From the sequence record PZ476263.1: DNA of 64,000 bases, one strand, 5' to 3'. Position 1 is the first letter of the stretch; the number at the start of each line of letters is the position of its first letter. The notes under the pieces were generated by a model. That model was not told the origin of the DNA. It worked only from the letters and a program-made list of their open reading frames with translations, and ran no database searches. The DNA is from a phage. This document shows positions 1 through 64,000 of this stretch, piece by piece. The position numbers were made by a program, and so were the translations under genes.

Positions 1-1
1 A

Positions 2-1729
2 AAAGGCGATATTGGTAGTGGCCTTATTGCTCGTGGAACTGTTGAAACATCTGTGCAATTGCCTAGTGACGCTGCAATCGGTGATTTTTACGTTGTAACT
101 TCCGAAGGTATTGGCTATGCTTGGGACGGTTCTGATTGGGTAGCCACAGGATTAGCACAAGGACCTATAGGTCCTGCTGGAGCTGATGGTGCCAAGGGTG
201 AAAAAGGCGACAAAGGAGATCAAGGAGAAAAAGGCGACGCTGGTACAGGTCTGACTCCGAAAGGTCTTGTTGACACATCTTCTGACTTACCTTCTTCTGC
301 TGAAGTTGGTGATTTCTACGTAGCTGCTGACACTGGTATTGGTTATGCTTGGGACGGCACTTCTTTTGTAGAGTCCGGCACTGTACGTGGACCACAAGGT
401 GAAGCGGGTCCTCAGGGCGAAGCAGGTCCAGAAGGTCCGCAAGGCCCTCAGGGTGGAATAGGTCCCGTTGGACCAGAAGGTCCGCAAGGTATCGCTGGCC
501 CTAAAGGGGATAAAGGTGACGTTGGTAGTGGTTTAATCCCTCGTGGAACAATCCCGACTATGGCAGACCTTCCTTTGACTGGTGAAGTTGGTGACTTTTA
601 CGTAGCCAATGATACGGGAATCGGCTATGCCTTTAACGGGACTGCTTTTATAGAGTCTGGGGTTGCTCGCGGCCCTCAGGGCGAGAAGGGTGAAACTGGT
701 GCAGTTGGACCGCAGGGTCCGGTTGGTGCTACTGGTGCAATTGGACCGCAGGGTCCTCAGGGTGCTCAAGGTGAACAGGGCATTCAAGGTGAACGAGGAG
801 AAATCGGTCCTCAGGGTGAGAAAGGTGACACTGGAGAGCAGGGTCCTCAAGGGGATATCGGTCCAGGGGTTGAGATCATCGGTAAATTCGATAACTCTTC
901 CGAACTTCCTTCTACTGGTCAATTAGGTCAAGGTTATCTGATCCAAGGTGATTTCTGGGGATGGACAGGTACTGCTTATGAAAACTTAGGTCGTATTCAA
1001 GGTCCTGTAGGCCCTGTAGGTCCGACTGGTAACCAAGGTCCACAAGGTCCTGTCGGTGTTAAAGGGGATAAAGGTGACCAAGGTACTTTGTGGATTGTAT
1101 TCGCAAGGGATCCTTTGGTAAGTGATGGTCGTGTCAACGACTTCTTCCTGAACTCTTCTACTTTGGAATACTTCCGTAAAACGTCTGCAACTAACTGGGC
1201 TTCCCTCGGATACTTGGGTGGTGGTAACGTTTATGATGCACCTGGGGATGGTAAAGCTTACGTCCGTCAAGATCAGGGCTGGTCTGAATTAACTTACCCT
1301 GTCAATGAAGCACCTACCGATGGCGGTGATTATGTTCGTAAGAATGGTACTTGGAGCACTCTGGTTATTCCGGTAACGGAAGCTCCGCTGGAAGGTGGAT
1401 TCTACGTCCGTGAAAACGGTGAGTGGGTGAAACTCGACAAATACGACTTGCGTGTAATTGCTTCTACTGGTGTGGTTGATGCATCTCAGGCCAACAGCTG
1501 GACTTTGGACGGAACAACCAGTAAGTCCTTGGTGATTAATAACCTTCCCGAAGGCCGAGCAATGACTCTTGTACTGAGATTCACTGGTAACGGTGGAAAC
1601 ATTACTTGGGACTCTAAGATCGCATGGTCTAATGGTACAGCACCTGTGCTGGGAGTTACCCGTACTATCCTGACTCTGTTCTGGGATGGTGAGTTCCTTA
1701 CTGGTACTCAAGCAATGACTGTTGGTTAA
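2..1729 (+). CDS. collagen-like fibre protein, 5' end outside window
   Basis: Frame open from window start. Gly-X-Y tracts (GPQGEAGPQG...) alternate with at least three copies of a module 'GSGLIxRGT..DLP..EVGDFYVA.DTGIGYAWDG'. C-terminal three-fold 'DG.YVR.NG.W' repeat. Confidence 0.6.
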   Translation, partial: KGDIGSGLIARGTVETSVQLPSDAAIGDFYVVTSEGIGYAWDGSDWVATGLAQGPIGPAGADGAKGEKGDKGDQGEKGDAGTGLTPKGLVDTSSDLPSSAEVGDFYVAADTGIGYAWDGTSFVESGTVRGPQGEAGPQGEAGPEGPQGPQGGIGPVGPEGPQGIAGPKGDKGDVGSGLIPRGTIPTMADLPLTGEVGDFYVANDTGIGYAFNGTAFIESGVARGPQGEKGETGAVGPQGPVGATGAIGPQGPQGAQGEQGIQGERGEIGPQGEKGDTGEQGPQGDIGPGVEIIGKFDNSSELPSTGQLGQGYLIQGDFWGWTGTAYENLGRIQGPVGPVGPTGNQGPQGPVGVKGDKGDQGTLWIVFARDPLVSDGRVNDFFLNSSTLEYFRKTSATNWASLGYLGGGNVYDAPGDGKAYVRQDQGWSELTYPVNEAPTDGGDYVRKNGTWSTLVIPVTEAPLEGGFYVRENGEWVKLDKYDLRVIASTGVVDASQANSWTLDGTTSKSLVINNLPEGRAMTLVLRFTGNGGNITWDSKIAWSNGTAPVLGVTRTILTLFWDGEFLTGTQAMTVG

Positions 1730-1739
1730 TTTTCAATAA

Positions 1740-1760
1740 GGGGGCTTCGGCCCCCATTTT
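1740..1760 (+). terminator. rho-independent terminator
   Basis: GGGGGC-TTCG-GCCCCC hairpin followed by ATTTT. Confidence 0.55.
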
Positions 1761-1771
1761 AAGGAGAAGTA

Positions 1772-2407
1772 ATGAGTATTAAAATTTATGGCTGGGTTCC
1801 AATGATTCGTATGTCCGACATGCGTTATCCTGTTTACCTTTCCGACTTTAAAGCTGAATATACCAACGTATCTACCGGAAGCTTCGTCTATGAAGAGGGT
1901 ATGGCTGAATTTGGTTATTACCCTGTTCTTGATGTTGATATTCCGCAAGGTGATGTAGTTACCGAAGGAGCACCAGTTCAAGGTGAGGATGGCAAATGGT
2001 ATAAATCTTGGAACTCTCGTGACTACACCGAAGAAGAGATCGCTGATAACCTTCGTCGTCAAAAAGAACAATTAATCTACTCTGCCAAATCTAATTTCGA
2101 AAATGAAAACATGGGGGGTGTAGAAGTTGATGGTAGTTTCTATTCTGTAGATTCAAATTCACTCTCTCTTTATCATTCTATTCTCTCTGTTGCAGAAATG
2201 TCTGAAGACGACAAATTGTTCAGTCTGTTAACTTACGACAATAAGGTTATCGAACATCTCCGTTTAGATGCAATCGAACTTATTGAAGAAATAATTTCCG
2301 TGTATGTAGAAAGCTACAATAATATGACGGCTTTCATTAAAGAAGTGAATGTTGCAAAAAATATGGAAGAATTACCTTCCGTACCTGAGTCTTTCCGCAT
2401 TGCTTAA
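1772..2407 (+). CDS. hypothetical protein, possible fibre-associated chaperone
   Basis: 211-aa ORF with SD AAGGAG, sitting between fibre genes. No motif recognised. Confidence 0.4.
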   Translation: MSIKIYGWVPMIRMSDMRYPVYLSDFKAEYTNVSTGSFVYEEGMAEFGYYPVLDVDIPQGDVVTEGAPVQGEDGKWYKSWNSRDYTEEEIADNLRRQKEQLIYSAKSNFENENMGGVEVDGSFYSVDSNSLSLYHSILSVAEMSEDDKLFSLLTYDNKVIEHLRLDAIELIEEIISVYVESYNNMTAFIKEVNVAKNMEELPSVPESFRIA

Positions 2408-2419
2408 TCGAGGTAATAT

Positions 2420-4036
<1,617 letters not shown>

Positions 4037-4074
4037 TTTAATTATAATTCACAGGGACGTGATTAGGAGATAAT

Positions 4075-5658
4075 ATGACGAATTCTGTAGTAGGTATGGC
4101 AGGTCACAATAATGGTGTATTTTATGGATACTCTCTTTATGACTTGGAGCAAAAAAGAAAGATAGCCTTTAAAGATTTAACTAAGGGTGACTCAGGGGCG
4201 AAGGGCGATAAGGGTGATCCTGGTCCAGAAGGTCCACAAGGTGATAAAGGAGATACCGGAGAGCAAGGCCCTGTAGGACCTCAAGGTCCTGCTGGTGCAC
4301 CAGGGCAACAAGGTGTGCCTGGTGAAAGAGGACCTCAAGGTCCCGAAGGCCCACAAGGCCCTCAAGGCCCAATTGGTCCCGAAGGACCAGTAGGACCAAT
4401 CGGCTCCCAAGGTCCCGAAGGTCCTAAAGGAGAGCAAGGTGAACAAGGCCCTTCTGGATCTCAAGGTCCTCAAGGATTAAAAGGGGATACAGGGGCACAA
4501 GGACCTCAAGGTCCCGTTGGACCCAGAGGAGAGACAGGTGCAACAGGACCTGTTGGACCTAAAGGGGACACAGGCCCAACAGGTCCAAAAGGAGAAACGG
4601 GTGAACAGGGACCCATTGGTCCGCAAGGACCTAAGGGTGATACAGGTCCCGTGGGTCCTGCAAGCTTAACCTTCAGAGGTTTCTATGAACCTCTTGAAGA
4701 ATACAACGAAAAGGATACAGTAGCTTATAATGGTTCTACTTATTTTGCGTTAAGAACCAGTACAGGAGCAACACCGGATATTTCTCCCGATGACTGGGCA
4801 TTACTTGCAGCTGAAGGTGCAGTTGGACCACAAGGACCTATGGGACCAGAGGGTCCGCAAGGTATCGCTGGTGCTCAAGGTCAGGAAGGCCCTATAGGAC
4901 CGCAAGGTGAACAGGGTCCGGTTGGACCTGTTGGCCCACAAGGCCCACAAGGTCCTGCGGGTCAGGAAGGAATAGAAGGCCCTCAGGGACCTCAAGGAGA
5001 AGAAGGCCCTATGGGACCTCAGGGACCACAAGGGATTGTAGGACCAACAGGTCCACAAGGCCCTCAAGGCCCCAAAGGGGACACTGGTGCAGTTGGACCA
5101 CAAGGTCCTCAAGGCCAACAAGGTCTTGATGGTCCACAAGGCCCTGCTGGTCCGCAAGGCGAAAGAGGTGTTACTGGACTAACCGGACCCCAAGGTCCCA
5201 AGGGTGATATCGGCCCTGTGGGTCCGGCTGGCCCTCAAGGTAAGGATGGTAATTCTTACACTATCTACAACTGGGGCAACATATCAACGGGCTATGGTGA
5301 GATGGTAATACCTGGTGTTACTAACACAGTATTCAGAGTGAGACGAGTAGGAACCACATTAGAATACAGTGTACTTAGTAAAGGTGGTGCGAATAGATAC
5401 CTTGACTTCCATACCATAATTCCAGCCCCCTCTACAGGGGGCGCTGTAATTATCCAATCAGGAAATACAACATTGACATCCTCCAGCTCTTTAAATGTTG
5501 TTACATCTGCACCTCCTGGTCTTGGTTTTCGACCAATATTCATCTCTTTAAAAGAGTGGGGAGATAGGGCAATAGTAACCATAGAGGTTTTCCACACAGG
5601 TAGAAGTGGAGATTCCAGTTACCCAATACATGTTCGTATGCTAACGACGAAGTATTGA
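4075..5658 (+). CDS. collagen-like fibre protein, paralog of 2420-4036
   Basis: Same N-terminal motif ('[22 protein letters not shown]') and Gly-X-Y architecture, different C-terminal domain. Confidence 0.65.
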
Positions 5659-5662
5659 CATG

Positions 5663-5691
5663 AAAGCCACCTTCGGGTGGCTTTATTTTTA
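5663..5691 (+). terminator. rho-independent terminator
   Basis: AAAGCCACC-TTCG-GGTGGCTTT hairpin followed by a T-run. Confidence 0.6.
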
Positions 5692-5748
5692 TACAAATGA
5701 CTTTCTTTTAATTTTGTGATAACATGTTTTAATACACTGGAGGATAAT

Positions 5749-6273
5749 ATGACTGATGCAGAAGTAGTACAGCTTGTTCGTAACTTTTTAGGCGGACTTA
5801 CTGAAGATGAAATGCCTGATAGCATGATTCTGTTTTTCTATAATAAATGGAAGGTTTGTTACGACTTAGAAAACAGGCCAGATCAATTTTCAATTATTCT
5901 GTACAATACCGTGCTTGATTGCGTACGTTGGCTTATTGTTCAGGAAGTTTCAAGTGGAGCTTCTGCAATTCGTGAACGATTCGAAAAAGTCGGTGATGAA
6001 ACCATATCCGTTAAATACGGGTCTAACTCTGGAAACTGGCAAGACTTCCTCGACTGGTTGACCGAACATCCTGAATATATTGATCCCTGCCTTAAGGATA
6101 ATGCCGTAGGTTCTGGGCTTGGTCTAATTATTATCGGTGGAACAAGAAAGGGGGAATTTGCAAGAGTTAAAAGAAATCGTGATTCTTTCAATGGCTTTAT
6201 GGAACCAGGTATTTTCCCTGCTGCGGGTACAAGAACTGGTGTCAAAAAGCGTAATCCTTGGATGGTCAACTAA
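5749..6273 (+). CDS. hypothetical structural protein, neck region
   Basis: ATG with SD GGAGGA; the ORF-track start at 5716 lacks an SD. Position between fibre and sheath genes. Confidence 0.4.
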   Translation: MTDAEVVQLVRNFLGGLTEDEMPDSMILFFYNKWKVCYDLENRPDQFSIILYNTVLDCVRWLIVQEVSSGASAIRERFEKVGDETISVKYGSNSGNWQDFLDWLTEHPEYIDPCLKDNAVGSGLGLIIIGGTRKGEFARVKRNRDSFNGFMEPGIFPAAGTRTGVKKRNPWMVN

Positions 6274-6335
6274 AGCTTTGACTTTGTTGCTTTTGCTCAT
6301 CTATTGTGGTAAAATAACTTTCATGGAGAATAACC

Positions 6336-6797
6336 GTGAAGAAAGTATCAACAATTGATTTTTCCGTCATGGACCACTATTACGACCAAATAACTGAATT
6401 GGAAGGCAAAGAAATAGAAGTAGGATTCTTTGACGAGCCTCACTATTCAGGTCTTAATATGGCAACTCTCGCCGCTATTCATGAAAACGGCTGGCACAAT
6501 CTCCCTGAACGTAATTTCATGCTTTCTACCGCTGTTCATTACAGGGGTGGACTCTATAAGAATCTTGCAAAACTTCATTCGGATATTCTCAAGCGTAAAC
6601 CTTATACTGTCGCTCTTAATAAGATCGGCAAGGATTATGCAGATAGTATCCGATTCACTATCGACCAAGGGACATTTACCAATAACCGAGTATCCTCGGA
6701 ATGGGCCAGTGTTAAGGGTTTCAGTGATGCAATGATTCACTACGGAGATCTTTACAGTTCAGCGAAGTTTAAGATTGTTGCACTAACGAAAGACTAA
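6336..6797 (+). CDS. hypothetical structural protein
   Basis: GTG start with SD GGAGA, 153 aa. Confidence 0.35.
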   Translation: MKKVSTIDFSVMDHYYDQITELEGKEIEVGFFDEPHYSGLNMATLAAIHENGWHNLPERNFMLSTAVHYRGGLYKNLAKLHSDILKRKPYTVALNKIGKDYADSIRFTIDQGTFTNNRVSSEWASVKGFSDAMIHYGDLYSSAKFKIVALTKD

Positions 6798-6806
6798 GGG
6801 GGCTGA

Positions 6807-7247
6807 ATGTCTCGCGGATATGCATTGCTGAGGGGACGTAACCAGCTTATTCCTCGTATAGAGGTTGAAGGTCGTCGCCGTACATATAAAAAAGTAGATT
6901 TAGATGACCCGTTCGACAATGGTGGTGTGGAAATTGAATACACACCAATAACCGCTGTAGAATGTGTCATCCAACCAATCAGGGGTAAGGCTTTACGTGA
7001 TCAAAACAACCAGCTAACTGCTGCGGGTGAAGAAGATTACGATTCTTACACTGTTTATTCAGAAACTGTGCTTTATCGAGCACAGGAAGGTACGGATAAA
7101 TTATCTGATCAGTTATGGCTTCCTAACTCTGTTGGGGAGCATAGTTGGTTTACCGTTATGAAAGCTGACCCTTATCCGAGTTCAGGTACGATGCGTTATC
7201 GCTACTATCTGATTGCTGTTCCTGTAGGAACGGAGGGTGGATTATAA
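6807..7247 (+). CDS. hypothetical protein, possible head-tail joining
   Basis: 146 aa, SD AGGGGG, stop overlaps next start. Function inferred from position only. Confidence 0.35.
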   Translation: MSRGYALLRGRNQLIPRIEVEGRRRTYKKVDLDDPFDNGGVEIEYTPITAVECVIQPIRGKALRDQNNQLTAAGEEDYDSYTVYSETVLYRAQEGTDKLSDQLWLPNSVGEHSWFTVMKADPYPSSGTMRYRYYLIAVPVGTEGGL

Positions 7248-7897
7248 TGGATCAACTTCCTAATGAGTTTACCAACTCCGACGAGATTATGGGTAATCTT
7301 ACAAAGACCATCGGTCGTCTATTGAAAGACGTAACCACCTATCGTGTGGTTGAAGCTAATGAAACAATCCCTAAAGTTGAGGGACCTTTCATTCTCGTAG
7401 ATCTTACAGATTTGACCCCTCTCGATTGGGAAACAAATAGTATTGTTGAAGATGGTGTTACCCACACTGTTCACAACTACACCGCAACATATAACCTTAC
7501 GGCATATCGTGGAAAACCTCACTGGGCGTTAACTCGATTCCATCAAGCGTTAAGTTTGGCTTGGATAAGAGATAAATACTTTCCAGTTGGTTCTCCTTTT
7601 GCCTATTCGTCATCTTCATCTATTGCAAGATTAAGAATACCTCTTAATGAACAATATTATGAAAACAGGGCGAGACTGCTTGTTACATTTAACGTTACGT
7701 TCGTTGAAAGTGACTTCGGTCAGTTTGAGGACATTGAAACTATCATCATTAGCACAACGACTGACCCTGAGGGGATCGAGAACGATGCGGTTGTTGATAT
7801 CAATTTTCCACCTGGAGGTGATGTCCCTATGTTGCCACCACAACCTGAACACGAATTAACTTACATCGACACTATCGTCACTGTCAATGAAAAGTAA
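7247..7897 (+). CDS. hypothetical structural protein
   Basis: 216 aa, start overlaps upstream stop (TAATG). Confidence 0.4.
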   Translation: MDQLPNEFTNSDEIMGNLTKTIGRLLKDVTTYRVVEANETIPKVEGPFILVDLTDLTPLDWETNSIVEDGVTHTVHNYTATYNLTAYRGKPHWALTRFHQALSLAWIRDKYFPVGSPFAYSSSSSIARLRIPLNEQYYENRARLLVTFNVTFVESDFGQFEDIETIIISTTTDPEGIENDAVVDINFPPGGDVPMLPPQPEHELTYIDTIVTVNEK

Positions 7898-7937
7898 ATC
7901 CGGTTATTGATAGGCACTTGCTTATCAGTGACAAATG

Positions 7938-7953
7938 AGGGGCTTCGGCCCCT
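7938..7953 (+). terminator. GC hairpin with UUCG loop, no U-tract
   Basis: AGGGGC-TTCG-GCCCCT; no T-run follows, so could be an RNA stability or processing element. Confidence 0.3.
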
Positions 7954-8007
7954 AATCAATTGGCACTTCCGTGCTAGTCAATAATCGTCTAGAAGCAGAG
8001 GATAAAC

Positions 8008-9423
8008 ATGGCTTATGAAGATAAGGTAGTTGACGTCGAGGTAACTCTTGGTACTCAGCCTATTGATACCGTAGGGTTCGAAACCCCGATGTTCTTAGCA
8101 GTTCATAATAACTTCCCAGAACGTGTACGTTTTTATGGATCATTGGAAAGTCTGGTAGGTGATGGTTTTGCAGTTGGTTCAGCTGCTTATCAGTTTGCCT
8201 CGAACGTATTTGCAGGTTCTTTTGCTGCAAGTCTGGTAGGTATCGGACGTATGTCTCTGGCAAGTTCTCGTGTAGATTTTACCGGAACAGTCAATGAAGA
8301 ACGCGTCGTTGTAAATATTACCATCAATGGTACTATTAAAGCAGTAACTATTTCGCTGCAAGTTGGAAACACCCCAGGTCAAGTTGCTACCGCTCTTGCA
8401 ACTGGTATTAATGATGATGTAGACCTCGCAGGTCGAGTTGTTGCTACTGTAGAAAACAGCACTGTTGTAGTGATCCAGTCTGCTGAGAAAGTTAGCATCG
8501 GGAAAGGTGAGGGCACTTATAAGATCGTAAACACCTCTGCTGAAACTGTTGCTACTGTATTGCCTCAGGTTCTGGCTGAAAACCACAACTGGTACTTCCT
8601 GTCCCATGAACAGCGTTCTGATGCAGATATCGTTGCTGCTGCCGAATTTGCTCAGGCAAACTACAAACTGCACGTTTATAACTCCAGCGATTCTGATGCA
8701 CTGGCGGCTGCTAACCAAAGCACCTCTGTCTTTGACACGCTGAAATCTTTGGGTTATAACTCCCTCGGGACCTACGACAAAGATGCAGATGTGGAATATA
8801 CCGAAGGTTCTGTAATCGGTGCAATGGCTGCAAACGATCCTTCTTACGGTGACTCTATCCACCTGAAGACAATGCCTGGTATGGCTCCTTCTACCATCTC
8901 TGAAACTCAGCGTATGAACGCATGGGGACGTAACGCAAACATTTATCGTGCAATGTACGGTACTAACAGCTATATCGAAGGTCGTACTTCCAGCGGTCAG
9001 TATGTTGACGTTATTCGCTTCTCCCACTGGCTGAAGTTCCGTATGGAAGAATCTGTATTTGGTTACATGAAGCGTCGTTCTGATCAAGGTCAGTCCATGA
9101 AGATGAGTGATGAAGATCTTCCGGTTCTGCGTTCTATCCTGTTTAACAACCCAATCAACATCGGTATTCGTAACGGTGGTATCTTGACGGGTTATGACAG
9201 TGTGAACCGTGTAAGCTACGATCCGATTATCACCATCCCACGTCGTGCTGAAATCCCGACTAACGATTTAGCTAACCGTATCCTGCGTGATGTTAAAGTT
9301 GAAGTAGTTTACAACAACTCTCTGCATTACGTCAAAATCCGCGCTGCTGTGGTTCTTGATCGTCCGGCAAATACGACTCAGAGCACCCAAGCTCCTTTCT
9401 CTAACTCTTCTGTAGGGGTGTAA
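8008..9423 (+). CDS. putative tail sheath protein
   Basis: 471 aa, immediately upstream of a 160-aa tube-like gene and a tape measure gene. Called from gene order and size. Confidence 0.5.
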   Translation: MAYEDKVVDVEVTLGTQPIDTVGFETPMFLAVHNNFPERVRFYGSLESLVGDGFAVGSAAYQFASNVFAGSFAASLVGIGRMSLASSRVDFTGTVNEERVVVNITINGTIKAVTISLQVGNTPGQVATALATGINDDVDLAGRVVATVENSTVVVIQSAEKVSIGKGEGTYKIVNTSAETVATVLPQVLAENHNWYFLSHEQRSDADIVAAAEFAQANYKLHVYNSSDSDALAAANQSTSVFDTLKSLGYNSLGTYDKDADVEYTEGSVIGAMAANDPSYGDSIHLKTMPGMAPSTISETQRMNAWGRNANIYRAMYGTNSYIEGRTSSGQYVDVIRFSHWLKFRMEESVFGYMKRRSDQGQSMKMSDEDLPVLRSILFNNPINIGIRNGGILTGYDSVNRVSYDPIITIPRRAEIPTNDLANRILRDVKVEVVYNNSLHYVKIRAAVVLDRPANTTQSTQAPFSNSSVGV

Positions 9424-9426
9424 TAA

Positions 9427-9909
9427 ATGGCTTCGAATCCTAAGTTAATTAGTCTCCAGGCGTATGACCCAGCGAAAGTTCTGATCTTTATTGGTGGACA
9501 ACGTGTTTCTGGATTTGCTGCCGATACCAAGGTCGTAATTTCTCGTAACAACGACAACATCACTCCGCTGTCTGGTGTGGATGGGGAGATCAGTTCTGCA
9601 ATTGTTCGTGATAACTCTGGTGTCGTAACTATTTCTCTCCAGAACACTTCCGTTTGGAATGGTTATCTGGCACAATGGCAGTTGCAAGCTCGTGTCACCG
9701 GACTCGTGTACTTCCCAATCCAGATTGAAGGTTCTCAGGGTCTGTCTCTGAACACCTTTGGATGGGTACAACGTCAACCGGACTTGACATATGGCTCAGA
9801 AGTTGGTCAAATGGACTGGGAAATCGGTGTTGTCGATGCTCAACTGTCCGCTGATCAGATTCAGGGAGTTGCAGCTGGCATTACTGGTATTCTTGGTTTA
9901 GATCAGTAA
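9427..9909 (+). CDS. putative tail tube protein
   Basis: 160 aa directly after the sheath candidate. Synteny-based. Confidence 0.5.
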   Translation: MASNPKLISLQAYDPAKVLIFIGGQRVSGFAADTKVVISRNNDNITPLSGVDGEISSAIVRDNSGVVTISLQNTSVWNGYLAQWQLQARVTGLVYFPIQIEGSQGLSLNTFGWVQRQPDLTYGSEVGQMDWEIGVVDAQLSADQIQGVAAGITGILGLDQ

Positions 9910-9984
9910 TTACGTGAGCCTCAGGGATGAGGCCCTTATTCACGGTATGGAAAATATTAACTAAGTGGACACAGGAGTGTAAAC

Positions 9985-10458
9985 GTGCAAGGTTTTAAAA
10001 TTAAAAAGAGTACAGATATTATCCTTTGCGGTGGTAAACGATTCACTATTTATCATTGGTCACCTACTCAAGTGATCCGTAACATGCCTAAGATTGGTAA
10101 ACTTGTTGCTGTTCCTCTGGGAACTATGGCAGGCTCTGCAATCTCTGGTGGGCAAGATTTTCAAGACGCTGTACCAACAGCAATCCTTTACATTCTGGAT
10201 CGTATCGATGAAGGCGGTCTGGATATAATCAACCTTCTTTTAGATGGTGTTGAAGTAGATAGTATGGGTGGCCCAATCGATATCGATGAAGTGTTCGATG
10301 GTCACGTTGAAGATTTGTTTAAATTACTGGCTGAAATTATTCAAGTGAACTACGGCTGTTTTTTCGGGAAGAGCGGTTTCGGGACAATCGAAAATCTCCT
10401 TCAGAAATTTGGTCTGGTTCGGAAGGTGAACGAGCTGGATCAGACGGAAGAAGCCTGA
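9985..10458 (+). CDS. putative tail assembly chaperone
   Basis: 157 aa acidic protein between tube and tape measure, GTG start with SD AGGAG. Confidence 0.4.
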   Translation: MQGFKIKKSTDIILCGGKRFTIYHWSPTQVIRNMPKIGKLVAVPLGTMAGSAISGGQDFQDAVPTAILYILDRIDEGGLDIINLLLDGVEVDSMGGPIDIDEVFDGHVEDLFKLLAEIIQVNYGCFFGKSGFGTIENLLQKFGLVRKVNELDQTEEA

Positions 10459-10484
10459 GGCCGCTTAGTACCGTAGAGAGGGCT

Positions 10485-10727
10485 TTGGACTACGCCAGAA
10501 GAAATTCCAGCTTGAAATGGTATGACTATCTTTATTTCCGTGTCATGGAACGCTTTAAGGGCGTTAATGAGTTATCTATCGAAAGTGGTGACATGGAGGA
10601 TCTTCTTAAAAAGAATGAATATCTTGATATTCAGGATTATCTGGAAGGTGCACAAGAGAAAGAGAAGGAATACGAGCGGCAACGTCAAGAACAAGAAGCC
10701 CTGTTAAAACGGAGAAGAGGTAAATAA
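10485..10727 (+). CDS. hypothetical protein
   Basis: 80-aa ORF with TTG start, charged and helical C-terminus. Existence uncertain. Confidence 0.25.
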   Translation: MDYARRNSSLKWYDYLYFRVMERFKGVNELSIESGDMEDLLKKNEYLDIQDYLEGAQEKEKEYERQRQEQEALLKRRRGK

Positions 10728-10780
10728 AAAGGGCTGGGGTCGAGAGACTCCGGCCTTTATTTTTATTATGAGGAGTTAAA

Positions 10781-13213
10781 ATGGCTGTAGAAGTAATTGC
10801 TACAACAAAGAACCGTGTCATATTTGAAACTGACAAAGGGTCTTATAAAAAGGCTCGTGATGAGATAAAGAAACTCTCTAACGAGTGGAAGAAGGCATCT
10901 ACGGAAGCCACCACCACATCTAGAAACTCTCCATCTGAGGTTTACAAGAAGTCTGCAAGAGAGATGCGACTTGTAAGTAAAAGATTGGCGGAGACTAGAA
11001 AACGGGAAGAGAAGCGAGAATCGGATTACAGGATCGCACTTGCCAAAAAGGAAGCGAAAGCAAAAGAGGCGGTAGCCAAAATATCTGCTTCGAGAATAAA
11101 ACAGCAGGTAAAAAGCTTAACTGCTGCAAGCCCTGGTTCAGCAGAGATGAGAAGATTCTACCAGCAGCAAGAAAAGGCTGCAAGAGCTGCATCGCGTTCT
11201 GCAAATAGGGCTGCTACGCCATTGCCACCTTTTAATGTTCAACGTGTGGAAGCTGCAAACCAGTTACTTTCCCGTGGACAACAACAGGCAGGTTCTGGTA
11301 TTGTTGGAGATCCAAATAGTCGTTTCCGCCCTGAACTGATTGCTGCACAGAACCGAGCTATGCAACAAAGTTCTCGTAATCAGGAAAAGTTACGTAAACA
11401 GCAAACAAGGGAAGAAGAAAGGCAGAAGATCAATGCTGCAAGGGCTGCTGCAAGGGTAGATGATGTTTCTGCACAACAGCGTATTCGATTAAGTTCTAAA
11501 TATGGAAGAGGCTACGCAGGTGCTTTGGGTAAAGATTCCGAAGGAAGGGGGATTGAGGATCTTAACAGACAATTCCGCGCTGGGACATTAACATCGGGTC
11601 AATACAGACAGAGCATCCAAGCATTAGAAAGACAGTTTAGAAGTGCCCAAGCAAGTGCAGGATCGTTTTCCTCTACTTTGGGGGATATTCGTTCTGGTCT
11701 TGTAAGTGCAACAGCAGCATATAGCGTATTCGCCGCAGGTGCTTCTGTTACTAGACAAGGACAATTCTTTGAAGGTATAAACGCCACCAGTTTACTTATT
11801 TCTGACTCTGCGGAAGAAGCAGGTCAAAGGGTTAAATTTGTAAGAGAAGAAGCTTATCGTTTAGGTCTTAACTTAAAAGAGGCATCTCAAGGCTTCACTC
11901 AGTTAGCGATTTCTGCCGAAGGTCAGATTTCAAAATCTGAAACCAATGAATTGTTCAGTGCATTCTCCGAATACTCAACGGCCTTGCAGGTTGATCCTGT
12001 TAGATATCAACGTGGTATTACAGCTATCCAACAGATCCTTGGTAAAGGCCAGGTAATGGCTGAAGAACTTAAAGGTCAGTTGTCGGAAGCGATACCTGGT
12101 TCTCTTCAGGTATTCTTAAAAGCAACTCAAGAGGCTTTTAATGATTCCTCTATAGATGTTGCTAAATTCCTGAAGTTAATGGAAGATGGTGAATTAAAAG
12201 CTTCTAAAATTATACCTCTTGTTGGTAAATATTATGCTGAGGCTGCTAGAAGGGGCGGTGCTCTTGATAAAGCTCTTGAAAGCAACCGAGTAGCTTATCA
12301 ACGTCTAAACCAGACTTTTGCAGAGTTCCAGAACAGAATATTCCAGGGTGGATTTGGAGAACAATTAACCCGAGTTTTCAACAATTTAGCCACTATTTTG
12401 TCAAGTAACGGTAATGTTGCAACAACTATCGGAAGATTCTTTGGTAATGTAATCGAAGGTTTTACCGACATGGTTCTCGAAGTCCATGACAACCTGGTTC
12501 TTCTTGATCGTGTCGTTACTTACTACTTCAAGAAGATTGGTGTAGAAGGTGATACCTTGAGACAGGTTTTCGACTGGGGTTCTTATCTACTCGGTATCGG
12601 CCTGTTTATCGGGGGTCTGACTAAGGTGTTTAACATCTTAGCGAAGATCGCAGGATTGAAAGGGGCCTTAAAAGAAATCCGTGGAACTCTCGGTGGTGAC
12701 CTTGCTACTGGTGGGAAAACCGGAACAGGTGCTAACACAACGGCTTCCGGCGGCGCAGGTACTGGTGGTACTACAGGAAAAACCAGTGTCGCAGGTAGAT
12801 TCAGCCAGTTGGGCAAACTCGGTAAGTTATTTGGCCTTGGTACGCTTTATTCCGCAGGATCAGAGATTAATGACCGCTTTATTCAGAGTGGTGAAAATCG
12901 TCTTGCAAATGCTGGGGTTGATACAGAAGCTTTCAAAAACACCTATGGCGTGACTCCGCAACCTGTAGGGCTTACGGATGTATTCAGAGAACTATTTGGC
13001 GGTTCTAAGAATATCACTGTAGATACTAATGCGATAAGCACCCCATCGGGAATAAGACCTTCTGGATTCCCTCTGACCGCTCCGCAAGAGCCACCTGAAG
13101 GTAAGATCACTGTTGAGATTAAGGCTGGCGAAATTCGTCAGTACATCAAAGCAGTTGTTGATGAAGAAAATAGATTCAATATCAACTTACTTACTCAGGG
13201 CGGTAACCAATAA
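10781..13213 (+). CDS. tail tape measure protein
   Basis: 810 aa, long helical Ala/Gln/Arg-rich N-terminal half, Gly/Thr-rich linker, position after tube and chaperone. Confidence 0.7.
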   Translation: MAVEVIATTKNRVIFETDKGSYKKARDEIKKLSNEWKKASTEATTTSRNSPSEVYKKSAREMRLVSKRLAETRKREEKRESDYRIALAKKEAKAKEAVAKISASRIKQQVKSLTAASPGSAEMRRFYQQQEKAARAASRSANRAATPLPPFNVQRVEAANQLLSRGQQQAGSGIVGDPNSRFRPELIAAQNRAMQQSSRNQEKLRKQQTREEERQKINAARAAARVDDVSAQQRIRLSSKYGRGYAGALGKDSEGRGIEDLNRQFRAGTLTSGQYRQSIQALERQFRSAQASAGSFSSTLGDIRSGLVSATAAYSVFAAGASVTRQGQFFEGINATSLLISDSAEEAGQRVKFVREEAYRLGLNLKEASQGFTQLAISAEGQISKSETNELFSAFSEYSTALQVDPVRYQRGITAIQQILGKGQVMAEELKGQLSEAIPGSLQVFLKATQEAFNDSSIDVAKFLKLMEDGELKASKIIPLVGKYYAEAARRGGALDKALESNRVAYQRLNQTFAEFQNRIFQGGFGEQLTRVFNNLATILSSNGNVATTIGRFFGNVIEGFTDMVLEVHDNLVLLDRVVTYYFKKIGVEGDTLRQVFDWGSYLLGIGLFIGGLTKVFNILAKIAGLKGALKEIRGTLGGDLATGGKTGTGANTTASGGAGTGGTTGKTSVAGRFSQLGKLGKLFGLGTLYSAGSEINDRFIQSGENRLANAGVDTEAFKNTYGVTPQPVGLTDVFRELFGGSKNITVDTNAISTPSGIRPSGFPLTAPQEPPEGKITVEIKAGEIRQYIKAVVDEENRFNINLLTQGGNQ

Positions 13214-13217
13214 TTCA

Positions 13218-13241
13218 AGAGGGCTTCGGCCCTCTTTTTTA
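13218..13241 (+). terminator. rho-independent terminator
   Basis: AGAGGGC-TTCG-GCCCTCT followed by TTTTTT. Confidence 0.6.
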
Positions 13242-13281
13242 TTGCTCGTATTCGTGTTAAAATACTGAAAGGAGGAAACTT

Positions 13282-14157
13282 ATGGCTACTGATTTAAAAC
13301 CTGGTACGTATCAAATGGGGACATTCTCCCCTCAGCAAATTGAAGCGATAGATAAAGCTTATCGCGAAACTCAGGCCGAAGAGGCAAGACAGAAGCAAAC
13401 TGTTGATAATGCCAAACTAAGGGGTGATGTACAGTATACTCTTTTCGCTTCGGGATTGAATACCGGAAGAGCTTCTTTGCTCGAAGGTAAAAATCAGACA
13501 AACGACATTGCAGTTTTGTTTGACGTTGTGACGAGACACACCTATACAAAGGATTATAACAAAACCAGTTATGCAGTTGAGTCAAAGGCGAAAGCTTCTG
13601 ATCATGTTGTAACTCAAGACGGTAAGTTTAGCTTCTCTGCAATCATAACTGATTCTCCTCTTGTCATCAATGAGAGAAACTATATTGATGCGGATACGGA
13701 CAAAGATGCTCCTCTCCAATCCAAGCGTCCAGCAAAGGCTGTTGAAATTCTCCGTCAGATGGCAGACAATCATCAATTGGTAACTCTGGTAACGGAAGAA
13801 GACATTCTCACAAACTATGTGATAACAAACTTTACTGTTGTTCGTGAGACTGGTCAAGGGGGCAGTGTTGCAATAGATATGAGCTTAGAAGAATTCCGCT
13901 TCAAGAATATATCTAAAACAGTCCTCGGAAGAACAACCGCAGATCCTAAGAAAGCGAAGAACGTTAACTCTGGTACGAAGCAGACTGCTGAAAACGGTGC
14001 TGTATCTGATAACGCACAAGGAAAGAGACAAACACCTTACCTCGGTAAGAATGCCGCTGCAAAGGAACGTATAGAGAATGCCTTGACGGGAACTACAGAT
14101 TTCTCTGGAGAAGCAGGCAAGAAATATGAATTCGATCCTTCATCTCTGAAGAGGTAA
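13282..14157 (+). CDS. hypothetical tail/baseplate-associated protein
   Basis: 291 aa after the tape measure gene. Confidence 0.4.
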   Translation: MATDLKPGTYQMGTFSPQQIEAIDKAYRETQAEEARQKQTVDNAKLRGDVQYTLFASGLNTGRASLLEGKNQTNDIAVLFDVVTRHTYTKDYNKTSYAVESKAKASDHVVTQDGKFSFSAIITDSPLVINERNYIDADTDKDAPLQSKRPAKAVEILRQMADNHQLVTLVTEEDILTNYVITNFTVVRETGQGGSVAIDMSLEEFRFKNISKTVLGRTTADPKKAKNVNSGTKQTAENGAVSDNAQGKRQTPYLGKNAAAKERIENALTGTTDFSGEAGKKYEFDPSSLKR

Positions 14158-14159
14158 AA

Positions 14160-14528
14160 ATGATTGACTTAGATAAGAAATACGTTAGAACTTTCGATTT
14201 TGAATTGAGTGGTTACCCTGACGAAACATTCCGTGTGGTATTGGACTCTGTAACATATGAAGTGAGATTTACTTGGAATGAAAGGGATGAATCTTGGTTC
14301 TTCTCTCTTGGAGATATCGGTGTCCCACCGACAATAACAACTAAACTCACATGTTATTCCGATATCATAGGCCCTTATCGTTATTTAGATAATGTGCCTG
14401 ATGGTAACCTTTACCTCTTTCCACTGAGAAACATTGAAACTCGTGTGGGAAGGTATAATGTTGGCCCACTTGCGGGTGTTCAAATGATCTATGCCTCGCA
14501 AGAAGAAGATGTGGAGACTATATTCTAA
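14160..14528 (+). CDS. hypothetical tail/baseplate protein
   Basis: 122 aa, tightly packed (3-nt gap; stop overlaps next start). Confidence 0.4.
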   Translation: MIDLDKKYVRTFDFELSGYPDETFRVVLDSVTYEVRFTWNERDESWFFSLGDIGVPPTITTKLTCYSDIIGPYRYLDNVPDGNLYLFPLRNIETRVGRYNVGPLAGVQMIYASQEEDVETIF

Positions 14529-15484
14529 TGAGAGCATTGGAAAGGACATATACTTTAGTTATCGGAAGACCTGTTTACATTGGTGAAAAGCCCGTCAATA
14601 TCGAGAGATATGCGAGTAACACTAACCAAGGTGAGGCATACAAGATTACAGATCTTCATATGACCTTTGAGTTGAAAAAAGATAACTCGAAGGAACCGAA
14701 TAAGGGATTTGTTAGTGTATTCAACCTTTCCGATGAAGTAGTTAACTACCTGTCTATCAACCAAAGAGAATCCTTGGCGGTTCTCTTATACGCAGGCTAC
14801 AATGGGGATGAGAAATTAATATTCTCGGGAACTATTGAATGGGTTCAAGATACCTTCAAAGACGAGACACGAGAAACAAAATTCATATTTGGAGATGGAA
14901 CTTTAAATTTAACTACTGCAACAACTGCCCGTTCTTATCGTAAAGGTACACCGACAAATCAGGTATTAAATGATCTTATTTCAGACCTGAAATTACCAAA
15001 AGGTAGAGTGGTAGATTTCGGTAATCAAACTATTCAAAACTCTATGGCTTTTACAGGATCTGCGTCTCAAAATCTTGATAACCTGGCAAAGAATACCGGA
15101 TCTACTTTCTCTGTTCAAGATGGGGCTGTGTACTGGACGAAAGAAGGCTCTCGATTCGCTAATGTAATGTTTGAAATATCTGAAGACGGTGGAATGGTTG
15201 GTGTCCCAACATTAAAACAGCCTGCGGTTTCTAAAAAGAAGAAGAAAAAGGATACTAAAGAGTCCGCGAAGACAAAAGAGAAGAATGTTAAAGAGGATGT
15301 TGGTCTTACGGTAACCACATTACTTAACGGTGCAATTCTTCCTGAGTCAACTGTGTACTTAAATACAAAGTACATAAAAGGATTTTATAAGGTGATTGAG
15401 TTAACCCATCGCGGAGGTTATGAGGGCGGCGACTGGACAACTGAATTAGGATTGGCAGAAACACGAGGGGAGTTGATAAGATAA
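14528..15484 (+). CDS. putative baseplate hub/assembly protein
   Basis: 318 aa, position in baseplate cluster. Has a Lys-rich stretch (KKKKKKD). Confidence 0.35.
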   Translation: MRALERTYTLVIGRPVYIGEKPVNIERYASNTNQGEAYKITDLHMTFELKKDNSKEPNKGFVSVFNLSDEVVNYLSINQRESLAVLLYAGYNGDEKLIFSGTIEWVQDTFKDETRETKFIFGDGTLNLTTATTARSYRKGTPTNQVLNDLISDLKLPKGRVVDFGNQTIQNSMAFTGSASQNLDNLAKNTGSTFSVQDGAVYWTKEGSRFANVMFEISEDGGMVGVPTLKQPAVSKKKKKKDTKESAKTKEKNVKEDVGLTVTTLLNGAILPESTVYLNTKYIKGFYKVIELTHRGGYEGGDWTTELGLAETRGELIR

Positions 15485-15487
15485 ATT

Positions 15488-16228
15488 ATGGCTTATGTAG
15501 ATCGCTACGATGCTGCACTTTCTGTATTCTTTTCCAGACATATGAGAAACGTGCATACAAATATCCGAGGGAGAGTTGTAGGCGTTAACTATGCAGTACC
15601 TTCCGTAGATGTTCAACCTATGGCACAAACTCAATTTGAGAATGGTACTGTGGATAAATTCCCTGTTCTTTATGATGTGCCTATAAACTTTCCTTCAGGT
15701 GCGGGTGGAAAGGCAAGATTGACTATGCCGATCAAAGTGGGGGATATGGTCGGCGTATCTTTTTCAGAAAGAAATGAATCAGATTTTAATGATGTTACCA
15801 CCCATCAATTATTCCCAGGGTGGGCAGTCACCCAAATATTTACAGACGGAAACTCTAAGGCTTCTCACCCAGACAACGTTGTGCTTGAAAATGATAAAGG
15901 ATCATTAACTTTCACGCCCGAGGGTAAAACAACATTGAAAAACGATGTTGCTACTTTTGACGTTTCTGAAACAGGTAAGCTTAACTATACAAATGGTCCC
16001 GCCAATCTTGAAATAGACGAATCGGGAAAAATGACATTCAGCAATGGGTCTGCGAACATAATAGCAAACCCTGGTGGATTGGTAACTGTAAACGGTTGTC
16101 AAATAACCCCTTCGGGGAACGTGATAACTGCATCCGGTATTGACTTAGAGCAATTCTACAGCGAATACAGAATCCATAAACACGGTGGTGTCGAAAGAGG
16201 TGGTGATATTAGTGGAGAACCAGTATAA
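15488..16228 (+). CDS. putative baseplate spike/plug protein
   Basis: 246 aa, position-based call. Confidence 0.3.
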   Translation: MAYVDRYDAALSVFFSRHMRNVHTNIRGRVVGVNYAVPSVDVQPMAQTQFENGTVDKFPVLYDVPINFPSGAGGKARLTMPIKVGDMVGVSFSERNESDFNDVTTHQLFPGWAVTQIFTDGNSKASHPDNVVLENDKGSLTFTPEGKTTLKNDVATFDVSETGKLNYTNGPANLEIDESGKMTFSNGSANIIANPGGLVTVNGCQITPSGNVITASGIDLEQFYSEYRIHKHGGVERGGDISGEPV

Positions 16229-16752
16229 TGGCAACAGTATTTAAAGATTTTCTTTTAAATCCGACAACTGGGGATCTTGATTTTAGTTCTCGAACCCTTG
16301 AGGTTGTCACATCTAACCAGATGAGCTTAAGACAAAGGCTTTATATCCGTTTTGGTATCTGGCAAGGAACTTGGTATTTCGATGAAGGTATTGGATTTCC
16401 TTACGGAATGTTTATCGCTAAGAAAACCTCTAAAACAGTTCTGGACAACAGGATAAAACAAGAAGTAAGACAAGAGCCAGATGTTATCGCAATAGAAGGC
16501 TTTACTTCTTCAATTGACGTGACTAGCAGAAGTTACAAATGCTTTTTTACGGTTGTTACTTCAGAAGGGGAAGAAATAAACTTTGCATTCTTAGGGGAGG
16601 ATGCTTTCGAATACCCTACCCCGCCAGAAGGTAACGTTGAATTGTGTGGTGATGTTGGTTCATTAATCGAATTTAAGAACAAGCTTTACTATCTTATCAA
16701 CTTCAGATTACCTAAATATGGTGATTCCACTTGGGTAAATAACTGGAAATAA
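16228..16752 (+). CDS. putative baseplate wedge protein (gpW/gp25/XkdS-like position)
   Basis: 174 aa immediately upstream of a J-like-sized gene; start overlaps upstream stop. Confidence 0.35.
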   Translation: MATVFKDFLLNPTTGDLDFSSRTLEVVTSNQMSLRQRLYIRFGIWQGTWYFDEGIGFPYGMFIAKKTSKTVLDNRIKQEVRQEPDVIAIEGFTSSIDVTSRSYKCFFTVVTSEGEEINFAFLGEDAFEYPTPPEGNVELCGDVGSLIEFKNKLYYLINFRLPKYGDSTWVNNWK

Positions 16753-16755
16753 CAC

Positions 16756-16780
16756 AAGGGAGCCTAGCGCTCCCTTTTCT
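16756..16780 (+). terminator. rho-independent terminator
   Basis: GGGAGC-CTAGC-GCTCCC followed by TTTTCTTTT. Confidence 0.5.
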
Positions 16781-16842
16781 TTTAATTCTCGGAATATTAT
16801 GATAAAATACGCTTATCGTCTAATTTTGGAGCAGGAGGAACA

Positions 16843-18327
16843 ATGGCGTCCAATTACGGTCTAACGGGTAGTGGATTTAACCTCCCGCCGATGGAAGACT
16901 TAGTTCAGGAAACGAAGAAAACCTTTAAGAATGAATTTGGTGAGGACTTCAATACTGAAAGCAACTCCGTCGCAGACAAACTAATTTCTATTTTCAACGA
17001 ACGTGAATACCAACTTTGGCTTTTGATGGGTTCTGTATATTACGCTCAGACAATGCAAGGTGCGGAAGGTATTTACCTTGATGATCTTCTATCTAAACGC
17101 GGTATCTATCGTAACGGCAAGACTCGAAGCACAGGTCAGGTACAAATGACCATTGGGTCAACTGTTCCTTACAATATGATCTATTCCGCGACGGCTTATA
17201 CCATTGACAATGATTATCGTCTTTCTAACGATGTACAGGTAGCAGGGAACATCTTTGCTCAAGTCATTAAAGGAACTGATCTTTCTGTTGGTAGTTATCG
17301 TCTACAGATCCAGAATATTAATGATCAATCCATAAAGGTCATGACTTATCAACTAACAGCCACTTCCGGTGCGCCTGTTATCGCATTCTTCTCAGCAATC
17401 AAAGAATTTATCGTCGAAAACACGATCCTTTCCAATACGGATAAGATCATCATCGACTCTGTGGAAAATGCAATCTACATTGGTTATGATACTAACAAGA
17501 ATCTTACAGGGTTGTCAAGTCGTATCGACTTCAGAACTCAACCCATTGCAGGTAACCGAACGATAACTTTAGATGTTCGTGCAACAGAGCCTGGTCCAAT
17601 ATCTCGTGATGCTTACAGTGTACGAGGTATAAGTCCTGTCCCTGCCGACTTCCTCGATCTTACAAACCTTGTGGCGTTCACGCCTGGTTCAGATGTAGAA
17701 TCTGATAACGAATATCGACTTCGTGCAATCGATGCAGTTAATACCGGAAAGGCAACAAGAACCGCGATCTTGGCTGCATTGCTGAACAAGGTTGAAGGTA
17801 TTGAAAAGGTAAGGATCTTCGCAAACAACACTGACAAGACTAATGCACTTGGTGTCCCTCCTTACTCGTTTATGCCAGTTGTTTATGGTGGTAACACCGC
17901 AGAGATTAGTCAAGTCCTTTACGACACAATCGCAGGTTCCAATAACACTTCGGGAACTACCTTCTACAACATCACGACTGAAGATGACCAGGTGGAAACT
18001 ATTTGGCATACAAAAGCTCAGGCAAGAAGATTGAGCTTACGTATCAGCTATCGTGGAAGACCTCTTTCTGTTGTTGAAGAAACAACGATATCAAATAGCT
18101 TGATTACTGCGATAAATGGAACTATGATAGCCGGAACACTGTATAACGTACAGCTCGTGGGTACTGTTATCAGTTCTACCGCATCCTCCCGCTTTACTCA
18201 AGTTTTTGTAGAGATAAAGAACGTAGAAGAACCTGAATCTTCCTACGTGGGAACGGATGTGTCTGCGGCAGTGACAGAAGTTTTTGCATTGTCGGCAGAA
18301 AATATTGAATTCCGTCAAATAGTTTAA
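16843..18327 (+). CDS. putative baseplate J-like protein
   Basis: 494 aa, typical size and position for baseplate J in contractile-tail modules. Confidence 0.45.
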   Translation: MASNYGLTGSGFNLPPMEDLVQETKKTFKNEFGEDFNTESNSVADKLISIFNEREYQLWLLMGSVYYAQTMQGAEGIYLDDLLSKRGIYRNGKTRSTGQVQMTIGSTVPYNMIYSATAYTIDNDYRLSNDVQVAGNIFAQVIKGTDLSVGSYRLQIQNINDQSIKVMTYQLTATSGAPVIAFFSAIKEFIVENTILSNTDKIIIDSVENAIYIGYDTNKNLTGLSSRIDFRTQPIAGNRTITLDVRATEPGPISRDAYSVRGISPVPADFLDLTNLVAFTPGSDVESDNEYRLRAIDAVNTGKATRTAILAALLNKVEGIEKVRIFANNTDKTNALGVPPYSFMPVVYGGNTAEISQVLYDTIAGSNNTSGTTFYNITTEDDQVETIWHTKAQARRLSLRISYRGRPLSVVEETTISNSLITAINGTMIAGTLYNVQLVGTVISSTASSRFTQVFVEIKNVEEPESSYVGTDVSAAVTEVFALSAENIEFRQIV

Positions 18328-18337
18328 GGAGTTAATT

Positions 18338-18979
18338 GTGGCAGAGAACGTAGAGAAAAAAGATGTTAACCACATCCATCCTCTGCCCGATTTCGTAAAA
18401 GGCGGTATAGATTACTTACCGCCCGAGATCTTTGAAAACAAAGATAACTTGCAGAAGGTCCTTGAGATCTTTCTGAAACGTCTTGAACTCATTGATCAAA
18501 AAGCTGTTGAACTTGCAGAGATGAGAACAATAATCAATGCGGAAGGTGAGACGCTTGACGAGATCGGAAGACAAAATGGGATATTCCGTAATGGACTCAA
18601 TGACCCTGAATATCGCGCGGTAATCATCATCCTAACGGGTGTTGGTTCTAAGAGCGGCACAAGGTCAGAAATAATATCCACACTGAAGCAGCTTTTCGGT
18701 GACGAAGGTGTTACTACCTATAAGGGTAAGAACTACCGAATGGATATTAACATATTTAACACATGTGTTGAAGTTGAACTTATTCTTGACCAGATCCTCG
18801 ATATGCTTCCTTTGGTTACTCACTTGAGACTTGTGGAGCATCAAGGGTATCCCTTTGGATTTGAGGGTGACCAACAAGCTTTCGGGTGGGCATCTGTCTA
18901 TGACAGTGAAAGAACTGGTGCAGGTGGATTATCAACTTTAGTTTATGTATCTGACGAAGAAGACCCTTGGAGCTTCTAA
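18338..18979 (+). CDS. putative baseplate/tail-fibre connector protein
   Basis: 213 aa, GTG start with SD AGGAG, between J-like and fibre genes. Confidence 0.35.
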   Translation: MAENVEKKDVNHIHPLPDFVKGGIDYLPPEIFENKDNLQKVLEIFLKRLELIDQKAVELAEMRTIINAEGETLDEIGRQNGIFRNGLNDPEYRAVIIILTGVGSKSGTRSEIISTLKQLFGDEGVTTYKGKNYRMDINIFNTCVEVELILDQILDMLPLVTHLRLVEHQGYPFGFEGDQQAFGWASVYDSERTGAGGLSTLVYVSDEEDPWSF

Positions 18980-18991
18980 TAGGAGAATTTA

Positions 18992-20626
18992 ATGGCTATA
19001 CCAACTACGCCGATTGTTGTTTTTGCGGCACAAGATGTTAACCTTCCTGGTACTGGAAGACCAAACAAATCAAAACCTATTGATGATCTGTTGGCGAAAG
19101 GTTATGACAAGGGCCAGAAACCTGCGGCGGAAGAATTTAACTATATCCTCCACCAATCTGGAGCTTGGCTTTCTTATATCATCAATGAGAAGTTCCCCGA
19201 GGTAGAAGAGGAATATCGCAGACTAATCAACGAGCTTGAAAATCGTATTAACGAACAGATCACTATTATTCGTCAAGACGTTGCTGCGGTAAGGCAAAAC
19301 GTAATTGAATTACGTCAATACTTGGATCAACAGGTGGCGAATCTTCGTCGTGAGATTACTGCGGTTGACCAACGGGTTACTCGTTTATCTCAAGACTTGG
19401 ATGCGGCTGTTGCTAACCTTACTTCACGTATAGATGCATTGGAGCCTCGTTTAGTTCCAATTGGTGCAATCCTTACATGGGCAGGACAAACCCCGCCTGC
19501 GGGTTATTTAGAGTGTAATGGTCAGGTATACAATACGAACCAAAACCCGAAACTCTATCAAGTTTTAGGAAGAAACGTAGTTCCTGATTATCGTGGTTTG
19601 TTCCTTCGTGGATGGGCGCATGGGTCTAACGCATACGATCCTGATTCTGGTCGTGCATTGGGATCTATTCAGGGCGATGCAATCCGAAACATTACGGGCG
19701 CAATGGGATATGAAAGTATCCGTACTGACCACGGTTATCGTGAAACTGGTGCACTTTATACTCAGTACAATTCCAACAGTGGTCCAGACCATGACCGTAA
19801 AAACCCTGCGGGTGATGTACGGTTTGATGCGAGCCGTGTAGTTCCTACCGCTCCTGAGAACAGACCAAAAAACGCCGCAGTTATGTATATCATAAAAACT
19901 GATCAGGCTCAGGGTACGGGAAGTCTTTCTCCTACGTCCTTGATTACTACACCTGATACGATAACTAACCGTGTTGGATTTACTCAAGGGATTAGTGCTC
20001 AAGTTCTTCCTGCAAACTTAGCTAGTCAGTATCCGGTAACTTGGACATCACAAAACGGTAATGTTGCAACCGTGGATAGTGCAGGTAACGTAAGATTGAC
20101 CGGACCTGGTGAGACGAATATTATTGCCTCTATATCTACGGGATTGTCGGCGCAGGTTAGAATTGTATCCTATACCGCACTAACAAGTATTAGTATTGGC
20201 ACTATTCCAACCATAGAAGTTAACGGGTCTGAAGTTGTACCTATTAACAGAGTACCTGCAAACTCCAATGAACCTCTGGTTTATTCAACCAGTAATGCAA
20301 ACGTGGCAGTAGTTACCCAAGGTGGTTATGTTTCAGGTGTTGCTCCAGGGACAGCTGTTATTACTGTGCGTGGCTCTATTTCTGGCGCTCAAGCTACAAG
20401 ACAGGTAACTGTAATTCCTGCGACTGTTGTTCAAACTATCGAAGATGTTCGTTTAGGTATTGAACAGCAAACCACTATGAACGGTGACAACTACACGAGT
20501 CCAGTTCGTGCTCCGGCAGGTTGTGTTATCACAGGTGTTGTTTCTGCGGGTCTTGGTCTTAACCAAGGTTATTATAAACCAATCCAGAAGCTTATGTCCG
20601 GCGTTTGGGTGACAGTTCAAGGATAA
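18992..20626 (+). CDS. tail fibre protein with collar domain
   Basis: Coiled-coil heptads, then the phage tail-collar signature 'PIGAILTWAGQTPPAGYLECNGQVYN...NPKLYQVLG', then Ig-like beta-rich C-terminal region. Confidence 0.65.
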   Translation: MAIPTTPIVVFAAQDVNLPGTGRPNKSKPIDDLLAKGYDKGQKPAAEEFNYILHQSGAWLSYIINEKFPEVEEEYRRLINELENRINEQITIIRQDVAAVRQNVIELRQYLDQQVANLRREITAVDQRVTRLSQDLDAAVANLTSRIDALEPRLVPIGAILTWAGQTPPAGYLECNGQVYNTNQNPKLYQVLGRNVVPDYRGLFLRGWAHGSNAYDPDSGRALGSIQGDAIRNITGAMGYESIRTDHGYRETGALYTQYNSNSGPDHDRKNPAGDVRFDASRVVPTAPENRPKNAAVMYIIKTDQAQGTGSLSPTSLITTPDTITNRVGFTQGISAQVLPANLASQYPVTWTSQNGNVATVDSAGNVRLTGPGETNIIASISTGLSAQVRIVSYTALTSISIGTIPTIEVNGSEVVPINRVPANSNEPLVYSTSNANVAVVTQGGYVSGVAPGTAVITVRGSISGAQATRQVTVIPATVVQTIEDVRLGIEQQTTMNGDNYTSPVRAPAGCVITGVVSAGLGLNQGYYKPIQKLMSGVWVTVQG

Positions 20627-20631
20627 TAATC

Positions 20632-21144
20632 ATGAGAATGAATAATTTTAAAGTATACTCGCCAGAGGTTAAAGCTTTTGGTGAAGGAGTTCAATATTTT
20701 CAAGATGAAAAGGGAAGGGACTTCTATGAATCTCGTGGACTATTCAAAAAGAAATATGTAGTTTTCTTTGATGAGCACAATATAGTTCGTGGATGGGCAA
20801 AAAGTGAAGAAGTTACCCGTCTTCACCCAGGTGGTTTATCCGTTGTCGACCTGAATACCTTGCCGAAAGAATTTTCTTTACAGGATGGTGTGTGGTCATT
20901 CAATGGGAAACAGGTCGTTAAAGCCGACTATGATCCGGTATTTACCACGGAAGTAAGAAAGGCAGGTATTTTGCAAGTAATTGGGTCTGTTATCGCCCCA
21001 CTTCAAGATGCTGTTGAATTAGGAGAGGCTACGGAAGAAGAGACTGAAAAATACAATCATCTCCGCAGGATGAGAGTTAAAGTCATGCGTATTCCAGATA
21101 GCACTTGCCCCGCCGATATAGACTGGTCAGAGTTTACTGTCTAA
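20632..21144 (+). CDS. tail fibre assembly protein
   Basis: Directly follows the fibre gene. Resembles Tfa-type fibre assembly proteins by position and C-terminal region. Start moved to the ATG after the upstream stop. Confidence 0.5.
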   Translation: MRMNNFKVYSPEVKAFGEGVQYFQDEKGRDFYESRGLFKKKYVVFFDEHNIVRGWAKSEEVTRLHPGGLSVVDLNTLPKEFSLQDGVWSFNGKQVVKADYDPVFTTEVRKAGILQVIGSVIAPLQDAVELGEATEEETEKYNHLRRMRVKVMRIPDSTCPADIDWSEFTV

Positions 21145-21156
21145 TCTTACATTTAT

Positions 21157-21174
21157 GTCGGGCTTCGGCCCGAC
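21157..21174 (+). terminator. GC hairpin with UUCG loop, no U-tract
   Basis: GTCGGGC-TTCG-GCCCGAC with no T-run after it. Confidence 0.3.
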
Positions 21175-21186
21175 TGTGGAGAATCT

Positions 21187-21519
21187 ATGATTGTTGATTT
21201 AATGGCAGTATTAAAAGCACTATGGGGCCTATTAACATTCATTCTTTTAGGTGCACTTAAGATATTTTATTCCGACTTCAAAAAATTGGAGTCCCGTCAA
21301 AGTGAACTTGAAAAGGATGTTCTGCGACTTAAAGAATCTGCGGTCACTAAGGATAGTATTGATGCGATCCTTGACCGAAAAATAAAACATATTACTGATA
21401 CCATTCAAGATATCCGCGAAGATATCACCGACATGAGAAGGGAGGCTAAGGAAGAGAACCATGCTCTTCAGCGTGATATTCGCGAATTGTTGAATAAGAT
21501 CATAGAGGGTCGTAAATGA
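21187..21519 (+). CDS. membrane-anchored coiled-coil protein (holin- or spanin-like)
   Basis: N-terminal hydrophobic helix then a charged coiled coil. Confidence 0.35.
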   Translation: MIVDLMAVLKALWGLLTFILLGALKIFYSDFKKLESRQSELEKDVLRLKESAVTKDSIDAILDRKIKHITDTIQDIREDITDMRREAKEENHALQRDIRELLNKIIEGRK

Positions 21520-21974
21520 TTACAGCCATAATATATGGCCTTTGTTTTGTAATCCTTGCAACCCGAAAAGAGAGTGGCACGAAGATGGTGGCGGGGATTT
21601 GCCTCGCCTACCTGATTATCGAAAATATAATTTTGTATTATTTCAGCGGTATGATCGTCTTTGACATTTCTCTTTATTTTAATGTCCTCTGGGCATTGGA
21701 TTCGATACTGCTTTTCACTTTAGGTTGCACAGTGAAAGGATTAAGACAAAAGCTAATAGTCGGACTCAGTATACCTTTTATGCTTGTCCAAGTGTTTGCA
21801 ATCCAATACCCAGAACTTTTCCCTCTTTGGGTGTATGAATTCGCTTTCAAGGATGCCCACAAATATTTCATAGAGGTATTTGTGTTTGTATTTTCTTGGA
21901 AGGATAATACAGTCCCTGAGTGGATCAGAACAGCCATAGTAATATTTCTGGTCTTGATTGCTCATTTGGTCTGA
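21516..21974 (+). CDS. polytopic membrane protein
   Basis: About four hydrophobic segments; ATGA overlap with upstream gene. Confidence 0.4.
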   Translation: MITAIIYGLCFVILATRKESGTKMVAGICLAYLIIENIILYYFSGMIVFDISLYFNVLWALDSILLFTLGCTVKGLRQKLIVGLSIPFMLVQVFAIQYPELFPLWVYEFAFKDAHKYFIEVFVFVFSWKDNTVPEWIRTAIVIFLVLIAHLV

Positions 21975-21996
21975 ACATTGATAATGAAGGTGATCC

Positions 21997-22257
21997 ATGT
22001 TAAAATTTCTGAAAGACCTAGTAACCTCCGCAATAGAACCAGATAAGGCTTCACATACGAAGTTTTGGTCCAATGTGGGTATGGCAGCTATGACTGCTGT
22101 CTTTTTATGGTATGGGTTTAATAATACATTACCAGAGTGGTACGTTTGGTTGTATGCCCCAACCGTGGTTGCTCCGCACCTGTTGAGTGACCTAATTAAC
22201 CTTCGCTGGGGATTATCTCTTAAAAAGGATAAAGACCCTTCAGACGAAAACAAGTAA
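21997..22257 (+). CDS. small membrane protein, holin-like
   Basis: 86 aa, two hydrophobic segments, charged C-terminus. Confidence 0.35.
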   Translation: MLKFLKDLVTSAIEPDKASHTKFWSNVGMAAMTAVFLWYGFNNTLPEWYVWLYAPTVVAPHLLSDLINLRWGLSLKKDKDPSDENK

Positions 22258-22269
22258 GAGGAGACAACT

Positions 22270-25200
22270 GTGTCGTCTAATACCGATATTTTAGCTTTGC
22301 TTAATACGGAAGCGGATCAAGCTGTGGACCAAATCATTGAAGACTCTAGAAGACTTCACTTGGTGGTCAATGGTACAGGAACAGAACAAGTAGTTACTGA
22401 AGATGGTAGCCTGATTCCTACAATCCGTAAAGCAATTATTGATAATTTTTATTTCAAAACTCCACCTTTACCTTGGAGAAATGGAGGATCGGTTGTTGAG
22501 TTTAACCAACTGTATGCTTTCACCGATCTGAATGGGAATGTATCTTGGTGGTATGCTCCTGGTGCGACGAGTGCTTCTCCTGTTGTGATGAGAGATAGCC
22601 CAATCAATGATGGTAAGTTTAGACCATTCTTTGATAAAGGTAATATTCAAGACACTTACGCTCCGCTTCTTTCTCCGGCTTTCCGTGGAAACCCTACAGT
22701 ACCACTCCCTCCTGAGGGAGATTCTTCCTTTACCATTGCACCAACTGCATGGGTATCTCGCGAAATTGAAAAGGTCCGTGGTGAAATAGTTGAAGAATCT
22801 CGCGGTGAATTTCAAAACATTATTGTAAGGGACGATGCATCTCTTAAAGACCTCTACGTAAGTGGGGAAGCGATCTTTACAAGTGAGAGAATTGCTGCAT
22901 TGGATTCCGAGCTGTCGCTTAAGCGCTTAAGAATGGCAGGTCCACAAGCGGAGATGGCTTTTGAGCAAAATGGATCCTCCCCTGCTGCGGGACTTACCAA
23001 AAAGACAAATATAAAGCCTTATGAAATAACCACTGGCAGGTTCATTTCCAATACTGTGCAGGCTGACGAGATTAAAGTTGGTGATACCTCTCGTTCAGTA
23101 AACAGTTTGGATGTTGAAGGTTACATGCAGGCTGATTATTTACATCTGGAAGGTAATGCCAATAACGATGCGGAAAGACCTCAGTTAATTGTTGACGGCA
23201 TCGCAGAGATTAAAACTCTTCGCGTTATAGATACAATTGAAGGGTTGAAAGCTGACGTTGAAGGTCTAGATATTAACCCCAATAGTGTCGTAGTTGAAAG
23301 AACTTCAAGGGTAAAAGGTGCAGCAACTTTTGATTCTACCGTAAATGTATCCGGCACAACGACTTTAAATAATGTGGTTATTGAAGGTACGCTAACGGGC
23401 GCAGGGATCGGTGTTGACGGAAAAGATATTGCTCCTCGTTCAGTAAATGCGACTTCTGTAACTGTTGCACAAAATCTTAACGTAACTGGTGAGACTTTTG
23501 CAGCTGGGGATATGACTGTAAATAACCTTAGGGTTAACGGTGCACTCATCGCAGATATCGATATTGAGGGAAGTGATCTTAACTTCACCAACATTAACGT
23601 CTCAGAAAAAGCCACAATAAAAGACCTTGAAGTGACAGGAACTGTAACCGGATTTACTGTAAGTGTTGACGGAGAGGATATTTCTCCTGCAACGGTAACA
23701 ACCTCCGGCAATGTAACTGTTGGAAATAACCTTCGTGTCTCTGGCGATCTTACTGTAGATGGTGAACTGGCAATACCTGCCTTAGATACAGGAGAGATCA
23801 CTGCGGGAGATATTTCAGGTAATTCTTTAACCCTCGACGGCGATCTTACCACAGGTCCAGAGTCTACCACTCGTCTTCATAATCTCGTTGTCACAGGAAC
23901 GACCACAGGCCTCACTGTAACAGCGAATGTAGATGGACAAGACATTCTCCCATCCAGTGTCGCTACAGGCAATCTGGATGCATCTGGAGAGGTTTCAGCG
24001 GCATCTCTGTCGGTTACTGGGGCAACGCAAGTAAAAGACCTGAATATTACAGGGACTGTTACCGGATTACAGATCGATCTTTCTGACGAGGCGGTATCTG
24101 TTGATTCAATAACGGCAAGAAGAACTTCCAACTTCGCAGATATTAGTACGACAAATATCACAAATGCTGAAAAGATTACAACTCAGGATTTACAAATCCT
24201 CGGTGATCTTACAGATGCTGACGGTAACCCATTCTATGCCAATGTGACTGGTCAAGACATCTTACCTAACAGTGTTCAATCTGCAACATCTGTCCGAACT
24301 AAAACTTTACGTGTTGAAGAAACATCTCTTCTTGAAGGAACAGTTACTTTAAATAACGGATTGATTGTTACTGACGGGGACATAACTTCAACGCAAGGTA
24401 TTGCAAAGTTTAACGATGTTCAGATATTTGGTTCTTTAACAGATGCGAATGGTAATGGTATTGGCACTGTTGAAAGTATCCAAGGAAGAGATATTGCCCC
24501 TCGAAGTGTTGTGGCTCAAGTTGATGTTCAGGCCGCAGCCTTAGAAATAACAGGGCAGGCACATGTAGGTTCTTTGATTGTTGATGGAGAAACTACAACG
24601 AGCAGCATAAACATTTCAGGTATTGCAACTGCTAATGAAGTTATTGTTGACACGGTAAGGTCTGGTCAGATAACTTCAGGAAACGTAGTAATAACAAGAA
24701 CTGTAGGCTCTTCTGATCCGGCACTTGAAGTACGTGGCCCAGGGCAGATTCAAGGCGATCTCAGTGTTACTGGAACAATCTCTGGAAACATTGACCTGTC
24801 TGCCAAAGATATCAGTGTAAACTCTTTAACCTCAGCAGGAGCTATAACCGGAATATCTGTTTCTTCCAGCACTTCTGTAACTGGATTGTCTGCTACTTTT
24901 GGTGAAGATTACCCTGAAGCACCTGCCTACGGGATTACATCTTTATCTGGTGCAAACATTAATAAAAACCTTCGTGTTGGTGGTAATTTAACTGTTGTTG
25001 GGAACATCTCTGGAAACATTGATCTTAGTGGGAAGACTATCTCTCCGCAAGAGGTTGATGCAACCACGATTGGAGCTACAAATGCCAATCTGACCAACCT
25101 TACAGTTACCGGAAACCTGACTTTACCTTCAGTACCTTTGACTTCTCAAAGTCTTACGGCGGAGGGTCTTGTTAGTGCAGCTAAGTTTAGCACAACTCCA

Positions 25201-25503
25201 AAAGAAAATACAACCAGTTCTTCTACCTACATCCCTGACGGAACTACAAGCGTTTATAACGTTAACGTAGTAAACGATGTGGAAGTAAGAGCACCGTTGA
25301 ATTTGCTTACAAGTGCTAAAGGAGAATCAATTTTCCTGTTCTTCGAACAAGACTCCATCGGAGGTCATGCTGTAACCTTCGGTTCTGATTTTGTTATTCA
25401 TGGAAGTGAAACCATCAACACGGATCCTAGTTCAATAACTGTGGTAAACATGGTTTATCGTGGTAAAGGTCCTTTGATTGACGTTTTCATCACCCGTCGC
25501 TAA
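22270..25503 (+). CDS. large tail fibre/spike protein with tandem beta-repeats
   Basis: 1077 aa, GTG start with SD AGAGGAG. About eight imperfect repeats of '..TG.(V/L)TG..V.VDG(K/E/Q)DI(A/S/L)P.SV..'. Confidence 0.6.
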   Translation: MSSNTDILALLNTEADQAVDQIIEDSRRLHLVVNGTGTEQVVTEDGSLIPTIRKAIIDNFYFKTPPLPWRNGGSVVEFNQLYAFTDLNGNVSWWYAPGATSASPVVMRDSPINDGKFRPFFDKGNIQDTYAPLLSPAFRGNPTVPLPPEGDSSFTIAPTAWVSREIEKVRGEIVEESRGEFQNIIVRDDASLKDLYVSGEAIFTSERIAALDSELSLKRLRMAGPQAEMAFEQNGSSPAAGLTKKTNIKPYEITTGRFISNTVQADEIKVGDTSRSVNSLDVEGYMQADYLHLEGNANNDAERPQLIVDGIAEIKTLRVIDTIEGLKADVEGLDINPNSVVVERTSRVKGAATFDSTVNVSGTTTLNNVVIEGTLTGAGIGVDGKDIAPRSVNATSVTVAQNLNVTGETFAAGDMTVNNLRVNGALIADIDIEGSDLNFTNINVSEKATIKDLEVTGTVTGFTVSVDGEDISPATVTTSGNVTVGNNLRVSGDLTVDGELAIPALDTGEITAGDISGNSLTLDGDLTTGPESTTRLHNLVVTGTTTGLTVTANVDGQDILPSSVATGNLDASGEVSAASLSVTGATQVKDLNITGTVTGLQIDLSDEAVSVDSITARRTSNFADISTTNITNAEKITTQDLQILGDLTDADGNPFYANVTGQDILPNSVQSATSVRTKTLRVEETSLLEGTVTLNNGLIVTDGDITSTQGIAKFNDVQIFGSLTDANGNGIGTVESIQGRDIAPRSVVAQVDVQAAALEITGQAHVGSLIVDGETTTSSINISGIATANEVIVDTVRSGQITSGNVVITRTVGSSDPALEVRGPGQIQGDLSVTGTISGNIDLSAKDISVNSLTSAGAITGISVSSSTSVTGLSATFGEDYPEAPAYGITSLSGANINKNLRVGGNLTVVGNISGNIDLSGKTISPQEVDATTIGATNANLTNLTVTGNLTLPSVPLTSQSLTAEGLVSAAKFSTTPKENTTSSSTYIPDGTTSVYNVNVVNDVEVRAPLNLLTSAKGESIFLFFEQDSIGGHAVTFGSDFVIHGSETINTDPSSITVVNMVYRGKGPLIDVFITRR

Positions 25504-25504
25504 T

Positions 25505-25530
25505 AAAGGCCCTTCGGGGCCTTTTCTTTT
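25505..25530 (+). terminator. rho-independent terminator
   Basis: AAAGGCCC-TTCG-GGGCCTTT followed by TCTTTT. Confidence 0.55.
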
Positions 25531-25541
25531 AAGGAGATAAC

Positions 25542-26774
25542 ATGATCCCTTTTCCAATTATAAACTTCGGTGCAGGACCTGTAATTCCGGCTGGGGTGAA
25601 AATTAAAAATATTCTTAATAATGTTTCTGGCGGAATCTATCTTTTGCTAACAAATGGTGATCTCTATGTTGTTGGTAATCAGGGCGGAAACGGTCTAGGA
25701 AAGAACGGAACAGCAAATATATTACCTTCTGGGTGGACCCTTACAAACACAGGTGTTGAGGAAGTCTATCCTGCAAGTATTACATATGGTTCTGGTGTGT
25801 GGGTTAAGAAGAATAATAATCTTTATGAGTATACGTCATCTTCAGTATTCCCTGCCGTAGCTACTGAACTAAATAACTCCTGGAACGTATTGCCTGCATC
25901 TTATTACACAATAGGAGGGGTTAATATACTGTCCTCCGCTGTCCAGATAACTAAAAACTACGCTATTCAACCTGACGGCACAGTTTACCAATTCAAAGCC
26001 ACAGGTCCTGAAGTGGCATGGCCCGAGAAGACTAAATACATTTTCGAAAATACCTTTAACCAAGTAAGGGTTGATGTTGACGGAAGTTTAAGATACAACG
26101 GTCCCAACGGGTACGACAGGATAGATGGCACTGTTTCTGGGGCAACTACCACATTGACTTGGAAAACAATAGGCGATTCCACAGTAAGATACGTGAAGGC
26201 AAAATGTTCGAGAGGTCAAATAAGAGATCCTTCCGGCGGGACTGGTGCGGTCCCTATAGTTGCTGTCTTTGCTCAAAGAGAAGATGGAGTTTGGGAAGGA
26301 TGCGGATCTACAGGTAGAGCAGGTTCCTCGCTTGGCAATTTACAAGGACCTACCTTGGGTGTAATGACCGACGTACCTGTGGGTAGTGACCTCTATACAG
26401 GTCAGGTATCCAGTTACAGAGAGGCGAGCTTAGGTGTGAGGACTGCCCTTCAAACATATATTGTAGATAGGGTTACCAATACGTACCTTTCCTCTGGCGG
26501 ACAAGGTGGTGAAACATACTCCCTGTACAGAAACTTACCTATCGCCACAAACTCTACCACTTATGCATCTATGGATCAACAGATAATTGATGATGGTGGT
26601 GTTCTGACGATTGCGGAAGGATTTGGAGATACCTTTGGACTACTTGCTACAAATAATGGGAGTCTTTATTGGGTTGGTAAGGGTTACAGTGGTACTAACT
26701 GGCCTTCTGACTTTAATAACACCTCTACTTATTTAAGTAAGTTCAATCTTGAAGGGATAGTGATTCCTGAATAA
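25542..26774 (+). CDS. putative tail fibre/receptor-binding protein
   Basis: 410 aa, Gly/Thr/Ser-rich beta-type composition, last gene of the late operon. Confidence 0.4.
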   Translation: MIPFPIINFGAGPVIPAGVKIKNILNNVSGGIYLLLTNGDLYVVGNQGGNGLGKNGTANILPSGWTLTNTGVEEVYPASITYGSGVWVKKNNNLYEYTSSSVFPAVATELNNSWNVLPASYYTIGGVNILSSAVQITKNYAIQPDGTVYQFKATGPEVAWPEKTKYIFENTFNQVRVDVDGSLRYNGPNGYDRIDGTVSGATTTLTWKTIGDSTVRYVKAKCSRGQIRDPSGGTGAVPIVAVFAQREDGVWEGCGSTGRAGSSLGNLQGPTLGVMTDVPVGSDLYTGQVSSYREASLGVRTALQTYIVDRVTNTYLSSGGQGGETYSLYRNLPIATNSTTYASMDQQIIDDGGVLTIAEGFGDTFGLLATNNGSLYWVGKGYSGTNWPSDFNNTSTYLSKFNLEGIVIPE

Positions 26775-26775
26775 T

Positions 26776-26810
26776 AAAAAAGGCTCCCAAAAGGGAGCCT
26801 TTATTTTTAT
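26776..26810. terminator. bidirectional terminator between convergent late and early units
   Basis: AAAAAGGCTCCC-AAAA-GGGAGCCTTTATTTTTAT, with T/A runs on both sides. Confidence 0.6.
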
Positions 26811-26819
26811 CCTTGAATA

Positions 26820-27977
26820 TTAGAATGGAATTTCATCATCGAAATCCATCATTCCGTCTGCAACCGACATATCGATGTGACCATCTGAAATCGTAGATTG
26901 AGGAGCATCTTCTTCACTAGGCTTCAGATCCTGCTGTTTTACAGGATCCTCTACCTTGCCACCATTTCGAATCTTATCTTCCAGAGAATTAATGAATCGG
27001 AATGTTTCTTCTGTTTTCTGAATAAATGCATCAATACTTTCATTTCCCCAACGAGCAGAAAGAATACCGGACTGACCTAAACGTGCACCAAATGCATAAT
27101 CATCTAAAGATTTAAATTCATCACGTAGCTTGGCTTTAACAGAATCCATAGCTTGAAGGATCTGTTCTACGATAACACCTTTTTCCAAAACTGATTGTTC
27201 AGGGAACATAGCTTCAGAAATTGAAAGGGCATTTCCGAGGCGAATAGGTAGATCATCTTTCTTACTGCCGCCGGACTTATTGCCTGTTGAGCCGCCTGAA
27301 TTTTTAGGACCATACGCTTTAAAGTTAGTTACTTTACCTTCACCATCCCGCAGACCTGCAATTCGACCATCTTTAGCAATTTGAGCCAACTGATCATTAG
27401 AAAGAACGACAAAAACTTCTTCACCACTTTCCACTTTCACAACCACACGATTCCCATCTACCGATGTAATATCACCATAGATTTTAGTTGCCGTTGCAGA
27501 AGACGTTTGCTGGCCTTGCTGTGCTGACTGTTGGCGAGCCTCTCGTGCACCGGAAGCGTCCGTAACCTTAATCTTAGATTTCTTACCTTCAATTGATTCA
27601 CCTTGCTCACCATTAGCACGAGTAAAGACTTTCTTTGAAACAGGTAGACGAATCTTCATACCCTCTTTCAGATCAACGTAGCCACCTTCAGGATTCTTAA
27701 TCTGGAACTGATTTTCATACTTCAGATTCTTAACTTCACCTTCACCAAAAGAAATCCAAGCCTGATCTTCACCTTCTTTCAACAGAACAGAATATCGATG
27801 AGTATTGTTAATGCTCTTTTGTTGGCCTGTGCTCTTATCCTTGAATGTCGTAACTCGTGGACTGCCGTCTTCATTAATACGTTTGATAACGATTCGCTCA
27901 ATAGTACCCGCAGCGATAGAAACAGTAACATCGTTAACAGCATCGTATACAGAATTAATAACTTTAACTTCAGACAT
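26820..27977 (-). CDS. single-stranded DNA-binding protein-like, acidic C-terminal tip
   Basis: 385 aa, Gln/Ser-rich linker, C-terminus '...MDFDDEIPF' closely matching the E. coli SSB tip (DFDDDIPF). Strong SD. Confidence 0.5.
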   Translation of the reverse strand: MSEVKVINSVYDAVNDVTVSIAAGTIERIVIKRINEDGSPRVTTFKDKSTGQQKSINNTHRYSVLLKEGEDQAWISFGEGEVKNLKYENQFQIKNPEGGYVDLKEGMKIRLPVSKKVFTRANGEQGESIEGKKSKIKVTDASGAREARQQSAQQGQQTSSATATKIYGDITSVDGNRVVVKVESGEEVFVVLSNDQLAQIAKDGRIAGLRDGEGKVTNFKAYGPKNSGGSTGNKSGGSKKDDLPIRLGNALSISEAMFPEQSVLEKGVIVEQILQAMDSVKAKLRDEFKSLDDYAFGARLGQSGILSARWGNESIDAFIQKTEETFRFINSLEDKIRNGGKVEDPVKQQDLKPSEEDAPQSTISDGHIDMSVADGMMDFDDEIPF

Positions 27978-28019
27978 TCAAACTCTCCTTTATTGATTAC
28001 CCTTTCGGGAACAGAAACT

Positions 28020-28048
28020 ATATTACTACTTCAAAACTTCAATTGCAA
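28020..28048 (-). promoter_or_regulatory. sigma70-like promoter
   Basis: Minus strand TTGCAA-N17-TAATAT upstream of the SSB-like gene. Confidence 0.4.
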
Positions 28049-28055
28049 CTACTTT

Positions 28056-28442
28056 TTACAAATAAACACGTTTAGTTTTAGAATCCACACCCTCAAAAAG
28101 TTCATTGATAATGTTTAAATCTTTGATAAAGCGAACAGTAAAGTCCTCATCTTTCAATGCTCGTAAACGGTCACGTTTTACAATCTTAGGTTCACCGTCA
28201 TCATAATTCAAAACATCAGTTAGATCAAAGAGAGTGATCGTAATTTTTGCGTAAGTTTCCTTATCTATTTTTTGGTTCTTGTCAATCCCATAGACTGACG
28301 CAATTTCAAGTTCGTCTGTATCTTTACTGTATACAATGTTGGTATTCATTGCATACTCTACATCAGTCCATTTTGTGATATTACGAGTTGCAGATTTAAT
28401 TTTCCAACTATCGTCTAATTCGTATTTATCAAAAACGCTCAT
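28056..28442 (-). CDS. hypothetical protein
   Basis: 128-aa acidic protein. Confidence 0.4.
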   Translation of the reverse strand: MSVFDKYELDDSWKIKSATRNITKWTDVEYAMNTNIVYSKDTDELEIASVYGIDKNQKIDKETYAKITITLFDLTDVLNYDDGEPKIVKRDRLRALKDEDFTVRFIKDLNIINELFEGVDSKTKRVYL

Positions 28443-28473
28443 CTTTATCTCCTTCGTTTAGGTTGAGGTAATC

Positions 28474-28502
28474 ATCTTACCCCAACCTTTATTACCTGTC
28501 AA
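28474..28502 (-). promoter_or_regulatory. sigma70-like promoter
   Basis: TTGACA-N17-TAAGAT on minus strand. Confidence 0.45.
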
Positions 28503-28942
28503 TACTCTGCGCGAGGTTTAACTACACCAGCTTTAGAAATTGGAAGCTCATCTGCATCTTTACCACGAAGACTATTGATCCATTCCCGTTCTGTCATGAC
28601 ATATTCGTGGTTGTCCTCTTTTGCTAGGCGAACATAAATTTCATAAGCTGACTCTCCGACGGGTCCCATATTACCTCGATCACCTTGTGGACCAGATAAA
28701 ATCTTTTCTACCTGTGCTTTTTCAACGACAGGTTTTGATTTGTATAGCGACCAAATCAGCAGGCCAGTCCAAATAGCCAGACCCGCAAAAGGGTAAATCG
28801 ACAATACAAGTCCCAACAAAGAAAGGATTAAAATAATGTGTTTGTTAAGATGGTCCCGCTTATAAGCGATAACTACAGGAACAAACCAGATCGCCAATAC
28901 AATTAAAGACAGAAAAAGAAAAATTACTATTGCAACATCCAT
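28499..28942 (-). CDS. membrane protein, superinfection-immunity-like N-terminus fused to fibre-like motif
   Basis: Two to three hydrophobic helices ('PVVIAYKRDHLNKHIILILSLLGLV...GLLIWSLY'), then 'GPQGDRGNMGPVGESAYEIYVRLAKED...EREWINSLRG'. Confidence 0.4.
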   Translation of the reverse strand: MDVAIVIFLFLSLIVLAIWFVPVVIAYKRDHLNKHIILILSLLGLVLSIYPFAGLAIWTGLLIWSLYKSKPVVEKAQVEKILSGPQGDRGNMGPVGESAYEIYVRLAKEDNHEYVMTEREWINSLRGKDADELPISKAGVVKPRAEY

Positions 28943-28957
28943 AATGACCTCCTCAGA

Positions 28958-29161
28958 TTAATCGCTTAAAGTAACAGTATCGAAAAACACATCCCGCATC
29001 CACTCTTCAGCGGGACGAATGTAATAACCAGTTTTACCTAGAGATTGGTAATATTTTAAAATCTCTTTGGCAATATCTTTAGTCAAACCTGCCGCTACAA
29101 TACAGCCACCAGGTCCAGAGACTACATGTGTTTTGTATTTATCATTTTTGTTTTTGCTCAT
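28958..29161 (-). CDS. hypothetical protein
   Basis: 67-aa ORF. Confidence 0.3.
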   Translation of the reverse strand: MSKNKNDKYKTHVVSGPGGCIVAAGLTKDIAKEILKYYQSLGKTGYYIRPAEEWMRDVFFDTVTLSD

Positions 29162-29450
29162 TATTCTCTCCCTCTAATTTTTGTTTAAGTTTTTCTGCAT
29201 CCCAACTGTATGAGCTTGGAAGCCCCATTTTAACGTCACTATCTGTAAATGTACATAAAACACCTTTTGCGTCCTGACCCCGTTTAATTATAGAACTATT
29301 ATTATAGTTCGGTTGACTTTTACAAAATTTGTGCAGACTAATAATTTCACTTGGGGTTAAGGATGGTAATTTAGAATAAGAATCTGGTTTTTCATCTTTT
29401 AAATCACAACCTGCAAGAAGAAAAATAAAAGCAACGATTAATTTTTTCAA
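29142..29450 (-). CDS. putative lipoprotein
   Basis: Signal peptide with lipobox (MKKLIVAFIFLLAGC), TTG start with SD GGAGGA. Confidence 0.4.
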   Translation of the reverse strand: MKKLIVAFIFLLAGCDLKDEKPDSYSKLPSLTPSEIISLHKFCKSQPNYNNSSIIKRGQDAKGVLCTFTDSDVKMGLPSSYSWDAEKLKQKLEGENNEQKQK

Positions 29451-29451
29451 T

Positions 29452-29601
29452 TCACGATCCTCCCCAATACTTAAACAATTCTACACATGCGATTGTTGAC
29501 AGTATGAACCATATGGCACTTACAACATTTACATACAGGAATCTACAACCTGCCATAGAAACCATTATAAAGAGGCAGACAAAAGTTTTATAATCAATCA
29601 T
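29452..29601 (-). CDS. small hydrophobic protein (49 aa), not in ORF track
   Basis: ATG overlaps upstream stop (ATGA); product MIDYKTFVCLFIMVSMAGCRF... has two hydrophobic segments. Confidence 0.25.
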   Translation of the reverse strand: MIDYKTFVCLFIMVSMAGCRFLYVNVVSAIWFILSTIACVELFKYWGGS

Positions 29602-30002
29602 TTCTTACTCTCCTTTTTTGATTTTTCGTCTGCATCTACCTGATCTTCCGCCAGACTAATTATCTGATAAACTGTTTCAGGGTTTTGAAGAAACTCTGTA
29701 TATTTCTTGATCCGAACTACGAGTTTTGAACGAACTTTTCTTTCTCTTTCTACTTGCTTGAAGTAATGACCCTTCTGAGTATAAGTCCACGCATAGTAAA
29801 CTGTTTTTGCACGATGGCGGGTTGATTTTAATTTCTCCGCCAGCTCCGTATACGGGTCATTATCTGTGGGACCAAAAAGAAAAATTTGTGCAAAATTCTC
29901 TTTCATAATTTGAGATTCTTCAGGTGTCAGTCGTGGACACTCTTCGGAACCGTACTTAGGACCTTTTACCATTGGTTTTTTAGGATAAACTTTACTATTC
30001 AT
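29598..30002 (-). CDS. hypothetical protein
   Basis: 134-aa basic protein. Confidence 0.4.
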   Translation of the reverse strand: MNSKVYPKKPMVKGPKYGSEECPRLTPEESQIMKENFAQIFLFGPTDNDPYTELAEKLKSTRHRAKTVYYAWTYTQKGHYFKQVERERKVRSKLVVRIKKYTEFLQNPETVYQIISLAEDQVDADEKSKKESKK

Positions 30003-30077
30003 ATTAATACCTCACTCCCGTTATGTTACTTTTACTCCGATGTAAGAGGGGTATTATAACCCCTCTCGATTTATTTA

Positions 30078-30707
30078 TCAATCACAACTTGAAGAACTTG
30101 AACCGCTATCATAAGAGCTACTGTCATAAGAGCTGGATGAACTCTCATAAGATGATGAAGAAGAACTTGAAGAACAAGATCGACTAGGTTCATCGCTCGC
30201 CATAACAGCGGCATACGTTCCAATACCTCCTAAAACACCTGCTGTTAATGGTACGTCATTGTTGCTGTTGACTTGAGTTGTTCCAGATCGAGATGTCGAA
30301 TTATGGGCCTCTTTAATAAATTTACGTTTAGCCTTTGGCGGCAGTTTCTTACCTTGTGCATAAACAGGAAGGTCAACTTCTTTCAATTTCTCATCTAAAG
30401 GTTTAGCCTTTTTAGGTGGAACTTTTTCAAGCTTAGAAACTTTAACAGTTTTCTTGTCGATGTTAACTCCAACGACGACTTCATTTTCTTCCAGATCGGT
30501 TTCAAATTTTTGAATCTTCGGCTTAGTGAAACGAACACTTTCAGACTTAACATTTAAACCAACAGCTTCAACATATTCTTTTACCTTTTGGGGAGCCTGA
30601 ACATTGTTCACATACTTCCGAGAATTAATATACTCATCAACTTTTGAAGTTTCGATCTTGACAGGTACAAAAATAGATTTCACCCAAGAAAATAATTTTT
30701 TAAACAT
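30078..30707 (-). CDS. hypothetical protein with Ser-rich C-terminal tail
   Basis: 209 aa, Lys-rich middle, one hydrophobic segment, C-terminal 'SCSSSSSSSSYESSSSSYDSSSYDSGSSSSSCD' from repetitive DNA. Confidence 0.4.
   Translation of the reverse strand: MFKKLFSWVKSIFVPVKIETSKVDEYINSRKYVNNVQAPQKVKEYVEAVGLNVKSESVRFTKPKIQKFETDLEENEVVVGVNIDKKTVKVSKLEKVPPKKAKPLDEKLKEVDLPVYAQGKKLPPKAKRKFIKEAHNSTSRSGTTQVNSNNDVPLTAGVLGGIGTYAAVMASDEPSRSCSSSSSSSSYESSSSSYDSSSYDSGSSSSSCD
30080..30180 (-). repeat. simple-sequence (Ser-codon) repeat inside CDS
   Basis: Reiterated short units (tcataagagct and gaagaacttgaa variants) on the plus strand. Confidence 0.4.
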
Positions 30708-30739
30708 AACTTCCTCCTTTCAATTTTTAATTCGAGGCT

Positions 30740-30768
30740 ATTGTAATTCAATAGCCTTTGCTTGTCAA
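30740..30768 (-). promoter_or_regulatory. sigma70-like promoter with -10 inside an inverted repeat
   Basis: TTGACA-N17-TACAAT; 9-bp inverted repeat AGGCTATTG/CAATAGCCT spans the -10. Confidence 0.5.
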
Positions 30769-30774
30769 TAAAAT

Positions 30775-31077
30775 TTAAATACCTTCTTCATCTTTTGGTC
30801 GACATTTCTTTTCCATAGCTTTTAGATTCTTATCAGTTTCTTCTGCGAGATCACGAAGTTTTTTAGCAAGAGGTTCACCAACAACGAACCATTTCTTTAC
30901 CGCAATCTTTGTCAACTTCGATAACCAATCGGCGAAATCTTCCATACGCCAAGCTACCCAACTGATAATCGCTGCAAAAATGTTTACAAACATCAACATA
31001 AATCGATGTGGGTTAATAATGCAAAGAATAACGATAAGGGAAAACATTTTTACAAAGTTAAATACAATTTTACTCAT
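30775..31077 (-). CDS. small membrane protein
   Basis: 100 aa, two hydrophobic helices. Confidence 0.35.
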   Translation of the reverse strand: MSKIVFNFVKMFSLIVILCIINPHRFMLMFVNIFAAIISWVAWRMEDFADWLSKLTKIAVKKWFVVGEPLAKKLRDLAEETDKNLKAMEKKCRPKDEEGI

Positions 31078-31481
31078 TTATTAATAGTCTCCTTAACAGT
31101 GTTTTGAATATTCTCATCCCATATTTCAAGGTCAAAGAATTCTAAAGGGCAATCGCCAATATCGTATGAGTTTGCAGTGCAAGGTGAAACCCAATAGCCT
31201 TCAGCAACTATTGATTGTACGCCTTCTGAACTAACAACATACTCAGTTATATAGGGAACCAAGATCGGTTCTACATCACCACAACCACATCCACAACAAA
31301 AATATTGACCATTTTTCAACTCATAGAGTTTATGTGGTGGTTTGATTATCACCTCTGCTAAAGGATATTCAGAGATGATTGCATCATTATACTGTTGGCC
31401 TCGGAACTTTGCAATAAATTTTAAAAAGTTTTGCGTATGTTTTTCTTGAGCTTCGTATTTACGTAAATTATCAATATTCAT
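31074..31481 (-). CDS. hypothetical Cys-rich protein
   Basis: 135 aa with 'YFCCGCGCGD' cluster; ATGA overlap. Confidence 0.35.
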   Translation of the reverse strand: MNIDNLRKYEAQEKHTQNFLKFIAKFRGQQYNDAIISEYPLAEVIIKPPHKLYELKNGQYFCCGCGCGDVEPILVPYITEYVVSSEGVQSIVAEGYWVSPCTANSYDIGDCPLEFFDLEIWDENIQNTVKETINK

Positions 31482-31714
31482 TTTTCTTCCTCTTTCCCTC
31501 CAAAGATACTAAAAGCTTTACTGTAGTCAATATGACCATCCACATAATGCTGTTCTTTCAACAGGCATTTCTTGCAAATACGGGATACTCTTGTCATATT
31601 GTCGGGATCATCTATGTACCGTCCTCTTATCGTGGTGTGCATATTTTCTGTTATGACCCACTCATGATTGCAAATAGTTTGAGGGTGTTCTTTTTTCTTT
31701 TTAAAAGGCCACAT
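31478..31714 (-). CDS. hypothetical Zn-finger-like protein
   Basis: Start taken at the internal ATG next to the upstream stop; C..H...C..C pattern. Confidence 0.3.
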   Translation of the reverse strand: MWPFKKKKEHPQTICNHEWVITENMHTTIRGRYIDDPDNMTRVSRICKKCLLKEQHYVDGHIDYSKAFSIFGGKEEEK

Positions 31715-31715
31715 G

Positions 31716-31913
31716 TTATTTTCCTTTCTTTGTAATGATGAGTTTAAATTTACCATACACTGAATCAGAAAACAAGACATCAACTAAAGAATTATCGTCC
31801 GCTTTAACTTTAAGAAAGTTGCGATTGCCACATTGATTAATGACTTCATACTCCTTACCTTCACTAAAAAGACCCCAACCCTTAAAATTACTTTTCTCAC
31901 AGAGTAGCTTCAT
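31716..31913 (-). CDS. hypothetical protein
   Basis: 65-aa ORF. Confidence 0.3.
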   Translation of the reverse strand: MKLLCEKSNFKGWGLFSEGKEYEVINQCGNRNFLKVKADDNSLVDVLFSDSVYGKFKLIITKKGK

Positions 31914-31945
31914 ATTTTATCCCCTTCTCGTCATTTGATGTAGAG

Positions 31946-31975
31946 ATTATAGTTCATAAAGTATGGACCTGTCAA
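31946..31975 (-). promoter_or_regulatory. sigma70-like promoter
   Basis: TTGACA-N18-TATAAT on minus strand. Confidence 0.45.
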
Positions 31976-31984
31976 CATATTTAT

Positions 31985-32010
31985 ATAAATAAAAAGGCCA
32001 CCCGAAGGTG
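31985..32010 (-). terminator. rho-independent terminator (minus strand)
   Basis: On minus-strand RNA: GGUCACC-UUCG-GGUGGCC followed by UUUUUAUUU. Confidence 0.55.
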
Positions 32011-32021
32011 ACCTTAATAAA

Positions 32022-32432
32022 TTAATCTTCCAGTGCTGCCAGTGCTGCCAGTTCCGCACGAAGTTCTTCTGGCGTTTTGTTCTTCAGTTCACGAAGTTCT
32101 GCATCTGCAAGCTGATCAATCAGGATCTGACGTTTACGCTTGATTTCTGCACGTTTTGCTGCTTCATCTTCTTCAGCTTTACGGATTTTAATTACCTCTT
32201 TAACAACGGCAAGAGCGAGATCCAGTTTCTTATCTTCTTGAGGTTTATCGTCCACAAAAGAAACTCCACCGAGGCTTTTAATTTCATCATCCAGGTCAAC
32301 AGCAATTCGGTTCAAAGAAAGTTCTGGACCACGAAGATGCAGTGTAAACAGGTCTTCAGTTGTGATATTGCCACGTACAGTTTTAAAACGCAGGTGCTGA
32401 CGAATAGCCTGTTCAAATACATTGTTACTCAT
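32022..32432 (-). CDS. hypothetical protein
   Basis: 136 aa with charged helical C-terminus. Confidence 0.4.
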   Translation of the reverse strand: MSNNVFEQAIRQHLRFKTVRGNITTEDLFTLHLRGPELSLNRIAVDLDDEIKSLGGVSFVDDKPQEDKKLDLALAVVKEVIKIRKAEEDEAAKRAEIKRKRQILIDQLADAELRELKNKTPEELRAELAALAALED

Positions 32433-32458
32433 GATAATCTCCTCTGTTATTTATTAAA

Positions 32459-32734
32459 TTATTCTTTTTCGAAAGGGCCGCCAAGGGACACTTTAAGATC
32501 AAAAGATTTTGATAAAATAAAATCAGCGTCCTCATTAAAGAAGTCAAACTGAATAAAACATTCGTTTAGGCTCACACAAACCCCAACCGATTTTACACCG
32601 TTGACATCTTTCATCAGATATTCATATTCAGGTAATAATTTTACATCATAAAAATAAAAGACTCCAGAATCAATTTCGTCCCAACCATCCCAAGATTTAA
32701 CAAATTTACCTTCAATACCTTTTAAGTCGCTCAT
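32459..32734 (-). CDS. hypothetical protein
   Basis: 91-aa acidic protein. Confidence 0.35.
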   Translation of the reverse strand: MSDLKGIEGKFVKSWDGWDEIDSGVFYFYDVKLLPEYEYLMKDVNGVKSVGVCVSLNECFIQFDFFNEDADFILSKSFDLKVSLGGPFEKE

Positions 32735-32763
32735 TCTAATCTCCTCTCGTTGTTGATGTGATG

Positions 32764-32792
32764 ATTATAGGCTTCCTTGCCCAATGTGTCAA
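32764..32792 (-). promoter_or_regulatory. sigma70-like promoter
   Basis: TTGACA-N17-TATAAT (consensus hexamers). Confidence 0.5.
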
Positions 32793-34805
32793 TTAAAAAG
32801 TTACTTCAATTACACGATTAAATTTACCAGCTACTTTCAGAATCACAGATTTGCCAGAGGTTTCTGAGAAACCGATACCTGCCAGTTGCTGATCAGATGG
32901 TGCAACTTTCATCTTCTCTGCCAGAACTTCAAATACCTTCTTATGTTTGTTCAGCTCTGGGCGAAGGTATTCATTATAGAATCCACGAGTACCTTCTGGA
33001 TTTGCACAACCTTCCAACATAAAGAAGTAGTGGCGCAGGCCAGTTTTGTTGTTATCCCAATGGTTAGGTGAATTCATAATTACAGAGACTTTCTTAAAGT
33101 TTTCTGTGTTGATTCCCCATACCTTTTTGGAGACTGGTGCAGCCGCCTTCATTTTGCCAGTAATCTTTTCCACCTTACCATTAACAATCTTCACAGAGGC
33201 CACCTGAATTTTGTTGCCATCCTGCGGATTGTTCTCGGCACTCATGTTGTAAATTTCCCCGTTCACCTCCACTTGGATAGAGAAACCTGAACGAGTATTT
33301 GAACGACGACGATAGTTGTGAACAAAGATACCATAAACCCCATCAACGAGATCAGAATAGTAAATATTCTCAACTGGATCCACATCATTCCCAATTCCGC
33401 CTGCATTCATATCTACATCCAATTGACCACCCATTGGAGATCGACGATTACGGTTACCGAAGTAAACTGTGTAATTGCCTGGTTCAACAACAGACAGATC
33501 AAGGTCATCCCCGTTTGACCAAGACAAAGATACACGGAAAGGTGAATCTGTATTGCCGCCTGCTGCTTTAACGCGCTCTTTAATAGAGTCGGTTACTTCA
33601 CCATTGTACGACCAAGAGAAGTTGTTGTCCCACTTAAGCATGTTTGTAGCATCTGCATGTACAGGTGCGATCAGGGATACAAAGTTACCCGCCAGATTGT
33701 TACCAACAAACGCATCAATTCGTTCAGCCGATGGAAGAATATTCTTAAAGAAGTGCTCAGCACTTACCTTTTCCACCTTGTTCAGACTACGAGATGAACC
33801 TTTTGCAGACTCCTCTGAAAGCTCCTCAAACACATTGAACAGCTTCTTAGCTTCACGGTTAGCAAAGAGTACATTGTTAATCGTAATGTCTTCAATCGTC
33901 GCATATCGACGTGCAAGAGAGTCTTCCATACCCAACTCTGCAACTGTTTTCTGAGCCTGTTCAATCATACCTTTGGTGATCAAAGACGTTGGGCGCTTAT
34001 AGTTTGTCGGAGCCATAACTTTTTCCCAAGCTTTAACCGCAGCTTCCAGATCCATATCGTTAGATAAGTTTTCAAGCAACGTTCCTAAAGCTGTGTTACG
34101 GAATTTAAGAACATAGTTATGTTCAACTGCCATCGTCCACAAGAAACCTTGTTTCTCTGAAATGGAGCGACGATCATATTCCTTTTTCAGTTTAATAAAC
34201 AGGTCTACTAAACCACGGAATTCATTACCGCGATACAGAGAGCCTTGAGCAGTCAGTTCTTTGATCGTCTCAGCTGCATCAAGAGTAAGTTCTTTCATGC
34301 TGCGCTCAAAAACTTGAACAATACCACGGATATCGTTCTGCTTGGTTGGGATCACACCTTTATCATACACAACATTGCTCGGAAGAACTGCATAAAAGTG
34401 ATTATAAGTTACAACCTGCCCATTTTCAATAACGTTGTTTTTCTCTAAGCCAACACGGCGTTCATGATGGAAAAACTGATCAACAACATTGCTATTACGA
34501 ACTTTGTTGGCAAGAGAATCAACCACGGCCTGATAGTAGCCAGGGACAGTGATATCCCACACGGACACGATCTCATTGTCGACAAAAGTAACTACACGAC
34601 CAACGTCACGAATAAAGTTTTTGCAGCAATTGCAATCGTACTCACGACGCTCACGGTATACATTGTTAGTCCCTTCAGGGAAAGAATCAAGGTAAAGGTT
34701 GTAAAATTCATCTTTATCAATATCGACAACGAACAGTCCGGTTTTAGACATTTTAGCCAGTTGTTTCTGAATCTCGGTTACGAAAGCGTGGTAGTTGTTA
34801 GACAT
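32793..34805 (-). CDS. large early protein of unknown function
   Basis: 670 aa, N-terminal Cys cluster 'YDCNCCKNF'. No ligase KxDG or P-loop motif seen. Confidence 0.5.
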   Translation of the reverse strand: MSNNYHAFVTEIQKQLAKMSKTGLFVVDIDKDEFYNLYLDSFPEGTNNVYRERREYDCNCCKNFIRDVGRVVTFVDNEIVSVWDITVPGYYQAVVDSLANKVRNSNVVDQFFHHERRVGLEKNNVIENGQVVTYNHFYAVLPSNVVYDKGVIPTKQNDIRGIVQVFERSMKELTLDAAETIKELTAQGSLYRGNEFRGLVDLFIKLKKEYDRRSISEKQGFLWTMAVEHNYVLKFRNTALGTLLENLSNDMDLEAAVKAWEKVMAPTNYKRPTSLITKGMIEQAQKTVAELGMEDSLARRYATIEDITINNVLFANREAKKLFNVFEELSEESAKGSSRSLNKVEKVSAEHFFKNILPSAERIDAFVGNNLAGNFVSLIAPVHADATNMLKWDNNFSWSYNGEVTDSIKERVKAAGGNTDSPFRVSLSWSNGDDLDLSVVEPGNYTVYFGNRNRRSPMGGQLDVDMNAGGIGNDVDPVENIYYSDLVDGVYGIFVHNYRRRSNTRSGFSIQVEVNGEIYNMSAENNPQDGNKIQVASVKIVNGKVEKITGKMKAAAPVSKKVWGINTENFKKVSVIMNSPNHWDNNKTGLRHYFFMLEGCANPEGTRGFYNEYLRPELNKHKKVFEVLAEKMKVAPSDQQLAGIGFSETSGKSVILKVAGKFNRVIEVTF

Positions 34806-34836
34806 TTAATATTCTCCTTTGTGTTTTGATGTGGTA

Positions 34837-34865
34837 ATACTACTTACTTTTCTTTTTGTTGTCAA
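34837..34865 (-). promoter_or_regulatory. sigma70-like promoter
   Basis: TTGACA-N17-TAGTAT upstream of the 670-aa gene. Confidence 0.45.
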
Positions 34866-35010
34866 CCTCTTTGTAGAATTCTTTTAAAAATTCTTCGGGA
34901 GGGACTCCCTTTTTATAGTAAGGTAAGCAATCAGAGATCACAAACCACCTGTGTGTTTTCATAGACCAAACGATCTTCTCACACTCGGCAATATACTGGA
35001 TAAAGGTCAT
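34840..35010 (-). CDS. small protein (56 aa), not in ORF track
   Basis: ATG overlaps upstream stop (TAATG); overlaps the downstream promoter. Confidence 0.2.
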   Translation of the reverse strand: MTFIQYIAECEKIVWSMKTHRWFVISDCLPYYKKGVPPEEFLKEFYKEVDNKKKSK

Positions 35011-35216
35011 TAATCCTTTTTCCCATAAGAAAGAGATTCAAACTGAGATGAATCATTTTCAAAGGACACTTGCTTAGAGTCTTGTTGAGTCTGCTTGTCG
35101 ATCTGGATCAGGCATGTTTCAATCACCGACCCTAAAGGCATTCTCATGCTTTTGCTATAGGCAAGTAAAAACTTAAGTGCTTCTGCTTCTTCTTTTGACA
35201 TGTTTAGTGTAATCAT
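35010..35216 (-). CDS. hypothetical small protein
   Basis: Start at the internal ATG with SD AAGAGAG. Confidence 0.3.
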   Translation of the reverse strand: MITLNMSKEEAEALKFLLAYSKSMRMPLGSVIETCLIQIDKQTQQDSKQVSFENDSSQFESLSYGKKD

Positions 35217-35235
35217 TGTTTTCTCTCTTTTAGTA

Positions 35236-35421
35236 TTATACGTGAACAACAAACCAGACTTGATTTTTATTATTGTAAACTTCATAAGATTTTAGTATGG
35301 AGTAACAATATTTTTGAAATCCTTTTACTAAGATCGTTGTTTTCTCTTCAGGGATTTCTGAAATATCTACATCAAATATTTCCATAACTACCTCACCGCT
35401 TTCAATTATGCGAATATTCAT
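35236..35421 (-). CDS. hypothetical small protein
   Basis: 61-aa ORF. Confidence 0.25.
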   Translation of the reverse strand: MNIRIIESGEVVMEIFDVDISEIPEEKTTILVKGFQKYCYSILKSYEVYNNKNQVWFVVHV

Positions 35422-35431
35422 ATCAGTACCA

Positions 35432-35806
35432 CTATTTAAGTTTTTTCATCTTTTTGATCTGTGATGGCAAAATATAAGTTACTTCATTGAAGATTTCAAG
35501 ATCTTCTTTTTCAACCCATACTCGGCCCGTGTCTGGACAGAAAGTATGACCAACGAGGACAGTCATTGTGTTCTCTTCCCCGATCCCGTAGCAGGGTTGA
35601 CCATCACCATAGTTACTGAAAACAAAGTTTTCATTAGGTTTAAGTGCTTCACCTTGGACAAAGATAACGTAACCAGCTTCTTTCATCGCTTGGATTTCTT
35701 TTGCTCGTTCAAAGCCTTTCATGAAACGAGTGTAAGAGTGTTTATTGGCGAAATCTTTAATTTTGATCTCTTCTAACTTGATGTGGCGGATGTTCAAATG
35801 AGACAT
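35432..35806 (-). CDS. hypothetical protein
   Basis: 124-aa ORF. Confidence 0.4.
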   Translation of the reverse strand: MSHLNIRHIKLEEIKIKDFANKHSYTRFMKGFERAKEIQAMKEAGYVIFVQGEALKPNENFVFSNYGDGQPCYGIGEENTMTVLVGHTFCPDTGRVWVEKEDLEIFNEVTYILPSQIKKMKKLK

Positions 35807-35818
35807 TTTGTTTTCCTC

Positions 35819-35995
35819 TTATTTGTTAATGAATTGGCTAAGGATTTCGATAAGATCTTTAGCTTGTTTCTTGTCGAGAATCACGCTGTCTCCTGCGTGG
35901 AGGATTTCAATAACATCCTCTTCTGCATGATATTCAACTTCCTTTGCATGAAAATCTTCAGTTTCTTTAATCACTTTTACAATGCGCTGTGTCAT
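35819..35995 (-). CDS. small acidic protein (58 aa), not in ORF track
   Basis: ATG with SD AAGGAGAG; the 108-aa plus-strand ORF here is antisense to it. Confidence 0.3.
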   Translation of the reverse strand: MTQRIVKVIKETEDFHAKEVEYHAEEDVIEILHAGDSVILDKKQAKDLIEILSQFINK

Positions 35996-36105
35996 CTTGT
36001 TTCTCTCCTTTTCTCTCTTTCATCGTTTAGTTTCGATAAGGTGATAGTACATCAACTAACCAATTATTATTTAGCAATTAGTGCTAAACGCCATAATCAA
36101 TCTTA

Positions 36106-36348
36106 TTAATTTTCATTTAATACCCTTAGTGATTTCTTTTCACAAATATCCCTGAGCCTGACTACCTCTCCTATTAGATAGGAAATAGCCTTAGCTTGTA
36201 CTGGTTCATCGTAATCCCCAACTGTCCCAAACACTTCATCGAGAGATAGGAAGAACCCTGAAGAGTAAATACTGTTTTGATCTTCTATAGCACGGTCTGC
36301 ATTAAATTTAATATCTTCCAGGGTGCTATTACTGATATTCATAGTCAA
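36106..36348 (-). CDS. hypothetical protein
   Basis: 80-aa ORF, ATGA overlap with downstream gene. Confidence 0.3.
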   Translation of the reverse strand: MTMNISNSTLEDIKFNADRAIEDQNSIYSSGFFLSLDEVFGTVGDYDEPVQAKAISYLIGEVVRLRDICEKKSLRVLNEN

Positions 36349-36725
36349 ACTCCATAATCTATCTTAACAAGCTTCCCTTTGTAGTATCCAAAGTTTTTAG
36401 GAAATGCGTCGTACTCGAAGAAATCTCGGTCAAGGGTTCTATCTTTATCGTTATCAATCTCATCATAAAGTTTTTGTAGATCAGCTTTAAATAATTCCTC
36501 ATTTTCTACTGGTTTAGCCTTGTGCATCACAACCATAAGTCCGAACCTGTTTGAGTGAGCTATTGGGCACAGATGCGGGTTATTATACCCTTTCCACTGA
36601 CCCTCTGTCATATTGCTGAGCATTCCTTGAACAAACGCCTTCCATGAATTAAATCTTGGGAACTTAATCGCATACTTGTTTGTGATTATGACAATTCTCG
36701 TCCCGCCACTCCTGTTTATCTGCAT
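36345..36725 (-). CDS. hypothetical protein
   Basis: Start set at the internal ATG with SD GGAG, because the ORF-track start lies inside the promoter -10. Confidence 0.35.
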   Translation of the reverse strand: MQINRSGGTRIVIITNKYAIKFPRFNSWKAFVQGMLSNMTEGQWKGYNNPHLCPIAHSNRFGLMVVMHKAKPVENEELFKADLQKLYDEIDNDKDRTLDRDFFEYDAFPKNFGYYKGKLVKIDYGV

Positions 36726-36765
36726 CTTAATATCTCCAGACCTCGTTACTTGTTTCGATGAGGGC

Positions 36766-36793
36766 ATCATACCAGAATGAATCTGTGTGTCAA
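36766..36793 (-). promoter_or_regulatory. sigma70-like promoter
   Basis: TTGACA-N16-TATGAT on minus strand. Confidence 0.4.
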
Positions 36794-36807
36794 CACTTTT
36801 TATTCAG

Positions 36808-36834
36808 GCAATAAAAAACCACCCCGAAGGGTGG
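36808..36834 (-). terminator. rho-independent terminator (minus strand)
   Basis: On minus-strand RNA: CCACCC-UUCG-GGGUGG followed by UUUUUUAUU, just downstream of the polymerase 3' exon. Confidence 0.55.
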
Positions 36835-36852
36835 CTTAAGATTAAAGTTTCA

Positions 36853-37755
36853 TTAGTGACAATCTCCCCAGCTGTATCCACACAAGTATTCCCCTGTGAT
36901 ATGCACTGGTGATTTCATCATCTTAGCTGCTTGTTCGACACAACGAACAACCATCTCTCCTACAGGGCAGTATGTAATAGTGAAGATACCATTTTCATCT
37001 GGATCACACTTAAACTTACCTTCCTTGACACAATGGCCTTCGAGGACCATCTTCTTAGCAAGACATGCCTCAACAAAAGCTTTTGCATCAGCTTCGTTAT
37101 CAAACTTCCATACCTTTTTGAACTTCTCCGGCACTTCAAGCTGGTACTCGTCATGGTAATAAATTGTACGACGTACACCTTGATCATACCAACCTTTTTT
37201 AACCAGCTGCCAATGCAACAGGATACCTACCAAGTCAAACATGGCAGCACCACCGTTCTGTTGGAAAGCGTTAAGCAATGAGTGTTTGGATCGGGTATAG
37301 ATCTTACGACCATCAAGACCATAAATGAATCGTTTACCGTTGGCTTCCCAAAACTTCTCAAGTGCTTCTTTACGACCTTTCAAACCTAAGTTGCTATCCC
37401 AAAATGCATCGATTACTGCTTGTGCTTTCTCCAATGAAATTCCAAGCATGGATGCAATCTTAGCTGCTTGAGCACCGTACATAATTCCATAGGTGATCCC
37501 CTTTCCTTCCCCACGAGATACTTTCTTACCCGCTGCCTTGGTATATGCTTCTGCGTTTCGACTATGAGCATCACCACTTTCCATAATTCGGAGGTAAGCA
37601 CCACCATCGAATTCATAACTTCCCCATGCAGCGACCATACCCTCTAAGTTAGAACCGTCTATACCTACCTGATACTTACCCTCGGGTACAGTGAAAAGGT
37701 CACGCATTTCTTTACCTAGAAGAACCTTAGGATCAGGCTTCGGCACGTTAGCACA
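36853..37755 (-). CDS. DNA polymerase (family A), 3' exon
   Basis: Contains motif A-like 'VGIDGSNLEGM', motif B-like 'ITYGIMYGAQAAKIA' and motif C 'YHDEYQLEV'. Frame stays open upstream of the GTG ('..ANVPKP', cf. PNLxNIP). Confidence 0.75.
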   Translation of the reverse strand, partial: CANVPKPDPKVLLGKEMRDLFTVPEGKYQVGIDGSNLEGMVAAWGSYEFDGGAYLRIMESGDAHSRNAEAYTKAAGKKVSRGEGKGITYGIMYGAQAAKIASMLGISLEKAQAVIDAFWDSNLGLKGRKEALEKFWEANGKRFIYGLDGRKIYTRSKHSLLNAFQQNGGAAMFDLVGILLHWQLVKKGWYDQGVRRTIYYHDEYQLEVPEKFKKVWKFDNEADAKAFVEACLAKKMVLEGHCVKEGKFKCDPDENGIFTITYCPVGEMVVRCVEQAAKMMKSPVHITGEYLCGYSWGDCH

Positions 37756-38959
37756 ATATGTTCGTTAAAGGTCGCAACTCTTTAACCGGGATCGTATACA
37801 CCTGAAGAAATATCTCTTCACACTTTCGAGTACGATTCCTGTTTCTTTTGCTACGTCACAGAAATCTTTCCCATCAAGTATCATTTTTGTTATCTCTAGT
37901 TCCAACTCTTCTTTAGTTTTGTTTCTTAACTTACTGACCCCAAAAGTTTTATCTTCGGCAAATTTACCGATAAAAAATCTAACTGTCGGTTTCTCTAAGT
38001 TTAGGATCTCACAAATCTTTAAAAGAGTCGCACCTTTCCACCATAAAGATCTTGCTTCTTCTGCAAGATGTTTCTTTTCTTCCACTTCAGAAACACATTT
38101 CCCCATGTCGAAAGTTTTTAAGTATCTTGCTGCAAAGTGCCTTTCTTGTCCAAGGTCCAGAGAGATTTTTGCATACGAATCACCTGCCAGATATCTTTTA
38201 TGGATGTGCAGATACATCTCTCCATAGTTATCAAAGCCGGATTGTTTTGCTCTATTATCTCTTTTTGCCATTGAACTTCTTTCAGATGCGATAGTTTTTA
38301 TGGACTCACCAAAAGAGTTTCCAATTGCATCTGGACTAGGACTCACCGCTGAAAAAGTATTATTAGTCATGTTATAGAATTCTGTATTGTTGGCTGCATC
38401 ATTCTCTAAAAGAACTTTTTCTTCGATTTCACGAAGGAGATCTCTTTTGTCTACAACTTCCAACACCTCAGCTACAAATCTATGACCACTTTTTAAATCC
38501 TTTTTCATATCTGGATTGGAAGAGGACCCAAGATAAGGTTTTCCACTCTTAATCGAGATTATTGTGGGGATTCCATCCACATCTATCACTTTGCATTCAC
38601 TTTTACTTCCGATATATTTGTTCGGGTATTCTTCTTTATCGATGTTTTTCAAGAGATAAACAATGTTCATGTATACGTCCTCCGCTGTATCTTTCAACAC
38701 AGTTCAGACTATATCTTTGACACACTAAAGGATAGCTGAACCAATCTACCCCTAATGTATCACAAACCACTTCGATTGTCTACGCTTACAATCTACGCCT
38801 TCCGGCTAGTCGTTGAACCTTCTACCTGTCTGGTAGCTTGGCTGCTGATTGCCCAATCCTTTAACTTTTTAAACCTTCGCTTTGTATTCCTACTCGCAGT
38901 GGTATAAAGGCTCTAAGGGGTTCCCAGCAATTCAATTTGTTTTATACTGAGGCAGCTTT
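37756..38959 (-). mobile_element. group I intron (with homing endonuclease ORF) in the DNA polymerase gene
   Basis: Minus-strand RNA carries the conserved elements in order: P-like AAUUGCUGGGAAC (38920-38931), Q-like AAUCAGCAGCC (38840-38850), R-like GUUCAACGACUAG (38806-38818), S-like AAGAUAUAGUC (38707-38717). Boundaries approximate. Confidence 0.7.
37765..38670 (-). CDS. GIY-YIG family homing endonuclease (intron-encoded)
   Basis: Starts 'MNIVYLLKNIDKEEYPNKYIGSK...' (IVY...YIGS, cf. I-TevI GIY...YVGS); SD GGAGGA; ORF lies 3' of the intron core. Confidence 0.6.
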   Translation of the reverse strand: MNIVYLLKNIDKEEYPNKYIGSKSECKVIDVDGIPTIISIKSGKPYLGSSSNPDMKKDLKSGHRFVAEVLEVVDKRDLLREIEEKVLLENDAANNTEFYNMTNNTFSAVSPSPDAIGNSFGESIKTIASERSSMAKRDNRAKQSGFDNYGEMYLHIHKRYLAGDSYAKISLDLGQERHFAARYLKTFDMGKCVSEVEEKKHLAEEARSLWWKGATLLKICEILNLEKPTVRFFIGKFAEDKTFGVSKLRNKTKEELELEITKMILDGKDFCDVAKETGIVLESVKRYFFRCIRSRLKSCDL

Positions 38960-40694
38960 AGTTTACCACAGTGTGTTTACGACGGCCTGTATTCGTTATT
39001 CCAGTATAACGTGCAGGTAATTTACCGTCCACCGCAAGTCGAGGATGGTTTAACCAACCTGTATCTACTTTATCCTCTTTCAAAGGATCAAGAACACTTC
39101 GACGGTTACGAAGAGATAGCCATTTTACAATCTGCTTTGCCATATCACCATCGACTCGCTCAAGGTTAGGACAAAGGCCCTGCTGATCCTTAAGCTGCGG
39201 TGATGTTGGTAATGCTCTTGCCTTCTTCCTGAAGAACTTATACATCTTCTCTTTATCTTGCCACTGCTTACCACTGATACCTAAACTTTTCAGAATCAGA
39301 TCGCGATATTCAGTCTGGTCAAGATCATCAATGTATTGACGAACAATGATATCGACTTCGTTATCGGGACGTTGTTTCTTAAACTGGTCCTTCGTCGCAT
39401 CTTTGGTTCGCCACAATGTTGGGACCCAACCCGCATCACGAATAAGGAATTTTTTAACGTCATCCTGATTACCAATACGCATCGGAATCATAATATCCGG
39501 CATCTTTTGATCTTTGATATCCATCAATGCACGGGCCATGTCTTCCGGTGGCAAAGGTACAAGATTTTCCTTTTTCACATTTTGAGAACGAATAAATTCA
39601 GCCATTTTGGATTCATCTTCTACACCATGCTCTACACAATACTTAATTGCAGCAGATGTGAGTGAACCATCGCCCTTAAACGGCTTACTTGGAGCGCCTT
39701 TAAATTCAAGAGCTTCCCAATTCACATTGTAACCTAACTTCTCTAACCATTTCCAGCCCGTACCAGAAAGAGATCCATCTCCTTTAAACGGCTTAGACGG
39801 GAAAGTAGGCTGTGCTGACTTGGACATCTCTTTCTTCGGCAGCTTTGGTTCAACCTCTTCTTCAATTTCTTTCATCATCGTATCAATACGATCACGCAAA
39901 GCTAAACCTTTCTCCACGTCGAAAGTAACACCCTGAATTTCTTGCTCAACCATCAAATAGTCGGTAAGCATACCTCGACGCAAGGCATTCTTCCAATTGA
40001 TGAGCTTCATCTTCTTCGGATCTTTGTCCGATTCATCTTTGTACATGAAACGTTTATCATCCGGCATAGAGTCACATGAAATTTCTTTCATGAGGGCATC
40101 CCATACCATTTCGTTGATGATTACGTCTTCAATAATACGATCACAATATTTCCACAAAGGGAGTCCACGCCAATCTTCGATTGCTACCTTCTGGTTTGCT
40201 ACTCGCATACCCCAAGCTTCAAGTCCATGAGGGCCTACAGGCTTCATTTTACCTGTAACTGGGTTCTTTACCATCTCGGGACAACCGCGCGGCAGAGGGC
40301 GATCTGGATACAGTGTACGGGACATTGAAAGGGTATCGAAGATGTTAACTTGTTTACCATTGATAGTCCCCATGCAACCAGGGTCTGCAAACATATCGTA
40401 TGTTGTTCCAAACATCTTTTTAAACAGCTGTAAGTCATAGCCGAAGATATTATGGATAGCAACAGCTTTTGGTTCAGTCACAAACCACTCATTAAGTTCT
40501 TCCAACTTACGGATCTTAAAGTTCTTACCTTTGGATTGAATAAACTTAACCGCTTGCTCGTAGCCTTCGCGGTTCGGATCGATAAAAATATTCCAATTGT
40601 CCTTTTTGTACTCTTTAAAAAGAACACAGTGAACAAGATCAACTTCTGTCAACAGGCCGTTAGCCTCTGCATCTCCAATAAACAAACCTTTCAT
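38958..40694 (-). CDS. DNA polymerase (family A), 5' exon with 3'-5' exonuclease domain
   Basis: N-terminus 'MKGLFIGDAEANGLL' matches the T7-type Exo I motif; ends '...YTGITNTGRR' (cf. TGR..PNL.NIP) before running into intron sequence. Confidence 0.75.
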   Translation of the reverse strand: MKGLFIGDAEANGLLTEVDLVHCVLFKEYKKDNWNIFIDPNREGYEQAVKFIQSKGKNFKIRKLEELNEWFVTEPKAVAIHNIFGYDLQLFKKMFGTTYDMFADPGCMGTINGKQVNIFDTLSMSRTLYPDRPLPRGCPEMVKNPVTGKMKPVGPHGLEAWGMRVANQKVAIEDWRGLPLWKYCDRIIEDVIINEMVWDALMKEISCDSMPDDKRFMYKDESDKDPKKMKLINWKNALRRGMLTDYLMVEQEIQGVTFDVEKGLALRDRIDTMMKEIEEEVEPKLPKKEMSKSAQPTFPSKPFKGDGSLSGTGWKWLEKLGYNVNWEALEFKGAPSKPFKGDGSLTSAAIKYCVEHGVEDESKMAEFIRSQNVKKENLVPLPPEDMARALMDIKDQKMPDIMIPMRIGNQDDVKKFLIRDAGWVPTLWRTKDATKDQFKKQRPDNEVDIIVRQYIDDLDQTEYRDLILKSLGISGKQWQDKEKMYKFFRKKARALPTSPQLKDQQGLCPNLERVDGDMAKQIVKWLSLRNRRSVLDPLKEDKVDTGWLNHPRLAVDGKLPARYTGITNTGRRKHTVVN

Positions 40695-40778
40695 GTTCTA
40701 AAACCCTCCTCATCTTCTCTTTACCTTTGACCATATGACCGACTAACTATCTTACACATGATCAAAGAGAAAGACAAC

Positions 40779-41012
40779 TTAATCTTCAATCAATTCGAAT
40801 TCTGGAGCGAAGAGAACTATATTTTGGTCCTCTTCACCTGCCCAGATCCTTGCTGTACAAGGCTTGCCGCTTTTACAACAAAAGTAAACATCGGCCTCGT
40901 AGATATCTCCTACAGAAATTCCATAAGAAGAAAGACTAACGCCATTGGTATCGGGAATGTCGTTCTTTCTGATCTTTATCGAAATTTCTTTTTCTACATA
41001 TGTATTTCTCAA
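40779..41012 (-). CDS. hypothetical small protein, possibly distant array relative
   Basis: 77 aa, 'GDIYEA' and acidic end 'LFAPEFELIED'. Confidence 0.3.
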   Translation of the reverse strand: MRNTYVEKEISIKIRKNDIPDTNGVSLSSYGISVGDIYEADVYFCCKSGKPCTARIWAGEEDQNIVLFAPEFELIED

Positions 41013-41452
41013 CGTTCAATCTCCTTCTTTTTGGACATAGTGATGAAATAGTTCTGACCTTTCTTGCACTGGTTAAACCAGCCAACAAGATATCCATCTT
41101 CGATACGAATATCATACTCAGGGTATTCGCCCGTTCCACTGATTATATGGAAAAGTTTACCGAAGTCAATAAAGGTCAGATTATACTGAAAGTTTTCCTC
41201 GTCCTGGAAGATTGCAACAGCAGAGCTTCGGCCCTTTGACGTAGTAATAAACTTAAGTTTAAGTTCACGATGCTCATGATCGACAATGTTAACTTTTCTC
41301 TCAAGCAAGTAATTTGGGTCAACACGGGGCCAATGAGCTTTAAATCTTTCAGCGCCTTCTTCAGTAAAGGCATCACCATCGTAACCAGTAAACCATTTAC
41401 CATTATCTTTTACGTAGCCATGATAACTACGCTTACCTTTTACTTTAATCAT
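41009..41452 (-). CDS. hypothetical protein
   Basis: 147-aa ORF, ATGA overlap. Confidence 0.4.
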   Translation of the reverse strand: MIKVKGKRSYHGYVKDNGKWFTGYDGDAFTEEGAERFKAHWPRVDPNYLLERKVNIVDHEHRELKLKFITTSKGRSSAVAIFQDEENFQYNLTFIDFGKLFHIISGTGEYPEYDIRIEDGYLVGWFNQCKKGQNYFITMSKKKEIER

Positions 41453-41652
41453 TCCGTTATCTCCTCTTGTTCTGGATCTTCGATCATTGAGCTTTTAACT
41501 CTTGACCCGTATGTGGTCATTTCACCCGACCTACTCGAACCCTCAGGTGCTCTTATGACAGCATGACCTCTTAATAGTGTTCCTTCGTAGGTTTGTCCAA
41601 CTACAAAACCCATTTGGGAAACACCATTATCTCTATAACAAAGTAAATTCAT
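41449..41652 (-). CDS. tandem small-protein family, member 11 (divergent)
   Basis: 'VVGQTYEG' ... 'IEDPEQEEITE'. Start uncertain. Confidence 0.35.
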   Translation of the reverse strand: MNLLCYRDNGVSQMGFVVGQTYEGTLLRGHAVIRAPEGSSRSGEMTTYGSRVKSSMIEDPEQEEITE

Positions 41653-41863
41653 CGTTCTCTATTTTAATTTCCTCTGTGATTTTATTTTCGGGATCAAGAA
41701 TAAGGCATGACTTTTTACACGGCACGGAATAAAACAACCCCCGCTCGTTTGGACAGATAATTAAAATATTTCGACCTCCCATATCTTTACCCTCGTAAGA
41801 CTCTCCTACCATTACCCCTTTGTCCCTCAGGAAACTATCCTCTTTTATGTAGATATACCTCAT
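41633..41863 (-). CDS. tandem small-protein family, member 10
   Basis: 'MRYIYIKED...VGESYEG...CLILDPENK'; pairs with member 4. Confidence 0.45.
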   Translation of the reverse strand: MRYIYIKEDSFLRDKGVMVGESYEGKDMGGRNILIICPNERGLFYSVPCKKSCLILDPENKITEEIKIENDEFTLL

Positions 41864-42060
41864 AGGCTGTTTTCCTCAGGGTCAAGAATAAAATGTTTAT
41901 CTTCGCAAAATCCCCAGTTATTTTCTCGTCCTAATGGATAGATACAGAGAATATTTTTCTTTATACTTGCATATTTCCCTTCATAAGTACAGCCTATTTC
42001 TACATGTTTCCAAGTAGGAACACTTAAGCATATGTATTTTTTAAATGTTTCTTCATTCAT
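41860..42060 (-). CDS. tandem small-protein family, member 9
   Basis: 'KKYICLS...GCTYEG...LCIYP...FILDPEENSL'. Confidence 0.45.
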   Translation of the reverse strand: MNEETFKKYICLSVPTWKHVEIGCTYEGKYASIKKNILCIYPLGRENNWGFCEDKHFILDPEENSL

Positions 42061-42256
42061 TTTGGTCCTCCCCCTCAGGGTCAATAACGAAGTGTATAGA
42101 ATTTAAATATCTTATCCCACCATCCAACCCTGTCGGGTAGATACAAAGATAGTGAAGCATTACGCTATCTTCACATCCATAATAAGTCGATCCTAAAGAA
42201 ACTTGACTGCTTGCTTTATCTGATAAGCAGATGTACTTTTTTAAATCCTGTTTCAT
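42053..42256 (-). CDS. tandem small-protein family, member 8
   Basis: 'KKYICLS...GSTYYG...LCIYP...FVIDPEGEDQNE'. Confidence 0.45.
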   Translation of the reverse strand: MKQDLKKYICLSDKASSQVSLGSTYYGCEDSVMLHYLCIYPTGLDGGIRYLNSIHFVIDPEGEDQNE

Positions 42257-42459
42257 TCATTAACCTCCTCAGGGTCGAGAATGAAATCATTAAAATCGCA
42301 AATTATCCAATCAGCAGACCAAGGGTGATGACCATCAGGGAAAATATATAGAACACCAGGTATCATTCCCCCTATAAAACCTGTATATGTCTCGCCTATT
42401 TTGACAAGATCCTCGTTACTTTTTATACAGAGGAACTTTTTAGTGTTTTTATCTCTCAT
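42253..42459 (-). CDS. tandem small-protein family, member 7
   Basis: 'KKFLCIKS...GETYTG...LYIFP...FILDPEEVNE'. Confidence 0.45.
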   Translation of the reverse strand: MRDKNTKKFLCIKSNEDLVKIGETYTGFIGGMIPGVLYIFPDGHHPWSADWIICDFNDFILDPEEVNE

Positions 42460-42662
42460 TTTTTAATATCCTCTGGTTCCTTTGCAAAACTCTTAGTGCC
42501 TATATATACCCATCCACTACCTATTCCATGAGGATATATACAAAGTGCATCCGACATTGTACTGTCGAATCCTGAATAAGTCTCCCCCAAATTAAGATTT
42601 GAGCATCCTTTGGTGCTTATGCATATGTAATTTTGAATATACATTTCAGGTTTTTGTTTCAT
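42456..42662 (-). CDS. tandem small-protein family, member 6
   Basis: Start at the ATG with SD GAGGAG: 'MKQKPEMYIQNYICIS...GETYSG...LCIYP...AKEPEDIKK'. Confidence 0.45.
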   Translation of the reverse strand: MKQKPEMYIQNYICISTKGCSNLNLGETYSGFDSTMSDALCIYPHGIGSGWVYIGTKSFAKEPEDIKK

Positions 42663-42666
42663 TTTA

Positions 42667-42864
42667 TTACTCCTCGTGCTCGGGGTCAAGAACGAAGTCC
42701 GCAGAATGATAGTACACACCATAAGTTTCTATCCCTTTCGGAAAAATATGAAGATAGTTGCTCATTAAAATATCTTTACGACCATAATAGGTCAATCCTT
42801 GAGAGATTGCTGTACCTGCCTCATCAGATATGCAAAGATACTTTTTAAATCCTATTTCACTCAT
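42667..42864 (-). CDS. tandem small-protein family, member 5
   Basis: 'KKYLCIS...GLTYYG...LHIFP...FVLDPEHEE'. Confidence 0.45.
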   Translation of the reverse strand: MSEIGFKKYLCISDEAGTAISQGLTYYGRKDILMSNYLHIFPKGIETYGVYYHSADFVLDPEHEE

Positions 42865-43053
42865 TTAATCTCCTTCCGGATCAGCCGCTAAGCAAGATCC
42901 CTTACAAGGTGCTGACCTGAGCCAACCCTCATCGTTTAAATAGTAAATGATAATAACAGCATCTCCTATACCCTCAGTGCCTTCGTAAGATTCTCCTATT
43001 ATCAACGGGTAGTCTTCCAAAAGGCGATCTTCTTTTATGTAGATATATTTCAT
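42865..43053 (-). CDS. tandem small-protein family, member 4
   Basis: 'MKYIYIKED...IGESYEG...CLAADPEGD'. Confidence 0.45.
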   Translation of the reverse strand: MKYIYIKEDRLLEDYPLIIGESYEGTEGIGDAVIIIYYLNDEGWLRSAPCKGSCLAADPEGD

Positions 43054-43245
43054 TTATTCATCGCCTTCGGGATCTTCGACAAAATTATCTAACTTTACAG
43101 GCATAGATAAATTATCAGTCACCTTCACTGTGATGTAAATACTTTGAAAAGATTTAAATTTATTCTCTTCCCGATAAGTCTCGCCAACTACCAAGAGTTT
43201 AGAGTCCTTATTTTGTATGCATAGATAATTTGTCATTGTTTTCAC
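43054..43245 (-). CDS. tandem small-protein family, member 3
   Basis: 'NYLCIQN...VGETY...FVEDPEGDE'. Confidence 0.45.
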   Translation of the reverse strand: MKTMTNYLCIQNKDSKLLVVGETYREENKFKSFQSIYITVKVTDNLSMPVKLDNFVEDPEGDE

Positions 43246-43445
43246 CTGTATTCAGGGTCTTCCGTGAAACTCTCCTTATTGAAAAATAGAGTAGTATCTT
43301 CATTTGGGAACGTTATAGGTATGTACTTACCCCGAGGAATACTATCGTTTATAAAGTAAGTCATACCTAATTGAAGTTTAGTGCTGTGTATGTTACTTAT
43401 ACATATAACCCCGACAAATCTTTCACCCTTCCTCTCCTTCTTCAT
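43242..43445 (-). CDS. tandem small-protein family, member 2
   Basis: 'VGVICIS...LGMTYF...FTEDPEYR'. Confidence 0.4.
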   Translation of the reverse strand: MKKERKGERFVGVICISNIHSTKLQLGMTYFINDSIPRGKYIPITFPNEDTTLFFNKESFTEDPEYR

Positions 43446-43632
43446 ATATTTCAGGATCCTCTACAAAATCAGATTTCTTAAGCCATAGTTCCAAAGTATC
43501 ACTTACCCTTACGGATATCTGCCCACCAAATATTTTAGATGGTCTTACATAGTAAGTTTCTCCGATTACAAGTTTGTAAGTAGACCTATTGCTAACGCAG
43601 AGAAACTTAACATATTTTTGCTGTATACTCAT
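43423..43632 (-). CDS. tandem small-protein family, member 1
   Basis: 'VKFLCVS...IGETYY...FVEDPEIYEEGEEG'. Confidence 0.45.
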   Translation of the reverse strand: MSIQQKYVKFLCVSNRSTYKLVIGETYYVRPSKIFGGQISVRVSDTLELWLKKSDFVEDPEIYEEGEEG

Positions 43633-43949
43633 GCAAGGCTTCGAACATACTCAAAGACTTTTTCATAATCTTCACCAAAGGAAACATAACCACTTCCCTT
43701 CGGATTGTCTAAACCATATGAATCGTCTTCAAATTTTTCCAGAATGATCCCGCCAGTGTATTCGATATACATCAAATCTCGTACTTTTGTCCACTTACCT
43801 ATACCAAAGGAAGCGAGATCTTTTTTGCAAATTTTAACATGCATATCTTTCTCTCCAGTATGATAGATATAAACATCCCCACTTTGGAGCTGTTCAACAA
43901 TGACCTCTGGAAAGATACCGCTTTGTGATTTACCGAATACCTTTTTCAT
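43629..43949 (-). CDS. hypothetical protein
   Basis: 106-aa ORF immediately upstream of the array, ATGA overlap. Confidence 0.4.
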   Translation of the reverse strand: MKKVFGKSQSGIFPEVIVEQLQSGDVYIYHTGEKDMHVKICKKDLASFGIGKWTKVRDLMYIEYTGGIILEKFEDDSYGLDNPKGSGYVSFGEDYEKVFEYVRSLA

Positions 43950-43963
43950 TTTACCCCCAATAA

Positions 43964-44644
43964 TTAGTGATTGAATTTAAAAACTGCCCGTGCAAAACCT
44001 TCTGGTGTTAGTGATCGCAATTGTTTTGTCCGATCAGACTTTCCACCTAAATACCGCCATCCCCAAAAACATCCAATATGTTCAACAGGTTTCTTTTCAG
44101 GCATTATAAACCCATTTCCTGACCAAAGGCAAGTCTTTTTAGTGTAGGCATTCTGTAAAGGCATCTGAGGATGATAAGAACCTTCGTGTGGTTCCAGATA
44201 ACCCCCATACTCATACGGATCAAAGTAATGGTCAGGTTTTCGCCATAGGGTACTCATCTTTCCTACAGGATTCTCCACAAACCAAGGACAATTAAATGTA
44301 TTCGCAATCCGCTCTACCATTTTTGCATTGATGATTGACTCCATCAACTGATCATTAGTCCTCTCATGTTTTGCACCCGCTACCGTTAAGTTTGTGCAAG
44401 AAGGGAAAGAGAAGATGATATCTGGCTTTGGGATACCCGCTTTGGCTGCAAAGGCTTCAAAATTATCATCAATCCAACAATTCACATACTCAATATTTGG
44501 ATGCTCTTTACGCATCTTGTACTGACCGTGATCCGCCGTATCGGCATTGAAGCAATAAACTTTCCAACCTGCCTTTGCATACTCATAGCCCATAAAGCCA
44601 CTACCGTCAAAAAGCGACCAAACCACTTTAAAAATATTAATCAT
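43964..44644 (-). CDS. methyltransferase-like protein with C5-cytosine-MTase-type motifs
   Basis: 'SLFDGSGFMG' (motif I-like F.G.G), 'FPSCTNLTVAG' (Pro-Cys motif IV-like), 'FVENPVG' (ENV-like motif VI). Only 226 aa, no obvious target-recognition domain. Confidence 0.35.
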   Translation of the reverse strand: MINIFKVVWSLFDGSGFMGYEYAKAGWKVYCFNADTADHGQYKMRKEHPNIEYVNCWIDDNFEAFAAKAGIPKPDIIFSFPSCTNLTVAGAKHERTNDQLMESIINAKMVERIANTFNCPWFVENPVGKMSTLWRKPDHYFDPYEYGGYLEPHEGSYHPQMPLQNAYTKKTCLWSGNGFIMPEKKPVEHIGCFWGWRYLGGKSDRTKQLRSLTPEGFARAVFKFNH

Positions 44645-44645
44645 A

Positions 44646-44975
44646 TTATCCTCGGATTGAAAGTTTCGCCAAATAAAATATAACCAGGTACAAGCCGTAT
44701 GCTAACGCAACCGAACTCAGTATTGTAATTGTGACAGGCAAGGCCCATAAAAGAACGATAATCATCATCGTTAAACCGAATGCTCCACCAAAACACTCTA
44801 AAAAAGCTTCACTTCCGAACTTAATGGGGTCCAAAGATTTCTTTATCTTGTCCCTTAGGAAAAGAAAAGACATAATAACAAATATTGCGATCCCCAGCAA
44901 GACCCATTGGGTAACAGAGGTGTTTTGTCGGATAAAATGATACCATGCATCATAAATTACTGTCAAGTTTTCCAT
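44646..44975 (-). CDS. membrane protein
   Basis: 109 aa, three hydrophobic helices. Confidence 0.4.
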   Translation of the reverse strand: MENLTVIYDAWYHFIRQNTSVTQWVLLGIAIFVIMSFLFLRDKIKKSLDPIKFGSEAFLECFGGAFGLTMMIIVLLWALPVTITILSSVALAYGLYLVIFYLAKLSIRG

Positions 44976-45301
44976 TAGGTCCTCACTGATAGTTTAACAA
45001 GGATTTCAATAATTTTTACAAGTACAAAGATTAAGACTGCAAAAATAGACACAAAAATAATCAAAGGTAAAAGGTATATTGTCCCTGTGATCAATGCTGA
45101 AATAAGTAAGGAAAAGAAAATCTCCGGTACACCATCCCAACACCACAGTTGCTTACTCTTTTTGTATTGATACCTTAAAATACCAAATAAAGATACAATT
45201 GAAAAAGATATGAAAATGATAAATGGTGTTTCCTTCGAGATCAAGAAACTTATTACATCATTAAACCAAAATATTACGACTCTCTGTGCGAATTCAATCA
45301 T
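44975..45301 (-). CDS. membrane protein
   Basis: Start at the ATG overlapping the upstream stop; three hydrophobic helices. Confidence 0.35.
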   Translation of the reverse strand: MIEFAQRVVIFWFNDVISFLISKETPFIIFISFSIVSLFGILRYQYKKSKQLWCWDGVPEIFFSLLISALITGTIYLLPLIIFVSIFAVLIFVLVKIIEILVKLSVRT

Positions 45302-45507
45302 TTCTTTTTCCTCTCTTTCTTCTCTGGTTTTACATCGCAAATTTTGGCTTCATATGCAATTGGTGTTACATAGCGCCAAGTCTTTTTGTAATGGTCGAGG
45401 AGTTCTCTCATATTCTCCTCGTCCTTTGCCCAACCACAAACGTGAGGTATTTCATCAACAGACATTTGACACTTAATATACCAACGCGTTTCTGTGTTTT
45501 TATTCAT
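45298..45507 (-). CDS. hypothetical small protein
   Basis: Start at the ATG overlapping the upstream stop; basic C-terminus. Confidence 0.3.
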   Translation of the reverse strand: MNKNTETRWYIKCQMSVDEIPHVCGWAKDEENMRELLDHYKKTWRYVTPIAYEAKICDVKPEKKERKKK

Positions 45508-45740
45508 GATTTTTTCACCAGTTCGTAAATCTCGAAGTCGGATTTCTTTACACACGCTCGCCAACCTGAAGATAAGCAACGAGCAACAACAAAGTCGTCT
45601 GGTAAAGAGGGTGTATTGTTTTCAACCATCAACACATCGCCTTTGAAAACATTAATTTCTATGCTTGTATTATCCCAACATACGTAAGAATAATTATCAT
45701 TTTTGGCAACTAAGAACATTTTAATATTTTTAATTGTCAT
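45504..45740 (-). CDS. hypothetical protein
   Basis: 78-aa ORF. Confidence 0.35.
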   Translation of the reverse strand: MTIKNIKMFLVAKNDNYSYVCWDNTSIEINVFKGDVLMVENNTPSLPDDFVVARCLSSGWRACVKKSDFEIYELVKKS

Positions 45741-46021
45741 TTTACCAACCCCAATTCATATGCCGAGTATAAATCATTTCCTTCGTACCCGTCAACAATA
45801 ATTTTCACATTTTTATCGCGACGCTCATCAACAACCATTCGAGATCCTGCGCCGGATTTAACAAGGTAGGTGTCCTTATTAACCCTTACCGTTTGTGTTC
45901 TTCTTGCAGAAACAATCTCAACCTGTGTATTTTTAGGAACAAATTTAACAATCTCCACCATAGTACCTTCGGTCCCCATTTCCATAAGGTCATACTTAAT
46001 AGCTTTCATTAATGTAGTCAT
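45737..46021 (-). CDS. hypothetical protein
   Basis: 94-aa ORF. Confidence 0.4.
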   Translation of the reverse strand: MTTLMKAIKYDLMEMGTEGTMVEIVKFVPKNTQVEIVSARRTQTVRVNKDTYLVKSGAGSRMVVDERRDKNVKIIVDGYEGNDLYSAYELGLVK

Positions 46022-46191
46022 TGTGCATTCTCCTCTGAAGGGCCTTCTTTAGCCTTTGCAATTGCGTTAATAGTGATTATATAGCTATCTTGTAAGTTTT
46101 CAAGCTCTTTCTTAGTGTCAAAAGGATACCATCCATCTTTAGACATCTTGGCTATGGTTTCGTAATCATCAAATTTCACATCTGAAGGCAT
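46018..46191 (-). CDS. small protein (57 aa), not in ORF track
   Basis: ATG overlaps upstream stop (TAATG) and its stop overlaps the next ATG (ATGA); product MPSDVKFDDYETIAKMSKDGWYPFD... Confidence 0.3.
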   Translation of the reverse strand: MPSDVKFDDYETIAKMSKDGWYPFDTKKELENLQDSYIITINAIAKAKEGPSEENAQ

Positions 46192-46568
46192 TAGCATAAT
46201 TTTACCTCTTTGTTCAGAAAGTCTTTGGCAATAAGACGGATAATTTCTTCTGCGTTTTCAGAATTTACCACACCATAGTTCTTGAAAGGTAAAATGGTGT
46301 CTTCACAAACTTCTTCGAAGAATTTAAATTCGTCATCACATATTTCAAAATATTCGTCACCATTCTCCAGGCAAGTTAACTTTTTTCCATTTATACACAA
46401 AGCCTCTTCAATAAAATAAACCTCATTGAAAAGTCCAATTTTCGTAGGACAAAACACACCACCATTAGAATTAAGTAAATTTACCATTGGGGTGTTGGAA
46501 CGAGGATTATCCTCGACAAACTCAGAGACACGAGATTCTTTTAATTTGTACCATTTACCTAATTCCAT
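46191..46568 (-). CDS. hypothetical protein
   Basis: 125-aa ORF. Confidence 0.4.
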   Translation of the reverse strand: MELGKWYKLKESRVSEFVEDNPRSNTPMVNLLNSNGGVFCPTKIGLFNEVYFIEEALCINGKKLTCLENGDEYFEICDDEFKFFEEVCEDTILPFKNYGVVNSENAEEIIRLIAKDFLNKEVKLC

Positions 46569-46601
46569 CTTCTTTTCCTCTTTTATTGTGTTGATGAGAT
46601 A

Positions 46602-46630
46602 AGTATAAGGATATTTTAGGTGGCTGTCAA
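46602..46630 (-). promoter_or_regulatory. sigma70-like promoter
   Basis: TTGACA-N17-TATACT on minus strand. Confidence 0.45.
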
Positions 46631-46635
46631 TAGAA

Positions 46636-46662
46636 AAACCACCCCGAAGGGTGGTTTATTTT
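46636..46662 (-). terminator. rho-independent terminator after primase-helicase gene
   Basis: AAACCACCCC-GAA-GGGGTGGTTT with T-runs. Confidence 0.5.
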
Positions 46663-46670
46663 GAAAAATA

Positions 46671-48713
46671 TCAGAAAGGTGCTTCCTCGTCGAAATCCAC
46701 ATCTTCAACTTCCGGTACGTCTGGAATGTTTGCTGCCGCTTCGACAATATCTTGTTGCTCCCAAATCTCTTCCATAGGTTGTCCAAGTTCTTCCATTACT
46801 TCCTTCATCTCTTGCTTCTGAGCTTCAAGGAAGTTTTCATCCGGATCTGGAATGTCCTCTTCTGTGATATCCGAACGGGTAAGGTCCGAATTACTTTCCG
46901 ACAGAGGCTGGATTTCAGCTGCCTTTGGCTTAAAGTCTGGAGAACGATGATCATCTTCTGGATGTGCTGCATACCATTCCCGAAGAGTCTCATATGGACT
47001 GTCCAAAAAGCCTTCTGGCGGCTCAAGGTAATCACCCGTGTCAATGTCATAGAACACAGGGAATTTACCAGCACGACCGTGTTTACGGTCATCCAGAATA
47101 ACAAACCATGAAGTATTTCGTTGCTTCATAGGTAGTTCTGGATCTTTGTTACGCTCAATACCCCACATGTAATACGTGTTACGCATCATTGCACGACTAC
47201 CAGCAAACTGAGCTGATTGAACTTGACCACCAAACTCGTGTGGCTTACCTGCATCTGGCTTATTGAGGTGGCAGAAGCAATAATAAGTAAAACCAAGTTC
47301 TTTAGCCAGCTTGGAGATCTCATCAGAGAACCGCTCAAGTTCCTGGTTAGCCTCTGACGCACTCATACCCTGAACAAGTCGAGTGATCGGGTCAATAAAG
47401 ATATCTTCACACCCTTCTACGATTACAGCATGGCGGATAGCACCTTTCAGTTCATCCCATACTGCACGACCATAGTTGTTATAGTAAATTACACTATCAC
47501 CAACTTCATCTGTCGCCTTGATCAGCTCTTCCTGCTTAAAGTATCCACGTTGACCTTCAAAAACTTCATTGCCCCAAATGTCACGGTAAGTCCCGTCAGG
47601 TTGCGGAAGCATTACTTTTTCTGCGTTAACGAAGTCTTTATGATATCGCTTACCTGCAATCTTCTTACAGGTGATTTCGTTCTCTTCTTCAAACTTAAAT
47701 ACCGCTGCTTTTGCTTTCTCTACGCCAGTGATATGTTCAACCAGCTGGTTAAGCAATTCACTCTTACCCATTTTTACACCCGCACCAATGAAGTAACCTT
47801 CACCGAGGCGACGGCCCAAAGTAAGTTTTGTCAGTGTAGGCCAAGGGAATTTTTTACCCAGCTTAGGGATTTCATGAGCCTTTTCACGGAATTGTGAATA
47901 AGTTGAAAAACCGTCCGGTACATATTCCTTTGGTTTCATTGCTGCCCAAAACAACTGATCAGCAAGACCTTTGTTATACATGTCACAAGGGTCCATATCT
48001 TCAGGGATATCGACCACCTTCATTTGAGGAATAACAGAGTAAACTGCGGCAACCGCATCTTTACCCTTCATAATTCCTTTTGCTTTTTCTGCTTCAGTTG
48101 CCCGATCCGCATCGAAAGCTACAATAATCTCATCAAACTTACTTAACAGCTTATAGTTGTTCTTTTGTGACAAGTTCTGAACAGCGTTAGAAGTTCCGTT
48201 AGAGATGGAAACAACTGTGAAGTTCGGTTTACGTGTCGCACCATCTTTGGGTTTATACTTTTCACGAAGAACTTGCCAAAGAACGGCAGCATCGTATTCA
48301 CCCTCAGTGATAAAGATCATTCGTTTGGAGGATTTATTAGCACCTTCAAGACCAAACAGATCACAAGCTACCGATTGAAAACCGATAGTTGTAAAATGAC
48401 CTTTCTGCTGTTTTGGGATTGTAAGATCACGCTTCTTAAAACCTACAATCTTCCCATCCAAAGTATACGGAAAGTAATGTGCTTCTGCCGAAAGACCGTC
48501 TTTTGCGGAAAGCTTAGTACGAATACCAAAACGCTCTGCTGTCTTTTCATCGATACCACGCTCAGGGATTGCTTTGAACGGATAAGTCATTACATCTGCA
48601 ACTGTTTCTTCTACTCGCGAAGAACTGCTACCAAAACTACGTTGAACACTGGCCTTTGGATTCTTATGCCCAAATTTGTAACCGCCAAACAAACTTTCTC
48701 CGATGGTACTCAT
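46671..48713 (-). CDS. primase-helicase (TOPRIM plus DnaB/gp4-like helicase)
   Basis: TOPRIM-like 'IFITEGEYDAAV', helicase Walker A 'GAGVKMGKSE', acidic C-terminus '...DVDFDEEAPF'. No N-terminal Cys4 zinc ribbon seen. Confidence 0.7.
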   Translation of the reverse strand: MSTIGESLFGGYKFGHKNPKASVQRSFGSSSSRVEETVADVMTYPFKAIPERGIDEKTAERFGIRTKLSAKDGLSAEAHYFPYTLDGKIVGFKKRDLTIPKQQKGHFTTIGFQSVACDLFGLEGANKSSKRMIFITEGEYDAAVLWQVLREKYKPKDGATRKPNFTVVSISNGTSNAVQNLSQKNNYKLLSKFDEIIVAFDADRATEAEKAKGIMKGKDAVAAVYSVIPQMKVVDIPEDMDPCDMYNKGLADQLFWAAMKPKEYVPDGFSTYSQFREKAHEIPKLGKKFPWPTLTKLTLGRRLGEGYFIGAGVKMGKSELLNQLVEHITGVEKAKAAVFKFEEENEITCKKIAGKRYHKDFVNAEKVMLPQPDGTYRDIWGNEVFEGQRGYFKQEELIKATDEVGDSVIYYNNYGRAVWDELKGAIRHAVIVEGCEDIFIDPITRLVQGMSASEANQELERFSDEISKLAKELGFTYYCFCHLNKPDAGKPHEFGGQVQSAQFAGSRAMMRNTYYMWGIERNKDPELPMKQRNTSWFVILDDRKHGRAGKFPVFYDIDTGDYLEPPEGFLDSPYETLREWYAAHPEDDHRSPDFKPKAAEIQPLSESNSDLTRSDITEEDIPDPDENFLEAQKQEMKEVMEELGQPMEEIWEQQDIVEAAANIPDVPEVEDVDFDEEAPF

Positions 48714-48870
48714 TCCTTCTCCTTAATCATTGTCGCCAAATAAATTGTGTTGCCATTACTATTTACACCTATAGTTACTGATCCTACAAGATGATAACCA
48801 TGACCATAGCACTTCCCTATGATATTTTCAAGAATCGCTAAATTGGTATAACATAATAATTTAACCTCCA

Positions 48871-49146
48871 TTAAAAACCTCCAGTTTCTTCATTGAATGC
48901 TCGTTCGAGTTGAGCATTACGAACCTGATTTTCAATGTTACGATACACTACAGAGTAAGGAATATCAAGAGCAACTTCTTCACCATCTTCATAAACAGTT
49001 ACCGACCAAATGTCCATATAATCACTTGCGTCCCAGTCACTTGCGGCTTCTTCAATACCTTTGGTAAGGATAACTTCAGCCTCAACAACAACTTCTTTAC
49101 CAATTTCTTCGTTAAACATGGTGAATTCGATATTTACTGTACGCAT
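48871..49146 (-). CDS. hypothetical acidic protein
   Basis: 91-aa ORF. Confidence 0.4.
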   Translation of the reverse strand: MRTVNIEFTMFNEEIGKEVVVEAEVILTKGIEEAASDWDASDYMDIWSVTVYEDGEEVALDIPYSVVYRNIENQVRNAQLERAFNEETGGF

Positions 49147-49180
49147 TTATTGTCTCCTGATATTTTATATTTATTCTATA

Positions 49181-49375
49181 TTACTTTTGAGAAGTGATCT
49201 GATCTTCTCTAACCTGAACCTTAGTTCCGTCTGGCATTTCAACAAGATATGCGTTGCATGTCAAGTATTCTTGTTGGAGAAGAATTTTACCTTCTCCGTT
49301 GTAATCCCATTTTTGACTACCTTGCTCAAAATTAACCGAATCGTTGATCTCGTACTTGAAGGTCGTACTCTTCAC
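49181..49375 (-). CDS. hypothetical small protein
   Basis: 64-aa ORF. Confidence 0.3.
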   Translation of the reverse strand: MKSTTFKYEINDSVNFEQGSQKWDYNGEGKILLQQEYLTCNAYLVEMPDGTKVQVREDQITSQK

Positions 49376-49571
49376 TTGTCAATACCTCCCCAATCTTTTC
49401 AAAGTTGTCTTTATTCAGATAAAAGTTCATAGTACCTTTATCTACCGGAAGAATCAACCACATTTCATCTTTTTCACAACCATAGTAATTAATTCCGTAC
49501 CCTAAATCACAGGCCCGATCAAAGTCACCTTGGCCTTTTACAACTTTACAACGGCATTCGTTTCTCATCAT
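49332..49571 (-). CDS. hypothetical Cys-rich small protein
   Basis: 79 aa, 'CRCK...C...GC'. Confidence 0.3.
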   Translation of the reverse strand: MMRNECRCKVVKGQGDFDRACDLGYGINYYGCEKDEMWLILPVDKGTMNFYLNKDNFEKIGEVLTSEEYDLQVRDQRFG

Positions 49572-49837
49572 TTACCTCTCGTATGTGGATGGTCAGGAAC
49601 AACATATTTAGAAATAACCTTCGAGATCTGCGTCCGACATTGTTGTGTGTTACCATATTTCTCTGTTGTTTCCATAATCTCGATGATCAACTTATTATAA
49701 AGATCAGGACGAATACGGGGAACTTTGTCTTCAGTCTTTAAAAGCTCCTCAATCGCATCATAAGCGATGCTTTTCATTTGCTGAGCGTTTCCATGATCAG
49801 CTTCGTCAAACCTTTCCCACAAGCGTTCTGGAGTCAT
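49568..49837 (-). CDS. hypothetical protein
   Basis: 89-aa ORF, ATGA overlap. Confidence 0.4.
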   Translation of the reverse strand: MTPERLWERFDEADHGNAQQMKSIAYDAIEELLKTEDKVPRIRPDLYNKLIIEIMETTEKYGNTQQCRTQISKVISKYVVPDHPHTRGK

Positions 49838-50067
49838 TAATCGTCACTCCCGATAACCTTTAGACCACCATCCATTTCATAGATGACGTGTTCTTTATTT
49901 TCGATCTCTTCTAATCGAGCAATAACGGCATCAAGAAAATTTTGTTCGTCTTTAATTTGTGCCTTAAGACGCTGTAAATTTTGAGAGCTAATGTCACGCA
50001 AGCTTAAGATCTGTGCCTTGTTCAGTTTTGAAAGGTCTTTGCTGTAATCAACAACTTCTAATTTCAT
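49837..50067 (-). CDS. hypothetical coiled-coil protein
   Basis: 76-aa ORF. Confidence 0.4.
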   Translation of the reverse strand: MKLEVVDYSKDLSKLNKAQILSLRDISSQNLQRLKAQIKDEQNFLDAVIARLEEIENKEHVIYEMDGGLKVIGSDD

Positions 50068-50149
50068 TTGTTATCTCCTGTTCTTAAGTATGTGTGTACT
50101 CTATCATAAGTTTTGAAAGGTGCAAGTGTTAATTACACCTTTCTTAAAA

Positions 50150-51502
50150 TTATTGAAAAATTGTCGGGAACTTTTCCTTATAGAAAGCCACAACATCTTG
50201 ATCAACGATAACATCCTTTACTCGCAAACGCTTAAGTAAGCGAAGACCGCTAGTATCTGTCGCACGAGAAAGCATAACGTAAGCCTGACCAGGTGAGAAT
50301 GTCCCATATCCTAGATCAATGTTAACTTTACCAAGTGTAAGACCCTGTGCTTTGTGTCCGGTGATCGCATATCCCAACTTAAATGGATACTGAATATATT
50401 CACCAATTGACTTATCAACCAAAACTGTTTTCTCTACCATCTTCTTAATGGTCTTCTTAGTCCCATCCGGCATATCAATCTCTACGTCTTCGAGAACATT
50501 TTTCTTTTCAGGGACTTGTGTAATATTGTTCCAAGTGAACGGTGCAATCGGGACCATTTTACCATCGATCTCTACAACAACGAAAGTTTTAGCGATACGT
50601 CGAATAATTCCAACAGTACCATTCACATAATCAGGGGTCTTTTTCTTCTGATCATTGTCATTAACGACAATCATAACCTTAAGACCTTCTTTGAGCATTA
50701 ATTTTTCATTAACAGGACGCTCAGTAAATTCACCTGTGATACGTGCATTGAATTCATGAGGTTCTGCCTTAATTTTAGAAAATTCTTTATTGTTAATCTC
50801 TTCCGCGAGCTTGTTTGTTGTTGTAAGAGTTACAGCACCCTCTAAAGAAGGCCCATAGCATTTACTGTTAAAGTAATTCACCGCATCAGGAATGTTTTTA
50901 CCGATACGAATATTATTGAGATGTTCAGCAAATTCTGGATCTGTTTGGCGATGAACCTTAGGCAAGTAAGCATAAGTCATATCCAAGGATTCCCAAGCCT
51001 CACAACCAAAAGGGATTTCTTTACCGTGAAGTTCACGGAATGTTGGAACTTCTTCTTTTTTAAGGACAGGCTTGATCTGGAAGCCATCACCAAACATGAT
51101 TACCTGCAAGCCACCGAAAGGCTCATTAACTTTACGATGATAACGCAGCTTCATATCGATCTCTTTAAGCTTGTCACTACGTGTCATGCCGATCTCATCG
51201 AATACGATTGCATCCAATGCTTCAGATGCCATAAGCATAGCGGGTTTCTTTGATTTAGCTTTATAATCTTCGCTTGTGGTTACTCCAAAGGTGAGTCCAA
51301 AAGCTTTATGAGTCGTCACACCACGGATATTCAATGAAGCTACGCCAGTTGGTGCGACAAAAAGAAAACTGTCAGCAAAGAATTCACGCAGAGAAGCGAT
51401 CATCATACTTTTACCACTACCACCAGGGCCTGTAACGAAAACATTCTTCCCTGCCATAATCTCTGCCATAGCCGCTTCTGTACCGATAACATAATTACTC
51501 AT
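50150..51502 (-). CDS. Dda/Pif1/RecD-like superfamily 1 DNA helicase
   Basis: Walker A 'VTGPGGSGKS', 'FVAPTGVAS', Walker B 'IVFDEIGM'. Confidence 0.65.
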   Translation of the reverse strand: MSNYVIGTEAAMAEIMAGKNVFVTGPGGSGKSMMIASLREFFADSFLFVAPTGVASLNIRGVTTHKAFGLTFGVTTSEDYKAKSKKPAMLMASEALDAIVFDEIGMTRSDKLKEIDMKLRYHRKVNEPFGGLQVIMFGDGFQIKPVLKKEEVPTFRELHGKEIPFGCEAWESLDMTYAYLPKVHRQTDPEFAEHLNNIRIGKNIPDAVNYFNSKCYGPSLEGAVTLTTTNKLAEEINNKEFSKIKAEPHEFNARITGEFTERPVNEKLMLKEGLKVMIVVNDNDQKKKTPDYVNGTVGIIRRIAKTFVVVEIDGKMVPIAPFTWNNITQVPEKKNVLEDVEIDMPDGTKKTIKKMVEKTVLVDKSIGEYIQYPFKLGYAITGHKAQGLTLGKVNIDLGYGTFSPGQAYVMLSRATDTSGLRLLKRLRVKDVIVDQDVVAFYKEKFPTIFQ

Positions 51503-51692
51503 TAATGTATTCTCCTACTTCTTCAGGATAAAGGACGTATGATTTACCATCTTTAAGGCTCTGTGCATAATAACAGAATACACTACCATCGGAAACAACT
51601 TCATCATACTCGATGTCTAAAACTTTAAAAATATCATTTGCTTTTGGATGATCGTCTCGGTCGCTGTAATCAGCCTTTAAAAAGATTTTCAC
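51495..51692 (-). CDS. hypothetical small protein
   Basis: GTG start with SD GAGGAG overlapping the hydrolase stop; the 90-aa track ORF would overlap the hydrolase C-terminal frame. Confidence 0.3.
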   Translation of the reverse strand: MKIFLKADYSDRDDHPKANDIFKVLDIEYDEVVSDGSVFCYYAQSLKDGKSYVLYPEEVGEYINE

Positions 51693-52205
51693 TTTTTCTT
51701 CTCCTCTTTGTCTTTGTAAAAAACATGATTTTCTATTGTAACCGTACGCTTGAGAAGTTTTCTCCAAATTGGTTTAACCTTCTTCGTATGATAGTACAGA
51801 GATCCGTATGTCGGGTCAAGTCTTTTATAAAGTAATTCATTATCTTTTATTTTGTGAACAAACTTAGATATGTTTATCGCAACTTCCCATGAATCTTTAT
51901 CAGTGATTCGATAATCAGATTTAACAAGTGTCCATGAAAATTGTGAAGACTGGTAAAAACACCCCCTTCATGGTGGTAGGGAACTTATCATGTTTCATTC
52001 TGTTCATGGTCACAAAAGCAACAGCCATCTGACCATTAACTGTCTCACCTCTCGCCTCCATATAGACATTACAGGCAAGAGATTTTACAGAATTATCCTT
52101 CTTACTGCATTTATGGATAACCTTCTGTGCTCTCTCTTTGGCATAAGTAAAGCCTGGTGCCAGAGACAGAGTACAAACTAAAACACCTAAAACAATATTT
52201 CTCAT
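51689..52205 (-). pseudogene. SleB-type cell-wall hydrolase with signal peptide, frameshifted
   Basis: N-terminal frame: signal peptide plus 'YMEARGE...MAVAFVTMNRMK...FPTTMKGV'. The continuation 'QSSQFSWT...YYHTKKVKPIWR' is in the +1 frame, with the break in an A5/C5 homopolymer near 51956-51966. Confidence 0.5.
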
Positions 52206-52226
52206 CTTTCCTCCAATTGAGGACCC

Positions 52227-52255
52227 AGTTTATCACTGGGTCGCTCTCTTGTCAA
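52227..52255 (-). promoter_or_regulatory. sigma70-like promoter with -10 inside an inverted repeat
   Basis: TTGACA-N17-TAAACT; 8-bp inverted repeat GACCCAGT/ACTGGGTC spans the -10. Confidence 0.45.
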
Positions 52256-52635
52256 TTCCCTTTTTTACTTACAATCTGATCAGCGATCCCTTTCCACAGA
52301 TCATTTAAGAAAGGATTGCTGGTGATAACTTCACCCAACCAAGGACCATACAGACGATAAACATAATCATCTGTTATCGCATACAAAGAACCTTGACGTA
52401 CTGCAAGTCCACGAACAAGGGAAGTTGTTACTCGTCTACCATAATCCCCTGTTTCTTTTGCAACGGATTCTTTGTTTTCAATATAACCAACAAGATTTAC
52501 GAGTTTATCAATACCATCGATCTTGAATCCACACTTACTTTCAAGATCTTCTTGCAAAGTACTAAAACCTTCCAAGCATAAATTGCCACCGAATTTTAAA
52601 CCATACTTAGCTGCAAATTTATCTTGTGAATTCAT
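52252..52635 (-). CDS. hypothetical protein
   Basis: 127-aa ORF. Confidence 0.4.
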   Translation of the reverse strand: MNSQDKFAAKYGLKFGGNLCLEGFSTLQEDLESKCGFKIDGIDKLVNLVGYIENKESVAKETGDYGRRVTTSLVRGLAVRQGSLYAITDDYVYRLYGPWLGEVITSNPFLNDLWKGIADQIVSKKGN

Positions 52636-52838
52636 CAGTATTTCCCTGTTTGGATTTTTCGGGTCTGTTCAGCAATATTTTCAACAGTTTGCTTAACTTT
52701 AATAATCGCTCCATCCACTAAAGTAACTTCAACATGATTACCGTATAGTTCGTTATAACGCTCACGAAAATACAAGACAGATTCTGCACGAACACCGATT
52801 TTAGTATCATCACCACAAATTTCTAATTCTACAAACAT
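52635..52838 (-). CDS. hypothetical small protein
   Basis: Start at the internal ATG with SD AAGGAGG; the longer track ORF overlaps the upstream gene. Confidence 0.35.
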   Translation of the reverse strand: MFVELEICGDDTKIGVRAESVLYFRERYNELYGNHVEVTLVDGAIIKVKQTVENIAEQTRKIQTGKY

Positions 52839-52839
52839 A

Positions 52840-53103
52840 TCATTCCTCCTTTTCTGCTTCATAACGACGAAGAACAGCTTCACAAATGCCAAGAAATTCT
52901 TGAGTGGAGATATCTTTACCTGCCATACCGATTGTATTGAATAAAACTTCAAGGTCAATAGCTTTTGTATCTTTCTTGAGTTTCAGGGAACCATCTTTAT
53001 TGTACTTCAATTTTTCCAAGAAGAGCATTTGTGGATGTTTACCATTCGGATCAGTGGTTGCAAGATAATCCATAATGTCTTCACGAGGTTCAACGATATT
53101 CAT
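52840..53103 (-). CDS. hypothetical protein
   Basis: 87-aa ORF. Confidence 0.4.
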   Translation of the reverse strand: MNIVEPREDIMDYLATTDPNGKHPQMLFLEKLKYNKDGSLKLKKDTKAIDLEVLFNTIGMAGKDISTQEFLGICEAVLRRYEAEKEE

Positions 53104-53104
53104 A

Positions 53105-53548
53105 TTATTCTCCTGTTAAGTTAAGCTTTGTACCTTTACGAGATTCTAAGAAATTTTTCAAATCTCCGAACTTACCCTTGGGTTTTTCTAAATAAGATGG
53201 TGCTTTATTATAATCCCACTCTTCCTTGGTCTTGTCAATGTCTTTTACACGATCCTCTATGAGTTTTCGAAAAGTGTAAGCTGAATAACCAGAGCGAATA
53301 ACTTTTGGAGGTACGTAGCGCATAAGTCCTGCATCTATCGCCCTTTTGGACAGCCTCAGCTTTTGGTTGTGCATCTTTATACATTTTAAAACATATTGAG
53401 AAAATTCTTCTTTGAATGCTGGATGAATCAATGATTCAGGTGCACCAAACTGAACCTTATTGTAATTTCCATTTCCATCATTAAAGTAACATACTTCTGG
53501 ACGACCTGCAATCACTTCAACATTAAATTCTTCAACTGTGAACTTCAT
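53105..53548 (-). CDS. hypothetical protein
   Basis: 147-aa ORF. Confidence 0.4.
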   Translation of the reverse strand: MKFTVEEFNVEVIAGRPEVCYFNDGNGNYNKVQFGAPESLIHPAFKEEFSQYVLKCIKMHNQKLRLSKRAIDAGLMRYVPPKVIRSGYSAYTFRKLIEDRVKDIDKTKEEWDYNKAPSYLEKPKGKFGDLKNFLESRKGTKLNLTGE

Positions 53549-53581
53549 AATAAAAATGCCCTCACTGTTTCCAATAAGGGC

Positions 53582-53610
53582 ATATTAATATAATTTTAAC
53601 TACCTGTCAA
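53582..53610 (-). promoter_or_regulatory. sigma70-like promoter
   Basis: TTGACA-N17-TAATAT; a 7-bp hairpin (ATGCCCT...AGGGCAT) follows in the leader. Confidence 0.45.
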
Positions 53611-53615
53611 TCACT

Positions 53616-54023
53616 TTAAGAGACAAATACAAAATCTTCGAACTTCTCTTTAACCACTCTCCATTTCCACAGGTGACCATCAAGAGGTAACTCTTCCCCT
53701 TTTTCCCAACCACCACCATTTTTGAAAGATTTGTCCTGAGTTAAACGAAACCTTTTATTATCTACAAAAACCCCTTTAACTTTTTCACCAAGTGAAATAG
53801 TGGAACTCTTAGATGCAATGCATTCAAAAACAAGAGATTCAACATCTAAAGAGTCACGATGCATCTCTTCAAAATTTATCTCTAAAACCTTGGCGACAAC
53901 GGGAAGACCCGCTTCAATCTTTTCTTTAGCTTTCAACAGGAATTCCAGATCATCAGAGTCTTTTTCAAATTTGAACTCTTCATCATTATTCCATTTTGTC
54001 CACAATTGGTATTTCTTGATCAT
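53616..54023 (-). CDS. hypothetical protein
   Basis: 135-aa ORF. Confidence 0.4.
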   Translation of the reverse strand: MIKKYQLWTKWNNDEEFKFEKDSDDLEFLLKAKEKIEAGLPVVAKVLEINFEEMHRDSLDVESLVFECIASKSSTISLGEKVKGVFVDNKRFRLTQDKSFKNGGGWEKGEELPLDGHLWKWRVVKEKFEDFVFVS

Positions 54024-54037
54024 CTTTTAATCCTTCT

Positions 54038-54358
54038 TTAATTGAGTAGTTGGATTTTTGGAGTTGTGTCTGCTTTAGCTTCATCACGGAGTCGTTGACG
54101 AACATACAGTTCAATATCTGTTGGTCGCCACAGTTCAACAATAACGACTTCAAATCGGTTAGGATGAGCACCTAGTTGGCTGTTCATATGCTCTGCCATA
54201 AGATCTGCACTGGTTTTGTCTGCAAATACTGCCTTCGCGACAATATTTTTACCGTCTGCCGTCTGGCCCATGCTCATCGATGGGATGTTGTGACCCGCAT
54301 CGTTATCACGAATAGCGAATACCAGTGTAGTGCTTGCATCTTTTAGTAAATCAGTCAT
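54038..54358 (-). CDS. hypothetical protein
   Basis: Start at the ATG with SD GGTGGAG overlapping the upstream stop. Confidence 0.35.
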   Translation of the reverse strand: MTDLLKDASTTLVFAIRDNDAGHNIPSMSMGQTADGKNIVAKAVFADKTSADLMAEHMNSQLGAHPNRFEVVIVELWRPTDIELYVRQRLRDEAKADTTPKIQLLN

Positions 54359-54563
54359 TAATAATCTCCACCTTGTCTGTAATTGAACCCATGTAACACA
54401 AACCCTCAGGACCGCCAAACGGGACCAGTATCTTATTTTTGTACTCCATAGCATCATCCGATGCTTCAAAGATCATACTGTATACTGGCTTACCGAATAA
54501 GTCACAGTCTGTAATATAACGGAACTTATCTCCCTTTACAATATCTTTCGCAAGTTTATTCAT
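54351..54563 (-). CDS. hypothetical small protein
   Basis: 70-aa ORF, start overlaps upstream stop. Confidence 0.35.
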   Translation of the reverse strand: MNKLAKDIVKGDKFRYITDCDLFGKPVYSMIFEASDDAMEYKNKILVPFGGPEGLCYMGSITDKVEIIND

Positions 54564-55254
54564 TTTCTTTATTCTCCAGGGTGATTGGTGATATACCTAA
54601 ACCTTCCATACCCTTATTTAAGATTACACGGTGTACACTAGCTTCAAACTCAGCCTGTGCTTGTGCCTTGATCACTTCGGTATTCTCCTCGAACATACGG
54701 ACAGCAAAATCTGTAGTTTCAGGCAGTTTTCGATGAATCTCTGTCAGTTTGGAGTAAGCTATCGCAAGTTTTCCTTTGGTCACTTTACCACTCGTAATCA
54801 TATTTTCAATATCTGAAAGACCATCTTCATAGTCTTTGAGCATCTTTTGTAAATCCTTTTTAATGTCTACACCAGATAATTCAGATGTACTCTTTTGACC
54901 GACAATACGCGGGATCGGGCCTTCACCTTTTACATGACGTAAAGTAGCCGGAACACCTTGACCACTATGGCAAGACACGAGACTGGCCCATTGGTAAGCG
55001 GTCATTTCAACTTCAACAATACGCTGGCGAGATTTTTCATAATATGTTGGGATACCTGAAGTAACATCCTGATAGCCTTGACTAATCCGTAAACAAACAC
55101 GCTGGTTATGTGTGGTATCTGATCCAAACATTTCCATGTCACCACCCTGAGGATGAGTAATAGTCACCATCCCATAAGCAGGGTGTTCTTGAATAAGACG
55201 GTCCATCGAACCTACTTGCTGAACTTTAACTTCTGGTTTTTGTTTGTTGCTCAT
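54556..55254 (-). CDS. hypothetical protein
   Basis: 232-aa ORF. Confidence 0.45.
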   Translation of the reverse strand: MSNKQKPEVKVQQVGSMDRLIQEHPAYGMVTITHPQGGDMEMFGSDTTHNQRVCLRISQGYQDVTSGIPTYYEKSRQRIVEVEMTAYQWASLVSCHSGQGVPATLRHVKGEGPIPRIVGQKSTSELSGVDIKKDLQKMLKDYEDGLSDIENMITSGKVTKGKLAIAYSKLTEIHRKLPETTDFAVRMFEENTEVIKAQAQAEFEASVHRVILNKGMEGLGISPITLENKENE

Positions 55255-55258
55255 ATGA

Positions 55259-55564
55259 TCACTCCTTCAAAGATTCAATGCATTCTTCCAAAATCTGTTT
55301 TGCATGTTTAAGTTTAATGTTGTTTTGACTTTGTTTTTGTTTTTCACGAATTTCTTCAAAGAAAAGATGATCAGCCAAGTTCATAAGTTCTGTTGCTAAT
55401 TCACGGGCCTCTTCACGAGACAAACGGATGCCTGCCGCTGCTGATTTGCCACTTGCAATCTGCGTCATGTTGGTTTCAATAACAATCTTACCCCTTTCAA
55501 TCTCGGAGGGAGAGATACACAAAGAACCTTCATATTGTGAACTTTTTTCTTTATACAATTTCAT
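55259..55564 (-). CDS. hypothetical protein
   Basis: 101-aa ORF. Confidence 0.4.
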   Translation of the reverse strand: MKLYKEKSSQYEGSLCISPSEIERGKIVIETNMTQIASGKSAAAGIRLSREEARELATELMNLADHLFFEEIREKQKQSQNNIKLKHAKQILEECIESLKE

Positions 55565-55574
55565 ACTTTTCTCC

Positions 55575-56117
55575 TTATTTACGTTTAAATTTGTTATGGC
55601 CTTTTCCTTTCTTCAATTTCGATTGTTTCCAATCTGAAGTATTTGAATTTCCAATTTCAATCGGGCTTGCAAACCAACTTGTAAGATCTTTCTTAGTGAT
55701 ATGCTTCCCAATAGTAGGACATGCACCAAGTAATACAGCTTTAGATTTAATTTCTACAACAGCTTCATTAACTTCATCTTTAAAAGAATCCATAAATTTA
55801 CCAGTTGTCTCAATATCGTAATTACTGTATGAATGAACATAAAGCATAGTTTTAAGCTCATGACGGTTACTTACAACAACTTTAAAACCAGTGTAAGTCC
55901 TCAATCTTGAAAAGATTTCCTGAATGTCATCTGCATCTACAACCGAATCTTTGTCAAGAGACTGAATCAATAAGTATTTAAAATCGAATTTGTAGTCAGA
56001 TTTTGGATTCTTGATTGTTTCAACATACTCTTCAAGACGTTCCCACTCAGTAGGATCATTAATAAGGTCTTCAATACGAAAGATAAAGGGATGCTTGCGA
56101 TTTTGTTGAACTGTCAT
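55575..56117 (-). CDS. hypothetical protein with basic C-terminus
   Basis: 180-aa ORF. Confidence 0.4.
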   Translation of the reverse strand: MTVQQNRKHPFIFRIEDLINDPTEWERLEEYVETIKNPKSDYKFDFKYLLIQSLDKDSVVDADDIQEIFSRLRTYTGFKVVVSNRHELKTMLYVHSYSNYDIETTGKFMDSFKDEVNEAVVEIKSKAVLLGACPTIGKHITKKDLTSWFASPIEIGNSNTSDWKQSKLKKGKGHNKFKRK

Positions 56118-56147
56118 TTTATTATCCTCTTTTGTTTAAGTAGGGTC

Positions 56148-56175
56148 ATTATACATGACCCTTATTGTGTGTCAA
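56148..56175 (-). promoter_or_regulatory. sigma70-like promoter with -10 inside an inverted repeat
   Basis: TTGACA-N16-TATAAT; 7-bp inverted repeat GGGTCAT/ATGACCC spans the -10. Confidence 0.5.
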
Positions 56176-56423
56176 GCAAAAATTAAAGAAAGTACCTTAA
56201 CAACGACCTGTGGGAACAGGATGATATAATAAACCCCTAAAAGTAAGAAAGGGATAATCAATAACTTTGACTTTACACTGAAAGTTTTATTGAACAAAGA
56301 TTTAATCTGTTCGTAAGTATTGATGATTGTCTGATAATAGGCGGCAGATCCTGAAAAAATACCGATAAGAATCAGAACCATTACACTCGCATTTTCAGAA
56401 ATTGTAAAAATTGCATCGATCAT
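56172..56423 (-). CDS. small membrane protein
   Basis: 83 aa, two hydrophobic helices. Confidence 0.35.
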   Translation of the reverse strand: MIDAIFTISENASVMVLILIGIFSGSAAYYQTIINTYEQIKSLFNKTFSVKSKLLIIPFLLLGVYYIILFPQVVVKVLSLIFA

Positions 56424-56425
56424 TT

Positions 56426-56674
56426 TTATTCTCCTTGGTTAATGGTGGAAACTGAAATACGGGTTTTACCTGTGCTGTAAGATGTACTTACCTGTGCACT
56501 TGGACAATAGATTGCACGTAGTGCAGGACCTTGACCACGTACAACGTAAATCTCACAACCTTTTGCCACAAGCTCTGGAGGAAGAACATAGCTATCTGAT
56601 ACTTTTTCCGTTTGTCGGTCGTCACATGCACTAATCATAAACACTAATGCGATTACTGTCAACAACTTTTTCAT
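56426..56674 (-). CDS. putative lipoprotein
   Basis: Signal peptide with lipobox (MKKLLTVIALVFMISAC). Confidence 0.4.
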   Translation of the reverse strand: MKKLLTVIALVFMISACDDRQTEKVSDSYVLPPELVAKGCEIYVVRGQGPALRAIYCPSAQVSTSYSTGKTRISVSTINQGE

Positions 56675-57034
56675 TTAATCAACCCTCTTAAAGTAAACCC
56701 TAACCTTAACGACATCAAGAATCTTATTGCTATTCCCGCCGCAATTTTGTAGTCGACGACGTTTATCATCGGCTTCACTGTAGTCCCCAAATAAGTAAAA
56801 ATCTTTTCCAATTGTGGGGATATTATCCTGACCACGAATGGCTAATGCATATTTAATGCCGTCGCCTTCGATAAGTCCACGACTTACTTGTTTACTTACC
56901 CATTTCTCAAACTCCTTTGGTGTGGTGTCTTCAATCTCTTTGTAACCTTCCATTCCCCAAAGCTTATCCCAAAACTTGTCTTCAATCAAGATAATTTTAT
57001 CTTTTAATTTCTTAATGCTATTTTTAATCTTCAT
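56675..57034 (-). CDS. hypothetical protein
   Basis: 119-aa ORF. Confidence 0.4.
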   Translation of the reverse strand: MKIKNSIKKLKDKIILIEDKFWDKLWGMEGYKEIEDTTPKEFEKWVSKQVSRGLIEGDGIKYALAIRGQDNIPTIGKDFYLFGDYSEADDKRRRLQNCGGNSNKILDVVKVRVYFKRVD

Positions 57035-57491
57035 CTATAATTTTCATCCAACTTGGTTTAGAGAATCCCATCGCAAGAGTATCAATCTCTTGCTTAGCCT
57101 TTTGTTCTATTACATTTTGCAATACGATTTCGTTTGCCTCTGGTAAACTAGAATACGCTTCTCTGATTACCCTGTCAAACTTTTCCTTCATCTTTTTAAC
57201 TTCAACCTTAATTTCTACTTCGTCCATTGCATCTTTACAAACACAACAATGACCCTTAAAGTTTAATGTTGACCTGTCTTGTATTGGGAGTGCCACTCTC
57301 CCACAATAAGCACATACGGGAGTACCATAATCACCGATCATCACTGTTTTTGTGGGACGCAAACCAGTTTTAGTAGGGTTCCAGTCAGAAACCCAACCAT
57401 CTTTTCCATAAAGAGTGGAAAAGAAAGGGTATGCTCTTTCATCTACATGATCTTCATCTTTATTTTTCGTCTTTCCTAAGAATTTTATCAT
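57024..57491 (-). CDS. hypothetical Cys-rich (Zn-ribbon-like) protein
   Basis: 'CAYCGR...CCVCKD'; start set at the ATG with SD GAGGA, since the track start is a TTG inside the promoter. Confidence 0.4.
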   Translation of the reverse strand: MIKFLGKTKNKDEDHVDERAYPFFSTLYGKDGWVSDWNPTKTGLRPTKTVMIGDYGTPVCAYCGRVALPIQDRSTLNFKGHCCVCKDAMDEVEIKVEVKKMKEKFDRVIREAYSSLPEANEIVLQNVIEQKAKQEIDTLAMGFSKPSWMKIIDED

Positions 57492-57520
57492 CTTCGTATC
57501 CTCGTCGTTTTGATGATTCA

Positions 57521-57549
57521 AATTTACGAGAACTTGAGGGAGAAGTCAA
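57521..57549 (-). promoter_or_regulatory. sigma70-like promoter, first of the leftward early unit
   Basis: TTGACT-N17-TAAATT on minus strand, in the divergent intergenic region. Confidence 0.4.
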
Positions 57550-57612
57550 TACTTGATTTTCATTTATTTTGTGATATTCTTCTCTCAACTTAAACGAGAA
57601 GGAGAGTAATAG

Positions 57613-58143
57613 ATGAAAAAAGATAAAGAGCTTGCAATTGCAATCAGTCTTGCAGCACATCACCACGTTGATCAAACAGATAAAGGAGGTAACGTATACA
57701 TCCTTCACCCTTTGGAAGTTATGAATACTCTAGCAAGTCGTGGTGATTATCATCTTATGGCTGCTGGTGTTCTTCACGACATTCTGGAGGATTGCCCTGT
57801 TACTGAACAAGATTTATTGGACGCAGGGATTAGTATAAAGACAGTAAGAACAGTGAAGAAAGTTACAAAGGTTAAGGGTCAGAAACCTCGGGACTATCTC
57901 TTAGGTATCTTGTATGACATTAACGCTTCAAAAGTTAAGTTGGCAGATCTTAAGCATAACTTGGATCTTCTACGTGTTCGTGAAATCGACGAGAAAGCAG
58001 TAAAAAGAATTAAAAAATATGTTGACATGTATACCGTAATAGAGCAATCTATTGCCTGGCAACAAAAGAACTTTGAAGATTCGGATTCTTACTATAATGC
58101 AAGAGATGAGTATCTGGAGGAGTTAATCAAAATACTGAAATAA
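57613..58143 (+). CDS. HD-domain protein of the RelA/SpoT hydrolase type (putative small alarmone hydrolase)
   Basis: 'LAAHHHVDQTDKGGNVYILHPLEV...AAGVLHDILEDCPV' matches the (p)ppGpp-hydrolase HD signature. Confidence 0.55.
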   Translation: MKKDKELAIAISLAAHHHVDQTDKGGNVYILHPLEVMNTLASRGDYHLMAAGVLHDILEDCPVTEQDLLDAGISIKTVRTVKKVTKVKGQKPRDYLLGILYDINASKVKLADLKHNLDLLRVREIDEKAVKRIKKYVDMYTVIEQSIAWQQKNFEDSDSYYNARDEYLEELIKILK

Positions 58144-58159
58144 ATTATTAAAAAAGTTA

Positions 58160-58188
58160 TTGACACGATAAACAAAACGCTCCATAAT
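58160..58188 (+). promoter_or_regulatory. sigma70-like promoter
   Basis: TTGACA-N17-CATAAT upstream of the AAA+ gene. Confidence 0.5.
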
Positions 58189-58220
58189 GAGCACATCAAC
58201 TAAACGAAAGGAGAAACAAA

Positions 58221-59450
58221 ATGCAAGCAACTTATCAACGTATGGACCAGAGCATGTTCAAAAAACGTATCAGCATTCGTCATATGGAAGCGCTTATTCG
58301 CTTGGGTGCATCGATTGGTAAAACTGTGTTCTTTTATGGCGGCGCTGGTCTGGGTAAATCCGAGAAAGTTCGTCAGATCGCAGACGCAATGTTCCCAAAT
58401 CGCGTAGGTAATAACCTCTGTGATGTTCGTCTGTCCGATAAAGAACCACAAGACGTTGCAGGTATTCCGATCCCTGTTACCTTGATTGATGAGAAAACTG
58501 GTAAAGAAGTTACTCGTACCGTTTATGCTGTACCAAACTTCTGGCCTACCGATCCTGATTGGCAGGGTATTGTTTTCCTTGATGAACTGCCTAACGCCCC
58601 GCTGGGTACTCAGCACTCGGCATATCAGGTAATTCTGGATCACGTTGCAGGTGAGCATAAATTCCCTGAAGGCTGCGTGTTTGTAGGTGCGGGTAACCGT
58701 GATACCGATGGTGCAGGTACTACCACAATGCCAGGTCCATTGGTTAACCGTATGATCTTGGCAGAAATTGATTATAACTTGGATGTTTGGATTGAAGATT
58801 ATGCGATTCCTTATCGTTTACATCCGAACGTAATTGGTTTCCTCAAGCAATTCCCTGAACATTTTTACACAGGGGATGTTGAGAACCGAAGCACTCAGGT
58901 ATTCGCTTCGCCTCGCCAATGGAAAACTGTTTCAGATATCCTTTATAAATATGATCAAGGAACTATGTCTGAATTTATCGCAGAGGTGGCGATTGCAGGT
59001 ACAGTTGGCGAAGGTCTTGAAGTTCAAGTATTGGCTTATCATATGCGTACTAAAGAACTTCCGGCGATTGAAGACATTTTCAGCGGTAAAACTAAAGAGC
59101 ATAAGTTGGATCGTAGTAAAAACGACCTGGTTTATGTATTGGCACAGACTGGTCTTCGTAAGATGGAAGATGAAGTCATGGATAATGAGATTAAGGATGA
59201 AGATTTCCTGGAGCGTTCAGGTAACTTCTTAACCTTTATGTACAATAACTATTACGATAACAACAAGGATACTCTGATTGCGATGATCTTGGGTGTATTC
59301 CGTGGTCCAAATGACAAGCCGTCCATTTTGACTGTTAACCCTCGTCGTCAGAAGATGATCCCGATGATGCGTAAGACTTGTCCGACCATCTCAGCTGTTG
59401 TTATGGAGTACATGACTCGTTATGGTCAACTGATTAAAGATTTTGAATAA
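58221..59450 (+). CDS. AAA+ ATPase, MoxR/CobS-like
   Basis: Walker A 'GGAGLGKSE', Walker B 'IVFLDELPNA'; followed by a VWA-domain gene. Confidence 0.55.
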   Translation: MQATYQRMDQSMFKKRISIRHMEALIRLGASIGKTVFFYGGAGLGKSEKVRQIADAMFPNRVGNNLCDVRLSDKEPQDVAGIPIPVTLIDEKTGKEVTRTVYAVPNFWPTDPDWQGIVFLDELPNAPLGTQHSAYQVILDHVAGEHKFPEGCVFVGAGNRDTDGAGTTTMPGPLVNRMILAEIDYNLDVWIEDYAIPYRLHPNVIGFLKQFPEHFYTGDVENRSTQVFASPRQWKTVSDILYKYDQGTMSEFIAEVAIAGTVGEGLEVQVLAYHMRTKELPAIEDIFSGKTKEHKLDRSKNDLVYVLAQTGLRKMEDEVMDNEIKDEDFLERSGNFLTFMYNNYYDNNKDTLIAMILGVFRGPNDKPSILTVNPRRQKMIPMMRKTCPTISAVVMEYMTRYGQLIKDFE

Positions 59451-59455
59451 AATCG

Positions 59456-59484
59456 TTGACAACAAAATCTAACTGACTTATTAT
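59456..59484 (+). promoter_or_regulatory. sigma70-like promoter
   Basis: TTGACA-N17-TATTAT. Confidence 0.5.
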
Positions 59485-59496
59485 AGGGGCATCTCG

Positions 59497-59517
59497 AAAG
59501 GGGTGTCCCTTTTTAAT
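59497..59517 (+). terminator. terminator-like hairpin between promoter and start codon
   Basis: AAAGGG-GTGT-CCCTTT followed by TTT, located between the -10 and the SD of the VWA gene. Confidence 0.35.
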
Positions 59518-59532
59518 ACCGGAGGATATGTA

Positions 59533-61050
59533 ATGATTGACCAAAAAGAAAAAGATATGATTCAACAACAAGACTCAGAAGCTGTTCGTATTATCGAGGC
59601 AGCAAGCCTTCAGTTGATGCGATTTAAACCGTTTTACGGAGTCATGCTGTCATCCATGCCCGTTAAGAACGGTACTTCATGGTGCTCCACAATGGCAACT
59701 GATGGTCGTAACCTCTATTATCATCCAGAATTTATCGCAGGGATGACAGATGAGCGTAAACAGTTAGTTCTTTCACGCCTGAAAGCTTCTGTGAGCGATC
59801 CTCAGCGCCTTAAAGAACTTACCCTGTACATCGAGTCATTTTATCGTCGTAAGACCGCCAGAGAGGTCGCTCTTATCCTTGAGCACGAATGTGACCACGT
59901 AGTTTCTGATCACGCCAGTCGTGGGAAAGGTTTTAATCACGAGCTTTACAATATTGCTGCGGATCATCGTATCAATACAACGGCAGTCCTGATCCATCAA
60001 AAAGGTGATGCATTAGGTAAGGCTTGGTTCCCTCAGGGTGAAAAGACAGTATTTGATCCGTTGCAAGAGTTTGGTTTTATGCATTGGGCTTATTGTGATT
60101 TCAAATTCAAAGATATGTATACAGAGCAGATCTATGAAATTTTGAACAAAGAAGAAAATGAGAAAGATAAATCTGATGGGAAAGGAAATGGATCGGGTAA
60201 CGGTGGGCCGGATGGCGATCTGAAAGGTGTTGACCAACACACAGATGAAAACGGTGATCCTGATGATGGTAATAATGATGTTGAAGATGCATTAGGTATC
60301 GACAAGAAAAGCAAACCAAAGCAGACAGCCGAAGAGCGTCAATATAACGATGGTGTAATGCGTCGAGCTATTGAGAATGCTGTTCAGGCGGCGGGTTCTG
60401 GTGCGCCGGAAGATGCTCGTCTCTTTGTTGAAGCTGACGGTAAGCCAAAGATTAACTACCTTCGTTTGCTTCGTCGTACTATTGAGCGTTTATTTAAACA
60501 GGATGTGTCTTATCGTCGTTTATCTCGTCGTAGTCACTCTTTGACTCGTACATTGCGTGGTGCTGGTTATATTAGTTCTCGACAAACTGTTGGTTTACCT
60601 TCTCACAACAAGCAGAAGACTATTCGTGCGGGTGTTTTCTTTGATGTGTCGGGTTCTTTTAACGATGAACTTCTTAAGCCAACAATGCGAGAGATCAGGG
60701 GTCTTTGTAATCTTTATGATGAGTTTGAAGTTACAATGGCCTGTTGGTCAACTAAGGTTGGTAACATAGAAACTTACACCAAAAAGAATATTAAGGACAT
60801 GGCTAACTATAAGATTAAGACTACTTTTGGTACGGACGTATCTTGTGTCTTTGAAGAGCTAGATAAGATGGAAAATCCTATGGATCAGATCATTATCTAT
60901 ACGGATGGTTACTTCTCTGATGTTTCTCAAACAAAAGATTGGGCCAAAAAGTATGGTAAGAATGTTCTTTGGATCATCCTTGGTCGTGGAGGAAATTCTT
61001 TCAAACCTCCATTCGGCAACGCGATTGATTTTGATAAGTACGTTAAGTAA
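59533..61050 (+). CDS. VWA-domain protein with N-terminal HExxH motif
   Basis: ATG with SD GGAGGA. 'LEHECDHVV' (HExxH), acidic Gly/Asp-rich linker, MIDAS-like 'FFDVSGSF'. Confidence 0.55.
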   Translation: MIDQKEKDMIQQQDSEAVRIIEAASLQLMRFKPFYGVMLSSMPVKNGTSWCSTMATDGRNLYYHPEFIAGMTDERKQLVLSRLKASVSDPQRLKELTLYIESFYRRKTAREVALILEHECDHVVSDHASRGKGFNHELYNIAADHRINTTAVLIHQKGDALGKAWFPQGEKTVFDPLQEFGFMHWAYCDFKFKDMYTEQIYEILNKEENEKDKSDGKGNGSGNGGPDGDLKGVDQHTDENGDPDDGNNDVEDALGIDKKSKPKQTAEERQYNDGVMRRAIENAVQAAGSGAPEDARLFVEADGKPKINYLRLLRRTIERLFKQDVSYRRLSRRSHSLTRTLRGAGYISSRQTVGLPSHNKQKTIRAGVFFDVSGSFNDELLKPTMREIRGLCNLYDEFEVTMACWSTKVGNIETYTKKNIKDMANYKIKTTFGTDVSCVFEELDKMENPMDQIIIYTDGYFSDVSQTKDWAKKYGKNVLWIILGRGGNSFKPPFGNAIDFDKYVK

Positions 61051-61059
61051 GGAGGTATC

Positions 61060-61431
61060 TTGGACCAGTACGGTACTAAACACAGTATCCTTCGTAAAGG
61101 AGGACACCTCACTGTGTTCTCTATGGATCCCAAAGGGAATTTTAAATCAGAATGGATAATAACTTACAACGGCAAGGGTTTTAAAATGACAAGGTACACT
61201 TACCCTAGTTTTATTAGAAAAGATATTGTCAGCGAAGATACATTCTTGTATCCTGATAAGCTTAAGGATGAGGATATTGATTTTATCGAGGCACTCTTAG
61301 GGACACTAACTGATCAAGAGAGATCTTTGATTAAGCTTTGTTCCTTACTTGTTGCAAAATGGGCGGCGGGTCATTCAGAAGAAGATTTGTTAACAACGAC
61401 TAACAACGTAGTTAAGAGTTGGTCTAACTAA
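61060..61431 (+). CDS. hypothetical protein
   Basis: TTG start with SD AAGGAGG right after the VWA gene stop. Confidence 0.4.
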   Translation: MDQYGTKHSILRKGGHLTVFSMDPKGNFKSEWIITYNGKGFKMTRYTYPSFIRKDIVSEDTFLYPDKLKDEDIDFIEALLGTLTDQERSLIKLCSLLVAKWAAGHSEEDLLTTTNNVVKSWSN

Positions 61432-61530
61432 CAACATTCTCTTTATGCCCGTTTAGGCATACAATACTATATTAGATAATAAAACCCCTCGCTACGCTCA
61501 CCATTCTGGCCCTGGGGTTTTATATATCTA

Positions 61531-61577
61531 TTAAAAAATTAACCACACTCACATCCGTTCGGTACTTAATTTTTTAA
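61531..61577. repeat. 12-bp perfect AT-rich inverted repeat
   Basis: TTAAAAAATTAA ... TTAATTTTTTAA flanking a 23-bp core, upstream of the promoter at 61595. Confidence 0.45.
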
Positions 61578-61594
61578 GTTTTCCCAAAATTGTG

Positions 61595-61623
61595 TTGACA
61601 CACAAACATACTGAAGATATAGT
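61595..61623 (+). promoter_or_regulatory. sigma70-like promoter
   Basis: TTGACA-N17-TATAGT. Confidence 0.5.
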
Positions 61624-61640
61624 GAGTTAAAGGAAAAGAT

Positions 61641-61775
61641 ATGAATGTTAATGATTTATATAGTAAACTATCCAAAAGGTTCTTTACTTTCTATGGATTG
61701 ATGTTGATTGGTTTAGTTATGTTCTTAGTTGGATCTGTAGGTAAGTTGATCTTAAAATTGTTGGAGGTAATATGA
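61641..61775 (+). CDS. small membrane protein (44 aa), not in ORF track
   Basis: ATG after SD AAAGGAAAAG; one hydrophobic helix; ATGA overlap with next ORF. Confidence 0.3.
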   Translation: MNVNDLYSKLSKRFFTFYGLMLIGLVMFLVGSVGKLILKLLEVI

Positions 61776-61891
61776 TCACAGTTACAAACATGAAGTGGTG
61801 GGCATTAGCTCAAGTGGCTAATGATCAAGATGGTGGTGATGGTAAACGTGCAGTGGCACAGATCTATGTGTATGGTAAAGGAGGTAACTGA
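61772..61891 (+). CDS. small protein (39 aa), not in ORF track
   Basis: SD GGAGGT; stop overlaps next ATG (TGATG). Confidence 0.25.
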   Translation: MITVTNMKWWALAQVANDQDGGDGKRAVAQIYVYGKGGN

Positions 61892-62262
61892 TGTTGGAAT
61901 TTATTAATAATCTTGATTGGTATTTAGTAGCTTTAGTGGTTGTATACCTTATTTGTGTACCTTTGGTGTTATTCAACTTTGTGGACCTACTGGCCCTAGA
62001 TGATAAATCTGAAACTGCCACTTTTGGTGATCATCTAATGGCGATAGTTTGTGTATTGTCTGCACCCTTGGCACTGCTGTGCTTCTATTTTGTGGCCTTT
62101 GCTTTCTATTTCCCAAAAAGCAAATATGGGAAAAAGTACATTGCATGGAAGATTGAACGAAAACTACGTCGTAAGAAGATTATTAGTCCACTTGATTGGG
62201 CAGTGACCAAACGCCGCATTAGCCGAAAGGAGAAGAGAGATGAAACAGATAACCAAGTTTAA
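61891..62262 (+). CDS. membrane protein
   Basis: 123 aa, two hydrophobic helices, basic C-terminus. Confidence 0.4.
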   Translation: MLEFINNLDWYLVALVVVYLICVPLVLFNFVDLLALDDKSETATFGDHLMAIVCVLSAPLALLCFYFVAFAFYFPKSKYGKKYIAWKIERKLRRKKIISPLDWAVTKRRISRKEKRDETDNQV

Positions 62263-62392
62263 GTGGAAGTTTTGGGAGTACACTCTGATCATTGCTGGTT
62301 GGTTATTTGGCTATGGTCATGAAGTGTATTACAATGTGAAACATAAGAGAAATATGGCTTACATTCGTCATGTCTTCCACAAAAGAGGTTAA
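62240..62392 (+). CDS. small membrane protein (50 aa), not in ORF track
   Basis: ATG inside the upstream gene's 3' end; one hydrophobic helix. Confidence 0.25.
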   Translation: MKQITKFKWKFWEYTLIIAGWLFGYGHEVYYNVKHKRNMAYIRHVFHKRG

Positions 62393-62393
62393 G

Positions 62394-62921
62394 ATGAAAA
62401 TTGAAAGATCAATGGTTGAGAAGATTACCATCATGGGTCTTAAGAATTACACACCTATCACGGTGATTGTTGAAAATGGAGAGACGGAAGAGCAAGCGAA
62501 CATTAAAATATCTTGCTTTGGTGAAACTTGGTCACACTATTGGGGCAGTATGGGGTCATCGATTGGGGACTTCTTTAATCGTTGCGATAACGATTATCTG
62601 ATCTCTAAGTTAACCAATATCCCTCAAAAAGAAGAGGACTTGTTCCTTGATTGGAAAGTTATGCGTGATATTGTGCTAAAGGCAAGACGTAGACGAGAAA
62701 TTTCAGAGACAGATGCAAGACAGGCTTATTACTACATTTTATTTTATAAACCTGATCGTCATGAATTTGGAAATGGGTTGCCAGACGACCTTCAGCCTAT
62801 TGAAGAGTTGAGAGAATACTGGTATATTGACTGGCCTATGCGAGATAACCCGAAGTACAACTACATTTATGGGATCATTGATGCAGTACGAATTGCATTG
62901 AATACTGAAAAAGGTTGTTGA
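62394..62921 (+). CDS. hypothetical protein
   Basis: Start at the ATG with SD AAGAGG; the track start at 62370 lacks an SD. Confidence 0.4.
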   Translation: MKIERSMVEKITIMGLKNYTPITVIVENGETEEQANIKISCFGETWSHYWGSMGSSIGDFFNRCDNDYLISKLTNIPQKEEDLFLDWKVMRDIVLKARRRREISETDARQAYYYILFYKPDRHEFGNGLPDDLQPIEELREYWYIDWPMRDNPKYNYIYGIIDAVRIALNTEKGC

Positions 62922-62946
62922 CAACACCACATGGGTGCAGTAAGAT
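62918..62946 (+). promoter_or_regulatory. sigma70-like promoter with -10 inside an inverted repeat
   Basis: TTGACA-N17-TAAGAT; ATGGGT ... ACCCAT flanks the -10. Confidence 0.45.
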
Positions 62947-62976
62947 GTACCCATCAAGACAGAAGAGGGAAACAAA

Positions 62977-63657
62977 ATGAGTCATCTTATCGCAAAAATT
63001 AAACCAAACAAACTGGAAGAATTTCTTAAACGTGATTCTGCAAATAAATCTATTTATCATTCTTTGGGTGATAAATTTAAAATTAAACCTGCCAATTCAA
63101 GATGCCGAACAGCGGCCCCTGTACTTTTACCTCAGTATGGGTTCAGTGCAGAAGAAATTGAATATTTCATGAATGTAGTCCCAGATGAAAAATGTGAAGG
63201 GTTTGAATTTAAAGTTGTGTACACTGGAAATAAGGAACGGATGTCTTCTTACCTTGGAAGTTTGTTTGACGGAAAAGAGTTGGATTTTGAATTCACTGTT
63301 GAATTGAAATCCCTGAAATATGGCAGTACAGGAGAATTGGCTTGGTATTTTAAAGACCATCGGATTGACTTTTGTTTAAGTCATGGAGCATTTATTAAAG
63401 ATTTTTCCTTGACTTTAGATTCTGTTTTGGCATACTTAAAACATGTTCAAGAGAAACAAGACGCGGCAAATAAGAAACTAGAGGAGAGTCGAATGAATCC
63501 TAAGAATATTGCATCTCAACGCTACAACGGTTCTACAGTGCAGAGCATCCCTCTTGAGCTAGTAGTGGAAAAGAAAGTTGTAATCCATGATCTTGAAATC
63601 ACTAAACAAAACATTCAAGAAGTTTTTAAGAAAATCTCAAAAATGTTGGAGGACTGA
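62977..63657 (+). CDS. hypothetical protein
   Basis: 226-aa ORF. Confidence 0.45.
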   Translation: MSHLIAKIKPNKLEEFLKRDSANKSIYHSLGDKFKIKPANSRCRTAAPVLLPQYGFSAEEIEYFMNVVPDEKCEGFEFKVVYTGNKERMSSYLGSLFDGKELDFEFTVELKSLKYGSTGELAWYFKDHRIDFCLSHGAFIKDFSLTLDSVLAYLKHVQEKQDAANKKLEESRMNPKNIASQRYNGSTVQSIPLELVVEKKVVIHDLEITKQNIQEVFKKISKMLED

Positions 63658-63659
63658 TT

Positions 63660-63962
63660 ATGAACATTGATGTAGATATTGAAAAACTTTCTCAGGTATT
63701 TGCTGTTCGTGAAAAAATTGCGGTTGACTTTGAGTTTGAAGAAGATGGTCATAAAGACCTTGATTGGTCAAAACTGGAAAAGGATTTCTTAGATGATTTT
63801 CATGACCAAAGTTTTTCAGAGTTTGTTGAAATTACAGGGGATGATTCGGTATGGATGACCTTCTATATGGAAGCTGAAATTGATAATAAGTCTCACTTCC
63901 TTCAAGCACTGGCTTGGATCGAGGCTTACCAACAAGTTATTAATTTAAATATCGTTCGATAA
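63660..63962 (+). CDS. hypothetical acidic protein
   Basis: 100-aa ORF. Confidence 0.4.
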   Translation: MNIDVDIEKLSQVFAVREKIAVDFEFEEDGHKDLDWSKLEKDFLDDFHDQSFSEFVEITGDDSVWMTFYMEAEIDNKSHFLQALAWIEAYQQVINLNIVR

Positions 63963-63972
63963 GGGGGCTTAT

Positions 63973-63999
63973 ATGAGTACGAAGGACGTAAAATTTTAT
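63973..63999 (+). CDS. hypothetical protein, 5' end only
   Basis: ATG after SD AAGGGGG; runs off the window. Confidence 0.2.
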
Positions 64000-64000
64000 A

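Follow-up and report, generated by a model that had tools for sequence, protein, structure and literature searches.

In IS10 and IS50, RNA reading through from outside the element has additional 5' sequence that pairs with the start region, an effect known as 'fold-back inhibition'; RNA initiated by the element itself starts within the paired region and is unaffected. In the lambda PR'-tR' unit, the source of 6S RNA, the promoter's own RNA contains the whole terminator, which lies near +194, and Q, loaded at the promoter, overcomes it. The pyrC and pyrD genes each use one promoter at which the start is chosen by nucleotide pools, and translation is controlled by a 5'-terminal hairpin in the RNA. 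In phage T4, gene e (lysozyme) and I-TevI have a late promoter inside a hairpin that is formed only by early transcripts initiated upstream (PMC3014915).

We analyzed a 64,000-nt stretch of phage DNA (record PZ476263.1, hereafter the window) and found that a predicted promoter and a predicted intrinsic terminator overlap in the 82-nt gap between a gene for a MoxR-like AAA ATPase and a gene for a VWA-like protein (Table 1). The probable reading of this arrangement, judged from sequence and comparison with relatives, is that the terminator of the ATPase gene is fused to the promoter of the VWA-like gene, with the RNA made from that promoter escaping termination. A second module of the same design lies on the minus strand. 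In our literature search we met no relevant account of overlapping promoters and terminators or of a start site inside a terminator, for these phages or others.

Table 1. Predicted features of the fused promoter-terminator locus and of the second module in the window.
Feature	Position	Strand	Remarks
MoxR-like AAA ATPase gene (upstream)	58221..59450	+	ORF; TAA stop 59448-59450
-35 hexamer TTGACA	59456..59461	+	putative promoter for VWA-like gene
-10 hexamer TATTAT	59479..59484	+	17 nt after -35
Putative terminator hairpin AGGGGCATCTC-GAAA-GGGGTGTCCCT	59485..59510	+	11-bp stem, -17.6 kcal/mol
5' arm AGGGGCATCTC	59485-59495	+	
CATC motif	59490..59493	+	5 nt after -10; class-specific
GAAA loop	59496-59499	+	
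Small hairpin AAAGGG-GTGT-CCCTTT	59497..59512	+	alternative fold only for RNA without the large hairpin's 5' arm
3' arm GGGGTGTCCCT	59500-59510	+	
T-run TTTTT	59510..59514	+	T59510 pairs with A59485, closing the stem
Shine-Dalgarno GGAGG of VWA-like gene	59521-59525	+	outside hairpin
Start codon ATG of VWA-like gene	59533-59535	+	outside hairpin
VWA-like gene (downstream)	59533..61050	+	DUF2201_N metallopeptidase-like and DUF2201 VWA-like
Second module	53546..53610	-	TTGACA 53610-53605; TAATAT 53587-53582; ATG 53548-53546
Second-module hairpin ATGCCCTTATTG-GAAA-CAGTGAGGGCAT	53583-53556	-	-18.1 kcal/mol; followed by TTTT 53555-53552

The usual order in the window phage is terminator first and promoter second, as on the minus strand at 46657-46636 (promoter at 46630), 36837-36816 (promoter at 36793) and 32015-31994 (promoter at 31975). 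The locus described here shares with these sites a GC-rich tetraloop hairpin with a T-run, a promoter of the form TTGACA-N17-TATAAT-N5-CATC and the same presumed job. Unlike them, it places the promoter first and lets the two elements overlap, the 5' arm of the terminator extending from just after the -10 to a predicted +5; polymerases arriving from upstream would pass over the promoter and only then terminate, and RNA initiated at the promoter itself would start within the terminator. The locus resembles T4 gene e and I-TevI in that RNA from upstream would form the hairpin and RNA from the embedded promoter, lacking the 5' half, would escape it, a geometry that fits at both window modules given their predicted start sites. 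The T4 hairpins, however, are not terminators; they act on translation, which they block by masking the ribosome binding site. The hairpin at 59485-59510 instead has a U-run behind it, and the Shine-Dalgarno sequence remains free. The second module is more T4-like, as its only Shine-Dalgarno-like run, GAGGG (53563-53559, minus strand), lies within the 3' arm of its hairpin. In T4 the promoters are of the late type (TATAAATA) and depend on gp55, whereas the window promoter is of the sigma-70 type with a -35 element, and T4 and the window phage belong to unrelated phage families.

Fold-back inhibition in IS10 and IS50 differs from the window module in affecting translation of the transposase, with no U-run and no termination, and in its genetic context. 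Lambda PR'-tR', the system that the first-pass annotation described below brings to mind, likewise has a strong phage promoter closely followed by an intrinsic terminator, but the predicted start of the window module lies inside the hairpin, which argues against a Q-type reading. As in pyrC and pyrD, formation of a 5' hairpin would depend on the exact start relative to the 5' arm; unlike in those genes, the RNAs at the window locus would come from two promoters, and all plausible starts of the local one (59490-59493) leave out the outer stem. Both components of the module are ordinary, and together they make a neat variation on established phage logic and not a new kind of regulator. The module would extend the promoter-inside-hairpin principle, which in T4 serves translational control, to an intrinsic terminator, and it opens no long-standing question.

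The ATPase gene product matches PHROG 1297 'ATPase' (E = 2e-100), relatives annotate the upstream gene as MoxR ATPase, and a promoter scan places its own promoter at 58160-58188. The VWA-like protein matches Pfam PF13203 (E = 2e-24) and PF09967 (E = 3e-7), and the position of its ATG agrees with the annotated starts in relatives. In rV5 (Vequintavirus) and KNP2 (Mydovirus), the ATPase shows ~37% identity and is not followed by a VWA-like gene, for which reason both phages were left out of the module comparison. A first-pass annotation, made from the letters of the window, had described a promoter here followed ~12 nt after its -10 by a hairpin, AAAGGG-GTGT-CCCTTT, and then by a U-run, a Shine-Dalgarno sequence and the ATG. 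The promoter was exact as given, and the U-run, GGAGG and ATG occur in the order described. The repeat is also present (59497-59502 and 59507-59512), starting 12 nt past the -10, but folding favors a larger stem at 59485-59510, and the GGAGG sits 10 nt beyond the stem of this larger hairpin.

The promoter matches the consensus at 11 of 12 positions. Promoter-like sites with at least 9 of 12 matches were not enriched in the region (23 versus 21.8 expected). The pattern TTGACA-N16-18-nAnnnT-N5-CATC was found at 8 sites in the 64-kb window versus 0.07 expected, the 59456 site among them, and the -10-N5-CATC geometry was also present at 14 loci from relatives. By these sequence features, the predicted promoter at 59456-59484 belongs to a real sigma-70-type class, and an early promoter class resembling the sigma-70 type has been described for Certrevirus, a related genus (PMC7344957).

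The fused module was kept in nine of ten alleles from related Vequintavirinae. At ~65-78% nucleotide identity, both hexamers and a spacing of 16-17 nt are retained in these nine, with the spacer sequence drifting, and both hexamers look to be under selection. The -35 TTGACA is invariant across the ten alleles from relatives except for TTGACT in PcCB7V, and the -10 reads TAATAT, TAAAAT, TAGAAT or TATAGT, with T1, A2 and T6 constant outside the phiTE type. The Certrevirus -35 shares bases with the TGA stop codon of the ATPase gene, and its conservation there could come partly from coding constraint; in the window lineage it starts 5 nt past the ATPase stop and is still intact. In P7_Pc, an HNH gene is inserted upstream of the VWA gene, and the module remains with the VWA gene. 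The tenth, phiTE-type allele keeps the -35 and the hairpin without a proper -10, and a degenerate -10, GATCAT, with a persisting hairpin is found in phiTE, PcCB7V and DU_PP_I; evidently, a hairpin of this predicted terminator type does not require a good promoter beside it.

The hairpin at 59485-59510, whose first base directly adjoins the -10, was flagged independently by a terminator scan and ranks in the top three of the window's terminator-like hairpins for stability. Together with its T-run it begins 35 nt after the ATPase stop codon on the same strand, and its homologue in phiTE is annotated as a terminator. The U-run is short, with five U residues followed by AAU. Three of the stem pairs are G-U, and the reverse strand adopts a different fold (-12.4 kcal/mol) that no U-run follows; by its sequence, the structure is predicted to act as RNA and to be specific to the plus strand. 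Taken alone the hairpin departs only modestly from shuffled sequence (z = -1.96; 6 of 200 shuffles fold equally well), and we take it as real because it is conserved with compensatory changes. An Rfam search of the whole window at the gathering threshold returned only a group I intron elsewhere, and a permissive scan of 59300-59700 returned only sub-threshold chance matches, the best at 21 bits versus a gathering score of 56 bits.

Among the ten alleles, a pair table contained zero broken stem pairs, and at four positions of the stem both sides had changed. Numbered from CATC outward, the first pair changes from G:U to U:G, the second and fourth change from G:C to A:U, and the fifth is A:U, G:C or U:A. 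The loop varies between GAAA, UUCG and UUA, and the T-run at the hairpin end, TTTTTCTTTT or TTTTTT in relatives, is always present. Between clades the arm sequences and the loop are wholly different with pairing retained. The pair table was anchored on CATC with the stems in register, because a sequence-only MAFFT alignment had misregistered the 3' arms between clades. RNAalifold recovered the same helix with three compensatory pairs, and the full hairpins of the window and its relatives range from -14 to -17.6 kcal/mol.

The small hairpin at 59497-59512 reaches -7.8 kcal/mol in an RNA that starts at 59491. That RNA folds as GAAAGGG-GUGU-CCCUUUU, with its A-tract paired to the U-tract, a GC core of only 3 bp and four of the five U residues consumed. 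In the LTH01 group, the nearest relatives, where an A-C mismatch disrupts the small hairpin, the corresponding truncated RNA reaches -5.3 kcal/mol, and in Certrevirus, where the small hairpin is absent, it reaches -0.8 to -3.8 kcal/mol. The small hairpin is not conserved.

E. coli RNA polymerase initiates at a distance of 6-9 bp downstream of the -10, with 7 the commonest (PMC5730371), and because of this range transcription from the local promoter most likely starts within 59490-59493; the likeliest position is A59491, which is the A in CATC and lies 7 nt past the -10. Of the 11 bases in the 5' arm, starts at 59490-59493 drop 5-8, and a start at A59491 drops 6. Since the predicted start is inside the 5' arm, RNA from the local promoter should be unable to form the terminator. 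The covarying outer pairs are located between the -10 and the predicted +1, and because they covary yet precede any plausible local start, the RNA that folds the full stem would have to come from upstream. We found no mapped transcript 5' or 3' ends in the literature for Vequintavirinae, the window phage included. The analysis shows the sequence elements, their constant geometry and conservation and the compensatory changes in the stem, and from these we infer where transcription starts, that it terminates and that local transcripts escape.

In the mechanism that we favor, the intrinsic terminator (59485-59510 with U5) would end the ATPase transcription unit, its 5' arm overlying the stretch between the -10 and the start of the VWA-like gene's promoter. 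A polymerase from the 58160 promoter or from further upstream would cross the local promoter, form the 11-bp hairpin and release at the U-run. A polymerase loaded locally would start at about A59491, make RNA without the outer GGGG:CCCU half-stem and, with no terminator formed, continue into the VWA-like gene. One unit would thereby be stopped and the next started, the level of the VWA-like gene being set mainly by its own promoter, and upstream polymerases traversing the local promoter could cause some promoter occlusion. Some premature termination of local RNA may occur via the small hairpin. One of the roles proposed in the first-pass annotation, in which the upstream gene's terminator sits behind the next promoter, thus fits the T-run hairpin 35 nt past the ATPase stop, the phiTE annotation and the covariation of the outer pairs; its statement that transcripts from this promoter and from upstream alike must cross the hairpin is probably wrong, as local transcripts most likely start inside it.

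If the start is as predicted, ~60 nt would suffice to end one unit, start the next and blind the terminator to the promoter's RNA. The ATPase and its likely VWA-like partner would then form separate transcription units and not one operon. For annotation, this means that a promoter call should not be dropped for an apparent terminator after it, and for engineering the module could offer a natural template for a compact insulating part.

A simpler reading, in which the site is a terminator only, the promoter-like sequence is inactive or negligible and the VWA-like gene is expressed by read-through, appears unlikely to us. It would suit the phiTE-type alleles, where the hairpin is kept, the -10 is degenerate and the VWA gene comes after an HNH gene without a promoter of its own, and it is in keeping with the overlap of the Certrevirus -35 with the ATPase stop codon and with the chance frequency in the region of promoter-like sites matching at 9 or more positions. 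However, the 11-of-12 site has the exact -10-N5-CATC geometry of a class found far above expectation (8 versus 0.07), and T1, A2, T6 and the 16-17-nt spacing persist in nine of ten alleles around a drifting spacer. The window-lineage -35, moreover, is intact though 5 nt clear of the stop codon, and the module of P7_Pc stayed with the VWA gene after the HNH insertion upstream. We give still less weight to the attenuator that the first-pass annotation had offered as its other possibility, in which local RNA would meet the small hairpin and U residues ~20 nt into the leader and read-through would be regulated. The promoter and U-run are positioned as such a device would have them, and RNA from 59491 does fold the small hairpin at -7.8 kcal/mol, but at most 5 nt precede it, which leaves no room for a sensor, leader peptide or anti-terminator, and with a start at 59490-59493 the large hairpin is not wholly in the local leader. 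The hairpin of the local transcript is also weak, with its 3-bp GC core and a stem that uses up four of the five U residues, and unconserved, being weakened by the A-C mismatch in the LTH01 group and absent from Certrevirus; covariation favors the large hairpin, and Rfam gave no family match at the site.

Stem-loops at the 5' end stabilize mRNA in ompA and T7 gene 10, and a stable hairpin between promoter and ribosome binding site could in principle shield the VWA mRNA from 5'-end-dependent decay if transcription started at or before 59485. This is very improbable, as it needs a start 0-1 nt after the -10 compared to the 6-9 bp of E. coli RNA polymerase (PMC5730371), makes the U-run right behind the hairpin superfluous, and would leave unexplained that no such hairpin is found at the other seven promoters of the CATC class. 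Barely credible, finally, is a DNA operator, an inverted repeat after the -10 bound by a dimeric repressor of phage or host. An inverted repeat over the start site is in a common operator position, and another window promoter, at 56175-56148 on the minus strand, does overlap a perfect palindrome; here, however, 3 of the 11 pairs are G-U and make the DNA asymmetric, the arms and loop differ completely by clade with pairing kept, which is the signature of an RNA helix, and a T-run follows the hairpin in every allele.

In a scan of 246 kb (the window and relatives), the fused design of promoter and terminator was found only at two orthologous loci, the one before the VWA-like gene and the second module. 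No fused module was annotated or detectable in the first 50 kb of rV5. The second module is conserved before the orthologous gene in A73, phiTE, KaOmega and CR9, and the phiTE copy of its hairpin is annotated as a terminator. Conservation at two unrelated loci, across the window lineage, the LTH01 group and Certrevirus, suggests selection and not accidental crowding of the elements. We therefore raise, tentatively and as something short of probable, the possibility that the fused promoter-terminator is a reusable design that sorts transcripts by origin, killing RNA from upstream and remaining invisible to its own. If this is true, a rise in upstream transcription could lower downstream output through promoter occlusion, and the hairpin at the second locus would also hide the ribosome binding site in read-through RNA. 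The terminators at 13217, 25505, 35271 and 32015 were considered as further modules and rejected, their best upstream promoters matching at 8-9 of 12 positions, which is background. Looked at closely, 25505 proved to be a simple terminator separating two genes, and at 32015 the terminator precedes the promoter, as is usual in this phage.

The site occupies an 82-nt gap separating two plus-strand genes, encoding a MoxR-like AAA ATPase and a VWA-like protein, in a large, virulent member of the Vequintavirinae subfamily. The nearest records are the E. coli phages LTH01, UPEC06, A5-4, A7_1, W70 and A73 (~78% nucleotide identity), followed by Certrevirus phages of Cronobacter, Pectobacterium, Enterobacter and Klebsiella (~65-69%). 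The promoter proposed in the first-pass annotation is present exactly at 59456-59484, with TTGACA at 59456-61, a 17-nt spacer and TATTAT at 59479-84 (11/12 consensus matches). Generic promoter-like matches around the site are no commoner than chance, but the promoter is one of a separate class: TTGACA-N16-18-nAnnnT-N5-CATC has 8 matches in the window versus 0.07 expected, this promoter included, each ahead of an ORF. In all eight a CATC(A/G)A motif is fixed 5 nt after the -10 and probably marks the start site; its conservation continues past +1, which hints at an extra role of the first transcribed bases. In Certrevirus, early promoters of a sigma-70-like class have been reported (PMC7344957). 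Both hexamers, 16-17 nt spacing and CATC 4-5 nt after the -10 persist in nine of the ten distinct alleles from relatives, while the spacer sequence drifts; the exception is the phiTE/PcCB7V/DU_PP_I allele, which has a -10 degenerated to GATCAT and is followed by an HNH gene. Selection also appears to act on the promoter itself. In six of the loci fetched from Certrevirus relatives (L006, L011, L013, L014, L016 and L017) the ATPase stop codon TGA falls within the -35 hexamer TTGACA, and in P7_Pc (L008, 3549) an inserted HNH gene stops on the same TGA.

We found that the hairpin is larger than originally described. The AAAGGG-GTGT-CCCTTT hairpin with T-run noted before the SD and ATG does exist at 59497-59512, but the favoured fold is AGGGGCATCTC-GAAA-GGGGTGTCCCT at 59485-59510, with 11 pairs (three G-U) and -17.6 kcal/mol, a structure that a terminator scan selects independently. 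It starts on the base right after the -10 hexamer and is followed by a T-run (59510-14), GGAGG (59521-25) and the ATG. The smaller hairpin is a sub-optimal alternative that folds only when the 5' arm is absent, and it is not conserved: the LTH01 group has an A-C mismatch in it, and the corresponding truncated RNAs of relatives reach only -5.3 to -0.8 kcal/mol. Its G-U pairs make the larger hairpin plus-strand-specific; the reverse strand adopts a different fold (-12.4 kcal/mol) that lacks a following U-run.

Although the energy of the larger hairpin is by itself only moderately unusual (z = -1.96), comparison with relatives settles that it is real. In a pair table of ten alleles, anchored on CATC to keep the stems in register, every pair remains intact. 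Going outward from CATC, pair 1 alternates between G:U and U:G, pairs 2 and 4 between G:C and A:U, and pair 5 is A:U, G:C or U:A; the loop varies among GAAA, UUCG and UUA, and a T-run follows in every allele. RNAalifold, run on a plain MAFFT alignment, gave this helix too, with three pairs compensatory; a one-column register shift accounts for the few cells that it scored as "broken". The homologous hairpin is annotated as a terminator in the phiTE record.

The commonest start of E. coli RNA polymerase is 7 bp past the -10, with a range of 6-9 (PMC5730371). By this rule transcription would begin within 59490-59493, most likely at A59491, which belongs to the conserved CATC and has a pyrimidine immediately before it. 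Every start in this range falls in the 5' arm and leaves out the outer half of the stem (GGGG:CCCU), so that the promoter's predicted start lies inside the terminator stem, a point we add to the earlier account. That account offered two readings, an attenuator or the terminator of the upstream gene placed after the next promoter. We rejected the attenuator because, with the predicted start, the promoter's leader does not hold the whole hairpin, there is no sensor, and the small hairpin is unconserved in relatives. The terminator reading is supported: since the outer pairs lie upstream of the inferred local start yet are kept by compensatory change, upstream RNA must be what folds. Its source would be the ATPase promoter at 58160 or a point further upstream; such transcripts would fold into the complete hairpin and terminate at the U-run, and locally started transcripts would be unable to form it and would continue into the VWA-like gene. 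The simplest account, which we regard as fairly likely, has the terminator of the ATPase unit fused in this way to the promoter that serves the VWA-like gene, with start site, termination activity and escape all deduced from sequence.

A like module lies on the minus strand (53546-53610), where the hairpin is followed by TTTT and an ATG at 53548. Its only SD-like run, GAGGG (53563-53559), forms part of the hairpin's 3' arm, so that in read-through RNA the ribosome binding site would be hidden as well and translation blocked. The module is conserved, preceding the orthologous gene in A73, phiTE, KaOmega and CR9, and phiTE annotates this hairpin as a terminator too. In a scan of 246 kb, comprising the window and the fetched loci, fused modules were limited to these two orthologous loci; other terminators in the window follow the usual order of terminator, then promoter.

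Terminator and promoter are each ordinary, but the order in which they stand and their overlap are unusual; our literature searches turned up no description of such an arrangement for these phages. Analogies are offered by IS10 fold-back inhibition, pyrC start-site switching and lambda PR'-tR'. The proposed logic matches that of T4 gene e and I-TevI, where a late promoter sits inside a hairpin formed only by upstream-initiated transcripts (PMC3014915). The T4 hairpins block translation and are not terminators, the promoter type differs, and the hiding of the ribosome binding site seen in T4 is absent between the ATPase and VWA-like genes, though present at the second module.

Coordinates of the genes, promoters and hairpins (L-numbers are loci fetched from relatives)
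Feature	Location	Strand	Detail
MoxR-like AAA ATPase gene (upstream)	58221-59450	+	PHROG 1297, E = 2e-100
VWA-like gene (downstream)	ATG at 59533	+	DUF2201_N + VWA-like DUF2201 domains
VWA-like DUF2201_N + DUF2201 protein	window 59533-61050; L006 3125-4678; L016 2126-3682; L017 2126-3685; L005 3604-5154		
HNH homing endonuclease genes in ATPase-VWA gap	L003 4325-4819; L008 3052-3549; L005 3090-3602; L012 4007-4282; L015 2090-2495		
CATC-class promoters, window	31975, 32792, 34865, 36793, 46630	-	
CATC-class promoters, window	58160, 59456, 62918	+	
Second module promoter	TTGACA 53610-05; TAATAT 53587-82	-	
Second module hairpin	53583-53556	-	ATGCCCTTATTG-GAAA-CAGTGAGGGCAT, -18.1 kcal/mol

The ATPase-VWA gap is a recurrent landing site for HNH homing endonuclease genes in relatives, at three different points: after the SD (A5-4, A7_1), between the ATPase gene and the promoter (P7_Pc), and after the terminator (phiTE, PcCB7V, DU_PP_I). 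The VWA-like protein is itself called "HNH endonuclease" in several RefSeq records and PHROG 1314; Pfam finds no HNH domain in it, and the label looks like a propagated annotation error. Just 5' of the ATPase gene, the ORF at 57613-58143 (+) carries an HD_4 domain of the RelA/SpoT-hydrolase type, its homologues being labelled GTP pyrophosphokinase or metal-dependent phosphohydrolase.

Elsewhere in the window, a group I intron of full model length lies at 38685-39052 (-) (Rfam RF00028, 73.8 bits, E = 7e-17). A perfect 12/12 minus-strand promoter at 56175-56148 overlaps the palindrome AGGGTCAT-N5-ATGACCCT (56142-56175), its -10 sitting in the loop and 3' arm; no U-run follows the palindrome on the minus strand, and the element may serve as an operator or form an RNA hairpin. 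The hairpin AAACCCC...GGGGTTT at 61482-61520, after the ORF at 61060-61431 and before a promoter at 61595, scores as terminator-like on both strands.
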